IMG/VR virus record: IMGVR_UViG_3300044695_006747
Span: 96,001-160,000 of that record
Reading direction: 5' to 3' (one strand)
DNA: 64,000 nucleotides
DNA from: a virus
The notes under the pieces are model-generated. The model saw only the letters and a list, made by a program, of their open reading frames with translations, made no database searches and was not told the DNA's origin. The translations under genes and the position numbers were made by a program. Of this stretch, positions 1 through 64,000 are shown one piece after another (position 1 is the stretch's first letter; each line of letters starts with the position of its first letter).

Positions 1-159
1 TTTTTCTAAGGATTCTCTGTTCATAGATAAATATTCTTGCAGTTCAGATTCTGTTAAATAAGAATTTTGTGCAACATACTTACCTAAGCCTAGAGAATTT
101 TCATAATCATCTAGAATAGAGTCCCAATGTTGCATTTCTTCTTTAGATGTTTTTGACAT
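1..159 (-). CDS. Hypothetical protein (partial, runs off window start)
   Basis: ATG at 159 overlapping the end of the upstream ORF; open to position 1 (MSKTSKEEMQHWDSILDDY...). Confidence 0.6.
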   Translation of the reverse strand, partial: MSKTSKEEMQHWDSILDDYENSLGLGKYVAQNSYLTESELQEYLSMNRESLEK

Positions 160-547
160 ATTCGGTCCACTCTTCTGTTTTATTGTATGGTAATTCTACG
201 TATTTAATATTATTTATTTCACACCACTCTTTCTTTTCTTGATCTCTTTTTTTTGCTTTAGCAAATGCCAATATATTGGTGTGATAAAACGGGGTAAATT
301 TGTAGTGTTGTTCGCCATGAACCTCAATACATAGTTTAACGAGAGGGATGAAAAAGTCAAGATACGCTATTTGATTTTTTCTAATATGCACTGTTACTTC
401 TTCTAAGCTTTGCATAGTTGGAAAAATATCTTTTATAATTTGTCTAGTAAGCAAATGTAGACTAGATTTATTAAAAGAATTACTTGTTGAGCCATTTTTA
501 TGAAAAGACCAATTGCTTACATTCCCGTCCAAGTCCATAACTTGCAT
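143..547 (-). CDS. DUF559/Vsr-like PD-(D/E)xK endonuclease
   Basis: LDFFIPLVKLCIEVHGEQHY motif; coupled to recA. Confidence 0.7.
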   Translation of the reverse strand: MQVMDLDGNVSNWSFHKNGSTSNSFNKSSLHLLTRQIIKDIFPTMQSLEEVTVHIRKNQIAYLDFFIPLVKLCIEVHGEQHYKFTPFYHTNILAFAKAKKRDQEKKEWCEINNIKYVELPYNKTEEWTEYVKNI

Positions 548-1563
548 TACTTATTTCCTATAATATTTCTTACTTCATTGTATAGCTTTTCGTAGGATTC
601 TGGGTTTTGCAATAAGTATGCTCGGATTTTTTCCGTTCCCTGAAATTTAGTTTTTTCTCCTTCCAAGAAAGGAAGAGTATACCATGCTCCAGATTTATTG
701 ATCAAACCAAGATCGCACCCTATGGTAATCAATTCCGTGTGTCTATCAATACCTTCTCCGTATCTTATATAACTAGTAATTTGTCCTCCTGGAGGCCCAA
801 GAGCAGAACACATAGTCTGCCATTCTACTTCTTGTCCTATTTGTGTGTTATCGGTTCCTAAAAGCCAAGGCTTAAAGGATTTTGCACGAATTTTTATATC
901 TGTTTGATATGCAATAGCCTGACCGCTTTTTTCCTTAAACTCTGCCCCATATCCTGTTGGATTGCCCATTAAATGTGTGATACCTATTACAATATTTTTA
1001 TTTACAGGAATAACATTTGCTACTTTGCGACAAAATTTAGCTAGTAATTTTGCTCCGTCTGCTCGTTGCATTTTATCCATATCACTAGTTATTTCTGCTT
1101 CTGTGCATAATGCAGAATACGAGTCGATAATGACAACCGATCCTGGTTCTTGGTTTATGATTCTTTCTGCAATTTGAAGATATTCTTCTGCTCTTAATAT
1201 TTTGCCAGTTTGAGACCCTATAACATCAAATTTTTCTAGGTTTAAACCAGGTATACCTTCCAGATCTCTTTTTTTAAGTCGGCCTTCTATGTTCAAATAG
1301 TAAACCATACGACCATCCTTATAGGATCCTGTGCCGTACTCCGGTCTTTGTGCCGTAGCAGCAAAATCCAAAGATGTCGTGGTTTTTCCACATTTTGGTT
1401 GACCAGTTAAAACAACAAAACTTCCTTCTGGAATACCTCCTCCCAAAATCATGTCTAATGCTGGGCTTACTGGTATAACGATTGATTCTTTATCAACAAC
1501 AGAAGATGCTGACAATATAATCTCATCACCAAAATCTTTTTTTACGCTATCTTTAATGCTCAT
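547..1563 (-). CDS. recA: RecA/UvsX-like recombinase
   Basis: LDMILGGGIPEG, Walker A GQPKCGKTT, Walker B VVIIDS, SGAWY near C-terminus. Confidence 0.92.
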   Translation of the reverse strand: MSIKDSVKKDFGDEIILSASSVVDKESIVIPVSPALDMILGGGIPEGSFVVLTGQPKCGKTTTSLDFAATAQRPEYGTGSYKDGRMVYYLNIEGRLKKRDLEGIPGLNLEKFDVIGSQTGKILRAEEYLQIAERIINQEPGSVVIIDSYSALCTEAEITSDMDKMQRADGAKLLAKFCRKVANVIPVNKNIVIGITHLMGNPTGYGAEFKEKSGQAIAYQTDIKIRAKSFKPWLLGTDNTQIGQEVEWQTMCSALGPPGGQITSYIRYGEGIDRHTELITIGCDLGLINKSGAWYTLPFLEGEKTKFQGTEKIRAYLLQNPESYEKLYNEVRNIIGNK

Positions 1564-1996
1564 TATCTATATCCTTTAGTCTATCAAAAATATTTGTTTT
1601 TTTAGTATTTGAGACGCCTTTACTGACGGTATTTCTTTCTATAAGAACGTTTTGTTCATTATTTTTTGTTTGAAGAATGTTTTCTTGTCTAACTATAATA
1701 TCCACCAGATGAGGAGCCCTCAATGAATAAATTTTTTGACCTTCTGGTGTTTTGAGAGCAGCTATAATAGCTTTATCGCTATATTTGCTTAATAGTTTAT
1801 TAGCAGAAAAAATTTGTGATTTATAAAATTTTTCCCACTCTTTATTGATCCAAAATCTATAATGAAGATCTTTTTTATTTTTTATTGCTAAGTGTTCGCA
1901 TATAATTTCTGTTATATATTGCGATGCAGAAACAGTTTTACCGTTAGAATACTTTGATAAATATTTATTCGTTTGTATTTTCTTCTGGTTTGTCAT
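1553..1996 (-). CDS. Hypothetical protein
   Basis: 147-aa ORF in tightly overlapping minus-strand operon. Confidence 0.7.
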   Translation of the reverse strand: MTNQKKIQTNKYLSKYSNGKTVSASQYITEIICEHLAIKNKKDLHYRFWINKEWEKFYKSQIFSANKLLSKYSDKAIIAALKTPEGQKIYSLRAPHLVDIIVRQENILQTKNNEQNVLIERNTVSKGVSNTKKTNIFDRLKDIDNEH

Positions 1997-2390
1997 TAGA
2001 TTTATATAGATCTTTACAGGTTTTGGTCAATGATTCTTGTAGATTAACAAAAAAAGTTTCTATAAAAGCTTTGTAGTCAGATACTATAAAATCTATATAA
2101 AATTTCTTATTTTCATGATAAACAGTTTCTGGTGCTGTTGTTACATCGTTTCCTTTTTTAAATACCTTACAATTAGTATCAAGTTCTATTATATATGGTA
2201 TTGGTTTATCTGAATTTGAATTTTCCTTGTCTTCTGCTTCCTCTTCTGTAGAATTATTTAGTGATTCTAAAAAAAATTGTGCTTCTTGTACTTTTGGCAA
2301 TAATTTATAAAATAGCTCTATCTCTTCTTCGGAGATTATATCAGATACTAGCTTCTGTTTTTCTTCAACTTGTTCTGTTATTTCTTCCAT
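1965..2390 (-). CDS. Hypothetical acidic protein
   Basis: 141-aa ORF overlapping both neighbours. Confidence 0.65.
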   Translation of the reverse strand: MEEITEQVEEKQKLVSDIISEEEIELFYKLLPKVQEAQFFLESLNNSTEEEAEDKENSNSDKPIPYIIELDTNCKVFKKGNDVTTAPETVYHENKKFYIDFIVSDYKAFIETFFVNLQESLTKTCKDLYKSNDKPEENTNE

Positions 2391-2725
2391 TAACTCCTCG
2401 GCTTAAAAATATTTTTGTTAGTGTTTTTATCAGAAACCTTTTTTCTGTTTTCATCCCCTTGTGCAGAAGCGTCCTTTGTCATAATTGCAACAGATTTATT
2501 TCTCTTAACAGATGTTTCCATAATCATGAGATTTTTCTTTTTGTCACCAACAACAGATGATGATGTTTTTATATTTGGGTTTTCTGATGCCTGTGTTTGT
2601 TTTTCCAAAACACCGTTAACTTGTTTAACGTCTATTGACAATTCCTCGGCAATCTGTTCCGGGGAGTTCTCTTTATAATTTAACCATAATATTGCGTAAT
2701 TATTTGCTTTACTTAATTTAGCCAT
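2390..2725 (-). CDS. Hypothetical protein, possible N-terminal HTH
   Basis: SPEQIAEELSIDVKQVNGVL resembles an HTH. Confidence 0.6.
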   Translation of the reverse strand: MAKLSKANNYAILWLNYKENSPEQIAEELSIDVKQVNGVLEKQTQASENPNIKTSSSVVGDKKKNLMIMETSVKRNKSVAIMTKDASAQGDENRKKVSDKNTNKNIFKPRS

Positions 2726-3102
2726 TATGAAGCCTCTCTTTCAGCGTTGTTTAACCATGCTATGTTTTTTGTTTTTAAAAAATTTGTATATAGGTCAAAT
2801 ACCTTATAGCTTACATTTCTAAACTTATCAGAAGATCTACAAATTCTATCTAGAAAAGTTTGATTTTTATTGTCTTGATAAATAGCCACAGGATTATGTA
2901 ATTTTCCATTAGTATTCAATTTAATACTATATCTTATTGATCCATCGTCCCTGGTTATTTTTTTGGCAAATGTGTTATCATTTGCGTCTTTTTGTCTTGG
3001 TAGACGGTTTGTATCTAAAAAGTCTTCCATGCCTATTAGTGTATAATATTCTTCACTTATTTCTGGTTTATTTATCGTTTGAGAAAATATATATTCTTCC
3101 AT
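2725..3102 (-). CDS. Hypothetical protein
   Basis: 125-aa ORF, start/stop coupled. Confidence 0.65.
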   Translation of the reverse strand: MEEYIFSQTINKPEISEEYYTLIGMEDFLDTNRLPRQKDANDNTFAKKITRDDGSIRYSIKLNTNGKLHNPVAIYQDNKNQTFLDRICRSSDKFRNVSYKVFDLYTNFLKTKNIAWLNNAEREAS

Positions 3103-3112
3103 ATATCACCTT

Positions 3113-3466
3113 TCATGTCCATGTGGGTTTATTCTTTGGTTTAGGAGTATAACTCATACCTTTTGGTAACGGCTTGGTTTGTTCTTTATTGTCTTTGTAT
3201 GAATTATGTTTTGCATGTAATGACTGCTTTTGATCTTCACTTAATCTATCTCTATTTCTTAGTGCAAGATCTCCTATTGTCTTTAGTTCCGAGTCGCTTT
3301 TTTTAACAGACGTGGCTTGTGATGAAACATCTGATATATAATCTCTTACTACATATTTATTGGAGTTGCAATTTGTACATTTTGGACTATCTATATAATC
3401 TCTTATAGAAAAAAATAGTTCAAAGTTCGTTTCACATTTTTCGCAAGTATAACTATAACTAGGCAT
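3113..3466 (-). CDS. FmdB-family zinc-ribbon regulatory protein
   Basis: MPSYSYTCEKC...CTNC signature. Confidence 0.8.
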   Translation of the reverse strand: MPSYSYTCEKCETNFELFFSIRDYIDSPKCTNCNSNKYVVRDYISDVSSQATSVKKSDSELKTIGDLALRNRDRLSEDQKQSLHAKHNSYKDNKEQTKPLPKGMSYTPKPKNKPTWT

Positions 3467-4040
3467 AAGATTCTGGTAAGTATACTAACCATTCCTCAGG
3501 TATCTCGTCTTTTATTTTAAACAGATGGTGTGCTATGGGCAAGTACTTTTGTGTTTTTTGCGGTTTTATTGGTAGATTTATCAGTGGCATATTAGCCTGT
3601 TTTGGTGTTCTACTACCCTTTTTTCTATTGCAATTAACACAAGCCGTAACAATGTTTGTCCATGATGTTGGAGATCCTGCGTCATAGTTCCATTGTGATT
3701 TTGGAATTACATGATCATAAGTTAAATTATTAATAGAAAATTTGTTACCACAATATTGACATGTATGATTATCTCTAACAAAAATATTTTTTCTAGAAAA
3801 TGTTACTGTATAGCTTGTTGATCTAAAAAATCTTTTGGTTTTTGCTATGCATGGTATTGGATATTTTTTATTATTAACACCATTGATATAATCATTTTTA
3901 TAGAAATCAATAATTTCGATCCCATATTTAGGGTTATTTATATATCTCATATGCCATATAATTGCTTTTCCCCAGCCGATAATAGAAAGAGGAGTATAAT
4001 CAGCATTTAATACTAAGCATTTATTGTTATGTAATTCCAT
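3459..4040 (-). CDS. HNH endonuclease (McrA-like)
   Basis: LVLNADYTPL; RDNHTCQYCG; TYDHVIPKS; TACVNCNRKKG. Confidence 0.9.
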   Translation of the reverse strand: MELHNNKCLVLNADYTPLSIIGWGKAIIWHMRYINNPKYGIEIIDFYKNDYINGVNNKKYPIPCIAKTKRFFRSTSYTVTFSRKNIFVRDNHTCQYCGNKFSINNLTYDHVIPKSQWNYDAGSPTSWTNIVTACVNCNRKKGSRTPKQANMPLINLPIKPQKTQKYLPIAHHLFKIKDEIPEEWLVYLPESYA

Positions 4041-4755
4041 TTTCGTAAGATTCTAATCTAGAAAGAATTTTTCCTATAATAGGATTTCTAACAATATCTT
4101 GATTAAATAATTGAGCTACGCCTATTTGATCAACGCCGCTCAAAGCATTTATCAAGTCAATAAATCCTCCTCTCATACTTCTGTGAAGATCTGATTGACT
4201 GATATCTCCTGTTAATACCATTTTACTATCATTTCCAAGGCGTGTCAACAACATTTTTAATTGATCATACGAAGCATTTTGACACTCATCTGCTACTATG
4301 AAAGCATTATGAAAATTACGTCCTCTCATTAGTCCTAATGGAACTATTTCGATTCTATTGTTTAGTTTTAGACTAGCATAATGGCCCATAGGAATAAAAT
4401 GACAGACCTCATCTAATATTGGTAATAGATATGGGTGTAATTTTTCTTCTGCTGTACCAGGTAAATATCCTATTTTTTCTCCGCTTTCAACTACTGGTCG
4501 AGTAATGATAATTTTTTTAACTTTATCTTCTAATAAGTATTCTAATGCCATACCAACAGCTATATGCGTCTTACCACTACCAGCAACGCCTTGACAGAAT
4601 GTAATAGTATTTTCTGCAATAGTTCTGATATATTCTTTTTGATTTTCTGTTCTTGGCTTTAGTCTATTTCTATAGATCATACCTGTTGGTTGAACATTGT
4701 TGGTAAGATCTATGACTTTGGACTTTTTCTTATTGTTTTTAGTATTTTTTCTCAA
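4027..4755 (-). CDS. phoH: PhoH-family ATPase
   Basis: GVAGSGKT, ITRPVVESGE, MRGRNF, DECQN, GDISQSD. Confidence 0.95.
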   Translation of the reverse strand: MRKNTKNNKKKSKVIDLTNNVQPTGMIYRNRLKPRTENQKEYIRTIAENTITFCQGVAGSGKTHIAVGMALEYLLEDKVKKIIITRPVVESGEKIGYLPGTAEEKLHPYLLPILDEVCHFIPMGHYASLKLNNRIEIVPLGLMRGRNFHNAFIVADECQNASYDQLKMLLTRLGNDSKMVLTGDISQSDLHRSMRGGFIDLINALSGVDQIGVAQLFNQDIVRNPIIGKILSRLESYENGIT

Positions 4756-4777
4756 TGGTTATCTCCACTGGTGATAG

Positions 4778-6970
4778 TTAAATTAGACAAGCTCCGCCAG
4801 CACAACTAATTTCTTCTATTCCAGCAGTATTGTCCTCTGTTTCCAACAGTTGTGTATAATCTACCTTTTTATACGTATCATACAAATCACAATATATTTT
4901 CCAATTATATACATCTTTCATGCAGTATGTGAGTCTCTTTAGGTCTCCGTCAAAATATTTTCCTGCAAAGTTTTTCATCTTAGTTATAAACAATAGTTTT
5001 TCTTTTGAGTCCGTTTCTTTTGCTTGGTTCATGCTTACATAATCACAAGCAGCCCAAAGATTATTATCAAAAGCATTTAATGCTAACTCAATAAGCCCAG
5101 AGCACCACAGGGCTGCATCTCCGTATTCTTTGACTATTTCTCTACTAGTATAAACGGTAGTAAATGGTGCTTGAGGATAGTCTTTATCTCCACTTTGAGG
5201 AATAAGACTAATACCAGCAAAATATTTACGATTGTTATAAATATATTTGGTTACATCGTCCCATTCGTCTGGTTTAACGGTAACAGTATTACTAACATTA
5301 TGACTTAAATATTCCTGAGTACATAGACCTTTATTTTTTCCAGAAAATACCCAATTCTTTTGAGTATCTTTAACGATGCCCAACATATCTACTGCTGGTA
5401 GTTGATTCTTTAATTTTGCTCCGTCTGGTACTTCTATTGGAAATTTTATGACTTCATCAGTATTATTAGCCGACCACCTTGATTTTTCACACGCTTGCGG
5501 GTTATAATTTTTGAAGTGTTGGTATGGAGCCTCTAAAATATTGGCCTGTACGTGTCTGATATAGCGTTTAGCATGGTGCGGGTGAATGCCGGAACTAGTT
5601 CCAAGCATACTTGAAGATGTTCCTTCTGGTTTTAAGCAAGTAACACGAGCGGCCTGATTAATACCAATCTTTTTGGCCATTTCTTTATTTGTATCAACTG
5701 CTATCTTGGCTCCTGCTTTTAATACCTTCTCTGATAGTACTAAATCGTGTTTTTCCATGATACCAGTTAGAGAAACACCAAGCAGAGCTTCTCTTTGAAA
5801 GATTTTGCAACTAATTTCTCCTAGATAATCTAATTTAGTAAAACCAGCCTGTAGTGTTCCTATAATTGCTGCGGCTTTGCAACGATCATAAAAATCATTT
5901 TCGTCCTCAATAGACGAGCAGTTGATGGTAGATAAGTTACAACCCTGCCAACCGCTCTTGCCTGTTGCTTCATCAACGGGCCACATACCTACCTCAACAC
6001 AGGGATTAAAAGTCATTTCTGTTGAATCACTCCAAATAAATCCAGGCTCACCAAACTCTTTTACACTTTCCATCAACGTTTGAAATTGCTCAAGTGTTGT
6101 TTCATCTTTTAGTAATAGAGCAGAATTATTGCTTCTTGCTCTTTGAGGATTATCCATATACCAATTGCCTGTCTTAGCTTTTGCCATTTCTTCATCATCA
6201 GCACTAAACAATGCCAAACTAGCTGATCGTCTTACACCACCACTTAAAACAGCGTCACTACTATGCATGATAATATCATAAGCATCAATTGGTCTTAATT
6301 TTTTCTGACCATTAGCTATACAACGGTCTAATAGAGTTCTTATTTTTTCTAGACCATTTGCTAGTGGTTCAAATCCTGGTGCTTTACCAACACCAGAACT
6401 AAGATCAGAGCCTTTGGGTCTAATATTACTATAGTCGAATACAACGTATGTGTTTTTATACATTTTGAATTCTTCTATAGGTTTACTAAAATAGCTACTA
6501 AGAAGAACGCCTAATGCATCGGCCCATCCTTCTATACTGTCTTCGATAACATATTTTGTTCCTTCTCCATTTTCAATTTCGTGTTCTAGTGATGGAAGTT
6601 TAGCAACGTGGTGTTTTTGAACACTAAATCCTGTGCCACTACCACATAGTAACAACCAAAAACACTCTTGAAAAAAACGTAGTCTATCACAATAGGAACT
6701 TGTGCAATTATAAATTTTTGCATGACGCTTTAGGATAGGATCTCCTCCAAACTGGAGTCCTCTTTGACTTCCTAGTATTTTCTTTTTATACATCATATCG
6801 TATGCCCAGTTAATCTCATCAGAGATTCCTTTATCGGCATACATTGTATGCATCATATTTTTAACGCGCTCAACCGCTTCTTTCCATGTTTCTCTTCTGT
6901 TTTTTTCTGGTATCCAACGAGCATATTTACTAACAAACGTATAATTTTGAAGCTCCTGAAGCGCGGACAT
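4778..6970 (-). CDS. nrdJ: Class II (B12-dependent) monomeric ribonucleotide reductase
   Basis: YNC, GGVRRSA, NPCVE, GCNL, KPEGT, C-terminal CAGGAC redox pair. Confidence 0.92.
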   Translation of the reverse strand: MSALQELQNYTFVSKYARWIPEKNRRETWKEAVERVKNMMHTMYADKGISDEINWAYDMMYKKKILGSQRGLQFGGDPILKRHAKIYNCTSSYCDRLRFFQECFWLLLCGSGTGFSVQKHHVAKLPSLEHEIENGEGTKYVIEDSIEGWADALGVLLSSYFSKPIEEFKMYKNTYVVFDYSNIRPKGSDLSSGVGKAPGFEPLANGLEKIRTLLDRCIANGQKKLRPIDAYDIIMHSSDAVLSGGVRRSASLALFSADDEEMAKAKTGNWYMDNPQRARSNNSALLLKDETTLEQFQTLMESVKEFGEPGFIWSDSTEMTFNPCVEVGMWPVDEATGKSGWQGCNLSTINCSSIEDENDFYDRCKAAAIIGTLQAGFTKLDYLGEISCKIFQREALLGVSLTGIMEKHDLVLSEKVLKAGAKIAVDTNKEMAKKIGINQAARVTCLKPEGTSSSMLGTSSGIHPHHAKRYIRHVQANILEAPYQHFKNYNPQACEKSRWSANNTDEVIKFPIEVPDGAKLKNQLPAVDMLGIVKDTQKNWVFSGKNKGLCTQEYLSHNVSNTVTVKPDEWDDVTKYIYNNRKYFAGISLIPQSGDKDYPQAPFTTVYTSREIVKEYGDAALWCSGLIELALNAFDNNLWAACDYVSMNQAKETDSKEKLLFITKMKNFAGKYFDGDLKRLTYCMKDVYNWKIYCDLYDTYKKVDYTQLLETEDNTAGIEEISCAGGACLI

Positions 6971-6971
6971 A

Positions 6972-7109
6972 TTATCTCCTATCTAAAATGTTGAATAATG
7001 CTAGTATCACCAATGCTTGAAAAGATTTCTGTTGCATTTCTATATTTCCGGCAATACTATTGTAGAAATAAACTAATAACATTAAATATAATACAATCTT
7101 GTATATCAT
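6972..7109 (-). CDS. Small hydrophobic protein (45 aa)
   Basis: Hand-translated MIYKIVLYLMLLVYFYNSIAG...; fills gap between dCMP deaminase and nrdJ. Confidence 0.5.
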   Translation of the reverse strand: MIYKIVLYLMLLVYFYNSIAGNIEMQQKSFQALVILALFNILDRR

Positions 7110-7576
7110 AATACACCACACAGTTGTTTCAGCCAAGAAAGATTTGCTTCTACATATTGAACATTAATTCCACTCATAGAAACAAATGTATCAAATCTTT
7201 TTTGTGCATCTGCGTCAAAAAGATGAGTTCCATGATTTTTTGACATTACAACTGTGGATATTCCTTCTTGCCACAAAGCCATTATACAGTCATTGCAGCA
7301 TTGACCGGTAACATAGGCGACACCGTTTTCTGGTCTGATAATACAATTAGAAAGAGCGTTTCTTTCTGCGTGTATCATCCAAGGATATTTTTCTGGTCTT
7401 GTGTTTGGCAATATTGTATCATCAAGACCCCTTGGAAAACCATTGTATCCTAAGCCTAAAATACGATTATTTTGATCTGTAATTACACAACCGTGCTGTG
7501 TTTGAATATCGTGGCTACGTTGAGAAACAACCTTAGCCAATCCTAAAAAGTAATCTGTCCACGATGGTCTGCTCAT
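7106..7576 (-). CDS. dCMP deaminase
   Basis: RPSWTDYF, GYNGFPRG, HAERNA, CCNDC zinc ligands. Confidence 0.9.
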   Translation of the reverse strand: MSRPSWTDYFLGLAKVVSQRSHDIQTQHGCVITDQNNRILGLGYNGFPRGLDDTILPNTRPEKYPWMIHAERNALSNCIIRPENGVAYVTGQCCNDCIMALWQEGISTVVMSKNHGTHLFDADAQKRFDTFVSMSGINVQYVEANLSWLKQLCGVL

Positions 7577-7582
7577 ACCCTT

Positions 7583-7610
7583 ATGATACAGTATCGTGGC
7601 TTATGGTCAA
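7583..7610 (-). promoter_or_regulatory. Sigma70-like promoter TTGACC-N16-TATCAT
   Basis: Directly upstream of dCMP deaminase start; spacer contains CGATA. Confidence 0.55.
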
Positions 7611-7861
7611 GGGTTGTTTTTTGTAAGTTTGTTATAGACAACAAGACTTAATATACCGCCAGCAACTCCCATAAATATTCCTGCTGGACTCAAACTTTCG
7701 TATTGTCCAATAAGATATAGTATTGCGCCACCAGCATAAGACCCAGCGACTCCTAGAGCAACTGTTTTAACAAAACCGAAATTTTCCTCTCCGGGGACAA
7801 TAGCCTTTGAAATACTGCCGACTAGAAGACCGTATACTAACCATGTTAATAAACTAAGCAT
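7607..7861 (-). CDS. GlsB/YeaQ/YmgE-family small membrane protein
   Basis: WLVYGLLVGSISKAIVPG...LGVAGSYAGG pattern. Confidence 0.8.
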   Translation of the reverse strand: MLSLLTWLVYGLLVGSISKAIVPGEENFGFVKTVALGVAGSYAGGAILYLIGQYESLSPAGIFMGVAGGILSLVVYNKLTKNNP

Positions 7862-8249
7862 TTGATGCCTCCATTAAAGTATATACTTCATCCTCCGTGA
7901 GATTAATTCCAGTTCCCATTATACTGTATTGTAAAGCCTTGCCATAAGCTTTGTATTGTTCTTTTGTAAGATGTTGTTTAATAATTCTTTGTAGTCTCCA
8001 TCTATTGAGTAAAGAATCTTTTAGTATAACATCTTGTATATCTTTTTTCATTAAAGAAACAGATTCGTTTTTATCTTTTAGTAATTCTCTATTTTTTCTA
8101 CATTCTTGAATTACTCGGATTAAATTTAATATAACTCCGATTACGATAATAATGGTTAAAGGATCTATTCCATAGTCTTGTTCTTTCGGTAATTGCATAT
8201 TTGTTAAAACTTTTTTTGCAATTTTTTCTACCGCAGCATTATTATTCAT
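7854..8249 (-). CDS. Hypothetical membrane-anchored protein
   Basis: One hydrophobic segment IDPLTIIIVIGVILNLI. Confidence 0.65.
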   Translation of the reverse strand: MNNNAAVEKIAKKVLTNMQLPKEQDYGIDPLTIIIVIGVILNLIRVIQECRKNRELLKDKNESVSLMKKDIQDVILKDSLLNRWRLQRIIKQHLTKEQYKAYGKALQYSIMGTGINLTEDEVYTLMEASNA

Positions 8250-8252
8250 ATA

Positions 8253-8615
8253 TTATCTTTCTACTGATGGTACGCATCCACAATTTTTACATTTACAACT
8301 TTTGCATTTACAATTTGGGTTCGTACATTTATCAGATTCGCCATATAATTTAATTTCTGGATGGGTTACAGAATCTTTTGATTCTGGCTCACAGTATCCG
8401 CAATCAACCATCTTTATACCATCTCCGCTAAGATACTTTCCCGTTCCTTTACAAACAGGACAATCTTTTCTTGGATATTTTTTTTCTTTGTCTATATGTT
8501 TTGCTTTTATAATACCTCCAACAAGAGTAACAGGCGCTGTTGTGGATCCATTATATCCATAACCAGAATATAGCAAGACAGAGCCTATCAAACACAGACC
8601 GATGATTTTATTCAT
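8253..8615 (-). CDS. Exported/membrane Cys-rich protein
   Basis: Signal-like N-terminus, CPVCKGTG...CGYC, C-terminal CTNPNCKCKSCKCKNCGC. Confidence 0.65.
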   Translation of the reverse strand: MNKIIGLCLIGSVLLYSGYGYNGSTTAPVTLVGGIIKAKHIDKEKKYPRKDCPVCKGTGKYLSGDGIKMVDCGYCEPESKDSVTHPEIKLYGESDKCTNPNCKCKSCKCKNCGCVPSVER

Positions 8616-8766
8616 CTGTTTTTCTCCAAGGCAAAATTTTTCTTTTTGGTTTAGGAGTGTCTATTTCTTCAACACTTTTTGGTGATAATATTTTAATTAC
8701 CCCCAATATAAAACTGGCAAGTATACTCAGTAGTCTGTTTAGTGCTATCTTATCTAATAATTTCAT
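8608..8766 (-). CDS. Small membrane protein (52 aa)
   Basis: Hand-translated MKLLDKIALNRLLSILASFILGVIKIL...; overlaps both neighbours. Confidence 0.55.
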   Translation of the reverse strand: MKLLDKIALNRLLSILASFILGVIKILSPKSVEEIDTPKPKRKILPWRKTDE

Positions 8767-9689
8767 AAATAATCCTCAAAACCATATGAAGGAAGTTTTT
8801 GAACAGGAAAACCGTCGAACTGACTAAATGCGTAAGCCCCATTTTGACTTAACATCCCTGCTGCAACATCTGCTTGAATTAAAAACGATCCGTCTGGTAT
8901 TTTACCCCAAGATGGATGACCACCATCATTCCACTTACCCCAACTATTTTGTACTAAAAATGCTGGCTCGCTACCAGTATCATCGCAAGCGATCCAGGCC
9001 ATAGCATGAGCCCAACTACCACTAACTCTTGCAAATCCTTTACTATCTCTTTTATTACTAAATCCATAGCTAGAACATACCGCTAAACCATATCCATTGG
9101 CTAAAGCGTCTCGTGCTTCTTCTATTGTTTTTACTAAACTTACGGTTTTAATTTGATGATCGTTAGCAAGATCAATAACCGGATCTGGCAATCCTCTACT
9201 ACCCCAGCCAGCACCAAGACTACCGTTATATTTGCTAAAGTCTGCTATGCCTTTATAGTTTTTTCTAACAATGACACCACCACTTTGACTAACAAATGTC
9301 GCCGCTCTGGAGCAACTCATTCCTTGACCACCATGACCACGAGCACCATAAATTGCTTCTGTGGCTCCTCTTGAAATCCAAGATTCTTTATCTCTATGAA
9401 CATCAATTTCTACTGCTCTACTTACATCTACGGCATTACGAGTTGCATGACTAACACAATCTCCAGTGGTTTGTCGTTCATTGTAAGGATTGCCATCAAA
9501 TTTTAACACACTTTTAAATGGTGTGCTAAGCTTACCTTTGCCACTATTTTTAATTCTTTTCGCTCCATCACCAAAGTATGCGTATTTTGAATTTTCTAGC
9601 AGTTCATTAAATACGTGCTCTTCCCAAAGGCATCCTTGAAAACCTTTTCTATATTCATTATATAGATCATTAGGAGATAATCTTGCCAT
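8763..9689 (-). CDS. Papain-like (C1 family) cysteine peptidase
   Basis: QTTGDCVSHA (Gln/Cys), GSWAHAM (His), QNSWG (Asn). Confidence 0.85.
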   Translation of the reverse strand: MARLSPNDLYNEYRKGFQGCLWEEHVFNELLENSKYAYFGDGAKRIKNSGKGKLSTPFKSVLKFDGNPYNERQTTGDCVSHATRNAVDVSRAVEIDVHRDKESWISRGATEAIYGARGHGGQGMSCSRAATFVSQSGGVIVRKNYKGIADFSKYNGSLGAGWGSRGLPDPVIDLANDHQIKTVSLVKTIEEARDALANGYGLAVCSSYGFSNKRDSKGFARVSGSWAHAMAWIACDDTGSEPAFLVQNSWGKWNDGGHPSWGKIPDGSFLIQADVAAGMLSQNGAYAFSQFDGFPVQKLPSYGFEDYL

Positions 9690-10180
9690 TATTTGCTTCC
9701 TTCATTACAGGCCCATGCTAATGCTCTAAATGCTTCGGCAGATTTTTTCCTTAGATCAGCATCTAAAGGAACAATATCGTCTCCTGTTTGCATCATAATT
9801 ACAGATTGTGCGGCTTCTGCTAGTCCCGGATATTTCCCCTTTATATTCATTCTTAACATAGCCCCACAAAGACTGTTTGCCTGACGAACTTCTTCTGTGG
9901 TTTTTACAACTTCATCTTCGCCATCAAGTTCTATTAGTGTTGCCAAATCCATATACAAATCAGACAGTCTAGCAGCATCCTTTTTCCTATCTATTGAACC
10001 ATTTGACAGAGCATCTGTAACTAGTTGACATTTATCTCTTAGTTCTTTTTCTTGCGGTGGTGTTACCACAACGATTGTGTTGTTATTATTTGGATTAACT
10101 ATAGGAAAATTAAAATTTGGTTTAAATAATCCTAACAATAATAATCCAATCCCAACAATTAATAATACTTTATTATTCAT
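9689..10180 (-). CDS. Membrane-anchored hypothetical protein
   Basis: N-terminal TM VLLIVGIGLLLLGLF. Confidence 0.7.
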   Translation of the reverse strand: MNNKVLLIVGIGLLLLGLFKPNFNFPIVNPNNNNTIVVVTPPQEKELRDKCQLVTDALSNGSIDRKKDAARLSDLYMDLATLIELDGEDEVVKTTEEVRQANSLCGAMLRMNIKGKYPGLAEAAQSVIMMQTGDDIVPLDADLRKKSAEAFRALAWACNEGSK

Positions 10181-10554
10181 ACTTTTTCCTCATTGCAAAC
10201 TACTGGACTCAGATAAGGAAACATTTGATCAGCAACCTTGATGGCTTCTGTGCATTGTGCTTTAACTGCCAAGTCTCTTGTTTTTTTCCAACTAGTTACT
10301 AGTTCAAAAAATACATCCTCTTTTGTTTCAACGCCAACGCTATTATTAGTTGCCGCTGGAACAGGTTTTGCAACACCTTGCTTTGAACTAAGCAATCCAT
10401 AAACCTTGTCTACTAATTGTTTAATCACTAAAGAAACAGGATTTAATCTATCCTTAAATAAAACCCATGCTATAATTGCTACTCCAGCATATAGGGCTAA
10501 GTCCGTTGGCCCCAGAGAAGATGCGAACTCGTCAAAACTCTGAGCGTAATTCAT
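10177..10554 (-). CDS. Membrane hypothetical protein
   Basis: TM LALYAGVAIIAWVLF. Confidence 0.65.
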   Translation of the reverse strand: MNYAQSFDEFASSLGPTDLALYAGVAIIAWVLFKDRLNPVSLVIKQLVDKVYGLLSSKQGVAKPVPAATNNSVGVETKEDVFFELVTSWKKTRDLAVKAQCTEAIKVADQMFPYLSPVVCNEEKV

Positions 10555-10937
10555 ACTTGACCTTTCTGTAGAAAAATTCCTGTTTGTCTAAAAATCGAAA
10601 CTGTTGCGTCTATGCTAGATGAAACTAGAATCATAAGTACTTTTTTCACATAGCTATGTATGATAGGTTCCAAAAGATTAGGAACAAGAGGAATGTCTAT
10701 TATAGTGAAAGTGGTATCATAAAAAGTATTGATATACTCTATAGCTATAGCTTTCTTATCTTTACCTTCTAAATCTTTTGCTATTGCTTCTATGATTTGT
10801 ACTGTGCTAGCAACTACTAATTGTAGTGCTTTCCACGCCTCACTTAGGGCTACGCTTTTTAGGTTTTTTAGCGACTGTTTTAGTTCTGCTGTTGTTTTTT
10901 CTGCTTGTTCTAGTACTAGTTCTTTTACTGTCATCAT
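10551..10937 (-). CDS. Hypothetical protein
   Basis: 128-aa amphipathic ORF coupled to neighbours. Confidence 0.65.
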   Translation of the reverse strand: MMTVKELVLEQAEKTTAELKQSLKNLKSVALSEAWKALQLVVASTVQIIEAIAKDLEGKDKKAIAIEYINTFYDTTFTIIDIPLVPNLLEPIIHSYVKKVLMILVSSSIDATVSIFRQTGIFLQKGQV

Positions 10938-11208
10938 TATTCTCCTTTTGTTCGGATGGTGCTGTAGATACTAATTTTTCTGTTTCAACTATTTTTTTAA
11001 CTTCATTACGACCTTTAATATATTTAGCTAATATCCATACTTGTCCACTAATCAGTATTATACTTTCAACAGCATGAGATACTACGGATATTAATTCTTC
11101 TTTTTGTTCATTTTCTGTTAATAGTCCTGTTAAATATAGTCCGCTAAATACGAAGCTAACTAATGTGAACCAAAATTCGCTAGTTTTATACCCAGCTTTT
11201 ATTGTCAT
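10840..11208 (-). CDS. Two-TM membrane protein, holin-like
   Basis: GYKTSEFW then two hydrophobic helices and a basic C-terminal tail. Confidence 0.5.
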   Translation of the reverse strand: MTIKAGYKTSEFWFTLVSFVFSGLYLTGLLTENEQKEELISVVSHAVESIILISGQVWILAKYIKGRNEVKKIVETEKLVSTAPSEQKENNDDSKRTSTRTSRKNNSRTKTVAKKPKKRSPK

Positions 11209-11402
11209 GAAGCACTATCTCCAGCATAGTAGCGTGGTTCATCAAATCTAGCATCATATTTGCTTTCGATATCAGTAATTGTAGGAGAGTTTTTAACATA
11301 AGTTTCTATGGTCGAATATTCACCAGTGCGAGTACACGACACTAGTGCTGTTCCGTTTTTGACTGGTTCGCCACTAACCGCTGCTTGAATATCATTGGCC
11401 AT
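11205..11402 (-). CDS. Hypothetical protein
   Basis: 65-aa ORF with RBS and upstream GGTGTATA motif. Confidence 0.6.
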   Translation of the reverse strand: MANDIQAAVSGEPVKNGTALVSCTRTGEYSTIETYVKNSPTITDIESKYDARFDEPRYYAGDSAS

Positions 11403-11459
11403 ATTAAGATTCCTTTATTAATAAATATTAAAGATATTATCTATATACACCGAATCTAA

Positions 11460-13760
11460 TTAGTTACTACTACTACTACTGCTGCTGCTGCTTGATTGAG
11501 TACTACTACCAGAGGAACTACTGCTAGACGGAGGTGCTGACGGACATACAGACGTCACGCCCATATCATAGGTATCTCCTCCTGGGCCAGAACCGCCAAC
11601 TTGTGTCCAATCATTTTGCACGTAATCCGTAGCGCTATATAAAGCCGATCCACCAACAGATGTTGATATGACATATTCTGTTCCGGTCCAGAATAAATAA
11701 TACGTGTTACTATATTGATAGTATTCTCTATTATTATAGAATCCACCACTAATAAATGAACCATTCATGGGTTCGATAAATCCACAGGTTAGTATAGATA
11801 TTGGACCTTGAATCGGAACACTAACTTGAACAACTTCAACACTAGCGACCCAATAGACATCTTCTGATGCGCTGTTATATGAACACGCAATATTTAAGTA
11901 AGGATCGTTGGATAATTGTTCGATGCTAATATTACAATCCCATCCAGCATCGTCTTCATGAATAACGGTTTTAGTAGAAGCTGCGTCTGGCAATATAAAG
12001 CAGTTGCTAAAACCATCATTAGCTCTATTTTCTATTCCTCCTTCAAATTTATAAACGGCTGTTTCGCTAGGAAAATTAGAAGTAGAACCACTTCCCCACC
12101 CGCCATTACGTCTACCAACAACCTTTATTGTAAAATACCAACTGGTCCATGGAGGAACATATAAGTACTGAGATCCTGACATATTTCCATCCAATTTTAG
12201 ATTCACTGTGGTGGATGTATTATCTCTTCCTCTTAAAATAAATTTTCTAGTTTCAGCGTCTCCAGCATCATTAAATGAGCCAGCAGAATAGGTTTGTTCA
12301 CAGTGTAGAGAAGCAACACCAGAAATACCTCCAACTGTAACACCACTTGTATAGGTTGTAATATAGTTATCTAAACCACCTAAAATTGTACAATAATTTG
12401 AGTATGTGGATATATAATTACCGCTTCCTCCAACAATAGAGGTGTATGGAGAATATGATGATATTGTATTTGCTCTTCCTCCACCTATAAAACCATAATC
12501 TCCATAGACTTGATTATTTAGTCCACCTAATACAGAGCTGTAGTATACAGAAGAATAGTTTGATTGTCCACCTACAATAGTTGCATACTGTCCATTTGCT
12601 ACGTTTTGATAGCCTCCAACTATAACGCTTTGCGGGCCAACCAAATTTGATTGACCTCCAACAACTACGCTCTCATGACTATTGGATAGTGTCTGATTAT
12701 TATTTCCGCCACCAATAAAACTATAATTTGATTGTATTCTATTATTTGATCCACCGCACATTACACTGTAGTTACCTTCAGTAACTTGATTGATAGAACT
12801 TCTTGATCTTTGTAAATCTATAGAATATTGTCCTCTAATATTTCCAGCAATATCTGCTTGTAAAGATCCAGTACCAGTAGGCACGATATATAAAGATCCA
12901 TTACTATTTGTAGCAAAAATAGTATTACCATCTATTCTTATATTGTCTATAGTTAGCAACGCTCCGCTTATACTACTAGAGAATAGTCCGCTACCAGTAA
13001 CATTTAATAAAGATCCATTAAAAGTTAAATTACTTTCACCATTGATACCATTGACGGAACCAGTACTGGTGAGTATTCTATTGTCTCCACTATTGGCTAT
13101 AGTTGGTAGTACACCACTAACACCACTATTGAAGTCTGTGATGTTCGATACCGTATGAGTGTGACCAACAACGCTATAATTGCCACTTGGCTGTAGTCCT
13201 GTCACTTCTATAGTATGCGTTCCTGCATTGTTGCTTATGACAACATAACCAGATCCGATTATATTTTTAACTGGTAATAATCCACTCACGCCGCTAGCAA
13301 AATTCGTAATATCGCTAACAATATGAGAATGTCCCACCAAACTTAGTCCTGTGGTCGAAACAACAAAAGAATTAGAGATATCATTGTATGATAAAAGTAT
13401 TCCAGTTCCACCAACAAACAATCCGCTTCCTACTCTATCGTCAACCGCTTCATTGAAATCAGAGATATAAGAACTATCTAGTCCGCTAACATTTATTGTT
13501 AAAGTATTAGAATTATCGTCATGAACAATGCTAACGCCACTGCCTTGTTGCACAAATGTTGCAACTAAATCTCTGATAACTTCATCATCAGCACCAACAT
13601 ACGGCAATAATGCCCAAGGAGTAGATCCATTCCCTATTTTTAATTTACCAGTATCTTTTTCAAATCCCGGTTCTCCTAACGATAACACAGCACCGGATGG
13701 AAAAGCAGAATTATTCCACTCTGATGCTGTTCCTCTTTTAAATTTTATATTGAATGGCAT
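11460..13760 (-). CDS. Tail fibre / receptor-binding protein with Mtd-N-like N-terminal domain
   Basis: KRGTASEW...GEPGFEKDTGKLKIGNG; two GHxHxxSxIT repeats; ~15-aa GGxxN repeats; poly-Ser C-terminus. Confidence 0.75.
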   Translation of the reverse strand: MPFNIKFKRGTASEWNNSAFPSGAVLSLGEPGFEKDTGKLKIGNGSTPWALLPYVGADDEVIRDLVATFVQQGSGVSIVHDDNSNTLTINVSGLDSSYISDFNEAVDDRVGSGLFVGGTGILLSYNDISNSFVVSTTGLSLVGHSHIVSDITNFASGVSGLLPVKNIIGSGYVVISNNAGTHTIEVTGLQPSGNYSVVGHTHTVSNITDFNSGVSGVLPTIANSGDNRILTSTGSVNGINGESNLTFNGSLLNVTGSGLFSSSISGALLTIDNIRIDGNTIFATNSNGSLYIVPTGTGSLQADIAGNIRGQYSIDLQRSRSSINQVTEGNYSVMCGGSNNRIQSNYSFIGGGNNNQTLSNSHESVVVGGQSNLVGPQSVIVGGYQNVANGQYATIVGGQSNYSSVYYSSVLGGLNNQVYGDYGFIGGGRANTISSYSPYTSIVGGSGNYISTYSNYCTILGGLDNYITTYTSGVTVGGISGVASLHCEQTYSAGSFNDAGDAETRKFILRGRDNTSTTVNLKLDGNMSGSQYLYVPPWTSWYFTIKVVGRRNGGWGSGSTSNFPSETAVYKFEGGIENRANDGFSNCFILPDAASTKTVIHEDDAGWDCNISIEQLSNDPYLNIACSYNSASEDVYWVASVEVVQVSVPIQGPISILTCGFIEPMNGSFISGGFYNNREYYQYSNTYYLFWTGTEYVISTSVGGSALYSATDYVQNDWTQVGGSGPGGDTYDMGVTSVCPSAPPSSSSSSGSSTQSSSSSSSSSSN

Positions 13761-13766
13761 AATATA

Positions 13767-14123
13767 TTAGGTTCTTTCTATTCTTTCCTCCAAAGCTTCC
13801 AATGTTTTTCCAAGAGTGGCTATTTGGACTTTGAGTTCGTTTAGTACTTCTGTGTTTCTTTGTAAAGCATTAGCAAAAGCAGATTGAATCTCTTTATTGC
13901 TATTTAATCGTTCCATAATAAACTGTCTATCTTGTAAATATGGACTTTTGCTTTCTACCATCTCAGCAACCTCTGCTTTAGTTGCCATATTTTTACCAAT
14001 AGCAAACCAAAAACCTATAAGAGTTATAATAATTCCAATACAAGTGGTGGCTATGCTTTCCCAAAAATGAACAATTGATTCTGACATATTATAAACCCTT
14101 ATTATGAAATAAGCCAACGACAC
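13767..14123 (-). CDS. Membrane protein with coiled-coil tail (probable start MSES)
   Basis: TM IATTCIGIIITLIGFWFAI then heptad-rich C-terminus. Confidence 0.65.
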   Translation of the reverse strand: MSLAYFIIRVYNMSESIVHFWESIATTCIGIIITLIGFWFAIGKNMATKAEVAEMVESKSPYLQDRQFIMERLNSNKEIQSAFANALQRNTEVLNELKVQIATLGKTLEALEERIERT

Positions 14124-14170
14124 ATCATAGTATCATTGGCTTATTATGTGTCGAATTGTAAATTAAATTA

Positions 14171-14767
14171 TCAGCCTGTTTTGCTCTTATAATCATCTAG
14201 CACTGGAGCTAGCTTACCCGTCTTGTAAACAAGTTCGCCAGGAACAGAGCGAGTGGGACTTGCTGCTTGATCTGTAGATGTTGCTGATGTTGTGTTACCA
14301 GCATTGTTCCAGAAAGCATCAACAGCAGTTGTTGGAGTTGTTGTCCAAGAGCCTGAATAGATATTCCAGTAACCAGCACGAATAGCTGTTGTGGTTCTGG
14401 TGCTTCTAACTTTTTCTTGACGATGAATACTTCTAATTAATCCTGGTTGATCAGCAGCACTACGAAGAACAGTGTTACTAACACCGGCTAATGATGTTGT
14501 GACCTTTTTGGCTACTGGCGACTGATTGTTATAGGCAAAAGTACCAGCGCTAACAGCCTTATCCGAAACATCATCATTTAATACTGTTGAAGCAAATACT
14601 TCTTTATTGTATCGTGATACTCCAACATTATCTAATTTTGTACTTGATGTTCCCACTCTTGCGGCTGCTCCACCATTACCACCAGCGCCGCTACCTTTAG
14701 CATTTGGAGGAACCGAATCATAGTCTGTTCCATTAACTTTAGCAGCATATACTTGAGTTAGTGACAT
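14171..14767 (-). CDS. Hypothetical protein, probably virion-associated
   Basis: Gly/Ala/Thr-rich; next to tail fibre; upstream GGGGTATA motif. Confidence 0.6.
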   Translation of the reverse strand: MSLTQVYAAKVNGTDYDSVPPNAKGSGAGGNGGAAARVGTSSTKLDNVGVSRYNKEVFASTVLNDDVSDKAVSAGTFAYNNQSPVAKKVTTSLAGVSNTVLRSAADQPGLIRSIHRQEKVRSTRTTTAIRAGYWNIYSGSWTTTPTTAVDAFWNNAGNTTSATSTDQAASPTRSVPGELVYKTGKLAPVLDDYKSKTG

Positions 14768-14839
14768 TTTATCTCTCCATATGGTTTGTGATAGACTAAA
14801 TTATCTATACCCCAAATTTATTATAACACAACAAAATTA

Positions 14840-15508
14840 CTAGTTTAATTTTTGACCACAAATGTTAGCCATTTTTTTAAGACTATTAATAGTGTGACAT
14901 TTTATACCAAAAACGCTAGATGTTTTTTGTATTAGATCAATATGAGAATCGTTCCATACGTTACCATTAGAAATAAGCTGTATTTTATCAACCTTTTTGC
15001 TAATTAAACCGCAAGCTAGTATATTATCAGATAAATTATCTAATAAATATCCTGTAGAGGGATATATAGTTTTAATATCATGTCCTATCAAAATTTGTGC
15101 GGCTTTATACATTAATTCTAGGGTGAATACTCTATATTCCAGGATATATCTTATTTCAATTCCTTGTGGATCACACAATTCTTTGACCTTAGTAATATCT
15201 TCTCTAAATTTATCATATTTTCTGTTACATAAAAAATATGAAGGACTAACTATTTCAATAATATCGCATCCTGATCTAATGCAATTCTCAACAGATATTA
15301 ATCTAGACTTTTGGTCCATGACGCCCAATGGATAGTCTATAACGCAAGCTAACTTTATAGATAGTGGTAATAAAGATTTAGCTAGTTTAACTGATGTTGG
15401 TAAAACAGATATCGAATTTGGTCTAAGATTTATAGCATCTGTTATCAGATTTTTTGTTTCTGTTTCATTACTAGCGATATCATAATGAGCGTATTCTATA
15501 TATTTCAT
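14840..15508 (-). CDS. DeoC (deoxyribose-phosphate aldolase)-fold protein lacking the catalytic lysines
   Basis: VIDYPLG, GCDIIEIV, RYILE, YPSTG, SNGNV align to DeoC motifs. Confidence 0.75.
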   Translation of the reverse strand: MKYIEYAHYDIASNETETKNLITDAINLRPNSISVLPTSVKLAKSLLPLSIKLACVIDYPLGVMDQKSRLISVENCIRSGCDIIEIVSPSYFLCNRKYDKFREDITKVKELCDPQGIEIRYILEYRVFTLELMYKAAQILIGHDIKTIYPSTGYLLDNLSDNILACGLISKKVDKIQLISNGNVWNDSHIDLIQKTSSVFGIKCHTINSLKKMANICGQKLN

Positions 15509-16203
15509 TATATTTTTTTTGCATAAGTTTTGAGATAGTCTATATTAGGAAATTTTTTTGTACCCAATACTCCGTCAGCAAAACCATATTCTACCGCTTC
15601 GTCGGCGGTTAGAATCCAATCTCTTTTTGTTGCCAATTGTGTTACTATGTGTTTACGAGCCATTAATCGTTTCCAATTTTTGTCTCTACATATCTTACTA
15701 TTCATACACCTATCCGTAAATATATCTATCATCTTCTCGCTCTCTTTTTCACTCCATTGAATCATACTTAAAGCCGCTTTATGTTCGTTGTCAACACTGA
15801 TAGAGCCGTAATGAACTAAAAAATTTACATTTGGCATCAATACTCTGAGACTAGCTCCCTGTAACAAAACAGTACTACTGGACTCAACTTTTGAATATGC
15901 TAAAATTATAGTTCTTGCTTTGGAATGTTTCAGAGTATCGTATATTCCCAAGCAATCCTGCCAGTCTCCTCCTGGCATATGCATATGAATAAGAATTGGT
16001 TCCAATGATAAAGAATTTAAATATCTGAGATTCTTTTCAAAGATTACAGCAGATCTATAGTCCACTCCAGGTTCGTCATCACTATCACAAAAATATGAGT
16101 GTAAATACATTTCTCTATTATCAACATCTATGTTGTAATTATGTAAATTATTCAACCTATATTCTGTATAATTTTTTTCTTCAGTATTGTTGTGTTTGTT
16201 CAT
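15508..16203 (-). CDS. clpP: ClpP-family serine protease
   Basis: MPGGD, VESSS (Ser), FLVHYG (His), RDWILTADEAVEYGFAD (Asp). Confidence 0.85.
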   Translation of the reverse strand: MNKHNNTEEKNYTEYRLNNLHNYNIDVDNREMYLHSYFCDSDDEPGVDYRSAVIFEKNLRYLNSLSLEPILIHMHMPGGDWQDCLGIYDTLKHSKARTIILAYSKVESSSTVLLQGASLRVLMPNVNFLVHYGSISVDNEHKAALSMIQWSEKESEKMIDIFTDRCMNSKICRDKNWKRLMARKHIVTQLATKRDWILTADEAVEYGFADGVLGTKKFPNIDYLKTYAKKI

Positions 16204-16615
16204 GTTGTTTGACGTTATTCTCTATATTTTTCATTACATCTCTATCTTCAAATACCTTGCCTATGCCAATTCTAAATCTATATCTTGTAAAAATATCTAA
16301 AGTTTCCACACCATCTGTTTTTTCGATTATATTCGCTATTTTTTTGGATAGATTAAAATTTGTGTGGCCAATCCAAAAATTAAATATTTTACTGCTCGCT
16401 GTATATTCATTATAAGGAATTAGACCCATAGGAGTAGCTATAACTCTTATGTGTTTTCCTGGTTGCTGTAATTTGTTTACAGATTCTTTATCCTCTGATA
16501 TACTATCGCTATCTTCTTCATCGAAAAAATTGTTTACATCACTATCGACATCTATTTCATTTTCATCGTATCCTAAAAATGGATCTCTCCATTTTTCCCA
16601 TACAATATAATTCAT
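16181..16615 (-). CDS. Hypothetical protein
   Basis: 144-aa ORF in operon. Confidence 0.7.
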   Translation of the reverse strand: MNYIVWEKWRDPFLGYDENEIDVDSDVNNFFDEEDSDSISEDKESVNKLQQPGKHIRVIATPMGLIPYNEYTASSKIFNFWIGHTNFNLSKKIANIIEKTDGVETLDIFTRYRFRIGIGKVFEDRDVMKNIENNVKQHEQTQQY

Positions 16616-17055
16616 GTTTTTTCTTCCATAACATATGTTTTAAATGCTTTTGATGGTTTAATTAATGGATCATTAGTATAAGATGATATTGTTTTTTTAA
16701 GAGATAAATATTGTTTCAAAAAAAATAGTATATTATCATAAAATAGCAGATGCTGATTAGATATTTGTTTTTGTTCTTCCATATTATGATATAATAAATC
16801 TATCAAATATTTGTTATTATCACAAATTAATGATAAGAAATATGCAATTTTTTCACATTTAGATATACTAGAACTATTAGACAAGATATCCTCAACATCT
16901 GTATTAACTTTACAAAATATCTGTTCTGTTTCTATATTAGCAGATAAAGTTACTGTAACGTCTGTTGGTTCAATATCACTTGATAATTTTGTATCTGAAT
17001 CTATTATTTTTGGTTTTATAAAAATCGATATTAGTTTTTTTATCAAAGCATACAT
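16612..17055 (-). CDS. Hypothetical protein
   Basis: 147-aa ORF in operon. Confidence 0.6.
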   Translation of the reverse strand: MYALIKKLISIFIKPKIIDSDTKLSSDIEPTDVTVTLSANIETEQIFCKVNTDVEDILSNSSSISKCEKIAYFLSLICDNNKYLIDLLYHNMEEQKQISNQHLLFYDNILFFLKQYLSLKKTISSYTNDPLIKPSKAFKTYVMEEKT

Positions 17056-17429
17056 ACTAATTTTCTTAGAGTATCATAGTGTGCAACATATGGTTTTATA
17101 TCAATCCAATAACTATTATTTAGTGAAGTATTGTTTGGTATAAAAATACCATAAAATATTGCTGTAATTAATGTGTTCGATTCTTCATCATACGATAGTT
17201 CAATGTTCAATAGTTTTGGTCTAGACCATTCGAAACTTATATTAACAGATTTTTCAAATAATAATTTTAATATACTATCTAAATTTAGATTATGTTTTTT
17301 AGGATTTAATGTGGATATATCTATTTGAGGAAAAGATAATGAATCCTTATCATTAGATACAATATTGATAGTATCATTATTGAGACCAGCAGTATATAGT
17401 ATACCAATAACTATAGTTTTATTATTCAT
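17043..17429 (-). CDS. Hypothetical protein
   Basis: 128-aa ORF coupled to sigma factor gene. Confidence 0.6.
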   Translation of the reverse strand: MNNKTIVIGILYTAGLNNDTINIVSNDKDSLSFPQIDISTLNPKKHNLNLDSILKLLFEKSVNISFEWSRPKLLNIELSYDEESNTLITAIFYGIFIPNNTSLNNSYWIDIKPYVAHYDTLRKLVCML

Positions 17430-18001
17430 TATTGATTAATTGATTCTCTAATAGTATTTAGGGCCTTCTGAATATTTTGTCTAACAGCTTCTCTGGTAAC
17501 AGAAAATTCTCTTCCTATATCTGCGAGTGTTTTGTTGTCGTAGTAATACATTATAAGCTGCTGTCTTTGTTTTTCAGAAATCGGGGCGCTATCTATTAGG
17601 TTCTTCATATCATTGCTTAAAACTTCTCTTGATTCTTCTTCTTCTACAATATCTGCTGGATTTGCTGCTGTGTTTTCTGTATAATGCATAGCATAGTGAT
17701 CATTATATTTAGCTTGTTTTTTATTCTTTTTAAATTTTGATGTAATATATGTTTTAATCGCCCATATAGCACATTGATTTCTGTATGAGTACATACTCTT
17801 ACCTAATCCCGTAGTTTTTCCTTTTCTGTTTTTATCCCAATTCCAATCGGCCATCATAATAGCTCCAGCTATTTCGGCCACAGTTTCATCATTGCTTAAC
17901 ATTTCCTTGGATAAGCCAGGATAAAATTTAGAAGCAAATTTAGATATGGTTTTTTTAGCTATATTGGTATAGTTCTCTAACGTATCAAATTCCGAAATCA
18001 T
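17429..18001 (-). CDS. Phage RNA polymerase sigma factor (sigma70 family)
   Basis: Region 4 HTH KTLADIGREFSVTREAVRQNIQKAL; region 2-like WDKNRKGK...YSY. Confidence 0.8.
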   Translation of the reverse strand: MISEFDTLENYTNIAKKTISKFASKFYPGLSKEMLSNDETVAEIAGAIMMADWNWDKNRKGKTTGLGKSMYSYRNQCAIWAIKTYITSKFKKNKKQAKYNDHYAMHYTENTAANPADIVEEEESREVLSNDMKNLIDSAPISEKQRQQLIMYYYDNKTLADIGREFSVTREAVRQNIQKALNTIRESINQ

Positions 18002-18037
18002 TATTAAGTCCTCTTGTTAAGTCCTAGAAACAAAAAT

Positions 18038-18919
18038 TTATTTGGTCAATCTTTTCCATTGATCAGAGTCTGGTCTGTCTTTATCTCCTGGTTTGGCTGG
18101 TTTATAGTTTTTGCCCATTTTTTCTCTTTTTTTGCGAATATTCTCCCATAGGCCCGGACGATTCTCTGCTGCTTCTGTATCGGTTTCCGATGGTCCGAAC
18201 ATTACAAAATTATGAATTGTGATCATATAGTCTTCTGTCACAGCGATTTTACCTTGTAACCAGCTTTCTGTCAAGTTTTCTTTTACGGAAGGTTGTTCTA
18301 GAGCATTTATTATATTTTGAGCGTGTGTCATGATGGATTTGATAGATCCAACACTCATCTCAAAGAAATCATTTTTGTACTCCATCATCTCTTGTTCAAC
18401 AGACTCTTTTTCCATCTTATCTACTTGTGTAAAGTCTTGTCCTTTGGATTTTTTAATTTCCATTAGTTTTTGTTTGAGAATCTCTAATTCTATTTCTTTT
18501 TCTAATTTTTCTATCTCCATTTCCATTGGATCGTCTTCTTCTTCAGTATCATCTTCGCTTTCATCTTCATAATCGTAATCGTTCATAGTATCAACCATTT
18601 CACAAGCCTGACCTGTTTTAACTCCTAATTTTTCTTTTGTTGCTTCTGGTAAAGCGGCAACAAATTCTGGTCCTTTACGTTTAGCCATGTTATATAATTT
18701 CTTTAGAAAAGTATCATAACTCATCTTACCTTTCATACGACCAAAATTACTAATAGCGTCAGGTATATCCTGTGGAGATACTATTGGAAAAGATCTTGTT
18801 TCAGGAAATAGGAAATCGCTGTCTTTTAGTTCGCTACGCTTTTGGCCTTTATAGGTTTTTTGAGCCGCACTGGCAAGAGTTTCATTTACGGAATTAAGAA
18901 TATCATTATATCTTGTCAT
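18038..18919 (-). CDS. Multi-module hypothetical phage protein
   Basis: Modules KRSELKDSDFLFPETRSFPI, WLQGKI, GLWENIRKKR separated by acidic linkers. Confidence 0.7.
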   Translation of the reverse strand: MTRYNDILNSVNETLASAAQKTYKGQKRSELKDSDFLFPETRSFPIVSPQDIPDAISNFGRMKGKMSYDTFLKKLYNMAKRKGPEFVAALPEATKEKLGVKTGQACEMVDTMNDYDYEDESEDDTEEEDDPMEMEIEKLEKEIELEILKQKLMEIKKSKGQDFTQVDKMEKESVEQEMMEYKNDFFEMSVGSIKSIMTHAQNIINALEQPSVKENLTESWLQGKIAVTEDYMITIHNFVMFGPSETDTEAAENRPGLWENIRKKREKMGKNYKPAKPGDKDRPDSDQWKRLTK

Positions 18920-18963
18920 TGTGATACCTTTCTGCTTTGTAATTTAGCGAATAATTATTATAT

Positions 18964-19503
18964 TTAAACTTGTAAAGTTAAGAAATTATCAACGCCCATT
19001 TGTTCTATCAATTTTAGATAGCTCTCATATAAAGCTATACCATCTTCGCTTCCTTGCAAGAGTGGTATCATAATATTTGCAGTAATTTCATCTCCAATAG
19101 ATCTAGCAGCAACAATTGTTTCTCTCTCTACTTTAGAAGCTTTACGAACACTATCCAAATTATATTGGATTAGGGCTACCATATCATGTCTAGTCCATAC
19201 TGGTTGATTTATAGATAGTGGTTGATAATTAACATCAAAAAACTCTAGTCTCTTTACATTTTCTGCGGCGTGTTGGTGTTCTTGTTCCGCATCTTGTTTT
19301 ATAATATTAGCAAGTTTTTTATATCCCCATCTTTCTAGATGCACGGCCTGTGCTGTTAATGCTGTACATTGTTCCCAATGAATATTTAATGATTGTTTTA
19401 ACAGATCAATGACTGTTGAGGAACTATATCCTTCTACTGTTTGGGCCTGTGAGGAATTTTCTTGTTGAGATAAAAGTTCCTGAATAGTTTTTTCATCGCT
19501 CAT
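18964..19503 (-). CDS. Bacterioferritin/ferritin-like protein
   Basis: HLERWGYKKLA, EQEHQHA, RLEFF pattern of Bfr helices. Confidence 0.75.
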   Translation of the reverse strand: MSDEKTIQELLSQQENSSQAQTVEGYSSSTVIDLLKQSLNIHWEQCTALTAQAVHLERWGYKKLANIIKQDAEQEHQHAAENVKRLEFFDVNYQPLSINQPVWTRHDMVALIQYNLDSVRKASKVERETIVAARSIGDEITANIMIPLLQGSEDGIALYESYLKLIEQMGVDNFLTLQV

Positions 19504-19516
19504 TATTATTCCTTTA

Positions 19517-20056
19517 TTAAACTAGGTCTGAAACGTTGGGATTTGACCAAAACTTGCAACTCCAATATCGAGCCTTCCATTTTGGACCGGCATTATCGCA
19601 ATTGTGTCTTGCTCGAAAATTTTTACGCCTATCTGGATCGTCTCTTTTGATTTCCATATTTGGATCACCAAAATTAACTTTTACCACATTTCCTTTTTCA
19701 TTTTTAACATAAACACTAAACTTTTTAGGACCGCTTGGAGTTCTAAATGGTTTATTTAACTTAACTTTTTTATTTGATTTTTCTGCTGATATGACTTTAT
19801 CATCTTCATCGTATATTTCAGCGCATTCGGACTCCCATACAAATTCATTCCATTCGTCATCCCATTCACAATTACTAGCTAATAGATTATCACAAACATC
19901 TTCTAATAACGATGACTTGCTTTTTTTAGTTTGTCCTAAGCAAATAGCAATTCTCTGTTGAACATTGGGATAATCCTTTTTCATTGTTTCGTTGCCCATG
20001 CAGCGACCAACAAATTTTTGTTTATCCTCATTCGGTTTTGGTGATGGTATTGGCAT
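19517..20056 (-). CDS. Two-module hypothetical phage protein
   Basis: PSPKPNEDKQKFVGRCM module; KVKLNKP...KVNFGDP...RARHNC...YWSC module. Confidence 0.7.
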   Translation of the reverse strand: MPIPSPKPNEDKQKFVGRCMGNETMKKDYPNVQQRIAICLGQTKKSKSSLLEDVCDNLLASNCEWDDEWNEFVWESECAEIYDEDDKVISAEKSNKKVKLNKPFRTPSGPKKFSVYVKNEKGNVVKVNFGDPNMEIKRDDPDRRKNFRARHNCDNAGPKWKARYWSCKFWSNPNVSDLV

Positions 20057-20074
20057 ATAGTATCTCCTGTTATA

Positions 20075-21166
20075 CTATGATATACACTGAATTAATTGTT
20101 TGGCCGCATGTTGCCAAGAATATTTTTGACCAGTTTTTACTCCATTTATATTAGTTCTAATATTATTTTTATATACATATCTCATATATTCTATTGTTTG
20201 ATCTATTTGTGTCTGGCCAATTTTAGCCCAATTACCGTTACCCAAGAACCATTTTCCATCAAACGCCGTTTCTGTATCAGTAATATCAATTAAAAATGCG
20301 TTATCTTTATCGCAAAATTCTGTATGTGCAGAGTAGTTTGTGGTGATAACCGGTTTATTCATTGACATGACTTCTAATAATTCTAGATTCCATCCTTCTG
20401 CTCGTGAAACAAATAGTCCGCAATCTGCTCGTGATATTAAATTAGCAACATCATTTTGAGTTTTAACCCTAGGAATAATTCTTATTTTTGATGCTAATGG
20501 TCCAGACGAATAAAAACTATGCCATTCGTCCATTTCTTTTTGAGAAAAACACGTTGGATCCGACGAGCCCATTAACCACAATTCGACATTATCATTGACA
20601 GAAAATGCTGAATTAAATAAATTCAATAAAATATCATATCCTTTTCTTACTTCCCATTTTCCTATCATGATAAAAACATAGGGGTCGTCGTCCTTTTTTG
20701 CGTTTTTATCTGATAATGTGTGATCAAAAATAGTACTATCTATACCTAAATGTACAATATTAATATTTTGAGTCATCCCATTATCTATTAATACATTTTT
20801 AGCCCATTGTGATGATACGATAAGTTCATCTGGAACTTTTAAATGTTTCTTCTCTAGATCATTAAACCTGTCTAACTCAAAAAATGGAAAACCAAAATAC
20901 TTACCAGTACCTACTCTTAGTTCCAAATCAAATTGATGCCATATCTTTACGCATGGGGATTTTGGGTCATACTCATTATTTATAATACTACCAAGCAACT
21001 CATCATCTTCTTGAGTATCTAGAGGAGGAATATATCCTGGTTGCACAGTAATCGGATGAACGTGAATATCGCAGCCGAGATGTTTAGCGTTTTTAGCTAA
21101 GTTCCATCCCACAACTCCATATCCCGTATAGCCCATAGGGCTCATTAAAATCATTTTATTGTTCAT
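20075..21166 (-). CDS. Glycosyltransferase, GT4-like (GT-B)
   Basis: GKWEVRKG, SRAEGWNLELLE, PVITT. Confidence 0.85.
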   Translation of the reverse strand: MNNKMILMSPMGYTGYGVVGWNLAKNAKHLGCDIHVHPITVQPGYIPPLDTQEDDELLGSIINNEYDPKSPCVKIWHQFDLELRVGTGKYFGFPFFELDRFNDLEKKHLKVPDELIVSSQWAKNVLIDNGMTQNINIVHLGIDSTIFDHTLSDKNAKKDDDPYVFIMIGKWEVRKGYDILLNLFNSAFSVNDNVELWLMGSSDPTCFSQKEMDEWHSFYSSGPLASKIRIIPRVKTQNDVANLISRADCGLFVSRAEGWNLELLEVMSMNKPVITTNYSAHTEFCDKDNAFLIDITDTETAFDGKWFLGNGNWAKIGQTQIDQTIEYMRYVYKNNIRTNINGVKTGQKYSWQHAAKQLIQCIS

Positions 21167-22266
21167 TTTTCATATACTCTGTTGTGTGTGTTATTTACTT
21201 GAATGAATGTTGTTTTTTTGCCAAAGTCTTTAATTTTTGTAGCTCCAATATATGTACATGCGCTTCTTAATCCTCCATAAATATCTTGAAGAATTTCGAC
21301 AGCTTTACCTTTATACGGAACGGTGACACATTTTCCTTCTGCTGTTCTGTATGTCGCCACCCCATCATGATGCTTGTCCATAGCATTTTTGCTACTCATG
21401 CCATAGTATTGTAATGATACTTTGCGTTTTTCAACATCAGGAGATTTTGGATCGAAAGGTTGCCATCCTCCGCTTCTCATTTTCCATTCATATTTCCATT
21501 CTCCTTCACATTCATCAGCACCAGCAAACATACTGCCAAGCATTACAAAATCACTATTACCACCAAAAGCTTTGCAAATATCTCCAACTACTTTGCACCC
21601 ACCATCAGAACAAATATGACCACCAAGACCATGAGCAGCGTCAGCACATTCCATTATGGCGCTCAGTTGTGGGTATCCTACGCCAGTTTTTAAACGAGTG
21701 GTACAAACACTACCCGACCCTATACCAACCTTGACTATATCAACTTTTCCATGAATGATTAGTTCTTCTGTCATCTCTGGAGTAACCACATTTCCGGCCA
21801 TTAAAATAATTTCAGGAAATAATTTACGAATATGAGCAGCAGTTTTTACAAATTGTTCTGTATATCCATTTGCAACATCAAGACAAATATTTGGAAAATA
21901 CCCATTACTACTTTTTATAGTGTTAAAAACTCTCTCCAGTTTTTCTATATCTTTTTTAGATGTTCCAGTAGAATACCATATGAGTTCTGTTGGTTCAATA
22001 AATAAATTTACTAAAACATCTTCATCATAATGTTTATGTAAACAGGTAATTGAGCCAAGAGGAGATAATGATCTACCCATAGAAGATGTTCCAACCGTGT
22101 CCATATTGGCAACCATGATAGGAACACAACTAAGTTCTCTAGGACTGTGAGCAAATCTAAAACTTCGTGCTAAATCAACTTCTGATCTACTTTTTAGTGT
22201 TGATCTTTTTGGACGAATAAGAACATCATCAAAATCTAGTTTAGTTTCATTAATTATTTTTTGCAT
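21163..22266 (-). CDS. guaC: GMP reductase
   Basis: [45 protein letters not shown]. Confidence 0.93.
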
Positions 22267-22267
22267 A

Positions 22268-23173
22268 TTATTTTCTTAATAAGTTATAGTTTTTTATAAA
22301 ATATTCTATTGTAGAATTTAATCCATCCTCTATTGAGGTAAAATTGAAATCTGGAAATAATTTATTTATTGTTGTATCATGACTTGATCTAATCATCATA
22401 CCTTCTGGTTTGGATTTGTCAAAAACAATATTACCATGAAAACCCATAATTTTTGCTATATTAGTAACGATTTCTTCTATAGAATAACAAATGCCTGTGG
22501 ATATGATTATTTGTTCCGGAATTTCATTATCGAGCATTATTTTTAAAAGATCAGCAACGTCCTGAGCAAAAACAAATTCTCTTTGTGCTTTTCCAGAACC
22601 CCACACCTCCAGATTTGTATTATTTAATTTTGCTAAATAGGTTTTATGAATTAATCCCGGTATCACATGGCTATCATTTAGATTATAATTATCATTTAAT
22701 CCATACATATTGCTTGGAATAATGCACGATGTCTTTATGTTGAATTGTGTTTTTAAGCATTTCGATCCTATACTTAGTATCCTTTTTCCGTGAGCATATC
22801 CATAATTGGATGGGTGTGGTTCTCCTTGTAGAAGATATTCATTTATTAGTGGATTATTTGCATCTTTGGGAAAGATACATCCAGATAGCATAAATATAGA
22901 ATTATTGAGACTATATTTTTGACATGCTTTTAAAATATTAAGATTAATTTGTAAATTATCTATTAAAAAATCATATGGGTACTGCGAATTAGCACTTACC
23001 CCACCCACTTTTGCTGCTAAATGCACAAGTTTTGATACGTTATTATTTTCTATAAAATGACATAGTTGATCAAAATTATAAAGATCGAGTTGAGATCTTG
23101 TTGGTTTTATTCCAAAATCTATACAATGACCCAACAATCCATTTCCACCAGTAACAAGTATATTACTGCTCAT
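22268..23173 (-). CDS. GDP-L-fucose/GDP-L-colitose synthase (Fcl/ColC-type SDR)
   Basis: GGNGLLG, HLAAKVGGV, CIFPK, YAHGK, SHVIPGLIHK, WGSGKAQREF. Confidence 0.85.
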   Translation of the reverse strand: MSSNILVTGGNGLLGHCIDFGIKPTRSQLDLYNFDQLCHFIENNNVSKLVHLAAKVGGVSANSQYPYDFLIDNLQINLNILKACQKYSLNNSIFMLSGCIFPKDANNPLINEYLLQGEPHPSNYGYAHGKRILSIGSKCLKTQFNIKTSCIIPSNMYGLNDNYNLNDSHVIPGLIHKTYLAKLNNTNLEVWGSGKAQREFVFAQDVADLLKIMLDNEIPEQIIISTGICYSIEEIVTNIAKIMGFHGNIVFDKSKPEGMMIRSSHDTTINKLFPDFNFTSIEDGLNSTIEYFIKNYNLLRK

Positions 23174-24024
23174 ACAAACTCCAGATTTTCATTCATTAGT
23201 CCCCAAAAATTATCATTAGCATTAAAAAATTGTGGCATTATTCCATATGGATTCATTATTGATCTATAGTCTTTTCCAGCATCATGATGATCTAGATGAA
23301 AAAATATTATTTGATTGTCCTCAAGATCTCCTCCAAATTTATATTTTTGTGATAATCTAATATGTAATTCTATATCCTGCCATCCCCAGTATGGCAGTTC
23401 TTCCCACCAACAGGTGCTATCCTGACCTATTTTTCTAGACATTAAAAGAGACATGGCTCTACCGTCAAAATTTGTAATATTAATTTTATCATGACGAAAT
23501 GATGATAAATTACTATTAGAAATAAATTGATCTGTATCTAAAAAAGATTGAGCATCGTTATAAGATGGTCTGGGTAGGTGGTATCTTGATCCCCAAAAAA
23601 ATGTATCGTGATTATTTTGTATAGATAAATTTTGAGTAAAATCTACTAGCCTAGCAAAATTTTCGTAGGTTATGAAACAATCAGAGTCCCAAAAAATAAC
23701 ATATTCACCAGAACTTCTTTGAAATGAAACATTATAGGCATGGGCTATAGAATAGTCTGACTGTTTGCTATATTTTTTTCCAATATTCTGTGGAACATAA
23801 ACACATTTAAAATTTGTATGTCTATTTTCTAGAATAGAATCAACTATTTTAGTATCGCTACCCCAGTCACATAATATAACTTCAATTTTAGGATTATTTA
23901 ATCTGTGTAAATTATCGCAAAGTTTATTTAGACTTATTTTTAATCTTTGATCAACTCCACCTCGCCCATTAACATCACATCCATACTTATCATTTTTGCC
24001 TTGTAATAAAATAGATAATAACAT
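23170..24024 (-). CDS. GT-A fold glycosyltransferase
   Basis: ILCDWGS, FWDSDCF (DxD), WGWQD. Confidence 0.7.
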   Translation of the reverse strand: MLLSILLQGKNDKYGCDVNGRGGVDQRLKISLNKLCDNLHRLNNPKIEVILCDWGSDTKIVDSILENRHTNFKCVYVPQNIGKKYSKQSDYSIAHAYNVSFQRSSGEYVIFWDSDCFITYENFARLVDFTQNLSIQNNHDTFFWGSRYHLPRPSYNDAQSFLDTDQFISNSNLSSFRHDKINITNFDGRAMSLLMSRKIGQDSTCWWEELPYWGWQDIELHIRLSQKYKFGGDLEDNQIIFFHLDHHDAGKDYRSIMNPYGIMPQFFNANDNFWGLMNENLEFV

Positions 24025-24025
24025 A

Positions 24026-25051
24026 TCATTGTGTCCTTAAAAATTCATACCATTTTAATGTTGATAAAATACCATTTTCTGTATTTATAAAATTTTTAGT
24101 GCCAAACTCTTTTTCATATTTCTCTATACTAATACTAACTTTATTTGGGTTTCCAACCATAGTATTATTTTTATCTCCATACGAGATTGTACTATTTGTA
24201 TGTTTGGCGATAGTTTCTGCTATTTCTTTTATAGACGTTTGTTTTTTGCCCGTAAGATTATATACAGTCGAGGATCCTTTGCAGATAATATCTAAAATCA
24301 TTTGAACCATATCGCTAATATAGCATAGTGTTCTGGTTGCGGATCCATCGTCGATAAGATTTATTTGATTTGATTCTAGAGCTTTGTTAATTAGATCATT
24401 AATTACTCTAGAATCATTTAATTTGCATCCAGGTCCATAGGTTGTGCTGATTCTTCCTATTTTTATATTTGCTAAATTGGACATACTTAAGCATATTGTT
24501 TCGCCACATCTTTTTGATTCTATATAGCATGATCTAGGGTGGTCTGTTGATGTTGTACCTATGTCTTGTTCCGATATTGCTTCTTTATTCAATCCGCTAT
24601 ATATCTCGCTGCTACTGCAATAAAAGAACGTGCCACCTTTATTTAGAAGTCTAAAAAGATTCATTGTGACAGAAGTATTAAGTTTTATAGTTGATAATTT
24701 ATTATCTAAAAACTTATTGGGTTGAGCATATCCAGCTGAGTGAATAATAATGTCCGCCCCATTCAGATTTTCTGCAAAATAATTTTCTATAAAATTTATT
24801 AGAGGATCCTCTGTTAAATCTCCAACTATTGTTGTAGAACTTTCAAAAAGATATTTAAGATAATCCGGAACACTGCTATTTATGCAACATATAGTGTTGA
24901 TAGCGTATGTTTTTTTAAGTTGATTTAATAGTGCTAACAAATTAAGTCCAATTAGACCAGAAGCTCCTGTTATGAGTATGGTTTTATTATTGAGGAATTG
25001 ATATTTTGTAATATCTATATTTTCGTAGGATTCTGATATTAATTTATGCAT
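24026..25051 (-). CDS. NAD-dependent epimerase/dehydratase, UDP-glucuronate decarboxylase-like
   Basis: ITGASGLIG, SSSEIY, PRSCYIESKR. Confidence 0.85.
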   Translation of the reverse strand: MHKLISESYENIDITKYQFLNNKTILITGASGLIGLNLLALLNQLKKTYAINTICCINSSVPDYLKYLFESSTTIVGDLTEDPLINFIENYFAENLNGADIIIHSAGYAQPNKFLDNKLSTIKLNTSVTMNLFRLLNKGGTFFYCSSSEIYSGLNKEAISEQDIGTTSTDHPRSCYIESKRCGETICLSMSNLANIKIGRISTTYGPGCKLNDSRVINDLINKALESNQINLIDDGSATRTLCYISDMVQMILDIICKGSSTVYNLTGKKQTSIKEIAETIAKHTNSTISYGDKNNTMVGNPNKVSISIEKYEKEFGTKNFINTENGILSTLKWYEFLRTQ

Positions 25052-25956
25052 TCTATGATCTTTTTTTGTATTCCTGATATATCTAAATTAAGTTCTTTGT
25101 CGTGTTGTTCTTTAGATCCATAATTATACAAAAACTTTCTTGGTATACCTATATTAGTTATATTATATAATCTATTATCTAGAGTATTTGTGACAATATA
25201 GTTTGTGGTTCCTTTATAGAAAGGTTCACATATAATAATTTTTGAATTGAAGTGTTCAAGTAAAACTTTTTCATCAAATGGCCATATTGTATTATAATAC
25301 AGTAGTGTTACATCTAAATTTTGTGTTGCTTCAAAAACTTGTTGTAGCATAGGTCCGTAGCATATAATTGTAGCTTTTGATCCTGTTTTAACTATATTAG
25401 CTTTTCCATATTCGATATCAAAATCTAAAGAGTGTTCGGTTTCGCTAAGTCTAAAATATTTTGGATTATTATTTGTATATGTTGCTATCAATAATTTGTC
25501 TAATTCTTTAGAATTCCCTGGAATCATGATGCTCATATCTTCGATTGTTAACATCAAAGATATATCTCCTGGACAATGATGAGTACAACCAAGTCCAGCA
25601 TAATCATATGATGATCCAACACTAATAAAATTTCCATTTAATTTTTGATAGCCAAAATCTATTTTTATTTGTTCAAAAGCTCTTTCTACAAGAAATGGAG
25701 CAATTGTATGTACGAAAGGAATAAGTTTATTTTTAGATAAACCAGCAGCTAAACTTACTGTGCTTTGTTCTAGTATTCCTATATTATATACCCTGTCTTG
25801 TAATACTGTAAGTTCTTCATTAAAAGCAAAAACACCTATATCTCCTAGAAGTAAGACAGTATCTTGGTCTCTATAAAGAATATTTTTTAATGTTTTAGCA
25901 AATTGTTTTCTCATATTTTTTTTACAAAAATAGCATCTCCGTGAAAATCTTGCCAT
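25039..25956 (-). CDS. Transketolase-like protein, C-terminal subunit
   Basis: NIGILEQSTVSLAAG, GCTHH, YFRL. Confidence 0.88.
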   Translation of the reverse strand: MARFSRRCYFCKKNMRKQFAKTLKNILYRDQDTVLLLGDIGVFAFNEELTVLQDRVYNIGILEQSTVSLAAGLSKNKLIPFVHTIAPFLVERAFEQIKIDFGYQKLNGNFISVGSSYDYAGLGCTHHCPGDISLMLTIEDMSIMIPGNSKELDKLLIATYTNNNPKYFRLSETEHSLDFDIEYGKANIVKTGSKATIICYGPMLQQVFEATQNLDVTLLYYNTIWPFDEKVLLEHFNSKIIICEPFYKGTTNYIVTNTLDNRLYNITNIGIPRKFLYNYGSKEQHDKELNLDISGIQKKIIECIN

Positions 25957-26603
25957 AAATTTATTTTTTCTACAAGTTCAAAATTATAACTTGTCAATAG
26001 ATCAATAATATCTTGTAGTTTTTTTTGTCCAATATATAATTCTTTAGTTGACCATTCTGTCATTATTGCCTTAACGTTGTCTAAAATATTTTTTGCTCCA
26101 TCTAATATTTCCCATTCTGATCCTTGAGTATCTATTAAGAGTATATCTGGCTGGACTTTGTTATGAGTACAATATTGGTACAATGTTGTTACATCTACAT
26201 CTATTTCTTTTTCTAGGATTGTTTGACTTAACATTGAACTATGATCACTAGAATTATATCTTAGAGATTGAATAGTTTTATGCCATAGACTTCTTTGTGA
26301 CTGATCAGAAATATTTGGATCAAAACATTTTATAAATTTTGTTGTTCCTATATGATTTGATAAAGCAATATTATTGCATATTATTTTTTCATTTTTATAT
26401 AATACATTTAATTTTGAAAAACATTCTGGATCTGGTTCAAACGCATGTACTTCACAGTTATTACCAAAAAGTTCTTTTATCTCATCTATATCAACACCGT
26501 CATAGGCTCCAATTTCAAATATTATATTACAGTTGTCAAAAATGTATGATTTTATTTTTGCCATATTTGATGAGCATATCGGTTTTTCGTGTTTATTGTT
26601 CAT
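25911..26603 (-). CDS. FkbM-family methyltransferase
   Basis: FEIGAYDG, AFEPDP, IDTQGSE. Confidence 0.85.
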   Translation of the reverse strand: MNNKHEKPICSSNMAKIKSYIFDNCNIIFEIGAYDGVDIDEIKELFGNNCEVHAFEPDPECFSKLNVLYKNEKIICNNIALSNHIGTTKFIKCFDPNISDQSQRSLWHKTIQSLRYNSSDHSSMLSQTILEKEIDVDVTTLYQYCTHNKVQPDILLIDTQGSEWEILDGAKNILDNVKAIMTEWSTKELYIGQKKLQDIIDLLTSYNFELVEKINLWQDFHGDAIFVKKI

Positions 26604-26606
26604 GAT

Positions 26607-27341
26607 TTATAATCTTTCTATTGTAAAAAGTAATTCTTTATCTTTTGGTATTTTATGATGCCACTCAGGATTATTTTCCATTATTGGAATACCATAGCCT
26701 TTGATTGTATTGCATATGGCAATATTTGGTTTTGGATTATTCTTATTATTACAAATAAAAAGCTGTAATTGATTATGATCATGACCATTTATATTGGAGG
26801 TATTCCAGTTAAAAGAAACAAATTTGTCCTCTATATTATCTAATTTAACGGCCCTATCACCAGAACGATTGTAGTCCAGAAAACAGTATAAGTTATCTAG
26901 GTTATGATGAGATGCCAATAATGCGGATTCCCATATTGTTCCTTCATTACACTCTCCGTCTCCAATAACAACATATATTTTACCTTCTTCTTTTTTAATT
27001 TTTTTTGCTAGAGCCATGCCAACAGCAATTGGAAATCCATGTCCTAAAGAACCAGTTGATGCTTCTATAACAGAAATATTAGAACAAGGATGACCTCCAA
27101 AGTGGGAGTCAAATGAACAAAAGTTATTCAATAAAACTGGATCTATTTTTTTGAAATGTTCTAATATAACATATAATCCAAGGGCGGCGTGTCCTTTCGA
27201 TAATATAAATCTATCTTTTGGCTGTATAATAGAATAGATATTATATAGTATATCTAAAATAGATAAAGAACTAGGAATGTGTCCTTCTTTATTAATTTGA
27301 GCTAGTTCTAATATTCTATTGATAAGAAATTTTTTATTCAT
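26607..27341 (-). CDS. Transketolase-like protein, N-terminal (ThDP-binding) subunit
   Basis: GHIPSSLS, LSKGH, TGSLGHG, GDGECNEG, PEWHH. Confidence 0.9.
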   Translation of the reverse strand: MNKKFLINRILELAQINKEGHIPSSLSILDILYNIYSIIQPKDRFILSKGHAALGLYVILEHFKKIDPVLLNNFCSFDSHFGGHPCSNISVIEASTGSLGHGFPIAVGMALAKKIKKEEGKIYVVIGDGECNEGTIWESALLASHHNLDNLYCFLDYNRSGDRAVKLDNIEDKFVSFNWNTSNINGHDHNQLQLFICNNKNNPKPNIAICNTIKGYGIPIMENNPEWHHKIPKDKELLFTIERL

Positions 27342-28492
27342 TATAGGCTATCATTAACTATATTACAAATTTTATTAATATCGTTCTCAGATAAAGAAGG
27401 ATGATTTGGGAGATACATACCATATTTGTGAACTAAATCTCCAAAGGCATATTGTTTTTGTCCATATAATTTGGTATAGAATGGTTGTTTCGAAATACTA
27501 CCGCATACAAGAGGACGACATTCAATATTATTTGCTATCAAATTTTTAACCATATCGTTTCTATTTGGATGTATAATAGGATAAGCAAAATTACTTACAA
27601 AATTTTGAGATTTAATTTGCCAAAAATTATTTACTATCATACTGTCATACTGTAAAAAATTTTGATATCTTTTTTTATTTCTACTATCAATAGTTTTTAA
27701 TTGTTGTATCCCCAAAAAAGACTGTATTTCTGTTGCTCTAACATTAAAGCCAGGATAATAGAATGTATATAAACTATCGAAACTATCAATATTATGTTTA
27801 TTTCTTAAGAGTTGAGCAGTTTCATCCGATAAGTCTCTATCCCATCCATGTGATCTAATGGATAGTAATATTTCATATAGCTCAAAATCATCTGTGGATA
27901 TAATTCCACCTTCAATCGTAGAAAAATGGTGTCCAAAATATGTCGAAAAAGTTGACATTAATCCAAAGCATCCAGTCTTAGTGTCATTGTACAATGATCC
28001 AACACTCTCACAAGAGTCTTCAAGCAAAATAACATCATATTTATTACATAATTGTTGTATTTCATCAAAACTATTTGGAAATCCAAGAATATTAGCAACC
28101 ATTAAACACGAAGGTTTTTCTTGCTCTAGTAATCTTTCAAGATGATTTGTATCAATTCCTAAATTATTTTTGTCACTATCACATAGTAATATTTCAAAAT
28201 CAAACTGTATTGCTGGACTTATAGTTGTTGACCAGCCCAAACAAGGTAGCACAATTTTTTTATTTTTAAGCCTACCAGATAATTTAAGAGCATATAACAT
28301 TAATAAATTAGCTGATGATCCTGAGTTTACAAACACAGAGTATTTTCTACCTAACCACTCTGACCATTTATTTTCGAATTGTTTTGTTAATTTATCTTTT
28401 GTTAATCTGGGATATGTAGACAACCAAGCGCATAGATTATCTATGTCTTTGTTTGTTATTGTATCATAAGCTAGTTTAATTGGTATTGACAT
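27341..28492 (-). CDS. colD: ColD-type GDP-4-keto-6-deoxymannose 3-dehydratase (DegT fold)
   Basis: NSGSSANLL, EDSCES, STYFGHHFSTIEGG with His at the usual Schiff-base Lys position, RSHGW, ECRPLVCG. Confidence 0.8.
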   Translation of the reverse strand: MSIPIKLAYDTITNKDIDNLCAWLSTYPRLTKDKLTKQFENKWSEWLGRKYSVFVNSGSSANLLMLYALKLSGRLKNKKIVLPCLGWSTTISPAIQFDFEILLCDSDKNNLGIDTNHLERLLEQEKPSCLMVANILGFPNSFDEIQQLCNKYDVILLEDSCESVGSLYNDTKTGCFGLMSTFSTYFGHHFSTIEGGIISTDDFELYEILLSIRSHGWDRDLSDETAQLLRNKHNIDSFDSLYTFYYPGFNVRATEIQSFLGIQQLKTIDSRNKKRYQNFLQYDSMIVNNFWQIKSQNFVSNFAYPIIHPNRNDMVKNLIANNIECRPLVCGSISKQPFYTKLYGQKQYAFGDLVHKYGMYLPNHPSLSENDINKICNIVNDSL

Positions 28493-28495
28493 ATT

Positions 28496-29368
28496 TTATC
28501 TCAATGGTAATAGACTTGTTTTATGTTCTGCTAACAATGATCCATATTTTACAGTGCTGGCTATATTTTCATTTCCTATAAAATCTAATAAAATATTAGC
28601 TATTATTTCTTCTGGAGGCCCGAACAGATTATTATCAAATTCTTTTATCATTCTTATGATAGCATTCGAATATTTGTTCATTATATGAGACCCACCGTAT
28701 GCAATTTTATCATTATGAAGTTCTGGTATATATATTTTATTATTGTCCAACATATCCAATTTAATAACTCTTCTGCATTCTTCGATATCAAAGCGCATAT
28801 CTGGCCTCAATCTAAATACCCAGTCATATTTTTTATTATTTTTATATTCGCTCTGTAATTTAAGTAAATTTGCTTTATATATCAAATAAAACATCTTACA
28901 CGATCCTATAACTCCGTTGTGTATTCCTCTTCCATCCCAATTATATTTACATTTTGTTAAAATATTCCATTGAAGAGGAGAAAACTCAGATGCATAAAAA
29001 GCATAATCGTTAACTTCTATTTCTTTAGCTTCAAAATTTTGTATAATATCTTCGACATTAATATCTATATTGTGACTACCTGGTTCTGATAATCCGTGAG
29101 CACTAGACCAGCAATTTGCACTATTTTGTTTATTCCATGTGGCAATAAAAACATCAATATCTCCATATTGACTTATCAAATTTTTAAATTCTAAATAATT
29201 TTTGTGTAAACGTTTATAGTCTCTAATATGGCCAGATATACAGAAGGCTATAGATAGCTTATCGTCTGTTTTATATTTTATGTCTAGATGTTCAGATATA
29301 ATATTTTCAGCTTCAATTAGTTGTTTATAGCGTTTTCTAAAAAATATTTTTTGAATAGTTTTCCACAT
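28496..29368 (-). CDS. Putative glycosyltransferase-like protein
   Basis: IAFCISGHIR and YDWVFRLRPD motifs; in glycan island. Confidence 0.6.
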   Translation of the reverse strand: MWKTIQKIFFRKRYKQLIEAENIISEHLDIKYKTDDKLSIAFCISGHIRDYKRLHKNYLEFKNLISQYGDIDVFIATWNKQNSANCWSSAHGLSEPGSHNIDINVEDIIQNFEAKEIEVNDYAFYASEFSPLQWNILTKCKYNWDGRGIHNGVIGSCKMFYLIYKANLLKLQSEYKNNKKYDWVFRLRPDMRFDIEECRRVIKLDMLDNNKIYIPELHNDKIAYGGSHIMNKYSNAIIRMIKEFDNNLFGPPEEIIANILLDFIGNENIASTVKYGSLLAEHKTSLLPLR

Positions 29369-29378
29369 AATTATAATA

Positions 29379-30740
29379 TTATTGATTAATTTTTAAGAAA
29401 ATTTCTAAATCTTCTGGTGTTCCTAAACCATACATGTTTTTAATATGATAAGTTCTAATCTTTTTATTATCCTGTATAGCTTCATTAAATACGGGACAAA
29501 CATAGAATTCATTATTTATACGAATATTTTTCTCTATCATTTGTTGTGCGTAGCGAACGAAATCTTTTCCTTTATTCCAATAATATATGCCAACAGTAGC
29601 TATATTAGATATTGGTTTTTTTTCTGCTACTTCGTTTACAAGATTATGTTCATCTAGTTTAACGAAAGACCATTTAGGGTGTGTTGATTCAAAAGTTAAT
29701 ATGCAACCATCCAGACTAGAATTTTCCATAGTATACATAAAATCATTACTATTCCAATCTATATATTGATCAGAATTAGCTATTAGTAGAGGATCATTTG
29801 TATTTATTAAATCTTTTGTCAGTAATACTGTGCAGGCAGCGCCTTCTGTGATGTGATCAACACAGATAATTTTGCAGTTGGGCGCAATAAGATTGAGTAA
29901 GTATTTTAAATTAAAGTCTTCATAATGTTTTTGTTGAACAATAAAAATATAGTTAGCATCTATATTGATATTATCAACAATTCTTTTTATCATTGGTTCG
30001 CCATTAACATCTATTAGTGGCTTTGGAAAAGTATATCCAGCTTTCTCAAACCTAGAAGCTGCACCAGCCATTGGTATAACTATATTTAGTTTATCGTTAG
30101 ACCATTTATTAGATATGGCTATTTTATTCATAGTATTAACTTTATTTATTAGTGAACTATTTATATCTTTAGTTCTTTTGACTTTTATAACAAAAGCTCC
30201 ACTATTCTCTGCCGCCTGTATTCCTAATGGCGAATCTTCTACAATAATAGTTTCTTTTGGGCAAACTCTTGCAGATATCATACATTTAAGATAAATTTCT
30301 GATGATGGTTTTGCAAGCATTACATCCTCATTCGAGTAGAATATATCAATATACTTTATATATCCTGTATAATACAGTGCAGATTTTACGGTTTCTCTTA
30401 TACTATTTGACGCTACTGCTATTATTGCTCCAGATTCCTTTAGTTGTTTGAGCGTCTGAATAATATTGGGATCTCCCTGTAAATTTTCTATATATTTTGA
30501 TGTTTTTTTCTGTTTATTTAACCATATAGTATTATAGGAATTTTCTGGTAGTCCTTTATTTTTAGTCAGTAGTTTTAGTTTATCGAATGTTTTCATTCCA
30601 TCATATAAGGATATGTGTTCTTCATATGATATGATAAAAGATTTATCAAATTCACTTATTGCTTCATTAAGAACATTGAAATGCATGTCTTTCATATCTA
30701 CAAGCACTCCATCTAGATCAAAAATAATTAGTTTAATCAT
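29379..30740 (-). CDS. HAD phosphatase fused to NTP-transferase domain
   Basis: FDLDGVL, KP, VEDS; then IVIPMAGAASRF, ANSDQ, EKK, GLGTPED. Confidence 0.88.
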   Translation of the reverse strand: MIKLIIFDLDGVLVDMKDMHFNVLNEAISEFDKSFIISYEEHISLYDGMKTFDKLKLLTKNKGLPENSYNTIWLNKQKKTSKYIENLQGDPNIIQTLKQLKESGAIIAVASNSIRETVKSALYYTGYIKYIDIFYSNEDVMLAKPSSEIYLKCMISARVCPKETIIVEDSPLGIQAAENSGAFVIKVKRTKDINSSLINKVNTMNKIAISNKWSNDKLNIVIPMAGAASRFEKAGYTFPKPLIDVNGEPMIKRIVDNINIDANYIFIVQQKHYEDFNLKYLLNLIAPNCKIICVDHITEGAACTVLLTKDLINTNDPLLIANSDQYIDWNSNDFMYTMENSSLDGCILTFESTHPKWSFVKLDEHNLVNEVAEKKPISNIATVGIYYWNKGKDFVRYAQQMIEKNIRINNEFYVCPVFNEAIQDNKKIRTYHIKNMYGLGTPEDLEIFLKINQ

Positions 30741-31188
30741 ATGTATATTCTTTTATATAGTCACTACATATTCCATATGAATTTAATAATTCTTGTTTAG
30801 AATAAAAAGATATCTCTGGTAAAACACATACTGTCTTCTTGTTTAGTGACGATCCAGGATATGCCCAGCCTATGCTTTTGGAAGTTAATGTATATTTATC
30901 TTTTTCATGCCAAAAAAAATGTAGATCAGGATATTCATTTTGAATCTGTAATAAATAAAATAAACAATCAGAATTTTTACAATGTATCCATATATTGGGA
31001 TTGGTTAATAATTCTGAAGGCATATCGTATTTAGGCGAATCATGTCCCAACATTAGTTTATTATTTACAAACCATAAATCTATTTCAACATTATATTTTA
31101 GATTTAATGCATTATTGATATAGTTTGGATGATTTTCCTTACTAATATTTTTACCAGTAAGATTTCCTCGATGTGATATATATATCAT
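30733..31188 (-). CDS. PLC/GDPD-like phosphodiesterase-fold protein
   Basis: ISHRGN, VEIDLW, LGHD, WIHCK, GICSD. Confidence 0.7.
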   Translation of the reverse strand: MIYISHRGNLTGKNISKENHPNYINNALNLKYNVEIDLWFVNNKLMLGHDSPKYDMPSELLTNPNIWIHCKNSDCLFYLLQIQNEYPDLHFFWHEKDKYTLTSKSIGWAYPGSSLNKKTVCVLPEISFYSKQELLNSYGICSDYIKEYTYD

Positions 31189-31802
31189 ATTATTTTTGTA
31201 AAATATATTTTAGCTTGATTACCATATTGATCTATGGGATAAACATTAGTAATAGCAAATTGATTCAATTTAAGGAAATCTGTAGTCTCTGATAGAGAGT
31301 TTTGATTAAGGTATATTGCTTCGGGAATGATCGAAGCAATAAGACTTCCTTCGTGGACTAAGCTAATATATTTACCTAAACCATGCAAGATATCTAAATC
31401 GCTACCGTTAGCGTCTATATTCAGATAGTCTATACAGTTAATTTTTTCTTCAAGACTATCTATAAAAATATCTAGTCTAGTTACAGAAACTTTTGTGTGT
31501 TGTGTAACGATAAAATCGTTTCTTCCTGGCCATACATTCATACAATTATCAGAAAAATTCAATAAAGAACTTAAATTGTGATTATTTGTACCAGCGATAT
31601 TAAATTTTGATATAGCTTCATAATTAGATACTGCTTTTTGTATAGTATAGCAATTTTTAAGTTGATTATTTTTTATACGCTCATTTAGAGTTTCAATGAG
31701 TTGTTCTACTGGTTCAAAAAAATAAATCCTATCATTTTCTTCAAATATTTTATTACTAATATAGTTGGATTCTAAGCCAGTTCCAATATCAAATATAATC
31801 AT
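31185..31802 (-). CDS. FkbM-family methyltransferase
   Basis: FDIGTG, FFEP, AVSN, IDANGSD. Confidence 0.75.
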   Translation of the reverse strand: MIIFDIGTGLESNYISNKIFEENDRIYFFEPVEQLIETLNERIKNNQLKNCYTIQKAVSNYEAISKFNIAGTNNHNLSSLLNFSDNCMNVWPGRNDFIVTQHTKVSVTRLDIFIDSLEEKINCIDYLNIDANGSDLDILHGLGKYISLVHEGSLIASIIPEAIYLNQNSLSETTDFLKLNQFAITNVYPIDQYGNQAKIYFTKII

Positions 31803-32530
31803 TTTGGTAATAGATCATCAGATGTGTATGGGCTTCTATGATTGTTTGTGTGAAAATCTTCTGACGGAACCCATGTACCATCTATTGCCCCTATATTTTG
31901 AATTCTAGATATCAATGGTTTAATTTGATAAAAATTCATATTATCATTTTGAAATATGTTTTGATCAAGATAGGTGTCCCATGAAGAAGAGTTATTTTCT
32001 CTATTACAGTCTTGTGTCCAGTTTTCCTCAAAGACTTGAAATTTATGTTTCCAAAAAGCACATCCCCAACAAGTAAAATGTTTTTGTCTTAGCGTGTCTG
32101 ATATAGATAAGTTCTCTAGAGAGCTTGTTTTATTATATCCAGCAACGCTGATAATCTCTTTGTCGTCATGATATTTTTCTAAACATTCGATAAAAAAAGA
32201 GATACAATCTTTAGACAAAACAGTATCATCCTCTAAGTGTATAGTTGCATCATTTTCTTCTAAAGACATCAGTATTGCTTGTCTAGTATTTGCATTACAC
32301 CCAATAGAAGGATTATTTACTACATATTTAGTATTAATCCAGTCTATATTTTTAATCATACTAGGTATAGTATTATCAAAATAGTCTATAGAAATATACA
32401 GATTTGTTTTTGATATATTAATTTTACAAAATTCTATGCTAGCTAATAGACTATCTAATACTGTATCTAAATAGTCAGCTCTTTTATAGCATGTTAGAGA
32501 AATGCCTATTTTATTATTCTTGTATAACAT
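31799..32530 (-). CDS. GT-A fold (GT2-like) glycosyltransferase
   Basis: CYKRADY, HLEDD, CWGCAFW, SRIQNIG. Confidence 0.75.
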   Translation of the reverse strand: MLYKNNKIGISLTCYKRADYLDTVLDSLLASIEFCKINISKTNLYISIDYFDNTIPSMIKNIDWINTKYVVNNPSIGCNANTRQAILMSLEENDATIHLEDDTVLSKDCISFFIECLEKYHDDKEIISVAGYNKTSSLENLSISDTLRQKHFTCWGCAFWKHKFQVFEENWTQDCNRENNSSSWDTYLDQNIFQNDNMNFYQIKPLISRIQNIGAIDGTWVPSEDFHTNNHRSPYTSDDLLPK

Positions 32531-32972
32531 CTTTTAATGATTTTTTAGTAATATTCTTAAAATATTCTTCTCCATAATTAACAAATATTTCATCGCCAGT
32601 TTTAATTGGTTTTTTAGCGATAATATCTACATATAACTTAGGAAAATTAAAAGCCGTATCGGCATTATTTTCATCTTGATGATTATATATCATTCCATGT
32701 CCAGCAACCATAAAAAATAGAAATCCATGATTTTTGCATTCACTACAATCACACAAGGGTTTGGGATAACAGTATTTCCATACGGTTGGTTCTAATTGAT
32801 ATCTTGATCTATTCATTAGAGGTATTAATGGACATCTTTCTATAACCTCATGTTCCGATATGTCTGCAACTGCTACAACTCCTCTGCCGTCTATTGGTGA
32901 CATAAAACATTTGATTTTTGTAGATTGAAAATAATCAACAGAAATATCTTTTGAGGCAGTTTCTTTTTCCAT
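32514..32972 (-). CDS. SET-domain protein-lysine methyltransferase
   Basis: GRGVVA, IYNH, AKKPIKTGDEIFVNYG. Confidence 0.85.
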   Translation of the reverse strand: MEKETASKDISVDYFQSTKIKCFMSPIDGRGVVAVADISEHEVIERCPLIPLMNRSRYQLEPTVWKYCYPKPLCDCSECKNHGFLFFMVAGHGMIYNHQDENNADTAFNFPKLYVDIIAKKPIKTGDEIFVNYGEEYFKNITKKSLKDVIQE

Positions 32973-32984
32973 CTTTTTATACCT

Positions 32985-33518
32985 TTATATATTGAAAAAA
33001 TACCATCTATTATAGTTTTTTATATTATTATCTGAATTAATATAGTTTAAATAATACTTAATATCTTGCCAGTTAGAAAAAATCATTTCGTGAGGAATAG
33101 TTCCAAAAAGCCAATCTGGAGCAAATCTTTTTCCTTGTACCATATGTATTATAATAGGTTTCTTCTGTCTGTTTGCCCAAAAAATTTCTTCATAAGTGCC
33201 GCATGGATGCACTTCTAAATCTAAATTAACTATTAGAAAGTCACTAATGTCTACGAGTCTGAGATCAACAGATCTAATTGTTTTCATTAAATAAGAAAGC
33301 TCATCATATTTTTGATCGCTTTTAAGTTTAATTTTATACTCATGAGTTTTTTGGTCTTCTTGTCCGAGAACTGTTGGTTTTTTTATAGGATTAAAAACAA
33401 CAATTCCTAAATTTTCTAGAAATGGAGTAATATTATCTCTCCATCCATTTCCTCGATCAGCAACCCTGTCCATTGCTCCAGCCAAATATACTCTTTGATT
33501 TTTTAATCTACTATTCAT
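32985..33518 (-). CDS. Nucleoside 2-deoxyribosyltransferase-like protein
   Basis: VYLAGAM, DLRLVDISDFLIV, GTYEE. Confidence 0.75.
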   Translation of the reverse strand: MNSRLKNQRVYLAGAMDRVADRGNGWRDNITPFLENLGIVVFNPIKKPTVLGQEDQKTHEYKIKLKSDQKYDELSYLMKTIRSVDLRLVDISDFLIVNLDLEVHPCGTYEEIFWANRQKKPIIIHMVQGKRFAPDWLFGTIPHEMIFSNWQDIKYYLNYINSDNNIKNYNRWYFFNI

Positions 33519-33593
33519 GATTAGTAAATAAGACCTTTATAAATACCATATCCTATACTAAATAAAACTACATAGTAATATACATAATTTATT

Positions 33594-34163
33594 TCACTTG
33601 ACATAGATATACACAGGAATATCGATCCATATGTCCTCTATTAGATTCTCAATAAAATTCCAATTTCCCCCAGCTAATCCAGAACCAAATTTTGGAGCAT
33701 GGATTTCATATTTTATATCTTCAATATTATTTTTTGATAGAGATAAAATTTTATTTCTAATATCATTCATACAAAAAACCAATGAACCATAATTAAGAGG
33801 TCTATGATTTTTTGGATTAATAGTTCCATTTTGTGCGATCATATTACAAACAATAACTTTTGTTTTTGTCAAATTATTATTTGCTACATTTATATATTGT
33901 GTATGACCAAGAACAGACTTATTGCCAAGAAGATGAAAATTTTCTTTTACTATTGGAAATTTGTCGCCTATGTATTTGGCAAAACCCGCTCCAAATAGAT
34001 TTATATTATTACAAACATGAGGTATGAAAACAGTTGTTGGACTATTAGTTAAGCCAAGCCTGCTAATAGCAGACTCAACAATATCATTTTTTGTATATAT
34101 AAGCTTATTATTTTGTGTTTTCTTTTTTGTATAATTAATCATCACCATTTCTCCAAAGGACAT
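33594..34163 (-). CDS. Macrodomain (Poa1p/TARG1/DarG-like) ADP-ribosyl hydrolase
   Basis: HVCNNINLFGAGFA, PKFGSGLAGGNW. Confidence 0.8.
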   Translation of the reverse strand: MSFGEMVMINYTKKKTQNNKLIYTKNDIVESAISRLGLTNSPTTVFIPHVCNNINLFGAGFAKYIGDKFPIVKENFHLLGNKSVLGHTQYINVANNNLTKTKVIVCNMIAQNGTINPKNHRPLNYGSLVFCMNDIRNKILSLSKNNIEDIKYEIHAPKFGSGLAGGNWNFIENLIEDIWIDIPVYIYVK

Positions 34164-34378
34164 TTTTGATCAGCCCAAGCCAATTTATTTAAGAACACTT
34201 TTTTTCTTGATAAATTACATCCACAAACCAAACATTGGTTATTTTCAAACTTGTCGCATTTTATACATATATCATATCTTTTATTGATTAGATTCTGTGA
34301 ACTTTTTGGTAGTCCAGCCTGGATATGAAAATATAAAGACTTGAGAAAAGTTTTTATTCTACGAAATAGGGTTTTCAT
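34142..34378 (-). CDS. Small Cys-rich (Zn-binding) protein
   Basis: RYDICIKC...CLVCGC...CPLEKW. Confidence 0.7.
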   Translation of the reverse strand: MKTLFRRIKTFLKSLYFHIQAGLPKSSQNLINKRYDICIKCDKFENNQCLVCGCNLSRKKVFLNKLAWADQKCPLEKW

Positions 34379-34637
34379 AAATTGGTAAAAAATTATTATC
34401 GTTATTTATGTAATACAAAGAAACTGTTTTAACCACAGTATTAGCTTTTAACCATCTAACAAAACCATTCCTCATAGATATGCACAATCTAGATCCATCT
34501 TTTTTTATATCTGTAGTTATTAAGAATAACTCATCATTATAGAAAAAGGTTCTTCCGCTAGGTATTTCTTCAATATAGAAATCTCGATCCTGAATCAGAT
34601 TCCCAATCGTCCCATAGTTCTTGTGCTCTGAGTTCAT
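34359..34637 (-). CDS. Hypothetical protein
   Basis: 92-aa ORF in operon. Confidence 0.6.
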   Translation of the reverse strand: MNSEHKNYGTIGNLIQDRDFYIEEIPSGRTFFYNDELFLITTDIKKDGSRLCISMRNGFVRWLKANTVVKTVSLYYINNDNNFLPIYENPIS

Positions 34638-34773
34638 TTTTCTTAAGTTTATATTGTTTTTTTTGTTTATTCTGGGCGTACTGTTCTTCTGATATGTCTG
34701 TTTTTTTGTTTTTGGTGTTGTTTTCTACAACTTTTCTTTTTGGTTTTTTGTCTGGTTCTTCAAAGTGATTCAT
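34570..34773 (-). CDS. Small basic hypothetical protein
   Basis: First ORF after promoter at 34798-34825. Confidence 0.6.
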   Translation of the reverse strand: MNHFEEPDKKPKRKVVENNTKNKKTDISEEQYAQNKQKKQYKLKKNELRAQELWDDWESDSGSRFLY

Positions 34774-34797
34774 ACGATTATCCTATGCTTACGCTAT

Positions 34798-34825
34798 ATT
34801 ATAGTGATCAATCTGAAACAGTCAA
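34798..34825 (-). promoter_or_regulatory. Sigma70-like promoter TTGACT-N16-TATAAT
   Basis: Intergenic, upstream of ORF starting at 34773. Confidence 0.65.
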
Positions 34826-34882
34826 GGTTGTGAATTGAAAAATTTTTGGTTGACAGCATCACGAAATGCTCTTATAACTTAT

Positions 34883-35788
34883 TCAGAGTTGGCTTATTAC
34901 TGGTTGTATTAGTGGTACTTTACCGTTTAGTTTCTTGTTATGCTTATAGAAAATTTCTAAGAATTCTTTTCTGTTTTTCGGCTTACTTATACTATTAGTA
35001 TTACAAAAGTCTAGGTATAATGAAGCGCAACCAACAGCAAATGGATTAGACATACTAGTTCCACTCATTATTGAGTAGTTATTTTTCGGAACACAACTTA
35101 GTATATTCTCTCCTGGTGATAAAAAATCCAATTCTTCACCAAAGCATGTAAAATCAGAAATTTTTAAATCTTCATTTATTGAACCTATTGCTATTGTTTC
35201 CTCATATTTTGCTGGATACAAAATTGGGTGATCTAATCCCATGTTACCAGCAGCACAAAAAACTAAAACATTATTTTTAATAGCATATTTAATAGCAGAA
35301 TATACATCTCTTGAGTTTTCTATTGATCCTAAAGACATAGTGATAATGTCGCTGGCTCTATCAACAGCCCAGACTATTGCTTTTGCAACAATGTCGTTGT
35401 TACCATTGCCTTCTGCGTCTAATGCTTTTATTGGTAATATTTTTGTGTCAGGAGCTACTCCGACTATTCCTTTTTTATTATTTGACGCGGCTACTATTCC
35501 GGCCACATGAGTTCCATGACCATTATCATCTTCTGGATAATTTGAATTATCTATAAAATTATAACCTTGAATTAGATTATTTTTTATATCTTCATGATTA
35601 AGATCGCATCCAGTATCTATAACAGCAACTTTTATATTCTTACCAGTATATTGTGTCCAATTAGAATCTATATTAAATTTCACTATTTGCCAACCAAACA
35701 TTTGGCAAGAACTAGTATTTAAACCATATATTTTTTCTTCTTTATATGGTAATAATTTACAAAGATCTTTTTTATTTTTTTTTCTCAT
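34883..35788 (-). CDS. Subtilisin-like S8 peptidase
   Basis: VIDTG, HGTHVAG, GTSMS catalytic triad motifs. Confidence 0.93.
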   Translation of the reverse strand: MRKKNKKDLCKLLPYKEEKIYGLNTSSCQMFGWQIVKFNIDSNWTQYTGKNIKVAVIDTGCDLNHEDIKNNLIQGYNFIDNSNYPEDDNGHGTHVAGIVAASNNKKGIVGVAPDTKILPIKALDAEGNGNNDIVAKAIVWAVDRASDIITMSLGSIENSRDVYSAIKYAIKNNVLVFCAAGNMGLDHPILYPAKYEETIAIGSINEDLKISDFTCFGEELDFLSPGENILSCVPKNNYSIMSGTSMSNPFAVGCASLYLDFCNTNSISKPKNRKEFLEIFYKHNKKLNGKVPLIQPVISQL

Positions 35789-36786
35789 AGAATCTTAGAG
35801 GCTATCAAACAGCCTTTAGAAACAGCGTGTAAAGGATCACTAGAATGACAGACCTCTTTGACAACCAGTGGAAAATTATTTTGAGTAAGTTTTTCTGTAA
35901 ATTTTTCTATATAACCCTTTGCTTGAGAAGTACCTCCGGCTATAACAATTTTTAGAGGATTCTTAAATTTAGGTAATAATTTATGTCCTGTTAATGCTAC
36001 AGATAATTGTTTTGTTGTATAATCTATAAGTCTATCATAGTATGCGGAAACTGCCTCAAGCACAGGATTTTCATTCGGTTCACCGATTTTAAAATCGCCG
36101 CCCTCCTTTTCTGCTTGAACAACACTATCAGGCTCTCCGGTCGCTACAGCGCTCATACGATCAATCCAATCTCCAGACTTTGTGGTGCTGAATGTAACTG
36201 TTGGTTCACCATTCAACATTACGCAAACATTTGTCATACCAGCACCACAACTAATAGCGATTCCAGTATAATCCTCATTCTCTAATTCAGCATAACAAAG
36301 AGCTTCTGCTTCATTAATTGATCTTGCATCATAACCACATTCTGCTAATACTGTCTTAACTACGTCTTCGTGATACCCCACATCAAAATCTTCATCTTCT
36401 TGATCAACTGGTTGTGCTGGAACACAAAATACTAATTTTTCTCCTGCTTCTGATGCTGTTCCCGCAACTTCTTTTAGAATAAATGCTAATATTCTTTTGG
36501 CGTCTTTTTCTTTAGCAGACACGACGCCCCTGTACATTGGTCTTTTTGCTGTATCATTTCTTTCTACAGCTTTTTCTATAGCGTCTTTACCAAGAATAAT
36601 AAAAGATCCGTCTGTATCCTTGATAAAAACTTTACCAGACAATCCTTTTTCTATCATTTTCGTGGCTACGGGTGTTGTTGGTTTAATTACATAAAAAGCA
36701 TCTCTAAAATCTTTATATGCAATACCTCCATCAGTTTCGCTTGATAAAACAATAAAACTTGTACCAACATCTAAACCCTTTGCCAT
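35785..36786 (-). CDS. Actin-fold ATPase (MreB/ParM/MamK superfamily)
   Basis: GLDVGTS, INEAEA, CGAGMTN, IAGGTS, DPLHAVSKG. Confidence 0.8.
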   Translation of the reverse strand: MAKGLDVGTSFIVLSSETDGGIAYKDFRDAFYVIKPTTPVATKMIEKGLSGKVFIKDTDGSFIILGKDAIEKAVERNDTAKRPMYRGVVSAKEKDAKRILAFILKEVAGTASEAGEKLVFCVPAQPVDQEDEDFDVGYHEDVVKTVLAECGYDARSINEAEALCYAELENEDYTGIAISCGAGMTNVCVMLNGEPTVTFSTTKSGDWIDRMSAVATGEPDSVVQAEKEGGDFKIGEPNENPVLEAVSAYYDRLIDYTTKQLSVALTGHKLLPKFKNPLKIVIAGGTSQAKGYIEKFTEKLTQNNFPLVVKEVCHSSDPLHAVSKGCLIASKIL

Positions 36787-36789
36787 AAT

Positions 36790-37092
36790 TTATCCTTTCA
36801 TGTTTTTTAGTTTATTTACTGCATCAGAAATATTTTCTTCTGATTTTTTGGTTGTTGATATTGTATCAAATTTTTTCTCAATACCTTTGGTATCTATAGC
36901 AACAACATATTTCTTATCATCTATACTAATTGCAGCAACCTTCTTCTCCAAGGATTTACTACTATTATTCTTCACAGAATATGTTGGCTCACTAGACATA
37001 TTTATAGTAAAAATTTTACCTAAAATATATCCAACAATTAAACTTAATATATTAATATATATTAGTATATGATAGATTAAATTTTCTGTCAT
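36790..37092 (-). CDS. Membrane-anchored hypothetical protein
   Basis: N-terminal TM; directly upstream of actin-like gene. Confidence 0.65.
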   Translation of the reverse strand: MTENLIYHILIYINILSLIVGYILGKIFTINMSSEPTYSVKNNSSKSLEKKVAAISIDDKKYVVAIDTKGIEKKFDTISTTKKSEENISDAVNKLKNMKG

Positions 37093-37098
37093 TGGTCA

Positions 37099-37407
37099 TT
37101 ATTTTTGAGGTTTGAGTATATACTTACTATAGTATACACTACAATCTTCGACTACATTAATATTCCAGCTTTTGTAGTCCATAAAGTGACCAAATACAAT
37201 ATGACAAGGATCTGAACACAGAGTAATTAAATTGCTTGGATCTAACTCTCTGTCTGGATTAAGATGCACAGGCTCAATATGATGAACCTCAACGTTTTTT
37301 GACCTTCCGCAAGCCGCACATTTAGGATTTTGTTGTAGATGTTGTTTCCTAATCTTGGGCCATTTGCTTGATCTTGTAGCATATCTTATATTGAATATGC
37401 CAAACAT
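37099..37407 (-). CDS. Small HNH endonuclease
   Basis: CAACG, VHHIEP, NLITLCSDPCH. Confidence 0.8.
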   Translation of the reverse strand: MFGIFNIRYATRSSKWPKIRKQHLQQNPKCAACGRSKNVEVHHIEPVHLNPDRELDPSNLITLCSDPCHIVFGHFMDYKSWNINVVEDCSVYYSKYILKPQK

Positions 37408-37773
37408 TTATTTTAAAATATCTAAATATTTTGTTTTATTTTTATATCCTATAATTTTTTTTATCTGTTTACCTTTAGATATTATTCTTGTATCTGGAAT
37501 AATTGATACATTATTTTCTATTTTTAATTTTTGATTATTTTCAATATCTATTATACATATAATTTTATTTTCAATATTCATAGTTTCTAAATCTTTTTTT
37601 AATATTTCACAATAAGAACATTTTTCTGAACTAAAAATTAGTAATATATCATGATCTATTTGTTTTTGAAGAACAACAGCTTCTTCCAGACTATTTACAT
37701 ATACTGGAGGATGTGCGTGTGTGATAGTTGATAAACAAAATAAGTATACAAAACCTAAAAAATATTTTCTCAT
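37408..37773 (-). CDS. Exported thioredoxin-fold protein
   Basis: Signal-like N-terminus, CSYC, IIPDT. Confidence 0.75.
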   Translation of the reverse strand: MRKYFLGFVYLFCLSTITHAHPPVYVNSLEEAVVLQKQIDHDILLIFSSEKCSYCEILKKDLETMNIENKIICIIDIENNQKLKIENNVSIIPDTRIISKGKQIKKIIGYKNKTKYLDILK

Positions 37774-38708
37774 AGTGATCCTATAACCCTTCCTTTGGTT
37801 GTACGATTAACAAATCCTTTTCTAACAAGATATGGCTCTATACTATTTTCGATTGTTTCTATTGCTATGCCAGTGATGGATGAAATAGATTTTAATCCTA
37901 ATGGGGATCCTTTAGACTTTTTAAGAACATCAATATACATTCTATCGTAAATATCTAGTCCTAATTTGTCAATTCCTTGTACTTCAAAAATTTTGTCTAT
38001 ACTAGTTTCGGTTGGATTGCACAATTTATAGTTTTTATACCATTGTAGTCTAGCATTTAAAATTCTTGGAGTGCCTTTGCTTCTTTTAGCAATTTCCAAA
38101 AGGTCTTGATCGTCTATGACTATTCCCAACTTATTAGCATTCAATCCTGCTAGTTTAGCTAGATCATTGTCGCTATAAAAAGATAGATGTTCTTTGATTT
38201 GAAAACGATCATAAAATGGTTGACTTAAACTACCACCGCTAGTTGTCGCTCCCACCAAAGTAAATGCTGGAATTTCAATTTCTTCTGGTTCTGTTTCTAG
38301 AACTATATTTACTACAAAATCTTCCATTACAGGATACAAAAATTCTTCTACAATTTTTGGCAATCTGTGAATTTCGTCAATAAATAGTACTGATCGCTTT
38401 GTCATTCTCAGTAGATATGGTAAAACGCTTTTAACACTTCTTAAATTTGCCGCATTAGCAGTATACAAATTAACATTTAATTCAGACGCAATAGCACTTG
38501 CTATTGTTGTTTTTCCAAGACCCGGAGGACCGTCGATTAAAACGTGAGGAAGTATTGTTTCTTCGTCTTTAGCACCGGCTATAGATACTCTAAGTCTAGA
38601 GATAACATCTCCCTGTCCAATAATTTCATCAAAGGTTGTTGGTCTAATTTTATTTGACATATTTTCTCCAATTAGTCTGTTTCGGGTTTTTCTTCTTCTT
38701 TTATCCAA
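37770..38708 (-). CDS. ruvB: Holliday junction branch migration ATPase RuvB (probable start MSNKIRP)
   Basis: RPTTFDEIIGQ, GPPGLGKTT, DEIHRL, GATT, DRF, GTPR, IEPYL. Confidence 0.93.
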   Translation of the reverse strand: MDKRRRKTRNRLIGENMSNKIRPTTFDEIIGQGDVISRLRVSIAGAKDEETILPHVLIDGPPGLGKTTIASAIASELNVNLYTANAANLRSVKSVLPYLLRMTKRSVLFIDEIHRLPKIVEEFLYPVMEDFVVNIVLETEPEEIEIPAFTLVGATTSGGSLSQPFYDRFQIKEHLSFYSDNDLAKLAGLNANKLGIVIDDQDLLEIAKRSKGTPRILNARLQWYKNYKLCNPTETSIDKIFEVQGIDKLGLDIYDRMYIDVLKKSKGSPLGLKSISSITGIAIETIENSIEPYLVRKGFVNRTTKGRVIGSL

Positions 38709-39082
38709 AATACAAAATCATTCGCTTCATCGTCAAAAGCTGTTTCTATCAGTCCTTTTTGCACCAAACCACTAACTATATTGCTGACCATCCTATCATT
38801 CAGGCGATATATTATATCGGCAAAAATAGAATCATTTATCGTGTATCGTATTTGATTTGTTTTTTTGTTTTTTTGTTTCTTAACCAGTTCTTTGATAATG
38901 ACCAATGATTCTTGATGAGATAATATCTTATCTAGTTCTTCCTGTTCGCTTTCAACAACATCATCTATTAAGATATCTAAATTATCTGGATTGTTCCAGA
39001 CTCCAAAATTATTGTAAACTATGGCTCTGGCTTTATCTGTAAAATTGTCTAAATCTGGAACTACAAACCATGTTTCACTCAT
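38672..39082 (-). CDS. Hypothetical protein
   Basis: 136-aa ORF; C-terminal AFDDEANDFVFW resembles AWDDELNEMVFW of 59041-59421. Confidence 0.7.
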   Translation of the reverse strand: MSETWFVVPDLDNFTDKARAIVYNNFGVWNNPDNLDILIDDVVESEQEELDKILSHQESLVIIKELVKKQKNKKTNQIRYTINDSIFADIIYRLNDRMVSNIVSGLVQKGLIETAFDDEANDFVFWIKEEEKPETD

Positions 39083-39090
39083 CTTGATTT

Positions 39091-39495
39091 CTAATTGAGA
39101 ATATCAAATAGTCCTTTGTAATATTTTGGTTGATTAATAAAATGAACAGCATGAGATTGCAAATGTGCTTTGTATGCTGAGTTTATAGGATCAGCAACCC
39201 AATATTTTGTTTTCCAAATTGGTTCATTTGCATAATTGGATCCCAAATACTGGAGTTTGTCTTTTCCTCCAGTATTGGGATTCCAACTATTCACAGGAAA
39301 CACTATCATCTTATCGAAGTCATAATCTTTTTTAAAGATATCGTTGATCATTTTGCTTATCCATTCAGACAACGGAGAGTTTTGATTCATATCAAATTTG
39401 AAATAAAACTTATATGGATCATACTGATCACTATAATCATTATTATAGTAGTCATCATCGTATTCGTCATCTTCGTCATCGTATGGATCTTGCAT
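39091..39495 (-). CDS. Hypothetical protein
   Basis: 134-aa ORF with acidic N-terminus. Confidence 0.65.
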   Translation of the reverse strand: MQDPYDDEDDEYDDDYYNNDYSDQYDPYKFYFKFDMNQNSPLSEWISKMINDIFKKDYDFDKMIVFPVNSWNPNTGGKDKLQYLGSNYANEPIWKTKYWVADPINSAYKAHLQSHAVHFINQPKYYKGLFDILN

Positions 39496-39498
39496 TTT

Positions 39499-40644
39499 TC
39501 ATCCTATACAAAATTGGTCACTTAGTTGGTTAGCAAGGTCTTTGGCCGCACTACTCAGAAAGCGATTGTTGCTGAAATACAACGCTGTGGACGCTTGGTT
39601 TAGGTAGTCAACGACCGTTTTTAAAAGTTTGGTCTGCTGACCGCTCAGATTTAAACAATCGCCTCCACGACACGCTGGCTGAACCATTTCGGGATCACCA
39701 TAAGCCTTTTCTGGCATACCATCATCCTCGTCATTTAGATCATCATTATTGTATGACTTATTGTGAGGATCATTTACTAGTGTGCTAAGAATCTGCTTGG
39801 CAACGTCTATTGGCACTGGTAGATTATTAGCATCAGCCTGTTTGTAAGCCTTGGCATAACCCTTGTACCATTCGTCGCTGCACTTTGCAGGATCAATAAC
39901 AATATTGGTTGTTTGACCAGTAAGAGCAGATTGCAAATCAGCCACATTAATTACATCCCCAGTTGATCCTGGCAGCATACTGGTAAAGTAAGGAGCCTTC
40001 CCCTCCCAACCCTTACGCCACCAAGTATAAGGAACACGATAAATCTGATTGGCCTTGATCGCTCGTGGATCACCACCAAAGTAATTTACTAGTTTCTTCT
40101 GTAGGCCATTCCAGTATGTCTTATTTTTACCAACAAGTTGTCGAGACTTGTCATCAAAAAGCCAGTAGCACTGATAACCATTACGAGTATCAACTACCCA
40201 ACTAGGCTTAACCGGAAAGTTGTTAATCTTTTCAAGAAATCTCTTCTTATGCTGCATCACAACACTAGGCTTAAAGTATTTACCCTCGCTGTCTCGACCA
40301 GCATCCATATCACAAAAGCAACAAGTAAACTGATCGATATGGAAAAGTTTACGACCACCATTCACATAAAAGTAAACATCAGAACCTTTGTTTTGATTAG
40401 CATCTAAAACCTCATCAAGACCATCATCAAGACTATTAGTATGACTCATGCTACTAATCTTCTTACGAGGATTGCCGTTATAAACCAAGATATTATTTTG
40501 CTTGAAAGAAGTCAAAAATTTTTGACGAGCATGAGCATATCCATTAGCGTGAACATTGTTATTCTTATCAAACGGATTAAAACCAAGATTATCGCTAAAC
40601 ATTTCTTTACCTATTTCTTCTGTGAACCTATATTGGGGTGGCAA
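39499..40644 (-). CDS. RepB-type DNA primase domain protein (probable start MFSDNLG)
   Basis: VYFYVN, DMD, PSWVVDTRNGYQCYW, GGD...RVP. Confidence 0.6.
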   Translation of the reverse strand: MPPQYRFTEEIGKEMFSDNLGFNPFDKNNNVHANGYAHARQKFLTSFKQNNILVYNGNPRKKISSMSHTNSLDDGLDEVLDANQNKGSDVYFYVNGGRKLFHIDQFTCCFCDMDAGRDSEGKYFKPSVVMQHKKRFLEKINNFPVKPSWVVDTRNGYQCYWLFDDKSRQLVGKNKTYWNGLQKKLVNYFGGDPRAIKANQIYRVPYTWWRKGWEGKAPYFTSMLPGSTGDVINVADLQSALTGQTTNIVIDPAKCSDEWYKGYAKAYKQADANNLPVPIDVAKQILSTLVNDPHNKSYNNDDLNDEDDGMPEKAYGDPEMVQPACRGGDCLNLSGQQTKLLKTVVDYLNQASTALYFSNNRFLSSAAKDLANQLSDQFCIG

Positions 40645-40669
40645 CCTCTACCACCATTAGCAATATAAA

Positions 40670-40730
40670 ATAGCGGGAGGGAATCGAACCCTCTCAAATA
40701 GCGTGTATATCATTCGATACCAGAGGCTAT
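40670..40730 (-). ncRNA. Candidate tRNA-like structured RNA (T-arm only)
   Basis: GAGGG-TTCGATT-CCCTC T-arm and ATAGC/GCTAT helix; no full cloverleaf. Confidence 0.3.
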
Positions 40731-40764
40731 TATCTTAGTCCCCAGACTCCACTAATTCTTTTAA

Positions 40765-41670
40765 TCAACCAGGGTACGAGTTGTCGTAATCGTCCTCGTC
40801 CTCATAATCCTCATCTTCATCTTCGTCATCAAACTGATCCCAGTAATCATCACGGATATCATAGTCCTCATCCTCGTCATCATAACCAGCATACTCATCC
40901 TCTGAGAATGTTGCCGAATACAACGGCTTGAGAAGTTCTCCTTGATATTCACCAACCACAAGATATTCGCATGTGCGAAGTTTCTCACAGTTACAATCAC
41001 TAGGAACACTCACAACGTCCTTGGGATTAATCTTGACGATCACAATCTTGTCGCCGCTCTCAAGACTACCATAACCAGCAACATAGTTCAATGCACCAGC
41101 ATGAAGTCCATCAGAACAACCTCGACTACGATCATCATCAACCTTTGCTCTGGTCATCTTGCAGATGTTACCAACGCTATTGTCAAATACTCCACGATAC
41201 TTATCCTTGTAGTCATTCCTGACTGCCTTATAAGCAAGGAAACAACCATCCTCAGTAATGGGCAGATGCTCATGCTCAAGGAAATCATACAGTTCCTTTT
41301 GACTCTGCATACTAGGATTATCCATAAGATTATTCAGGAAATTAACTAGGGGCTGAAAAGGCAGACCCTTGCTCATGAACTCCAGAATACGCTTACTGAT
41401 ACTACCATGAACAACCTCGCCCTCATAAGTGACTTGGCCGTTCTTAATCTCCACAAGACCATCACTAAAAGTAGCAACAGCCTTTTCAACATCCACAATC
41501 TCCAAGAGTTCATCAGCGTTTGCAGTTGGCAACGCCTCAAGAATCATCTTGTAATTAATATGATCCGGCAAAACCTGATACGTCCTGTTGTTAAGAACAA
41601 GCGTAAGATTACCATCAACCCACATAAAAGGAACACTCATTTGTTTTCTCCTGTTCTCCTGTGAAATCAA
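40765..41670 (-). CDS. rIIB: rIIB-like protein
   Basis: FLAYKAVR, CSDGLHAG, VKINPKDVVSVP, KLRTCEY; follows rIIA. Confidence 0.88.
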   Translation of the reverse strand: MISQENRRKQMSVPFMWVDGNLTLVLNNRTYQVLPDHINYKMILEALPTANADELLEIVDVEKAVATFSDGLVEIKNGQVTYEGEVVHGSISKRILEFMSKGLPFQPLVNFLNNLMDNPSMQSQKELYDFLEHEHLPITEDGCFLAYKAVRNDYKDKYRGVFDNSVGNICKMTRAKVDDDRSRGCSDGLHAGALNYVAGYGSLESGDKIVIVKINPKDVVSVPSDCNCEKLRTCEYLVVGEYQGELLKPLYSATFSEDEYAGYDDEDEDYDIRDDYWDQFDDEDEDEDYEDEDDYDNSYPG

Positions 41671-44312
41671 CCTATAATTTGACCGAATTGAACCCTCAAC
41701 TTATCAACATCATTAATCACACTAAACCAACCATTGACATTACTACCATAATAATCACGATTTCTATCATTTTGCTTGAGAGGATTAACATTTCTCAATT
41801 CTCTCAAATTGCCACTAACAGGCATAACACATATAGTATACTTCAGTATCGGATTGTTGTCAAGTTCCGCTTTAATCGTTTTTCTAAGATCAGCGATCTT
41901 TGGAGCAACATACTCATTGTCAGAATCTGCCTTCTTAAAAATTTTCTTGTATTGTGAAACCTTTTCGTTTTCATAGATACTATCAATGATACGATTGATC
42001 TGATTATAGATAACATTAGCATCTTTAATCTTGGCACTATCAAGACCATTGATTCCAAAATCGCTCAATAGTTTAGTCATGTGACCATAGTAGTCATCCT
42101 TATTAAACTTTTTGATATCAAATTCGCTACGATGAATAGTATCAGCAAAGAACTCCAAAGTCATCAGACTATCTAGAGTTTGCACAATATCCTTGTTATT
42201 GATAAAGTCAGCATACTCAAGTCCGAACATATTAAGCATATGAAATAGGAACTGTCGATCCACATATCCTTGACCATAGCCATGATTCATCTTATCATCT
42301 GAGTTATATTCAGAACGACACTGTTCTACAAGATTATTAAACTGATAAATATCCTTGAACTTACTATCATTAAGTTTCTTCAAGCGAGTCTTGAACCAAG
42401 TGTTAAAATCCACAAGGTTGTACCCCTCCTTGATTAAACGATCCACCACTCCATGCTTGATAGCATAAATATTTGTATCATCAAATATCTTGTACTTCTC
42501 AAAGAAGTCTTTGTGGCTATACAAACCGTTGATGGAAGGATAATCAGTAGTAGCAGTAGCATATCTCAGGATAGGAATATACACAATCTCGTCTGCATCT
42601 TCTAGATCATTAAGACTATCAACACTAAGACTGTGCATATAGGAAGCATCATTATAGTCATAGTTTAGCGGACTAGTATTCTTCAGATCACCAAAGATCA
42701 AGAAAATATCTTGGTCACTAACACTACCCTTACTACCCTTACTACCCTTGGCTTTAGGAGTTGACTTAATAAGATCACGATACTCTGACACATCTAGAAT
42801 ATTCTTTTCACCAACATCAGCAACAAGATCAGCAAAGTTATTCTTTACATCAGTATGATCTTTAGCATTAACCATAAGATATGCGAAACAATCATTCTGA
42901 TTGCAATACTTTGTCACAATCTTTTTGGCTGTTTCAGTAGCACTAATGTCGCACCAGAAGAAAATCATCTGACCAGACTTTCTGCCGGAAGTGTTCCAAT
43001 AGTTATATCCCTTGCCAGTAAGAGTATCGTGGTGGATTCTGTCTGTCATATAAACCATACGACGAGAACGATAGCCCGATGTTCTGTAATTGAACACATA
43101 CAGATTCTCATCCTTCTTGAGTTTATACTCAATATCTTGACCACTAGAAATATCGTGAATTTTGCCAGCGGGATCAGTCCAACTAGCACCAACTCCCCAA
43201 CCACCAGCAAGATCGTTCATCTGATAATAAGTGCTGATCGCTTCGATCTTGGTCTTGGCGGTAGCAATCTTGTCGCTAAAATTCTTCTTGAGTTCCAAGA
43301 AAATATCTTGGGTCTTTTCCCTAAGAGCCTTTACAACACCCTTAGTATACTGTAGACCCTCTCGACTAACATCCATCTCAAGTTCACCAATATTGAAATC
43401 AAGTTCAAGATAAAGACCCTGACCAATGATTTCACCAACGAAAGCCTTCCACGAAGCAATGTCGGCCTTATTGAAAGCACGATTCCACTTAGCGATATGA
43501 TCTGGTGTTTCGGCCTTTTCCTCACCAATAAGATGAGAAACCTCAACAGGATATGCGATATTACCCATCAGAGCAATAACGCCACTCTGAATACGATGGT
43601 AATTGTTCGGAAACTTATTATTATCGTTATTGAGTCGGCAAACACGCCACCCATCACCATCAATAACAACATTTCGCTGGCTATATTCCTTGGTAAAATC
43701 CCAATGAACGCCGCCATTAATAATGGGCTTCATTCGGAAATAATGAAAAACCCTAATAGCCTTCTGACTAAACTCTTGGAAATCATATTGCTTAACAGCA
43801 AAACTAATCTCCAAACCATTAGGCTCAGTAGTATCTGTAGAATGAATAAGATTCAACGTAGGCACACCCGCATCATCAATAGCAGCAATATAAGTATACT
43901 GCTTACCATTGAAATAAGAGGTTGTGGTAAAACTCTTAGTATAAGCAAACGGACTCTTAGACCCTAGACCAAGACAGCCCACAAAATCGTTACTATCATT
44001 TTTATTGCTAGCACCATAAGTAGTATACAGACTCTCCATGTCTGCCTGACTAAGACCAGTGCCGTAATCACGCACACTGAAATTAGGATCAGCAGCAGTT
44101 GGCAACTTTACAAGAAAAGGATTCTTGTTGCCTGCACCAACATGAGAGTCATAAGCATTTGTGGCAAGTTCACGAATAACTGCCATTACTTTGTCGGAAT
44201 AAAGAGAATCCGACAAAATCTTAAACATTTTGCTAGTTTGAGCAATCGTAAACTGATTCGACGCACTAATACCAGCACTGTGAACCTCAACCGTTCGATC
44301 CGCAAGTTTCAT
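41667..44312 (-). CDS. rIIA: rIIA-like protein (N-terminal GHKL/HATPase domain)
   Basis: ILSDSLYSDK, IRELATNAYDSH, VRDYGTGL, GLGSKSPFAY, SREGL. Confidence 0.9.
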   Translation of the reverse strand: MKLADRTVEVHSAGISASNQFTIAQTSKMFKILSDSLYSDKVMAVIRELATNAYDSHVGAGNKNPFLVKLPTAADPNFSVRDYGTGLSQADMESLYTTYGASNKNDSNDFVGCLGLGSKSPFAYTKSFTTTSYFNGKQYTYIAAIDDAGVPTLNLIHSTDTTEPNGLEISFAVKQYDFQEFSQKAIRVFHYFRMKPIINGGVHWDFTKEYSQRNVVIDGDGWRVCRLNNDNNKFPNNYHRIQSGVIALMGNIAYPVEVSHLIGEEKAETPDHIAKWNRAFNKADIASWKAFVGEIIGQGLYLELDFNIGELEMDVSREGLQYTKGVVKALREKTQDIFLELKKNFSDKIATAKTKIEAISTYYQMNDLAGGWGVGASWTDPAGKIHDISSGQDIEYKLKKDENLYVFNYRTSGYRSRRMVYMTDRIHHDTLTGKGYNYWNTSGRKSGQMIFFWCDISATETAKKIVTKYCNQNDCFAYLMVNAKDHTDVKNNFADLVADVGEKNILDVSEYRDLIKSTPKAKGSKGSKGSVSDQDIFLIFGDLKNTSPLNYDYNDASYMHSLSVDSLNDLEDADEIVYIPILRYATATTDYPSINGLYSHKDFFEKYKIFDDTNIYAIKHGVVDRLIKEGYNLVDFNTWFKTRLKKLNDSKFKDIYQFNNLVEQCRSEYNSDDKMNHGYGQGYVDRQFLFHMLNMFGLEYADFINNKDIVQTLDSLMTLEFFADTIHRSEFDIKKFNKDDYYGHMTKLLSDFGINGLDSAKIKDANVIYNQINRIIDSIYENEKVSQYKKIFKKADSDNEYVAPKIADLRKTIKAELDNNPILKYTICVMPVSGNLRELRNVNPLKQNDRNRDYYGSNVNGWFSVINDVDKLRVQFGQIIG

Positions 44313-44343
44313 TTTGTTTCTCCAAGTGTCCTGTGATGCTCCT

Positions 44344-44371
44344 AGTATACATCGTCAATCCGCGTTGTCAA
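44344..44371 (-). promoter_or_regulatory. Sigma70-like promoter TTGACA-N16-TATACT for rIIA
   Basis: Upstream of rIIA RBS; spacer contains CGATG. Confidence 0.7.
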
Positions 44372-44705
44372 CATTACGCTTTCTGGATTGCAAGATTTCT
44401 TTCATTTTCATTGTCGCAAAAGTTCCCGCAAACGCACCTAAAAATAGTGGAATAACATAGATCATATTTTGACTAAAACTAACCACACCAAATGCTGACA
44501 AAGAAGTTATCATTCCGGCCATAAAAGATGACATTAAATTTTGTCTAGATTCTATGCAAAGTATATAATAAGCATAGAACATATCCAATATAAAATATGT
44601 AGCAAATATTAGTAGAGCAATATTTATATCAAATTGATTCGTTATTGTCATCTTCCCAAAAGTCATCCTCTTTTGATGCCCAATGTTCATCGCTATCATT
44701 ATCAT
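44355..44705 (-). CDS. Small multi-TM membrane protein (probable start MTITNQ)
   Basis: Three hydrophobic segments. Confidence 0.65.
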   Translation of the reverse strand: MIMIAMNIGHQKRMTFGKMTITNQFDINIALLIFATYFILDMFYAYYILCIESRQNLMSSFMAGMITSLSAFGVVSFSQNMIYVIPLFLGAFAGTFATMKMKEILQSRKRNVDNAD

Positions 44706-44940
44706 AATTATCTTCTAAATCCTCATCATCTTCTTCTTCTGCTAACATAATAGTAAAGTTATTTAATATTTCAAGCATCATATCAACTTTAAATGATATA
44801 TCTTTAACCTGCTTTTTGACATCATTTATTTCCTTTAATATTTTTTCGTGATCTTTTTCCAGATTCGTAATGTCTCTAACAAATAATTTATCAGACTGAT
44901 TGATTTTTTTAATTACATCATCAAATTCTTTTGACATCAC
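44629..44940 (-). CDS. Coiled-coil hypothetical protein with acidic tail
   Basis: 103-aa ORF with RBS. Confidence 0.65.
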   Translation of the reverse strand: MMSKEFDDVIKKINQSDKLFVRDITNLEKDHEKILKEINDVKKQVKDISFKVDMMLEILNNFTIMLAEEEDDEDLEDNYDNDSDEHWASKEDDFWEDDNNESI

Positions 44941-44983
44941 ATTCTCCTTATTTAAGGAAATATTATCTCACTAATTAATACAC

Positions 44984-45517
44984 CTAATCAATACAATCAC
45001 ACTCATACTTTTCACAGTATGAACATTTTGGGCCAGGATCGGGATTTGCCCAAGCATTACTATTGCCATCGAAACTTTCTTTGCCAGTATCTATGCACAC
45101 AACTCGTTTCTTTCTACCTCTTTTTACAACCCCGACATTATACCAATGACAATCCCAGAATTTTAGTCCAGTTTTAGTATAAATTTCATCTACTAAACAT
45201 TGAATATCGGCCATACTAATTTTGGTATTAGCAGTATGAGTTTTAGCCAATTCTGTTACATATCCCCAATCACTAGGTTCTGGTTGATAAAGATCATCTT
45301 CTGGTGCAAATTCTAGTCTACAGATTTCGCTATAGATTTTTGGCGCTAGATCAAATTTGGCTAATTTCTTATGATATCTATAAGATTCTTGTGCTTTCTT
45401 TTTATTACGAAACTCTTTGAATACTAAATCTTTCTTATCTTTAATAGGATATACTTGACAATACCCACCCTCATCAAACCAATCGCTATAATCTATTAGA
45501 TAATCAGAATTAATCAT
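44984..45517 (-). CDS. Minimal protein-kinase-like fold protein
   Basis: EGGYCQVY (G-loop), VFKEF (Lys), DCHWYN (catalytic loop), CIDTG (DFG-like). Confidence 0.65.
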   Translation of the reverse strand: MINSDYLIDYSDWFDEGGYCQVYPIKDKKDLVFKEFRNKKKAQESYRYHKKLAKFDLAPKIYSEICRLEFAPEDDLYQPEPSDWGYVTELAKTHTANTKISMADIQCLVDEIYTKTGLKFWDCHWYNVGVVKRGRKKRVVCIDTGKESFDGNSNAWANPDPGPKCSYCEKYECDCID

Positions 45518-45839
45518 AAGTTTTATCTACTATAATAGAACCCATAATTTCTTGAGCCACATGAATGGCTTCATTTAAGTCAGATGTTTCACATAACTTA
45601 ATTGGGCCTTTTGGAATATCAATCCAGTATGATCCATATACTCCATAAAAAACATTTCCCAAAGCATGATCGTGCATTAGAAAATCAGTAGCGTCATGGA
45701 AAATATCCAAATACCATTCCCCATACTCATCCTGAACTTCTTTTACTGTATCAACTAAAAGAAAGCGAAAATTAGGATGTTTAAAATCTGGATCACTATA
45801 AACTACTCCTCTATAAAATTTATTTGGTAAACTTACCAT
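45510..45839 (-). CDS. Hypothetical protein
   Basis: 109-aa ORF in operon. Confidence 0.6.
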   Translation of the reverse strand: MVSLPNKFYRGVVYSDPDFKHPNFRFLLVDTVKEVQDEYGEWYLDIFHDATDFLMHDHALGNVFYGVYGSYWIDIPKGPIKLCETSDLNEAIHVAQEIMGSIIVDKTYD

Positions 45840-46200
45840 AGTGATTGTATCCCTTCCAATCTCCGGTTAAAAATTCTTGTCTATTAGAATAGAGAGGCAC
45901 AACTTTCTCATCGGCGTTATGAGGATTATCCATTATTCTCAAATCGTAAAGATCGTGTCTTTCATTTATAAGACCATAAGCAACAGGGTTATCAAACACA
46001 GCAAGAAGTTTATTGTATTCTTGTTTTAGTCTGCTAAGTTCTTGTTCACAACTAAACCATCTTTGTGAATCACTACTATCTTCTCTGAGTTTTTGTAGTT
46101 CATCTTTAGCATTATTTACCACAAAACGATCAGCACCACTTGCCCAAGCAAATTCGATTAGAAAATCAATAGGATTGGCATTTTCATTCATTTCAGACAA
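45820..46200 (-). CDS. Hypothetical protein
   Basis: 126-aa ORF in operon. Confidence 0.6.
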   Translation of the reverse strand: MSEMNENANPIDFLIEFAWASGADRFVVNNAKDELQKLREDSSDSQRWFSCEQELSRLKQEYNKLLAVFDNPVAYGLINERHDLYDLRIMDNPHNADEKVVPLYSNRQEFLTGDWKGYNHYGKFTK

Positions 46201-46471
46201 ATCCTATGCGAGTTTTTTCTGTGGTAACAACAGCCTCTATCTCAGAAGAGTTAAAAGTTTCCGTACAATATGATCGACCATTCCACCAACCACACTTATA
46301 AGTAATAGAATGATTGGGGCCGATACTAACACAAATAATACTTCCATGAACATCATCTGTCAACTTAACTTTGGTTCCAATATTGTAAAATTCTAGAGAG
46401 TTTTTGCTCATTTGTTTTCCTTGTTCTTCAAAGGTTTTGAAATAAGTAGGAGCGATGGGATTCGAACCCAT
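46193..46471 (-). CDS. Hypothetical protein (true start probably MSKNSL, below the tRNA)
   Basis: Longest start lies inside tRNA-Leu; the internal Met is preferred. Confidence 0.6.
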   Translation of the reverse strand: MGSNPIAPTYFKTFEEQGKQMSKNSLEFYNIGTKVKLTDDVHGSIICVSIGPNHSITYKCGWWNGRSYCTETFNSSEIEAVVTTEKTRIGFV

Positions 46472-46519
46472 ACTTGCGAAATTTTAAGTCTCGTGTCTCT
46501 GCCGTTGGACTACGCTCCC
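46447..46519 (-). tRNA. trnL: tRNA-Leu(UAA)
   Basis: Acceptor GGGAGCG/CGCTCCT, D-loop CAACGGCA, anticodon arm CGAGA-CTTAAAA-TTTCG, T-arm ATGGG-TTCGAAT-CCCAT; no encoded CCA. Confidence 0.92.
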
Positions 46520-46523
46520 ATAA

Positions 46524-46604
46524 GGTAATCGACTACAACAATACAAGTCTGAGGTTGATTATGCTTGTGTGCCTCATCCATTATAACTGTTGTAGCCGAC
46601 TACC
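46524..46604 (-). ncRNA. Candidate long-hairpin ncRNA upstream of tRNA-Leu
   Basis: 17-bp closing helix whose only deviations are G-U on the minus strand; inner TGAGG/CCTCA stem with tandem GA pairs. Confidence 0.5.
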
Positions 46605-46625
46605 GTTTATTTAAACAATCGACTC

Positions 46626-46913
46626 TCAGCCGTTATTGTGAGCCTTGAGGCGACGAACAATCTCAGCCATAGCCTCGACGTTATCAACCGTCCTAGCAGG
46701 CTTCGCACGTTCCATAGCGGGCAGTTCAATACCCTTCTTAGCAAGATCGGCCTTTACGCGAGCGTAACGAGCCGCTGTGCTTGCAACCTTCTGACCAGTC
46801 TTAGTAGCAATCTCAGCATAAGTCTTGCTGCTAAAAACAGCCTCAAGAAATGCCTCATCGCTGCAACGAACACGGGTCTGCTTCTCAACATTAGTAACTT
46901 CAGCCATAATCAA
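46626..46913 (-). CDS. Small basic protein, possible HTH
   Basis: SKTYAEIATKTGQKVASTAARY; own promoter; GC-richer codons. Confidence 0.7.
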   Translation of the reverse strand: MIMAEVTNVEKQTRVRCSDEAFLEAVFSSKTYAEIATKTGQKVASTAARYARVKADLAKKGIELPAMERAKPARTVDNVEAMAEIVRRLKAHNNG

Positions 46914-46985
46914 CCTCCAAATCTTAAAACATCAACAGTCTTTGCGAGTCAGTCACGCGACCGATCCTCTCGCTTGGACTCTCCT

Positions 46986-47013
46986 ATTCTATCATCTTTC
47001 ATCGGCTTGTCAA
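46986..47013 (-). promoter_or_regulatory. Sigma70-like promoter TTGACA-N16-TAGAAT
   Basis: Upstream of ORF-hairpin-tRNA-Leu unit; spacer contains CCGATG. Confidence 0.7.
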
Positions 47014-47778
47014 CTGCTCAACTTGAATTTTCGAAAATTCACAATATTTTTTGTATAACTCAGATATCTTACAATTTTTATCTATACTTAGATGTTTTTC
47101 GCTATCTGACCATGTGGATGTATATAAATGAATACAGTATGTTTTTTCAGATATCTTTATATTTGATGATAATAAATATTCTTTAACTTTCCAATATTCA
47201 AAAGGACAAAAAGTAATTGGTGAATATATTTTTGGATTTAATTTTAAATCCTTAATTTTTTTATCCAAAAATTTTGGACCAATTTTACCCCAAGGAACAT
47301 TGCCTTCATAATGATTGAAGATACGATAAGACTCATCGAAACAAATCTTAAAAAACTCAGAATTTGGAGGAGACTTTATAATACCATTACATAAACAAGA
47401 AACTCCTTTAGAAGAATAATGTTCAGCAAAAACATATTCATCATCTATATCAAACTTATTTATACAGCAACTATCTGTGTCGTGCCACCATCCACCATTT
47501 ATAGATAAAAGCCTATATCGAAACATATCAGAAAAACTACCATATTTCCAACTAGAACTAATATTATTAGTATAAATAGTGCATTGTTTAAATTTTTTTA
47601 TATCAATAATTGCATTTGCATCCTTAATACAAGTATCTTTTGGTGCATTATCTATGTCATTATAAGTATATAAATGATATTCATAATTATTTTTGATAAA
47701 ACTATTAATACATAATATTTCAGTGTCTAATAATTTTTTTCCATACCAAAAAGATTGAATAATTTTATTCTGATTCAT
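46999..47778 (-). CDS. GT32-family (DxD) glycosyltransferase
   Basis: QSFWYG, SDMFRY, GGWWHDTD, WGKIGP. Confidence 0.82.
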   Translation of the reverse strand: MNQNKIIQSFWYGKKLLDTEILCINSFIKNNYEYHLYTYNDIDNAPKDTCIKDANAIIDIKKFKQCTIYTNNISSSWKYGSFSDMFRYRLLSINGGWWHDTDSCCINKFDIDDEYVFAEHYSSKGVSCLCNGIIKSPPNSEFFKICFDESYRIFNHYEGNVPWGKIGPKFLDKKIKDLKLNPKIYSPITFCPFEYWKVKEYLLSSNIKISEKTYCIHLYTSTWSDSEKHLSIDKNCKISELYKKYCEFSKIQVEQLTSR

Positions 47779-48439
47779 AGTATTTTTTTAAGGAGTCAAT
47801 TAATAATTCTTGATATATTTTTATATTCTCAAAATATCCAAAATTTTTCCTGTTAGAAGCACTCAAATAGTCTATAAATTTATAGTCTCCACCGATAATA
47901 TTATTACTAATAACAAGTCTTTGACAAGGAATACCGTATGCTTCGGCTATTATTAGTCCATGTAGACTGGAACTCAAAATATTTTCACAAGATTTTACTT
48001 CTTCGATAAAGTTTTTCCAGTTTTGAATTACATTAATTTTATATCCAGAACCACTATATCTTCCTTGATCTATATAGTGTTCTATAATTCCTATTTTATA
48101 TTTTTTTTCTATTTTTGGATTATAGATAAGAGGCAATAATATTGCTGGATCAGATAACGTATCACAACTAGAACTTAGATTTTTAGCTGTTAATTTACCT
48201 CGTAATGCTAAAATTTTACATTTAGGAACGTTATATTTTTCATTTTTTATAAGTCCAGAACCCCAAACAATATCATTTTCTTTTAATGCCCAACTAATTA
48301 TGCTACCAACGCCCAGTAATTTAGAAGAGTAATTTGCAGAAACATTTTGTGTCCTGGTATTTAATATATTTTCAATTAATGGTTTTGTTAATGTATCTCC
48401 TACATTTTTATTACCATCACATTGATATATCTTAATCAT
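47765..48439 (-). CDS. Polysaccharide pyruvyltransferase family protein
   Basis: NVGD, GVGSI, VWGSG, RGKLT, SDPAIL, SSSLHGLIIAEAYGIP. Confidence 0.85.
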   Translation of the reverse strand: MIKIYQCDGNKNVGDTLTKPLIENILNTRTQNVSANYSSKLLGVGSIISWALKENDIVWGSGLIKNEKYNVPKCKILALRGKLTAKNLSSSCDTLSDPAILLPLIYNPKIEKKYKIGIIEHYIDQGRYSGSGYKINVIQNWKNFIEEVKSCENILSSSLHGLIIAEAYGIPCQRLVISNNIIGGDYKFIDYLSASNRKNFGYFENIKIYQELLIDSLKKYYESE

Positions 48440-48552
48440 TTTGAAGTTTTAGAATTATTTTTTTTTCTAAAAATACGTTCATAGTTTTTTTCCCAAGTTT
48501 TATTATCTACATTTTTGGGTCTTCTTTTATCCCCTTTTCCATTTTGACTCAT
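48436..48552 (-). CDS. Small basic phage protein (38 aa)
   Basis: Hand-translated MSQNGKGDKRRPKNVDNKTWEKNYERIF... Confidence 0.55.
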   Translation of the reverse strand: MSQNGKGDKRRPKNVDNKTWEKNYERIFRKKNNSKTSK

Positions 48553-48588
48553 ATTTATGACTCCAGAACAAAACTCCAGTAACGACTA

Positions 48589-48756
48589 TCATCTTTCTGA
48601 ACTACCCATAAAAAATGTTTCGTTAGTCATAAAACCCAACATAAATCCTGCTGATAACAATCCTAAAAATGGATCATTCGACCATAAACACGAAAATATA
48701 AAAATGCCAGCAGCGAGATACACAATAATTAATTTTTGTTTTTGCTGTCTATTCAT
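48589..48756 (-). CDS. Small two-TM membrane protein (55 aa)
   Basis: Hand-translated MNRQQKQKLIIVYLAAGIFIFSCLW... Confidence 0.5.
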   Translation of the reverse strand: MNRQQKQKLIIVYLAAGIFIFSCLWSNDPFLGLLSAGFMLGFMTNETFFMGSSER

Positions 48757-48812
48757 AAAAAGTTCCTAACTCATTATAGCATTATTGAAATTTTAAGCAA
48801 CTAATCTCTCAG

Positions 48813-49511
48813 TTGGTGTATATCTTATGTATGGGGTATACTATGAAAAAATGTGGAATATATAAAATAATTAATACTAAAAACGACTTCTATTACATAG
48901 GGTCTAGCGTTGACATAACTTCCAGATTTGGTAATCATAGATCTAGTCTACGCAAAAATATTCATAATAATCCTAAACTGCAAAATGCTTGGAATAAATA
49001 TGGTGAACATTGTTTTAATTTTGAAATAGTTGAATTGTGTGATCCTAAAAAACTGTATCGTATAGAGCAAAAATATCTAAATAAAATTAGGAATTGTAGT
49101 AAAACTTATAATATAGTTTTCATTATTGGTGGTTTTCCAGATAGTGCTGGACATAAAAATCCTAGATGGATTAATGTTAGCCACAATAAGAAAAAGATTA
49201 TTAAGCGATATTGGCAAGAGCATCATACTGTAAAAACTATTCAATTTATGAAAGATGAGTTTGGATATGGGGGTTCTATTGCCAGAAGAATTATCAAAGA
49301 AATTAAAGATGAACTCAATATGCCTAATAGGATGAAAGATAATACTATTTATCATTTAAAGAATCTCAAAACTGGAGAAAATTTTAAGGGTACTAGGCAA
49401 CATTTTATTAAACAATATAATATATGTTATACAACGGTTAGTGAATTGGTACTTGGCAAAATACTGCAAACTAGATCTGGATGGATAGTGTCTCAATCTT
49501 CCAAAACATAA
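48813..49511 (+). mobile_element. Free-standing GIY-YIG homing endonuclease (probable start 48843)
   Basis: CGIYKIINTKNDFYYIGSS...RFGNH; opposite strand to all neighbours. Confidence 0.88.
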
Positions 49512-50209
49512 GACCAATATCGACTATCGTCCTTACCCTGCAAATGATCCCAATAAGCACACCTAGCAACATAGGATGGGATTTTGTTTTTCCCACAATT
49601 AACACTCCAATGCTGTTCAGCCTGCTTATATTGCTTAATACCACTATTGCTCTTATTATACTTCAAATGCTCCATATCGTACAAACGAAGCATATGAACA
49701 TCCAAACACAATACTCTTGCCTCATTAGGATGAATCATTTCAAGAGCAAAACTAACTTTAGCCAGCCCAATACCGCTAATTTTATTCACAATAGAATCAC
49801 GCTTCTTAACATGACCCTTCTTTGATGTAAAATAAAAATCTTTAGGATTATCCCAAAACTTTGTGGCAAAATCCCAAATATACTTTGTACGATTGTTGTG
49901 TAGACCAACTCCGCTTTTGTGAAGTTTTTCTCTCAAAAGATTCTCGTCATCAAGCCATTCATCAAAATTCTTGATAGCATTGTATCCGGCACAGTTGCCC
50001 TTCCAAGTAGTATGCACAGAGCAATATGCAAAAAGATAACGACGAAAAATATCCTCCACATTTTGTGGACGCACACTCTCCCAATATTCCTTATATGAAA
50101 CTACCTTATCTTTAGGAAAAGTAGCAAAGAAAATATCGGCCTTGGTCTTATCAAGAGTTGTATTCTGAACTGGAATAACAGTGTTTTCAACAATCATGGT
50201 TTTCTCCAA
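49493..50209 (-). CDS. HhH-type N-glycosylase/DNA lyase (8-oxoG glycosylase-like)
   Basis: ISGIGLAKVSF helix-hairpin-helix with Lys; LCLDVH Asp. Confidence 0.65.
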   Translation of the reverse strand: MEKTMIVENTVIPVQNTTLDKTKADIFFATFPKDKVVSYKEYWESVRPQNVEDIFRRYLFAYCSVHTTWKGNCAGYNAIKNFDEWLDDENLLREKLHKSGVGLHNNRTKYIWDFATKFWDNPKDFYFTSKKGHVKKRDSIVNKISGIGLAKVSFALEMIHPNEARVLCLDVHMLRLYDMEHLKYNKSNSGIKQYKQAEQHWSVNCGKNKIPSYVARCAYWDHLQGKDDSRYWSYVLED

Positions 50210-50222
50210 TGGGTATGCTACG

Positions 50223-50251
50223 ATTCTACACTACTGGTATCGGTTTGTCAA
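50223..50251 (-). promoter_or_regulatory. Sigma70-like promoter TTGACA-N17-TAGAAT
   Basis: Upstream of glycosylase; spacer contains CCGATA. Confidence 0.7.
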
Positions 50252-50262
50252 GACTCGTTTCT

Positions 50263-51576
50263 TTAAACGGTTCTCGCAGCACCATGTAGAATTTTAAATG
50301 TTGGAAAACGCAAACTAATTCCACCGTCTTGATTTTTAGTTTCCTCAAAATATTGAACGGTAATAATCTTTCCAAGAATCTTATTGGGATCTTGATAAAA
50401 TTCTTGACGCTGCTCAATAGTGAAACCACTACCAACTCGTACAATATTGTTCTTATGTTGAATCATAACACAACTCAACATTGTTTCTTCCCACTCAGCA
50501 CTATCTTTAACATATCTGAAATCGCCCATTTCAGTATCAATTACTTCATACTCATCATCAAAAAACTTCTTAACTTTGAGTAGGTCTTTGGATCGCTTAC
50601 CTTTATATGGTTCGTCTGCTCGCAGCATCACACCCTCCCAAAAAGAATCGGCTGCTTCTTTGACCCACTCTTGAAAATGCTCATCATTATGAATCAATTC
50701 TTGCTCAAGCAGAGTGAGGCATGGACATTCGTTCTTAGTCATAATCTCTGTCAGATTTGCCAAACGAATAGAATACGGACGATTCCGCTCACCCTTCTTG
50801 CTATAAAATTCATCATGCGTAATCATATCAAAAATCTTAAATGATGGATTAGGAATAGTATGATCCTTCTTCTTGAGTTGTTTCATTACTCCTTGAAAAT
50901 CTTCGTTACCATCATCGTCTACAAGACAAAGTTCACCATCAAACACTACATTAGTAATGTTAAGAGCCTTAATCCCATCCCTAACGACGCCAAGAGTATC
51001 AAACTCTTTTCCCGTGCGGGAATAGAAGGTAGTATCACCATTACTATCAACAATCCCAATACATCTAGCACCATCAATTTTTCTGCTAACATACCATCCG
51101 TCCTTCCAATCTACAAGTTTAGGCTCATATTTATCTGCCAGAGCAACGCTAAACTCTGGAATATGGTCAGGAATAGCCTTGTTGATAATCTTGTCACCAG
51201 CACGGGTTTTCAAATCCTTGTCAATAATACAATGGATAAGTTCCTCGTATTCAGAATAATGCTCAATAAAACTATTCACAGCAGAGATAGCGTCATGTCC
51301 AGTAATCTTTCGACTCTTTAGAGCATCCAGTAGATCAAAGAAATTTTTGTATTCGTTCTTTCTGGCTACAAGATGATTCTTCTTCTTGAGATTATCACTA
51401 GTGACATTGTATTGCCACAACGGATGATAGGTATAAAGCAAAATACTCTTGGTGAAAGATGCTGCGGCACTACTGTGTCCACAATAATCCAAAATAATTC
51501 CTTCCTTATCCTTAGTGCTACTAGTGGCCCTAAGATCACGAACCATTCCCATCACATAATTGAAATCGTGAATCAT
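50263..51576 (-). CDS. lig: ATP-dependent DNA ligase
   Basis: KIDGAR (motif I), FDGEL, FDMI, WEGVMLR, LLKVK, VGSGF, SLRFP. Confidence 0.93.
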   Translation of the reverse strand: MIHDFNYVMGMVRDLRATSSTKDKEGIILDYCGHSSAAASFTKSILLYTYHPLWQYNVTSDNLKKKNHLVARKNEYKNFFDLLDALKSRKITGHDAISAVNSFIEHYSEYEELIHCIIDKDLKTRAGDKIINKAIPDHIPEFSVALADKYEPKLVDWKDGWYVSRKIDGARCIGIVDSNGDTTFYSRTGKEFDTLGVVRDGIKALNITNVVFDGELCLVDDDGNEDFQGVMKQLKKKDHTIPNPSFKIFDMITHDEFYSKKGERNRPYSIRLANLTEIMTKNECPCLTLLEQELIHNDEHFQEWVKEAADSFWEGVMLRADEPYKGKRSKDLLKVKKFFDDEYEVIDTEMGDFRYVKDSAEWEETMLSCVMIQHKNNIVRVGSGFTIEQRQEFYQDPNKILGKIITVQYFEETKNQDGGISLRFPTFKILHGAARTV

Positions 51577-51601
51577 CTAAAAATTCTCCTGTGTTTCCTA
51601 G

Positions 51602-51630
51602 AGTATATCACACAGCAATCCCATTGTCAA
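51602..51630 (-). promoter_or_regulatory. Sigma70-like promoter TTGACA-N17-TATACT for ligase
   Basis: Upstream of ACAGGAG RBS. Confidence 0.7.
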
Positions 51631-51641
51631 GTATCGACAAC

Positions 51642-51902
51642 CTAGTGTCGTTTCTTGAATCGTTTACTTAATTTACCTACTAAATCACTTCCTGCTGTTG
51701 GGAAAAAACACGGCAAAATAGAATGAACAATTAGATAAAAACCAGCCAGTAAACAAGAACATCCATAAAATAGAGCAAATATCATATGCTCTATGTATGT
51801 CATATTATTTTCTTTTAAATGGTTAATCCACTTTTTCTTTAAAGTCATAAAAGTACATCTCTTCATCGCTTTCGCTAACCCATCTGCTACCAGTATGCTC
51901 AC
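51642..51902 (-). CDS. Small membrane protein (DUF6356-like)
   Basis: HLKENNMTYIEHMIFA...VHSILPCFF. Confidence 0.65.
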   Translation of the reverse strand: MSILVADGLAKAMKRCTFMTLKKKWINHLKENNMTYIEHMIFALFYGCSCLLAGFYLIVHSILPCFFPTAGSDLVGKLSKRFKKRH

Positions 51903-52473
51903 AACTAAATTCTTTGCTAAAAACTTTCCAATCCGGTTTTGTTAATTTTCTGCTTATAAAAGATCCGCCATCCATCCACAATACCCTATTATTTGGTTGA
52001 ATAAAATATTGACCGCCTTCTCCTGCGAATACATGGCCGCACTTATGACCAGCCGCCATTTCTCCGTATCCAGAATGATATTGTGGCCCCAAACACCAAT
52101 CTATAGTAAACATATATTCACATTTATGTTTTTGCTTATTTTTTAATAAAATATTTGCTGCTCTATTTTTTAGATACTCTACTATTTGAACACTAGCATA
52201 GTAACTCATACTATCCCAAAGTTGAACCCAATCCAGAGGAAATTCTGTACCTCCTTTTTCAATAGAATGGAGATAATGCACAGGAACTCTAGCGTGTTGA
52301 CTTCCATATTCTGTCATAATGCTAAAAAGACCACATCTTTGTGGTATACTAGTAAAATTAAAAACTTCTACTACTAGTCTTTCATTATCAACACTTGGTT
52401 CATCATCATATAAAAAGGCTTTGTCTAAATAAGCAACAAATGTAGGAATATTAATATTAAGATAGTTACTCAT
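51823..52473 (-). CDS. Conserved phage hypothetical protein
   Basis: YLNINIP, LDWVQLWD, QPNNRVLW. Confidence 0.7.
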   Translation of the reverse strand: MSNYLNINIPTFVAYLDKAFLYDDEPSVDNERLVVEVFNFTSIPQRCGLFSIMTEYGSQHARVPVHYLHSIEKGGTEFPLDWVQLWDSMSYYASVQIVEYLKNRAANILLKNKQKHKCEYMFTIDWCLGPQYHSGYGEMAAGHKCGHVFAGEGGQYFIQPNNRVLWMDGGSFISRKLTKPDWKVFSKEFSCEHTGSRWVSESDEEMYFYDFKEKVD

Positions 52474-52474
52474 T

Positions 52475-53233
52475 TTATTTTTTCAATTTTTGTTTTGATT
52501 CTTTTATCCAGTCTAAAAATTTGGAGACTCTTGTGTGTCCTGATTCTTCACCGTATTTTGACATTGGTGATCTTCCAACAGCCATAACGCAAGAATTTAT
52601 ACCAGCTAATTTACCATCTATAAATAGTCCACCACCACTATCTCCGCTACCAATCATATACTCTAATACACTATGATCTGTATTTCCCCATTTGGATGGT
52701 GAGCAGATTAGCATATCCTTATCTACTCCATCAACAATATTCGACCCTGCTCTTAGTTTATTGTCCGATTTATGTGTTCCAGTATTAAAATTTCCTGTTA
52801 ATCCCCATCCTGCTATTGATGCTACTTTGCCTGTTTCATTCTCATCTGTATATAGAGGCGGAAAATTTTTAAGATCAAATCCTTGTTCACAATATCCTAA
52901 AGCAATATCTCCTGTCCCAAATTCTCCCCCAAAATCTTTGTGAATAACTATATCTGTTAATAAGAATTTTTTATCATCTACTCTAACATAGCAAGTCTTG
53001 TAGCCTTGTACAACATGGGCTGCTGTTAGAACAAAATGTTTTTCTATAATAACTCCAGAAGCACAAAATAAAGAATCATCTTGATAATTGCCACATACTT
53101 TAACAACACAGTAGAACTGTGAGCCAAAATCTAGATATTTTTGATCTGGGATATTTGGATCTATTGTTCCTCCATAAGAAAGAGAGCAAAATCCTAGAAA
53201 CGCAATAAGAAAAATCTTTTTAATTGCAACCAT
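52475..53233 (-). CDS. Secreted trypsin-like (S1) serine protease
   Basis: Signal peptide; LTAAHV, GDIAL, GDSGG. Confidence 0.92.
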   Translation of the reverse strand: MVAIKKIFLIAFLGFCSLSYGGTIDPNIPDQKYLDFGSQFYCVVKVCGNYQDDSLFCASGVIIEKHFVLTAAHVVQGYKTCYVRVDDKKFLLTDIVIHKDFGGEFGTGDIALGYCEQGFDLKNFPPLYTDENETGKVASIAGWGLTGNFNTGTHKSDNKLRAGSNIVDGVDKDMLICSPSKWGNTDHSVLEYMIGSGDSGGGLFIDGKLAGINSCVMAVGRSPMSKYGEESGHTRVSKFLDWIKESKQKLKK

Positions 53234-53278
53234 AATAAAGCCCTCCGTTGAAAAGTGGCTTTATTATATTACACTATT

Positions 53279-54523
53279 TTAGAATAATTCCTTAATAACT
53301 TTTCCACTATTTGCTATCTTCATAGGTCGCCCATTTTTAGAGGTAAAAGTAGTCTCAAGAGAAATACCTAAACTACTCAAAACGCTGGCCATTAAATCTT
53401 GAGAAGTATAGGGATCGGTAACTATCTCTTTTCCATCCTCATTTGTTTCTCCAACAACAACTCCACCCTTAAATCCTGCCCCGCCAACCACCACACTCCA
53501 ACTTCTGGCCCAATGATCACGACCACCATTACCATTAATATTTGGTGTGCGACCAAATTCTCCCATCCAAATAATAGCAGTATCTTGTAGCAGTCCACGA
53601 TCACTTAAATCTTCCACCAAAGCACTCATAGCCTTATCCAACTCTGGAAGTTTTTGATTTTCTAATGTGGCAAAAATACCAGCATGATTATCCCAACCAC
53701 CCATATCTACTTCTACGAATGGGACTCCCATTTCTACTAATCGTCGTGCCATTAAACAACCTCGACCAAAACCAGTGTTACCATATCGTTCTCTAACTTC
53801 TGCTGGTTCTTTTGATACTTTGAACGCTTCCATCTGTTTGCTAGTCATTAATTTAACTGTTTTATCAAGCACCTTGTTGTGATCTAGTGCTGATCCACCA
53901 CGAGATTCTTTGATAAACTTATTTTCGATTGCTGCTAACATTTCTAGTCTTTGAGATAATCTTGATGGATCAATTCCCATATTAAGATCACGAATATTAC
54001 CATTGCTATCCACAACAAATGGTGAATAAGTCATACCCAAAAATCCTGGGCCAACACTAGCACCACCAACACTAACAAACGGAGGAATTTCTAGTTCTGG
54101 AACTTGATCTATTAATTCGTGAGATATAACGCTACCATAACTAGGATAGTCTACTGTTGGACTAGGAACATAACCTGTGTGCATATAATAGCGACCTCTA
54201 GTATGGTCAGCCTCTCTTGTACTCATGCTTCGCACAATACTTAACTTATCCATATTTTTAGCGATCAATGGAAGATGCTCGCAGATTTGAACTCCATCAG
54301 CATTAGTATTGATTGGCTTAAATGGACCACCTGTTGGTGTTCCGGATTTTAAATCCCAAAGATCAATAGTGCTTGGGCCTCCACCCATCCATAAAAGTAT
54401 AGCGCTCTTATGTCTTTTCTTTAGATCAGAAGCATTTGCTAAAATAGTATTGGTAAAATTTGTAGCCGGAATAGTTAGCGATGATGCTGCGGCTAAATGA
54501 GATAAGAAATGTCGTCTGTTCAT
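53279..54523 (-). CDS. DUF1501-family protein with Tat signal
   Basis: MNRRHFL; LWMGGGPSTIDLWD; GCLMARRLVEMGV; GGWDNH; WMGEFGRTP; GRDHW. Confidence 0.9.
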   Translation of the reverse strand: MNRRHFLSHLAAASSLTIPATNFTNTILANASDLKKRHKSAILLWMGGGPSTIDLWDLKSGTPTGGPFKPINTNADGVQICEHLPLIAKNMDKLSIVRSMSTREADHTRGRYYMHTGYVPSPTVDYPSYGSVISHELIDQVPELEIPPFVSVGGASVGPGFLGMTYSPFVVDSNGNIRDLNMGIDPSRLSQRLEMLAAIENKFIKESRGGSALDHNKVLDKTVKLMTSKQMEAFKVSKEPAEVRERYGNTGFGRGCLMARRLVEMGVPFVEVDMGGWDNHAGIFATLENQKLPELDKAMSALVEDLSDRGLLQDTAIIWMGEFGRTPNINGNGGRDHWARSWSVVVGGAGFKGGVVVGETNEDGKEIVTDPYTSQDLMASVLSSLGISLETTFTSKNGRPMKIANSGKVIKELF

Positions 54524-56409
54524 ATTTTATCTATCTTTCTTTGTGGTTTAGGAATTAGTTTTGGTTTGGCTTTATCATCTGATTGATTATTATTACCTCC
54601 ACCACCATTGTTTGGTTTTGGTGGCTCCTCATAATCTTCATACCATTTATACGAGATTGGAGTATTAAGTTCTTCATTTGCTATTAATGCCCAAGGAGTA
54701 TCTGGATAATTGTCTACTACAAATCTTAAATATTTTTGAGATCCTTCATAACATTTTTTGAGTAAACTATTATTTAGATCGAAGTCCTTAGATGGCATTA
54801 GTATCCATATATTAGATTTTGGATCTTTCTTTTTCAAGCCGGTTTTCGCTTCTGCTAAAACCAGATTATAACTCTCTATTCTACATTTTGTAGATAGTAT
54901 ACGCCCCATAGCAAGAGCGTATGAAACTTTCCATCTATCTTCTAGTGTAGAATATGATGATTCGCCACTTAGTAATGTAGTGTAGATTTGATTAATTTTA
55001 GGTTCAAGTTTAGCAGAAAATCTTTGTGCCATATTTAGTTCATTTACAAAACTACCCTCATCAAATGCTTTGAATCGTAGTGTTTGTTCACCAGAAATAT
55101 TAAGGGGAATTGATGATGCTTGAACTAGTGCTTTTTTACTAGCATGAGACTGTGCTTCTTTATTTTGTATACCATACGATCTATAGTCTGGTCTATACTT
55201 AGTCATAATTTCGTGATCAAAAAATCTGGAAATGTATGATGATAGTGGGCTAATCTGTTTTTTATCTACTCTAGTATTTCCCCTATTAGGATGCACACTA
55301 AAATATAAGCCTCCAGTGTCCAAACAAAGTTTCGACAAAGCAAACGGGCCAAACCCACTGTCTAATGTTTCTTTATCAATTGGTAAACTATTAATATCTA
55401 AAATCATATCATATAAAGATTCTGGGCCTTGATTAATTTCTACCCATTTTTCAGTTTGATCGTACTTAGGATCAAATTCCACAAACTTAAATTGTGCTGT
55501 ATTTTTGCCAAATGGTGCGGGGTTTCCAACAACATAAATCATAGTCGCTTTCGATCTTGCTAGATTAGATACTACATCTAAATATTGAAAATCATCACCA
55601 ACTTCGTCTGTAAATACAATCACTAATAATCTGGAACCAAAAACGTATTCGGATTTGCATACTTCACCAATAGCAGAGAATGTATTTTCGATTCCGCTTT
55701 CATCTAGCACGATTGATTCTACTGCTGTCTTTAGTGTTGACGGATCATCTGTGAGTTGTCTTGTGATTTTGGTAAATTTTTGCCCAAAACTATAAATTCC
55801 ATGTTTAATATTATAAGTAGTATTAGCAAATTCTAGTTCTTGTAATATCTTTTGAAAACGATCAGCAATTAATTGTCTTTGATGACTCAAACTAACGCTG
55901 GCATCTAGTAGCCAAATAACGTTTGTGTCTTTAGATTCCCCGCTTTTGATAATCTCAACAGTCAATCTGTCCAATGCTCCACCACTAGATGATTGTGATG
56001 AAAATCCTGAACCTAAATTTGAAGAGACTCCAGATAATGTTTGACCAACTAAATCAGACGAAAATTCTGAGCCAACTTCTTCCATAGGTTCAACGGTTAA
56101 ATTAGAAGGAACATCAATATCATTAACAGATATAGATGAATCCTGTTGTTGTTCAACTATTACTTCTTCAGTTAACGAAGAATTTTTATCATCAAATGTG
56201 AAAGTTTCTGGAATATTAACAGGAATCTCAAAATCTACGTTTTCTTCAATGACGCTTGATGATGTTATTGTTAAAGGTTGTTCTGAGTCCAGTGCTTTTC
56301 CTATCATTAGTGATAGCAATAACAGAGCCATGCTGTTAATCACAAATGCTATACAATAGTGTTCTGTTGTTTCTGAGGATAACATATCCCTAATTTGACG
56401 AATCATCAT
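54520..56409 (-). CDS. Membrane-anchored vWA-domain protein (Planctomycete-like)
   Basis: N-terminal TM; MIDAS WLLDASVS; ENTF; FTDEVGDD; FGPFALSKL; TPWA. Confidence 0.75.
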   Translation of the reverse strand: MMIRQIRDMLSSETTEHYCIAFVINSMALLLLSLMIGKALDSEQPLTITSSSVIEENVDFEIPVNIPETFTFDDKNSSLTEEVIVEQQQDSSISVNDIDVPSNLTVEPMEEVGSEFSSDLVGQTLSGVSSNLGSGFSSQSSSGGALDRLTVEIIKSGESKDTNVIWLLDASVSLSHQRQLIADRFQKILQELEFANTTYNIKHGIYSFGQKFTKITRQLTDDPSTLKTAVESIVLDESGIENTFSAIGEVCKSEYVFGSRLLVIVFTDEVGDDFQYLDVVSNLARSKATMIYVVGNPAPFGKNTAQFKFVEFDPKYDQTEKWVEINQGPESLYDMILDINSLPIDKETLDSGFGPFALSKLCLDTGGLYFSVHPNRGNTRVDKKQISPLSSYISRFFDHEIMTKYRPDYRSYGIQNKEAQSHASKKALVQASSIPLNISGEQTLRFKAFDEGSFVNELNMAQRFSAKLEPKINQIYTTLLSGESSYSTLEDRWKVSYALAMGRILSTKCRIESYNLVLAEAKTGLKKKDPKSNIWILMPSKDFDLNNSLLKKCYEGSQKYLRFVVDNYPDTPWALIANEELNTPISYKWYEDYEEPPKPNNGGGGNNNQSDDKAKPKLIPKPQRKIDKI

Positions 56410-56749
56410 GTTTCCTATTTTTGGCCATAATTAAATAGTTTACAGCCTTAATTACACCATCCAGATCATCTCCTAATTTTCCTAGGCCGGTATTACATGG
56501 TTCACATAACCAACCTCTAAAACTGTCATCGTTATGATCGTGATCCAAACACCATTTGCGTGGAACTTTTCCACAACATTCGCAAAGTTCTGGTTTATTT
56601 GGTGCTTTTTTATGAAGTTTGCTTCTTACTTTGCTGTGTTTTCTAACACAACTTCTGCATCTACTATCAAGATTATCTTTGTACATACTGTGTTTGGGAA
56701 AACTTTTAGGATTTTTTCGTTTTCCACAATAAGTACAAATTTTTCTCAT
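56390..56749 (-). CDS. Endonuclease VII-like nuclease
   Basis: CECCG...LDHDH...RGWLCEPCNTGLG. Confidence 0.85.
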   Translation of the reverse strand: MRKICTYCGKRKNPKSFPKHSMYKDNLDSRCRSCVRKHSKVRSKLHKKAPNKPELCECCGKVPRKWCLDHDHNDDSFRGWLCEPCNTGLGKLGDDLDGVIKAVNYLIMAKNRKHDDSSN

Positions 56750-56865
56750 TTGTATTTCTTGAGTTTCTTTTTAAGTTTTTTTAGATATTTATCTTCTTGC
56801 AATTTTTCAGAATCTTTATCTTCTTCTTTCTTTAGTTTTTTCCAAAACTTTTTCCATACGCTCAT
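56746..56865 (-). CDS. Small Lys-rich protein (39 aa)
   Basis: Hand-translated MSVWKKFWKKLKKEED...; TGA overlaps next ATG. Confidence 0.45.
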   Translation of the reverse strand: MSVWKKFWKKLKKEEDKDSEKLQEDKYLKKLKKKLKKYK

Positions 56866-56882
56866 ATTATTCTTTCTTTAAG

Positions 56883-57236
56883 TGGAGGCGGGGGAAGTCG
56901 AATCCCCGTCTTGTGATAACTTTAATATAATCTCTACAAGTTTATTTTGTTCATAAATTTTGAGAAAGATTAAAGAACAAACAACATTCATCTTTCCGTA
57001 CCAACTAATCTCAGGCTAGAACCCGTTGGCTATTCTAGCAGCCGAAGGATTTTACGACAATCTTTTGAACGCTACCTTCATCGCTTTCTAAGATTGTTGC
57101 TGTTATTTAATTAAGCAGCAAGGGCTAACTGATTTGTGCCAGTTAAAGCATTTGGTAGATTTTTAAAGTGGCCTTTCCACCAACCACTACTTGCTAATTA
57201 TACCAAATTTTATCCAATCGATACCGTTACGCCCCC
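56883..57236 (-). ncRNA. ssrA: tmRNA
   Basis: Acceptor GGGGGCG/CGCCTCC with G3-U70 and A73; T-arm GGGGA-TTCGACT-TCCCC; tag ORF 57140-57111 GTNQLALAA* after TAACT. Confidence 0.93.
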
Positions 57237-57439
57237 TAATCTTTATTATTATACACAAAATCCTTATTTTGTAAAGTCTCTAGTTTGAGATAGAGATATT
57301 CAAAAAATACTCTATACATCATCTTCTCTTTTTCTAGAAGTTTGATTTCCTCATATTGTAAAATATTAAACCCAATTGATATTGATAACAAACCAATTAT
57401 GAAAGTATAATACGGTAGGTGTTTTGAGCGATTAGTCAT
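57236..57439 (-). CDS. Small membrane protein
   Basis: One TM; stop abuts tmRNA 5' end. Confidence 0.55.
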   Translation of the reverse strand: MTNRSKHLPYYTFIIGLLSISIGFNILQYEEIKLLEKEKMMYRVFFEYLYLKLETLQNKDFVYNNKD

Positions 57440-57455
57440 ATAATATTTACTTGTC

Positions 57456-58022
57456 TTGAATCGAATATGGTGTATGATACTTTATCAAAGTTATAACAAG
57501 GAGATTCGGCTTATGAGTCAATGCGTCAACTGTTTCAAAGAAACAAATAATCCAAAGTTTTGTTCCAGATCATGCGGTGTGTCATACAATAATCGAATAA
57601 AGCCTAAAAGAATTGCAACAAAAAAATATTTTAAGTGTTTATATTGTAAGAAGAAAACTCAATTTTATACTAATAATCCAAGAAAATATTGTTCAAAAAG
57701 TTGTAGGATAATACATAATAGAAATACTTCAGACAGTCTCATAGAAGTGAATGGGTTTGGCAGTGGTCATTATCATAATGCAACAATCAGAAAATATTTG
57801 ATAAGAAAACATGGGAATAACTGTATGATCTGCGGACAATCTGGAGACAATTGGAATGGTAAACCTATTACGCTTATTGTGGATCATATTGATGGAAAGT
57901 CCAACAATAATATGCTTGATAATCTCCGTATTGTTTGTCCAAACTGCGATTGTCAATTGCCTACTTATAAGGCTAAAAACAAAGGCAACAGTTCTAGATC
58001 ATATTTTATAGTTCAAAAATAA
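57456..58022 (+). mobile_element. Free-standing HNH homing endonuclease (probable start 57513)
   Basis: Two FCSRSC/YCSKSC Zn modules; CMICG; VDHIDG...NLRIVCPNC; RBS AAGGAG; inverted. Confidence 0.85.
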
Positions 58023-58023
58023 A

Positions 58024-58295
58024 TAGCGCGTGTTGGAGTCGAACCAACCTTTTGAATACCTTATCTTACCACTATAACTTTCGTTACCCAAATGGTTTGT
58101 GGTCTGGACTTTATCTTTACCATAACTTTAGTTTTAGGTACTGCCTGTCAAGTCTCTACACCTTACTATTTAATAGTCTTGGCTCGGTATTAGCATTTTA
58201 AAGCCTTCACCGAATTTAAGCAGTTCTACTCTACTGGTTTCCCAGTAGGCACTCATAATTTTAAGAGTATGTGCAACTACCGGCTGCAACGCGCC
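58024..58295 (-). tRNA. trnI: Intron-containing tRNA; spliced anticodon UAU (Ile)
   Basis: Exons 58295-58263 and 58064-58024; acceptor GGCGCGT/ACGCGCT, T-arm GTTGG-TTCGACT-CCAAC, anticodon arm ATACT-CTT^ATAA-GGTAT. Confidence 0.82.
58065..58262 (-). mobile_element. Group I intron (IC3-like, 198 nt, no ORF)
   Basis: P1 CTT/GAG with U-G, P2 GAAA loop, P3 CTGCTT/AGGCAG, P4 TTCGGT/ACCGAG, P6, P7 GAGACT/AGTCC, P8, P9 GAAA loop, terminal G, P10 TTAT/ATAA. Confidence 0.92.
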
Positions 58296-58326
58296 ATATT
58301 GTAAAAGATCAACCACCAACTCTCGT

Positions 58327-58355
58327 ATTATACCTTATCGACCAATCCCTGTCAA
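58327..58355 (-). promoter_or_regulatory. Sigma70-like promoter TTGACA-N17-TATAAT for the intron-tRNA
   Basis: ~30 nt upstream of tRNA 5' end; spacer contains TCGATA. Confidence 0.75.
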
Positions 58356-58897
58356 CCCTTGAGAAATTTTTCGTAATAGTGGCGATAAAAACCCATAATT
58401 ATGCCACTAGTTGTTCCAACATTTAAAGACCTAACACTTCCATAAGTAGGAATAGTTAAAACACAACTACAAGCCATAAGAATCTTTTCTGATAAACCAG
58501 CATTTTCTTCTCCAAAAATAAAAATTGGTTCATCAACATTGGAGAAATCAAAATTAAAAGGATCGAATGTAATATCTTTGTATTCTGGAATATTATTTTC
58601 AATAGCAATTAATGTACGACCACTTGACGAATGTGATTTAATAAAATCTTCTTCAGTTTTATGATGATACATTGGGGTATAGTGGTGGGTTCCTACACTA
58701 CCTCTTTTATCCCATTTCTTTTTGCCTACATAATGAACGCTACGAAATCCAAAAAAATTAGCATTACGAACCATAGTGCTAAGATTAAAATCTCCACTGA
58801 TATTAATCATTGCAACACTAGCGGGAATACTTTTATCCTGACAATATTTGGCAATATCTGGTATAGCCAAGTCTTTCAAACTATCAAGCACGTTCAT
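58352..58897 (-). CDS. SpoU/TrmH-family RNA 2'-O-methyltransferase
   Basis: DFNLSTMVRNA, FGEENAGLS, IPTYGSVRSLNV. Confidence 0.88.
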   Translation of the reverse strand: MNVLDSLKDLAIPDIAKYCQDKSIPASVAMINISGDFNLSTMVRNANFFGFRSVHYVGKKKWDKRGSVGTHHYTPMYHHKTEEDFIKSHSSSGRTLIAIENNIPEYKDITFDPFNFDFSNVDEPIFIFGEENAGLSEKILMACSCVLTIPTYGSVRSLNVGTTSGIIMGFYRHYYEKFLKG

Positions 58898-59177
58898 CTT
58901 TTTCCAATTTTCTTTGTAAGCCTTTTAATTCTTGTTCTAATCTAACTATCTTGTCATACATATCAGAACAACGTTGACATATATCGGAACTAATATAGGC
59001 TCTTGTTTCCCATATTTCTTCTTTTAAAAAAGATACTCTATCAAGAATCTTTTCTCTTTCGTTTTCGCTTGGGTTTGTCATTTTTTGGAGTCTCCTTTTG
59101 CCAAAAAACCATTTCATTAAGTTCATCGTCCCAAGCACATTCAACCAAATCTTGTGCTGCCAGTTTAGCCAAACCAA
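58884..59177 (-). CDS. Small coiled-coil protein (probable start MTNPSE)
   Basis: ORF track; upstream part overlaps neighbouring gene. Confidence 0.5.
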   Translation of the reverse strand: MVWLNWQHKIWLNVLGTMNLMKWFFGKRRLQKMTNPSENEREKILDRVSFLKEEIWETRAYISSDICQRCSDMYDKIVRLEQELKGLQRKLEKDERA

Positions 59178-59421
59178 TATTATGAATCCAAATCGTTATC
59201 TCATCAAAAATTTTTTGATTAGCATCTTCGTTTAGTAGTGGGTAATTATTATCGTCATAACCAAGGCAATTACTTTTAACTAAACCAACCATTTGATTGA
59301 TACTGATATAGTCATCCAAATTATCCTCATGACTATTTTCACTAATATTTTTAGCCGCAGCCTCTCTCATTTGAGAAACATAACCATCGAGATTATTAAT
59401 AGCGTAAATTTCTTCGCTCAT
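59041..59421 (-). CDS. Hypothetical protein, probable paralogue of 38672-39082
   Basis: Shared layout: LDGY/LDNF start, LDDY/LDKI, (A)WDDE/FDDE...VFW end. Confidence 0.65.
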   Translation of the reverse strand: MSEEIYAINNLDGYVSQMREAAAKNISENSHEDNLDDYISINQMVGLVKSNCLGYDDNNYPLLNEDANQKIFDEITIWIHNIGLAKLAAQDLVECAWDDELNEMVFWQKETPKNDKPKRKRKRKDS

Positions 59422-59432
59422 GATTTCTCCAA

Positions 59433-59696
59433 TTACTTGATAAATTTAGATACACCAGCAGATTCTTCAGAATCATCTTTAATACGGTCAATCGTATCTT
59501 GTAGAGTTACCTCGCCTCTTGGTAGCCATTTTACATCATTATACAGTGCTGTCAATATCTGAGGCATCCAGTGCTGATAAGCATCTGAATATTGGTCTGG
59601 AAAATAAATCTGTAGCACAGCGTCTATTTTTTTAAGAGATTCTGCTATTTCTTCTCTCAAATCAAGCAAATCATTTATTTTTGATTGATTATTCAT
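59433..59696 (-). CDS. Hypothetical protein
   Basis: 87-aa ORF in operon. Confidence 0.6.
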   Translation of the reverse strand: MNNQSKINDLLDLREEIAESLKKIDAVLQIYFPDQYSDAYQHWMPQILTALYNDVKWLPRGEVTLQDTIDRIKDDSEESAGVSKFIK

Positions 59697-60121
59697 TAAA
59701 CGAGTTCTCTGGCCGACTCCTGATGGTCTTTCCTTTTCAGTTTAAGAATCTTGTGCTTAACCTTCCAAACTCCAGTCTCAGGATTCTGGTAATCTGGCCC
59801 CATATAAATATGAGCAAACCCTGCGTTCTTGTCCAAACCCCAAGCATGAATACCCTTACTATCAATCTTCTCAACAACAAACTTACCTCTATAACCCATA
59901 GGAATAAGTTCGCCACTGTGGAGGAAATATGGGCCTCCTCCAACCTTAATCTTGTCTCCCTTTTCCAGTTCCTTCCAATTAAAATCTTTTACAATTTTAA
60001 GTGTTCGCTTCTCCTTATTGGTTATTTTAAAAGAGAAAACATGGTTGCAGTTTTTGCAAACATAGGCTCGCGGCCCAACCATATTGGAACAATTCGGACA
60101 AGTCTTTTTACCCTTTGGCAT
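59696..60121 (-). CDS. Zinc-ribbon protein
   Basis: CPNC...CKNC; RBS ACAGGAG. Confidence 0.7.
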   Translation of the reverse strand: MPKGKKTCPNCSNMVGPRAYVCKNCNHVFSFKITNKEKRTLKIVKDFNWKELEKGDKIKVGGGPYFLHSGELIPMGYRGKFVVEKIDSKGIHAWGLDKNAGFAHIYMGPDYQNPETGVWKVKHKILKLKRKDHQESARELV

Positions 60122-60154
60122 CGGTAGTCTCCTGTGTTGGTGTTGAATACTCTA

Positions 60155-60182
60155 TGTATATCACACTTATCGGCGTTGTCAA
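60155..60182 (-). promoter_or_regulatory. Sigma70-like promoter TTGACA-N16-TATACA
   Basis: Spacer contains CCGATA. Confidence 0.65.
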
Positions 60183-60400
60183 GCGGTTTTCTTTAGACCA
60201 TCCACGATTGTGAGTTTACCAGGAACATAATGACAAAAATAACTAGAATGAATTTTTCGTTTAATTAGATTATCTTCTTCAATTTCTGTATAAACATTAA
60301 TTCTATAGCGATTCTCCCAAACATTAATAATCTTAGTCATAAGATGATTTCTAGGCTTAGGCACTTGCTTAAAAAGCAGACTTTCAATTTCAAGATCCAT
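60179..60400 (-). CDS. Hypothetical protein
   Basis: 73-aa ORF. Confidence 0.6.
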   Translation of the reverse strand: MDLEIESLLFKQVPKPRNHLMTKIINVWENRYRINVYTEIEEDNLIKRKIHSSYFCHYVPGKLTIVDGLKKTA

Positions 60401-60606
60401 TAGTTGTTTTCTCCATCAGAGCGTGTTGCAATAGTAATATAAAGATTATGAAATTTTGGATCATTCATTTGGAGTAAATCTGCTTCGTAGAATTCACCAA
60501 GATATTTGTCGAATACCACAACTTTTTCTTGCCAATCAAACTTACCAAATCCTTTAATATCATTTGCTTGTTGGTGAAGAAAATTATATAGATCAAGCCA
60601 ATTCAT
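60400..60606 (-). CDS. Hypothetical protein
   Basis: 68-aa ORF. Confidence 0.6.
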   Translation of the reverse strand: MNWLDLYNFLHQQANDIKGFGKFDWQEKVVVFDKYLGEFYEADLLQMNDPKFHNLYITIATRSDGENN

Positions 60607-60657
60607 TTATCTAGCCCTCCGAAAAATAATTAGTTTTGTGGATACAATCGGTTAAGA

Positions 60658-60876
60658 TTATCTAGCACGACGATTAGCACGATGAAGAATTCTAAGTGTT
60701 TCTGTAGCATTTGCAGGACAAACGATTAGGTCTGGTGCAGTTTTGTGAGAAAAATTCATAAAACCCACAGCACGATTTTCTACGCTACAATCTTTGCAAA
60801 TCATTTTGCGACCAGTTTCAACCAGAAACTCGTAGCGATCAAAATCAATATCGTTTTGACAATAAATACAGTTCAT
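60658..60876 (-). CDS. TraR/DksA-like C4 zinc-finger protein
   Basis: CIYCQNDIDFDRY...ICKDC. Confidence 0.6.
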   Translation of the reverse strand: MNCIYCQNDIDFDRYEFLVETGRKMICKDCSVENRAVGFMNFSHKTAPDLIVCPANATETLRILHRANRRAR

Positions 60877-60896
60877 TGGTATCCTCCTGTCAACGG

Positions 60897-60924
60897 ATTA
60901 TACCATAGTTGTCGGCATTGTCAA
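60897..60924 (-). promoter_or_regulatory. Sigma70-like promoter TTGACA-N16-TATAAT
   Basis: Upstream of GGAGG RBS of the TraR-like gene; spacer contains CCGACA. Confidence 0.7.
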
Positions 60925-61356
60925 CTCGTCGGCTGAAATCAAAATTCCAAAGTTGTCACTAAAATTGCCACAATCTGTGCTATAATAAACATCGTTTAAT
61001 CCAACACTCTGCAATAGTTTATTACAATTTTCACAAGGCTTACTCCCTAAGATCAATCCTTTTCTGTTAATACGCATAACAACAATTGACCAACTAGGAT
61101 CAATGGTATTATAACTATCAAGCAATTTAGAAACCAAATGACTTTCAGCATGAAAAAATGGATACTCCTTGTATTTAGGAAGATTAAAATCTTCACCTAT
61201 TCTATAAGCACCAGTATGAGTTTTAATAGGATTGTTTTGTGTGAAACCAATAAGTTTTGTTCCATCATATGCAGCAGCATAGTGGTAGCATCTAATTAGT
61301 CTGGTCGGATTCCAGTTGTTGTATGCTCGTCGTATTGTCTTGTCTATTATTTTCAT
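60898..61356 (-). CDS. Cytidine/dCMP deaminase-fold protein
   Basis: HAESH and SKPCENC zinc motifs, VYYS. Confidence 0.75.
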   Translation of the reverse strand: MKIIDKTIRRAYNNWNPTRLIRCYHYAAAYDGTKLIGFTQNNPIKTHTGAYRIGEDFNLPKYKEYPFFHAESHLVSKLLDSYNTIDPSWSIVVMRINRKGLILGSKPCENCNKLLQSVGLNDVYYSTDCGNFSDNFGILISADELTMPTTMV

Positions 61357-61489
61357 TATTTCTTGCCAATACTGGCGGGCCTAGATTTGTATCGTGTACT
61401 TCCCAGATTTCATTATCAGTTAATGGAATTCTTTTTGGTTCTTTAATTCTTGGGTTATCTGTTAGTGGTATTCGTTTTGGTTCTTTCAT
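61292..61489 (-). CDS. Small protein with tandem KEPKRIPLTDN repeat
   Basis: Two copies differing only at synonymous sites. Confidence 0.6.
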   Translation of the reverse strand: MKEPKRIPLTDNPRIKEPKRIPLTDNEIWEVHDTNLGPPVLARNNENNRQDNTTSIQQLESDQTN

Positions 61490-61644
61490 AAAATATCCTT
61501 ATTTTGATGCTAACATATATAAGCCGACATTGGCAAAAGCATAGCCAATATATGTAATTAACATAGCAATATTTTTATGCACAATATATTGCTCTAATGC
61601 GACATATAAATAAACACATCCAGTAAAAGCAATCAACCATGCGC

Positions 61645-62607
61645 TCATACAATAACTCCTTTACAGATTTCGGCGTGATGCTCTATAGCATAATCTTTTG
61701 CTTTCAACTCCATGTCAATATCAAATTCTAATCCATAGTTGTCAAATGGATTTTCAGCATAGTCAGCATGAGCCCTTGGATTATTTCCGGGCTTGCTTTC
61801 ACTGTAATGAAATAGTGGACGATATTCTCCCCATGTAAGATAACAAGACTCCAATGCTTCTTGTTCCTCCATATTATCTGGATTACACTTGTGATGCAGA
61901 TAGTCAAAGGTAATTGGTATGTTTGTGGCTGGATTAAAATGTTCGATAAGTTCTTTCACACTCCAGCAGTTAATTTTGTCATCATTTTCAATAACCAGTC
62001 TGCTCCTGCAATTAGAATCAAGACGATTAAAATTTTGAATAAAGCGACTAATGATCTCAGAGTGTGTTCCATTTTTATTGTGTACATGAAGGTTCATCGG
62101 AGCATTATAGTTTGCCGGTAGACCAATACGATCAAAAAACCAACTATAGAAATTGAGTTCAATAATAGTTTTATTAACAGCCTTATCGTTCATAGATGCA
62201 AGAACATTAAATTCGCTTGGATGACAAGTAACACGAACATTCGTGTTCTTGATAGACGATGCGATATTATCGAATTCATTATTGATAGAATCGTAATTAG
62301 GCAAATCTTCCAACTTTACATTTGCTTCGTCATAAGTAATTAGTGGAAAAATATCACTACTAACACGATAAACATAGTTATTTTCAGCACAAAATTGTAT
62401 GGTCTTGTCTGTGACCATAAGATTGTTCTGGATTCTGCCTCCAAGAATGGTTAGTGCTTCTTCTCTTGGTAGCGAATTAAATCGCTTGTAAGTCATAGTT
62501 TGATGACTAAAACCCTGCTCTTTGAGTTTGAGGCTAATGCAGCAAAGACCGTATCTGTTCATAGAATCTCCTTGGTCACAGTATATCACAGTATCGGCCA
62601 GAGTCAA
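61645..62607 (-). CDS. uvsE: UV damage endonuclease (probable start MNRYGLCC)
   Basis: GLCCI, YRVSSDIFP, HPSEF, IENDD, FDYLHH, HYSES, HADY, ELKAK. Confidence 0.92.
   Translation of the reverse strand: MTLADTVIYCDQGDSMNRYGLCCISLKLKEQGFSHQTMTYKRFNSLPREEALTILGGRIQNNLMVTDKTIQFCAENNYVYRVSSDIFPLITYDEANVKLEDLPNYDSINNEFDNIASSIKNTNVRVTCHPSEFNVLASMNDKAVNKTIIELNFYSWFFDRIGLPANYNAPMNLHVHNKNGTHSEIISRFIQNFNRLDSNCRSRLVIENDDKINCWSVKELIEHFNPATNIPITFDYLHHKCNPDNMEEQEALESCYLTWGEYRPLFHYSESKPGNNPRAHADYAENPFDNYGLEFDIDMELKAKDYAIEHHAEICKGVIV
62580..62607 (-). promoter_or_regulatory. Sigma70-like promoter TTGACT-N16-TATACT for uvsE
   Basis: Upstream of AAGGAG RBS; spacer contains CCGATA. Confidence 0.7.
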
Positions 62608-62798
62608 GCCGCTTCTTGAGAGATTTCTTCAACAGATAGAATCTTTACGAGAGAAAATTCTATACAAGGAAAATGTAACTTAAAATTAGACAGTGCTTCT
62701 TCTGATGAGCATCCGTCATATACTTGATTAATTAATAGATTTTGTTTTGATAGGTCATTGTTCTTGAAAACTTGTGCGGTAATATTAAATATTCTCAT
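62604..62798 (-). CDS. Hypothetical protein
   Basis: 64-aa ORF. Confidence 0.55.
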   Translation of the reverse strand: MRIFNITAQVFKNNDLSKQNLLINQVYDGCSSEEALSNFKLHFPCIEFSLVKILSVEEISQEAA

Positions 62799-63306
62799 AA
62801 ATATCCTTCATAAAAGTATTTATATCTTCCAATCGTTTGTACTGAATCTCGTATCGACTTTGATCGTAAGTAAAATTATTGGTTTGTGTTCCAGCAGGAG
62901 CAAAATTTGCTAGGTTAAAAAAGTTTTCTTTAGATATGATCCCACATATCCATGCTATGCTAAAATCATTTTTAACTCTACTAAATATATAATAGTCTGT
63001 GTTTCTTGATTTTTGTTCCTCATAAAGAGTAGCAGAAAAATAATCTAATGGCTTGGAGTTACATCCCTGTGCTTTAGAGTCCAGAGTAATATCATTAAAT
63101 ATAAAATCAACAACATCGCTGTCGCTATATTTTATATCTGGAAATAATGAACGAACACAAGCCTCTGCCAAATAGCCAGTCATTCTTTGTCTGTCTTTAT
63201 TTGTTCTATGTGTTCCAATATTTCCAAATTTATTTTTATAGGCAAGATTCCTATTAGATGCTTCGTCAAAGATTTGACGAGTTATTTTTACTGGTACTAT
63301 CGCCAC
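62785..63306 (-). CDS. Putative PD-(D/E)xK nuclease-fold protein
   Basis: GYLAE...DFIF...LDSK...DYYIF. Confidence 0.5.
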   Translation of the reverse strand: MAIVPVKITRQIFDEASNRNLAYKNKFGNIGTHRTNKDRQRMTGYLAEACVRSLFPDIKYSDSDVVDFIFNDITLDSKAQGCNSKPLDYFSATLYEEQKSRNTDYYIFSRVKNDFSIAWICGIISKENFFNLANFAPAGTQTNNFTYDQSRYEIQYKRLEDINTFMKDIYENI

Positions 63307-63932
63307 GACAATGCCTCAGATATAATGGGGAATTGTTCTGAAAAAATTTCCTTACAACTGTTAGCAATATCCATGTGTTCTTTTTGAGTTCCGTTAGATG
63401 ATCGCAGCTCAATATAATGCACCCACGAGCGAATTGATCCGCTCATATAAAGTCTAGTTGGAGTAGCAAGAGGTAAAACAAACCTAGCACACTCTTTTGC
63501 TATACCATCTCTAATCATTTGTTCATACAATAATTGAGCATTTCTAAAATGATCTGATATTCTTGCATACCAATATTTCTTTTCATAGTCATCAACGCTA
63601 TCTATACTATTTTGTCTATTTTTTGTATCTTGTTTTCGCAAATCAAATAAAGGTATTTCTTCCGCTAAAAGAGTAGCGTCAGCATATCTTTGACTAAATT
63701 CTTGAAAAGTAAAACTACGATGACGTAAAATTTGTGCGGCCAATCCTCTTGTAGTATTTATTTCGAGAGTCATATAAGCCATTTCAAATATAGACCAATG
63801 TTTATGATCTATACAATACTTGAGTAGTCTACTTATATTATCATTATCTTGATTCTTTGGATTGCTTACTCTTGCACAGTATGCTATTTGTTTTTCTGCG
63901 TCAGGAGTTACACTAATTAATTTTACGTTCAT
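63297..63932 (-). CDS. thyX: FAD-dependent thymidylate synthase
   Basis: HWSIFE, QILRHRSFTFQEFSQRY, ARFVLP, RSWVHYIELR, QKEH. Confidence 0.95.
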   Translation of the reverse strand: MNVKLISVTPDAEKQIAYCARVSNPKNQDNDNISRLLKYCIDHKHWSIFEMAYMTLEINTTRGLAAQILRHRSFTFQEFSQRYADATLLAEEIPLFDLRKQDTKNRQNSIDSVDDYEKKYWYARISDHFRNAQLLYEQMIRDGIAKECARFVLPLATPTRLYMSGSIRSWVHYIELRSSNGTQKEHMDIANSCKEIFSEQFPIISEALSWR

Positions 63933-64000
63933 TATTCCACCATTTCATAGTTCTATCCCATACTGGTTTAAAAAAATACGCTGTAATCACGCTAGAAATA

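Follow-up and report, generated by a model that had tools for sequence, protein, structure and literature searches.

Free-standing endonucleases in phage tRNA clusters are already known, and so is collaborative homing, which has been defined and reviewed (PMC3984707). For the endonuclease F-CphI and the group I intron that lies, without an ORF, in psbA of cyanophage S-PM2 (F-CphI family, PMC6083498), the proposed logic is one of site targeting, immunity conferred by the intron and mobilization of the intron in trans. The T-loop motif GGTTCRANTCC of tRNAs is recognised by SegB of phage T4, whose homing takes adjacent tRNA genes along (PMC2330249); no intron is involved in that system. The endonucleases F-TflI and F-TflII, and also F-TflIV, of T5 are encoded in the T5 tRNA gene cluster, as cited in PMC2330249 and PMC5714182, and F-TflIV is listed among the HNH (His-Me finger) enzymes (PMC5714182). 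In T4, the free-standing HNH endonuclease encoded by mobE brings about trans homing of the nrdB intron, which has a defunct I-TevIII, by co-conversion (PMC2790892). According to a review from 2014, all phage introns known at that time resided in protein genes (PMC3984707). Here, we report a phage locus in which a tRNA-Ile(UAU) gene split by a group I intron without an ORF is abutted by a convergent gene for a free-standing HNH endonuclease, and we relate the distribution of both elements to the tRNA alleles found beside them. An HNH clade with zinc fingers that is devoted to tRNA-Ile(UAU) 3′ ends appears to be new, as do the apparent effect of this HNH on tRNA allele diversity and the occurrence of a candidate pair for collaborative homing within a tRNA gene.

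The window, meaning the whole stretch of 64,000 nt that was analysed, comes from an IMG/VR virus record that is complete at 186.8 kb and has terminal repeats, and its phage is present in lake-water metagenomes. The gene order on the minus strand is SpoU-type methylase, promoter, 31-nt leader, tRNA, an ORF of 67 aa and tmRNA. The methylase gene (58897-58352, minus strand; Pfam E 4.5e-24) is followed by a sigma-70-type promoter of the form TTGACA-17-TATAAT (58327..58355, minus strand), which scored 12/12 matches in a promoter scan, overlaps the SpoU stop codon and is kept in all related loci. The leader (58326-58296, minus strand) comes directly after this promoter. At the other end of the locus lies the phage tmRNA (56880..57236, minus strand; Rfam RF00023, 117.5 bits), which is a conserved flank of the locus and has a promoter-like site of its own at 57275-57248. 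The small conserved ORF next to it, ORF67 (57236..57439, minus strand), was recognised from the ORF list and the comparison of loci, and a Pfam search with it returned no family match. In relatives that lack the HNH gene, ORF67 is found about 15 nt after the tRNA, and its start codon marks the second boundary of the HNH insertion.

The HNH gene is the only gene here on the plus strand. An earlier note on this DNA had described it as inverted and placed between the tmRNA and the tRNA, and coordinates and strands bear this out: it is oriented opposite to all its neighbours. Its stop codon TAA occupies 58020-58022 and the discriminator A of the tRNA is 58024, both as the note had them, so that a single base (58023) separates the two convergent genes. 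The ORF as listed starts with TTG at 57456. The true start is likely the ATG at 57513, 9 nt past the ribosome binding site AAGGAG at 57498-57503, which gives a free-standing gene of 169 aa (57513..58022, plus strand; ORF list, PHROG 1271). The segment upstream of it (57445..57512, plus strand), recognised by its identity to locus L003 and by the promoter scan, also contains a weak promoter-like site at 57451-57478.

The tRNA gene is read from the minus strand as exon 1 (58263..58295, G1 to U34), a group I intron of 198 nt between U34 and A35 (58065..58262) and exon 2 (58024..58064, A35 to the discriminator A73). Exon 2 is colinear with the intact alleles of what we call type A, and the CCA is not encoded. 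The intron matches Rfam RF00028 with 58.7 bits (gathering score 50, E 2e-14), a score obtained again in a search of its own genome, and no ORF lies inside it, in agreement with the earlier note. A whole-window Rfam scan at the gathering threshold missed the intron owing to the speed filters, and ARAGORN with intron options found nothing in the unspliced gene. The splice sites were assigned by enumerating U/G pairs and were confirmed against intact alleles; ARAGORN recognises both exons on the spliced form and calls the predicted product a tRNA-Ile(UAU). Intact relatives differ from the window by exactly the 198-nt stretch, and one DNA contig from a lake metagenome also lacks exactly these 198 nt (joint 58063>58262). 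The junctions read CUU/A...AAG/A. The end of the 5′ exon, C32-U33-U34, pairs with a GAGU guide (U-1.G) that is conserved across members of the intron family in different tRNAs, and the intron ends in the omega-G at 58065. This geometry is that of the classical tRNA-Leu(UAA) intron "Leu.3Ug" (doi 10.1101/2020.01.27.920355), with which the present intron shares insertion after U34 (CUU/...g/A), small size, lack of an ORF and the U-1.G pair with a GAGU guide, while its host is a phage tRNA-Ile(UAU). Homologous introns occupy the same position in tRNA-Ile(UAU) of loci L090/L115, L097 and L192, and the same intron family occurs after U34 also in phage tRNA-Lys(UUU), tRNA-Leu(UAA) and tRNAs with the anticodon UUA.

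Relative to other type A alleles, the tRNA of the window has compensatory changes at 3:70 and in one T-stem pair, which argue that the tRNA is functional. A single metatranscriptome contig of 253 nt covers 58030-58282 with five mismatches and spans both exon-intron junctions, as a precursor would; neither HNH nor SpoU is covered by it. This gives a weak hint that the tRNA precursor is transcribed. A search of viral contigs with the exact pattern of the 5′ junction gave no match. The 15-nt pattern of the 3′ junction returned 24 new loci, which were discarded as chance matches, all of them being devoid of intron and HNH.

The HNH protein matches PHROG 1271, annotated as HNH endonuclease, with E 6.4e-22, and further HNH PHROGs match as well; the Pfam hits to HNH_3 (18.5 bits) and HNH (14.8 bits) both fall under the cut-offs. 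In an alignment of 15 sequences reaching down to 45% identity, D124-H125, N137, N144 and the four cysteines C104/C107/C142/C145 are invariant. Two N-terminal CxxC...CxxxC fingers (C4/7/17/21 and C42/45/60/64) were recognised in the 15-member alignment, and the C-terminal HNH (His-Me) nuclease is framed by a CCCC site of its own. The earlier note was thus right that zinc modules are present, and the number is to be corrected from two to three predicted sites. The AF2 model of the protein has a pLDDT of 76. Foldseek found no match to it in the PDB at E ≤ 0.001, and the weak best matches were nearly all HNH nucleases (Cap5, McrA, PacI, GVE2 HNH and Cas9 HNH); a PDB search by sequence gave nothing relevant. 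Changes in the nuclease half are mostly synonymous with few amino-acid replacements, the signature of purifying selection, and the finger region changes fast. The enzyme is maintained and probably active, with a DNA-binding part that evolves.

A scan of viral contigs with the HNH protein yielded 29 loci at 51-96% identity, to which L090 and L115 were added to make 31. In every one of these 31 loci, ARAGORN placed a convergent tRNA-Ile(UAU) with its 3′ end 0-5 nt from the HNH stop codon, and in several the last bases of the tRNA form that stop codon. The adjacency of HNH and tRNA is not due to chance. It is upheld in contexts as different as the SpoU/tmRNA backbone, others that lack SpoU, tRNA arrays (L009-L012) and a 340-kb contig (L027), and an HNH without a tRNA was never seen at the locus among the relatives. 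Intronless tRNA-Ile(UAU) genes make up 28 of the 31, among them those beside the nearest relatives of the HNH (96% and 95% identity). L097 in turn has the intron alone. The HNH is therefore first of all an element of the tRNA-Ile(UAU) locus that does not require the intron. Locus L027 was considered as a second pair of HNH and intron and was rejected, the intron there belonging to a neighbouring tRNA(CAU) and the HNH abutting an intronless long-arm tRNA(UAU). Distant homologues with 31-36% identity were found in the cultured phages iF6, Xoo-sp15, Synechococcus phage MA01 and Erwinia phage pEa_SNUABM_50, in all four cases in or beside tRNA arrays. In metagenomic phages, members of the wider HNH family, at 30-40% identity, lie against or close to other tRNAs, some with introns and some lacking them. 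Arrangements compatible with a convergent HNH abutting an ORF-less intron-bearing tRNA-Leu(UAA), or with an HNH within such an intron, were seen in L095, L112 and L122.

The HNH gene and its upstream segment behave as a unit. Against L003, nucleotide identity of about 94% is restricted to 57445-58022, and the tRNA and the other flank reach 70% at most; the limits of this cassette are the 3′ end of the tRNA on one side and the start of ORF67 on the other. Identity in the HNH does not track that of the backbone. L038 has 95% identity in SpoU and 57% in HNH, L006 has 70% in SpoU and 81% in HNH, and the tRNA types are scattered over an HNH tree that is incongruent with the backbone. The interval from SpoU to tmRNA in relatives is found empty (48 nt), with the tRNA only, with tRNA and HNH, or with tRNA and an HNH remnant. 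C-terminal remnants of 70, 56, 48 and 31 aa were observed, and in L048, 18 nt from the 3′ end of the HNH remain beside the tRNA as a scar. In L041, an unrelated HTH-HNH_4 gene has taken the same place in the same orientation. Lake metagenomes contain the exact allele of the window at low depth together with contigs that lack the HNH (57332>58020) or the whole tRNA-HNH-ORF67 block (57195>58386). At this one site, close relatives show presence/absence polymorphism with discrete boundaries. The HNH gene is, in all probability, a mobile cassette of about 575 bp that encodes a free-standing homing endonuclease and has made the 3′ end of tRNA-Ile(UAU) genes in phages its niche.

The locus harbours tRNA-Ile(UAU) genes of sequence types that differ greatly from one another, and the exons of the window are those of type A with the two compensatory pair changes. 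Among alleles free of the HNH, median pairwise identity is 97%, even though identity in the accompanying SpoU goes down to 67-74%, as opposed to a median of 53% for the HNH-linked alleles (types B-F). Wherever types B-F were seen, an HNH, a remnant of it or a scar was there too. A telling case is provided by L038 and L040, whose flanks are 95-98% identical: the former harbours a type D tRNA with HNH, the latter a type A tRNA alone. It is the contrast in allele identity and these different tRNAs within similar flanks that make the tRNA body look like the target of the enzyme. Type F shares a core of 15-17 nt around the intron insertion site with types A and G and is accompanied by an intact HNH in L014 and L047. 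A comparison of exon with intron identity was rejected as a means of discriminating between models, as the differences between types A and G lie for the most part in the D-arm and exist in intact alleles too.

Within the common types A and G, the intron and the HNH are closely associated. Intact type A tRNAs were found in 46 viral contigs representing at least 15 flank contexts, with an HNH or a scar in 0/46, and intact type G tRNAs in 44 contigs from at least 21 contexts, with an HNH in 0/44. An HNH beside an intact A or G allele is consequently a 0/90 event over at least 36 flank contexts, compared with an HNH or remnant in four of the five intron-bearing A/G loci (three of four lineages). 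These are the window (type A with the two compensatory changes, intron present, HNH intact), L192 (type A, an intron 90% identical to that of the window, a 48-aa HNH remnant) and L090/L115 (type G, intron present, an intact HNH of 63% identity that is convergent and abutting); the fifth, L097, is a type G allele with the intron and no HNH. L090 and L115 were not accepted as independent backbones, being one lineage, and the number of independent intron-bearing lineages known is only three to four. The exons of L090/L115 equal the commonest intact G allele, the difference being the intron, and these alone of the two have the HNH. The HNHs of the window and L090 belong to different clades. A metagenome scan for the end of a type A or G tRNA abutting the end of an HNH produced one contig, and this was intron-bearing. 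That the HNH, across about 130 related phage sequences, stands beside the common tRNA form only together with the intron fits, and does not prove, a shielding of the gene by the intron.

The earlier note had proposed the inverted HNH and the intron as a collaborative homing pair, and co-occurrence in related phage contigs as a way to check it. The outcome depends on the group compared. Across the family the two do not go together, as seen in the intronless majority of HNH loci and in the intron-only L097, while inside types A and G they do (0/90 against 4/5). All four combinations of intron and HNH exist across the family, and by the note's own reckoning, in which independent segregation in related genomes speaks against the pair, this counts against an obligate one. 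The proposal is borne out in part: the ORF-less intron does have an adjacent free-standing HNH, and when alleles of matching type are compared, the idea fares well.

Set against the described systems, the locus resembles F-CphI and psbA in its proposed logic and differs from it in several respects. The host gene encodes a tRNA and no protein, a zinc-finger HNH stands in place of an EndoVII-motif enzyme, most HNH relatives are intronless and lie beside divergent tRNA alleles, and the cleavage is here predicted. The locus resembles T4 SegB in that a phage tRNA region houses a free-standing homing endonuclease, and the T-loop motif GGTTCRANTCC is present 10-20 nt from the HNH stop codon. SegB is, however, a GIY-YIG enzyme and the present protein is an HNH in which no GIY-YIG domain was found, so the resemblance is functional only; unlike SegB, the HNH clade is tied to tRNA-Ile(UAU) and is always convergent with it and abutting its 3′ end. 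Genes of T5-like phages match the HNH protein in the core only (aa 104-158, about 45% identity) and not in the two N-terminal fingers. The likeness to mobE is that of an HNH which, as proposed here, mobilises a neighbouring intron unable to move alone, with a protein-coding host and a defunct intron ORF there, and an ORF-less intron in a tRNA anticodon loop here.

The reading that we favour, with a modest degree of confidence, is one of conditional collaborative homing in a tRNA gene, with cleavage of intact tRNA-Ile(UAU) and immunity by either divergence or the intron. The HNH would most likely cut tRNA-Ile(UAU) genes that are intact and of the common type in co-infecting phages without the HNH, and repair off the carrier genome would copy the cassette and the adjoining tRNA into the victim. 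The carrier would be protected by holding a resistant tRNA, which may have a divergent body or a standard body split by the intron. At a distance of 41 nt from the cassette, the intron would be co-converted during repair and gain a mobility that it does not itself encode. We infer that the enzyme cleaves, that its cut site lies in the tRNA gene close to where the intron inserts, and that the intron provides immunity; the position of the cut could also be anywhere in the tRNA or beside it. The intron is not needed in general, given that most HNH copies reside beside intronless tRNAs, and since the core that type F shares with A/G coexists with an HNH, recognition would have to reach past this core. 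A more specific version, put forward tentatively and with rather more doubt than trust, is an arms race in which the HNH attacks the standard tRNA-Ile(UAU) at or near the anticodon loop and some carriers have replaced the tRNA body wholesale. If true, wholesale replacement of the body would account for a single locus having six tRNA-Ile(UAU) sequences that are unrelated.

The association of intron and HNH in types A and G might also be a matter of linkage. The HNH would then target the tRNA 3′ end or T-arm or the empty junction, immunity would come from the insertion itself and the intron would be a passenger, carried by a founder A/G haplotype by happenstance and copied along in repair tracts. 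One or two founder haplotypes with co-conversion over the 41-nt linkage could give the association without any immunity. Consistent with this, every locus has the insertion at the 3′ boundary of the tRNA, at most 25 nt from the conserved GGTTCGACTCC motif, and SegB recognises the GGTTCGACTCC motif and often cuts just past CCAR (PMC2330249). The 28 intronless loci out of 31, the tolerance of the HNH by type F with its A/G anticodon-arm core, the wider HNH family near other tRNAs regardless of introns, and the co-conversion that divergent donor tRNAs undergo anyway, where homology is lacking, all sit well with such a passenger intron. We nevertheless consider it unlikely, as it leaves unexplained why neither HNH nor scar occurs in 90 intact A/G alleles, why both independent pairings of A/G with HNH are intron-bearing when intron-bearing alleles are about 5% of A/G, why the clade is restricted to UAU tRNAs with unrelated bodies, and why the HNH-linked tRNAs are hyper-diverse. 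More improbable still is that the HNH is not a homing enzyme in this genome and is instead a relic that has lost its activity or a nuclease that serves some other purpose, its place next to the tRNA reflecting only a tolerated site of insertion. Such a nuclease might promote rearrangements in the tRNA/tmRNA region or the amplification of that region, or act on host DNA. The unrelated HTH-HNH_4 gene at this place in L041 indicates that the site tolerates insertions, and SegB drives the amplification of anti-defence tRNA loci according to a 2026 paper (PMC13096335). Tolerance of insertions does not, however, explain the exclusive specificity for UAU, and a relic is hard to reconcile with an intact ORF, invariant catalytic and zinc residues and strong purifying selection on the nuclease domain. 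Moreover, a discrete cassette has moved between backbones, and it is gained, decays and is lost in the manner of a homing endonuclease gene.

Should the HNH cut intact tRNA-Ile genes as conditional collaborative homing supposes, homing endonucleases would shape the tRNA sequences of phages, with the anticodon kept on unrelated bodies, and ORF-less tRNA introns would have a concrete route of movement. Collaborative homing would be extended from protein genes to tRNA genes, and a compact zinc-finger HNH with probable tRNA-gene specificity would be added to the known enzymes. The natural census of alleles would in that case offer ready sensitive, resistant and intron-protected substrates. The arms race, if real, would represent the first collaborative homing in a tRNA gene and a mechanism for the spread of Leu.3Ug-type introns among phage U34 tRNAs. 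Even if linkage alone accounts for the intron, the locus would still be a clear tRNA-associated homing cassette of the T4/T5 kind.

Two further observations concern the surroundings of intron and cassette. Among loci retrieved by the intron core, HNH-like matches were found near 5/35 intron-bearing and 2/36 intronless tRNAs, numbers too small to establish an enrichment. A leader longer by 19 nt is common to the window and some HNH-containing loci; it was considered as a part of the cassette and dismissed, as it is missing from other HNH-containing loci and occurs also in L149 and L163, which have no HNH.

Different homing endonuclease genes share a hotspot, the intergenic site at the 3' end of tRNA-Ile. 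At one of the compared viral loci, a gene for a 201-aa HTH + HNH_4 endonuclease (L041:5656-6261, minus strand), unrelated to the HNH endonuclease of the window, occupies the identical site in the identical orientation, and its stop codon overlaps the tRNA-Ile 3' end. A further arrangement is seen in a 340 kb contig (L027:4481-4917, minus strand), where an HNH gene (51% identity) abuts a tRNA. This partner tRNA has a UAU anticodon and a long variable arm (Rfam tRNA 43 bits), and the tRNA(CAU) immediately upstream of it is interrupted, apparently between positions 33 and 34, by an intron of group I (Rfam 63.9 bits).

The spliced tRNA-Ile(UAU) of the window (58024-58295) and the related alleles of type A, the common sequence type at this locus, are non-canonical in structure. 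They harbour a G1.U72 pair (including the T just upstream would instead give an acceptor stem of 8 bp), only one base separates the acceptor and D stems, the anticodon stem is preceded by two bases, and the variable loop is 7 nt. U72-A73 was kept in every tRNA type found at the locus. The tRNA promoter (window 58327-58355, minus strand), a 12/12 match to the sigma-70 consensus overlapping the stop codon of the upstream SpoU methylase gene, was retained in all relatives. Immediately past the HNH stop, the antisense of the tRNA T-arm with the CTTTTGAATA that follows it is scored as a terminator-like hairpin (window 58032-58048, plus strand). Transcription of the HNH gene could stop at this hairpin, and this might in part explain why HNH and tRNA converge and abut.

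The phage tmRNA (window 56880-57236, minus strand) was identified by Rfam (117.5 bits) and was not called by ARAGORN; it has a promoter-like site of its own (11/12; window 57248-57275, minus strand). It is flanked by an Endonuclease VII family gene (window 56390-56749, minus strand; Pfam E 3e-11), which is conserved throughout the related loci, without any presence/absence pattern among them, and is syntenic in relatives without the HNH. F-CphI, the classic collaborative-homing enzyme, has an EndoVII motif (PMC3984707, PMC6083498).

The group I intron family of the window is also found in tRNAs within the tRNA arrays of four large phage contigs (core at L098 ~4929, L113 ~7617 and L123 ~564, in intron orientation; also L121). 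Their spliced forms have an apparent UUA anticodon (ARAGORN 'tRNA-Stop(tta)'), with the splice site ambiguous by one base, and may be ochre/amber suppressor tRNAs in phages with recoded stop codons. Two phage genomes harbour a second copy elsewhere (L115:10922-11179 and L149:7921-8112; 75-80% identity), presumably inside another U34 tRNA.

In Erwinia phage pEa_SNUABM_50 (MT939488.1), an HNH homologue lies 60 nt downstream of a 122-nt gene (L088:1319-1440) annotated as tRNA-Lys(ttt). ARAGORN predicts a 39-nt intron in this gene and identifies it as tRNA-Ala(tgc). Nearby, another long 'tRNA' holds a 51-nt insert, and these long genes may represent short-intron tRNAs in jumbo phages.

Follow-up and report, generated by a model that had tools for sequence, protein, structure and literature searches.

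A compact group I intron of the tRNA-Leu(UAA) lineage in the anticodon loop of a phage tRNA-Ile(UAU) gene

The window analyzed here is a stretch of 64,000 nucleotides that spans bases 96001-160000 of a 186,823-bp IMG/VR virus record, which has direct terminal repeats and is rated complete. It carries a tRNA-Ile(UAU) gene that is split by a real group I intron and looks functional. The explanation we favor, at a probability of roughly 0.87, is that a compact group I intron without an ORF, belonging to the tRNA-Leu(UAA) lineage (IC3, 'Leu.3Ug'), sits between U34 and A35 of a functional phage tRNA-Ile(UAU); its splicing is predicted. The lineage of the intron and its mechanism are known; what is new is the host gene, a tRNA-Ile(UAU), and its occurrence in a phage.

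The intron, its fold and the joined exons

The intron matches the Rfam covariance model RF00028 with 58.7 bits (cut-off 50), at an E-value of 3.6e-14 when the region is searched alone and 1.8e-15 in a whole-genome search, which is well beyond chance. A whole-window Rfam scan at gathering thresholds and with default filters did not pick it up. An earlier, sequence-only reading of this DNA had proposed the Rfam comparison as a check and had drawn all core group I helices on the minus strand, with a U-G splice pair and a terminal G at position 58065; each of these elements was recovered in place (Table 1). P1 consists of three pairs only, between exon CUU and intron GAG, with a U58263.G58254 wobble at the 5' splice site. 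P7 pairs GAGACU (58156-58151) with AGUCC (58110-58106), and P10 joins intron UUAU to AUAA of the 3' exon. Both the U.G at the 5' splice site and the terminal G are in register with those of 45 distinct related introns.

Table 1. Features of the split tRNA gene and its surroundings, numbered by position in the window
Feature	Position	Strand	Remarks
5' exon of tRNA-Ile(UAU)	58263..58295	-	33 nt: acceptor 5' strand, D arm, anticodon stem 5' strand, C32-U33-U34
Group I intron	58065..58262	-	198 nt without an ORF; complete set P1-P10; ends in G58065, the terminal (omega) G
Internal guide sequence	58252..58258	-	UUAU 58258-58255 (P10 strand) and GAG 58254-58252 (P1 strand)
Catalytic-core pseudoknot, P7 5' to P7 3' strand	58106..58156	-	Encloses P3 3' strand, P8 and J8/7
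3' exon of tRNA-Ile(UAU)	58024..58064	-	41 nt, starts A35-U36-A37-A38; discriminator A; no CCA encoded
Sigma-70-type promoter, TTGACA-17 nt-TATAAT	58327..58355	-	~30 nt upstream of the tRNA 5' end
SpoU-family RNA 2'-O-methyltransferase gene	58352..58897	-	Directly upstream; PF00588, E 4.5e-24
Phage tmRNA gene	56880..57236	-	Downstream, same strand as the tRNA; RF00023, 117.5 bits
Free-standing HNH homing-endonuclease gene	57456..58022	+	188 aa; phrog_1271, E 6e-22

The fold was assessed in a structural alignment of 32 introns, comprising this one and 31 relatives. RNAalifold recovered the anticodon stem, P1, P2, P3, P4, P5, P6, P8, P9 and two P9 sub-helices, and P7 was added to this structure as a pseudoknot before pairs were counted. 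Paired cells amount to 97.7%, versus 29-41% in controls with slid pairing partners; both sides have changed at 34 of the 57 pairs, and the covariation score is 0.48, compared with 0.05-0.10 for the slid controls. Covariation backs the core helices P3-P9, including the P3/P7 pseudoknot, within which the five P7 pairs are invariant across all 32 introns. The minimum free energy of the single sequence is also better than that of shuffled sequences (z = -2.6).

When the exons are joined, ARAGORN calls a tRNA-Ile(tat) with the stem AUACU/GGUAU and the loop CUUAUAA; beyond AUAA, the 3' exon supplies the 3' strand of the anticodon stem, the variable region, the T arm and the 3' strand of the acceptor. 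The unspliced gene gives no ARAGORN call, with or without the intron option. The cloverleaf is unusual when set against canonical geometry, with its two-nucleotide 8-9 linker and 4-5 nt variable loop: it features a G1.U72 pair, one nucleotide between acceptor and D arm, two between D arm and anticodon arm (position 26), and 7 nt in the variable region. At least 19 contigs keep this same odd form.

The junction was located by comparison with related loci, of which 53 were fetched from phages with the SpoU-family methyltransferase gene as a handle. Approximately 40 of them carry an uninterrupted tRNA-Ile(tat) at the same distance after the SpoU gene, usually followed by a tmRNA, and the intron core is absent from all 53. 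The nearest intronless alleles (L129, L130, L134 and L171) are almost identical to the joined exons and run contiguously through CTCTTATAAGG, which is exactly the predicted junction, split as CTCTT^ATAAGG. No other split leaves a U ahead of the 5' site and lets the intron end in G; junctions shifted by one base were rejected, having no U at -1 and no G as the final intron base. The intron is thereby placed, by sequence comparison, between anticodon-loop positions 34 and 35. The sequence-only reading had anticipated much of this, namely the CUUAUAA loop on an ATACT/GGTAT stem, the junction CUU^AUAA, a host that is a UAU-anticodon tRNA in a phage, and the risk that standard tRNA scans overlook the gene. 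All four hold, and the intronless alleles that it had suggested looking for exist at the same locus in the roughly 40 related contigs, where they mark the host as a conserved phage tRNA-Ile(UAU).

An exact search of IMG/VR with the T arm and acceptor strand of the 3' exon returned zero matches. The differences between the exons and the L129-type alleles are compensatory, affecting acceptor pair 3:70 and one T-stem pair, so selection still acts on the interrupted gene as a tRNA. We also considered a tRNA-Leu(UAA) with a point mutation in its anticodon. This was rejected on account of the short variable arm of the exons and the existence of intronless Ile(UAU) orthologs.

These data suggest a conventional splicing pathway, predicted here to be autocatalytic. 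Transcription would start from the sigma-70 consensus promoter, and the intron would fold into P2-P9 with the P3/P7 pseudoknot. P1 would arise from C32-U33-U34 and intron GAG, its U34.G wobble marking the 5' splice site, where an external guanosine would attack after U34. G58065 would then enter the G-binding site while the guide UUAU pairs with AUAA as P10, and ligation of the exons would yield a 74-nt tRNA with the anticodon loop CUUAUAA. The mature tRNA would read AUA.

Relatives of the intron and its change of host gene

To catalogue the family, BLAST against phage genomes was combined with one IMG/VR motif scan (at least 120 contigs). The nearest relatives, 80-83% identical over ~197 nt (full length), sit at CUU^AAAA in phage tRNA-Leu(UAA). 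Among the scan matches listed, most likewise lie at CUU^AAAA of tRNA-Leu(UAA), as judged by eye and from the conserved 3' end. A few of the listed matches are in Thr(UGU), Lys(UUU), Arg(UCU) or CAU tRNAs, and a minority are in protein-coding genes, including capsid genes of pelagiphages. The family also occurs in the tRNA-Leu(UAA) of the 735-kb huge phage LR756501. In a tree of 51 introns, built on 200 columns, this intron groups with two other Ile(UAU) introns (SH-aLRT 99), and that group nests inside the clade of Leu introns (SH-aLRT 93). Unlike a standard member of the trnL-type lineage, it is hosted not by tRNA-Leu(UAA) but by tRNA-Ile(UAU).

The change of host is accompanied by a change in the guide. 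P1 is constant in all these introns, combining exon CUU with intron GAG and placing a U.G at the splice site, while the four bases that precede GAG change between Leu, Thr, Lys and Ile hosts in step with the first bases of the 3' exon (L038 was omitted from this comparison). In Leu hosts the guide is AUUU or AAUU and the 3' exon AAAA, giving 2-3 P10 pairs; in the Thr host AUAC faces GUAA (3 pairs), in the Lys host AUAG faces UUAA (3 pairs), and in the Ile host of this window UUAU faces AUAA (4 pairs). Such co-variation of guide and 3' exon supports both the P10 pairing and its re-matching: UUAU-GAG has replaced AUUU-GAG, so that P10 pairs again with the new 3' exon AUAA. A trnL-type intron, retargeted with a re-matched P10 of TTAT/ATAA, is what had been proposed from the sequence alone, and the identity to phage tRNA-Leu(UAA) introns, the nesting within the Leu clade and the tracking of 3' exons by the guide bear out both parts of that proposal. 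The locus thus offers a natural case of retargeting from CUU^AAAA to CUU^AUAA with a change of guide, for which intron-free alleles are available for comparison.

The cyanobacterial/plastid-type tRNA-Leu(UAA) intron (Leu.3Ug) shares with this intron the U34/A35 insertion after CUU and a CUU/GAG P1 with U.G. The core blocks GUAGAGACU and AGUCCAGACCAC are common to this intron and the Leu.3Ug seed alignment, as are a GAAA loop on the P9 hairpin, an end of the ...GGUAAG kind and the lack of an ORF. The differences lie in the host, here a short-variable-arm UAU tRNA and not a class II tRNA-Leu; in the guide, here UUAU to match AUAA and not AUUU or AAUU; and in the phage genome and the length, 198 nt being at the small end of the family. 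A second point of comparison is the intron of the Azoarcus sp. BH72 pre-tRNA-Ile(CAU) (Ile2.5Ug), a minimal IC3 ribozyme of ~200 nt with a 3-bp P1. It resembles the present intron in its size, in its 3-bp P1 and in residing in an AUA-decoding tRNA-Ile; however, it is inserted after position 36 rather than 34, its host has the anticodon CAU (which needs lysidine) rather than UAU, and it lies on a bacterial chromosome rather than in a phage. At 198 nt, the intron described here is a candidate minimal ribozyme and a possible reagent.

Bacterial tRNAs host group I introns in more settings than the fMet, Ile(CAU) and Arg(CCU) genes listed by the sequence-only reading, a list that is out of date: Williams 2020 (bioRxiv 10.1101/2020.01.27.920355) raises the number from 4 to 21. 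These include Arg, Lys, Thr and Ser settings in bacteria at the same 34/35 site (Arg.3Ug, Lys.3Ug, Thr.3Ug and Ser.3Ug), in which the same family has moved into other U34 tRNAs with loops starting CUU. The phage Thr and Lys cases found here likewise have a matching guide. The subgroup assignment of the present intron, IC3, would follow from its homology to Leu.3Ug introns, which are IC3 in the same work. Phages fall outside that survey, and its 26 seed names include no tRNA-Ile setting with a UAU anticodon. As of 2014, all known phage introns were in protein-coding genes (Hausner et al. 2014; PMC3984707), and Devoto et al. (2019) described 'enigmatic' tRNA introns in Lak megaphages without giving an intron class. 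In the literature we searched, no group I intron is described from a phage tRNA or from any tRNA-Ile(UAU). Although group I introns in the anticodon loops of tRNAs are a classic subject, those of phage tRNAs represent a gap in the literature, given that many of the at least 120 scanned contigs carry this family, mostly in tRNA-Leu(UAA).

Further pattern scans revealed a CUU^AUAA-split tRNA-Ile(UAU) in eight more viral contigs, on three tRNA-Ile backbones. L184, L208 and L223 belong to the tRNA family of this window, L221, L222 and L224 have a second backbone, and a third backbone is seen in L228 and L231, whose introns measure 242 and 923 nt. Three contigs from bacterial genome bins (MAGs; L234, L247 and L248) also carry a CUU^AUAA-split tRNA-Ile(UAU). 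Phage-family or homing-endonuclease genes are present on the two MAG contigs that were checked, which may therefore be of phage origin. The sequence-only reading knew of no case of this kind; that stands for the literature, in which we found no publication, but not for sequence data, with the same setting in eight viral and three MAG contigs. An exact 15-mer across the 3' splice site gave 38 matches, of which only those in L184 and L208 were real.

The intron of L184 is 83% identical to the present one over 198 columns. This sister intron (shared by L184, L208 and L223) differs by compensatory changes in P2, P5, P6, P9a and P9b, which argues that the ribozyme fold has been kept during residence in tRNA-Ile. 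A single origin of all Ile(UAU) introns was tentatively rejected: the tree, built on only 200 columns, spreads the Ile introns over two or more positions among the Leu introns and calls for a minimum of two host switches between Leu and Ile. The move into tRNA-Ile thus probably happened more than once, a tentative conclusion given the short alignment.

Several observations on the wider family were made in passing. Run on the relatives, ARAGORN often misplaced the splice site, and its calls of 'tRNA-Tyr(ata)', 'SeC' and 'Stop' are tRNA-Leu(UAA) by eye. Some intron-bearing phage tRNAs with a UAA anticodon have a short variable region and lack the long arm of bacterial tRNA-Leu (L017, L029, L061, L069, L090, L097, L115, L116, L122 and L126). 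In the cultured jumbo Agrobacterium phage Atu_ph07 (L003; MF403008.1, ~112900-113250), the tRNA-Leu(UAA) is split by a 278-nt group I intron, which is unannotated in GenBank and overlapped by a 'hypothetical protein' CDS. Cultured phages of the Atu_ph07 kind, with related introns, would make a convenient bench system. In Pelagibacter phage HTVC120P (L004) and in uvDeep1-GF2-KM23-C739 (L006), the capsid gene is annotated as two CDSs with an intron-core-like stretch between them, so a group I intron probably interrupts the capsid gene in both.

The neighboring HNH gene and possible homing

The HNH gene is convergent with the tRNA, and 2 nt separate its stop codon from the 3' end of the tRNA. In many relatives, HNH homologs are found at the same place and in the same orientation, 0-5 nt from the 3' end of tRNA-Ile, and across related contigs the presence of HNH goes with the intron and with the tRNA allele type. 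Moreover, the same HNH family occurs inside or beside related tRNA-Leu introns, e.g. in L005. This proximity raises a different account of why the intron is here: it may persist mainly as the partner of the adjacent free-standing HNH, by collaborative homing. The endonuclease would cleave this type of tRNA-Ile allele when no intron is present, in or close to the anticodon loop; the intron, by disrupting that site, would shield the genome that carries it and be copied together with the HNH gene into cut genomes. We regard it as possible, although on present evidence doubtful, that the ORF-less intron and the antisense HNH constitute such a unit, acting on the tRNA gene of co-infecting relatives. 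A homing intron must splice anyway, so homing would add to a functional split tRNA-Ile(UAU) rather than replace it.

The distribution of the HNH gene speaks on both sides. For this anticodon-arm type, 19 intronless contigs lack HNH and all three intron-bearing ones (this one, L184 and L208) have it, with L184 and L208 repeating the arrangement of an ORF-less intron beside an HNH. The HNH-positive intronless relatives nearly all have different tRNA-Ile types, as co-conversion predicts, and the 2-nt spacing here and the HNH genes in or next to tRNA-Leu introns point the same way. However, this is a correlation only, among related contigs, two of which (L184 and L208) hardly differ in this region. 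In L142 the anticodon arm is similar and the intron absent, yet the contig carries an HNH (51% identical), and the HNH is missing from L136, L143 and L144 even though their allele type also occurs in HNH-positive contigs. If homing did operate, the intron and HNH would spread together and overwrite the neighboring tRNA allele, which would explain five tRNA-Ile types at one locus in otherwise near-identical phages.

Known systems provide partial precedents. As in collaborative homing (PMC3984707), the intron lacks an ORF and a free-standing HNH gene directly adjoins the gene that the intron interrupts, but that gene is here a tRNA rather than a protein gene, and the HNH is on the opposite strand. 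SegB of T4, like the HNH here, is a free-standing endonuclease next to phage tRNA genes, and the abstract of the SegB report describes preferred inheritance of the tRNA region (PMC2330249). SegB is a GIY-YIG enzyme with no intron involved, in contrast to the HNH and intron found here.

The locus itself is variable. At least five tRNA-Ile(UAU) sequence types share it (L127-L171), flanked by SpoU genes that are 73-98% identical, and in L166 and L167 the HNH is reduced to a 31-aa remnant.

AUA decoding and the surrounding genome

The genome has a G+C content of 34% and encodes RIIA, ribonucleotide reductase and DNA ligase, and thus belongs to a large T4-like phage. ARAGORN finds 11 tRNAs in the whole genome, seven of them with U34 (Glu UUC, Leu UAA, Gly UCC, Lys UUU, Gln UUG, Thr UGU and Arg UCU), and no Ile tRNA in the whole genome other than the split gene. 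AUA is used at 35.6 per 1000 codons and accounts for 1819 of the 4141 Ile codons (44%) in 156 long ORFs, making it as frequent as AUU in this phage. A tRNA of the phage's own for AUA is in keeping with its other tRNAs, and were the gene missed, as happens with standard tools, the phage would seem to have no AUA decoder at all. Its UAU anticodon, its discriminator A73 and the heavy AUA usage lead us to infer that the mature tRNA would be charged with isoleucine, read AUA and serve in translation; its putative isoleucine identity is read from the anticodon. A UAU anticodon, if unmodified, could misread AUG too.

The SpoU gene is a conserved neighbor of tRNA-Ile(UAU), both here and in ~40 related contigs among loci L127-L179. 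Its product bears a weak likeness to RlmB, TrmH and TrmL, with all scores under the respective cut-offs, and it might act on tRNA-Ile(UAU), e.g. at the wobble U. The promoter ahead of the tRNA matches the consensus at 12 of 12 positions and is the top-scoring site of the region. The tmRNA has a promoter-like site of its own at 57275-57248 (11 of 12 consensus matches); ARAGORN overlooked the tmRNA of this genome, though it calls the gene in relatives (with tags such as GTNQLALAA).

This setting bears on two further readings, both of which we hold to be very unlikely. In the first, splicing acts as a control point, such that the rate of folding or splicing, or the levels of GTP or Mg2+, would set the amount of AUA-reading tRNA during infection. 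The anticodon does arise only on splicing, and the gene has a strong promoter of its own and translation-related neighbors (the SpoU methyltransferase and the tmRNA), but most close relatives are intronless at the same locus, and no regulatory element was seen. The second, in which the intron has lost splicing and is decaying, leaving this copy of tRNA-Ile a pseudogene, could appeal to the presence of the intron in only a small minority of related contigs, but is scarcely credible given that all conserved core positions and helices are intact, with P7 the same as in the 31 relatives and P10 perfectly matched, that the exon changes are compensatory and not disruptive, that the sister Ile intron has drifted in a compensatory manner, that the promoter is a perfect consensus, and that this is the sole Ile tRNA of a genome with heavy AUA use.

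The usual home of this group I intron family is tRNA-Leu(UAA). The phage's own tRNA-Leu(UAA) gene, at 46447-46519 (-), is intronless even with a CUUAAAA loop. An endonuclease VII gene (56390-56749 (-)), which closely follows the tmRNA, is kept in L184 and L208. Farther along, the gene of a DUF1501 protein (53279-54523 (-), E 3e-106), for which no PHROG family was matched, overlaps an adjacent VWA-domain gene (629 aa, 54520-56409 (-)). Outside the window, ARAGORN reports an odd tRNA-Ser with the anticodon ACT at genome positions 181792-181881, and at 186396-186473 a tRNA without a determined anticodon, which becomes Val(gac) with a 7-nt intron if introns are allowed.
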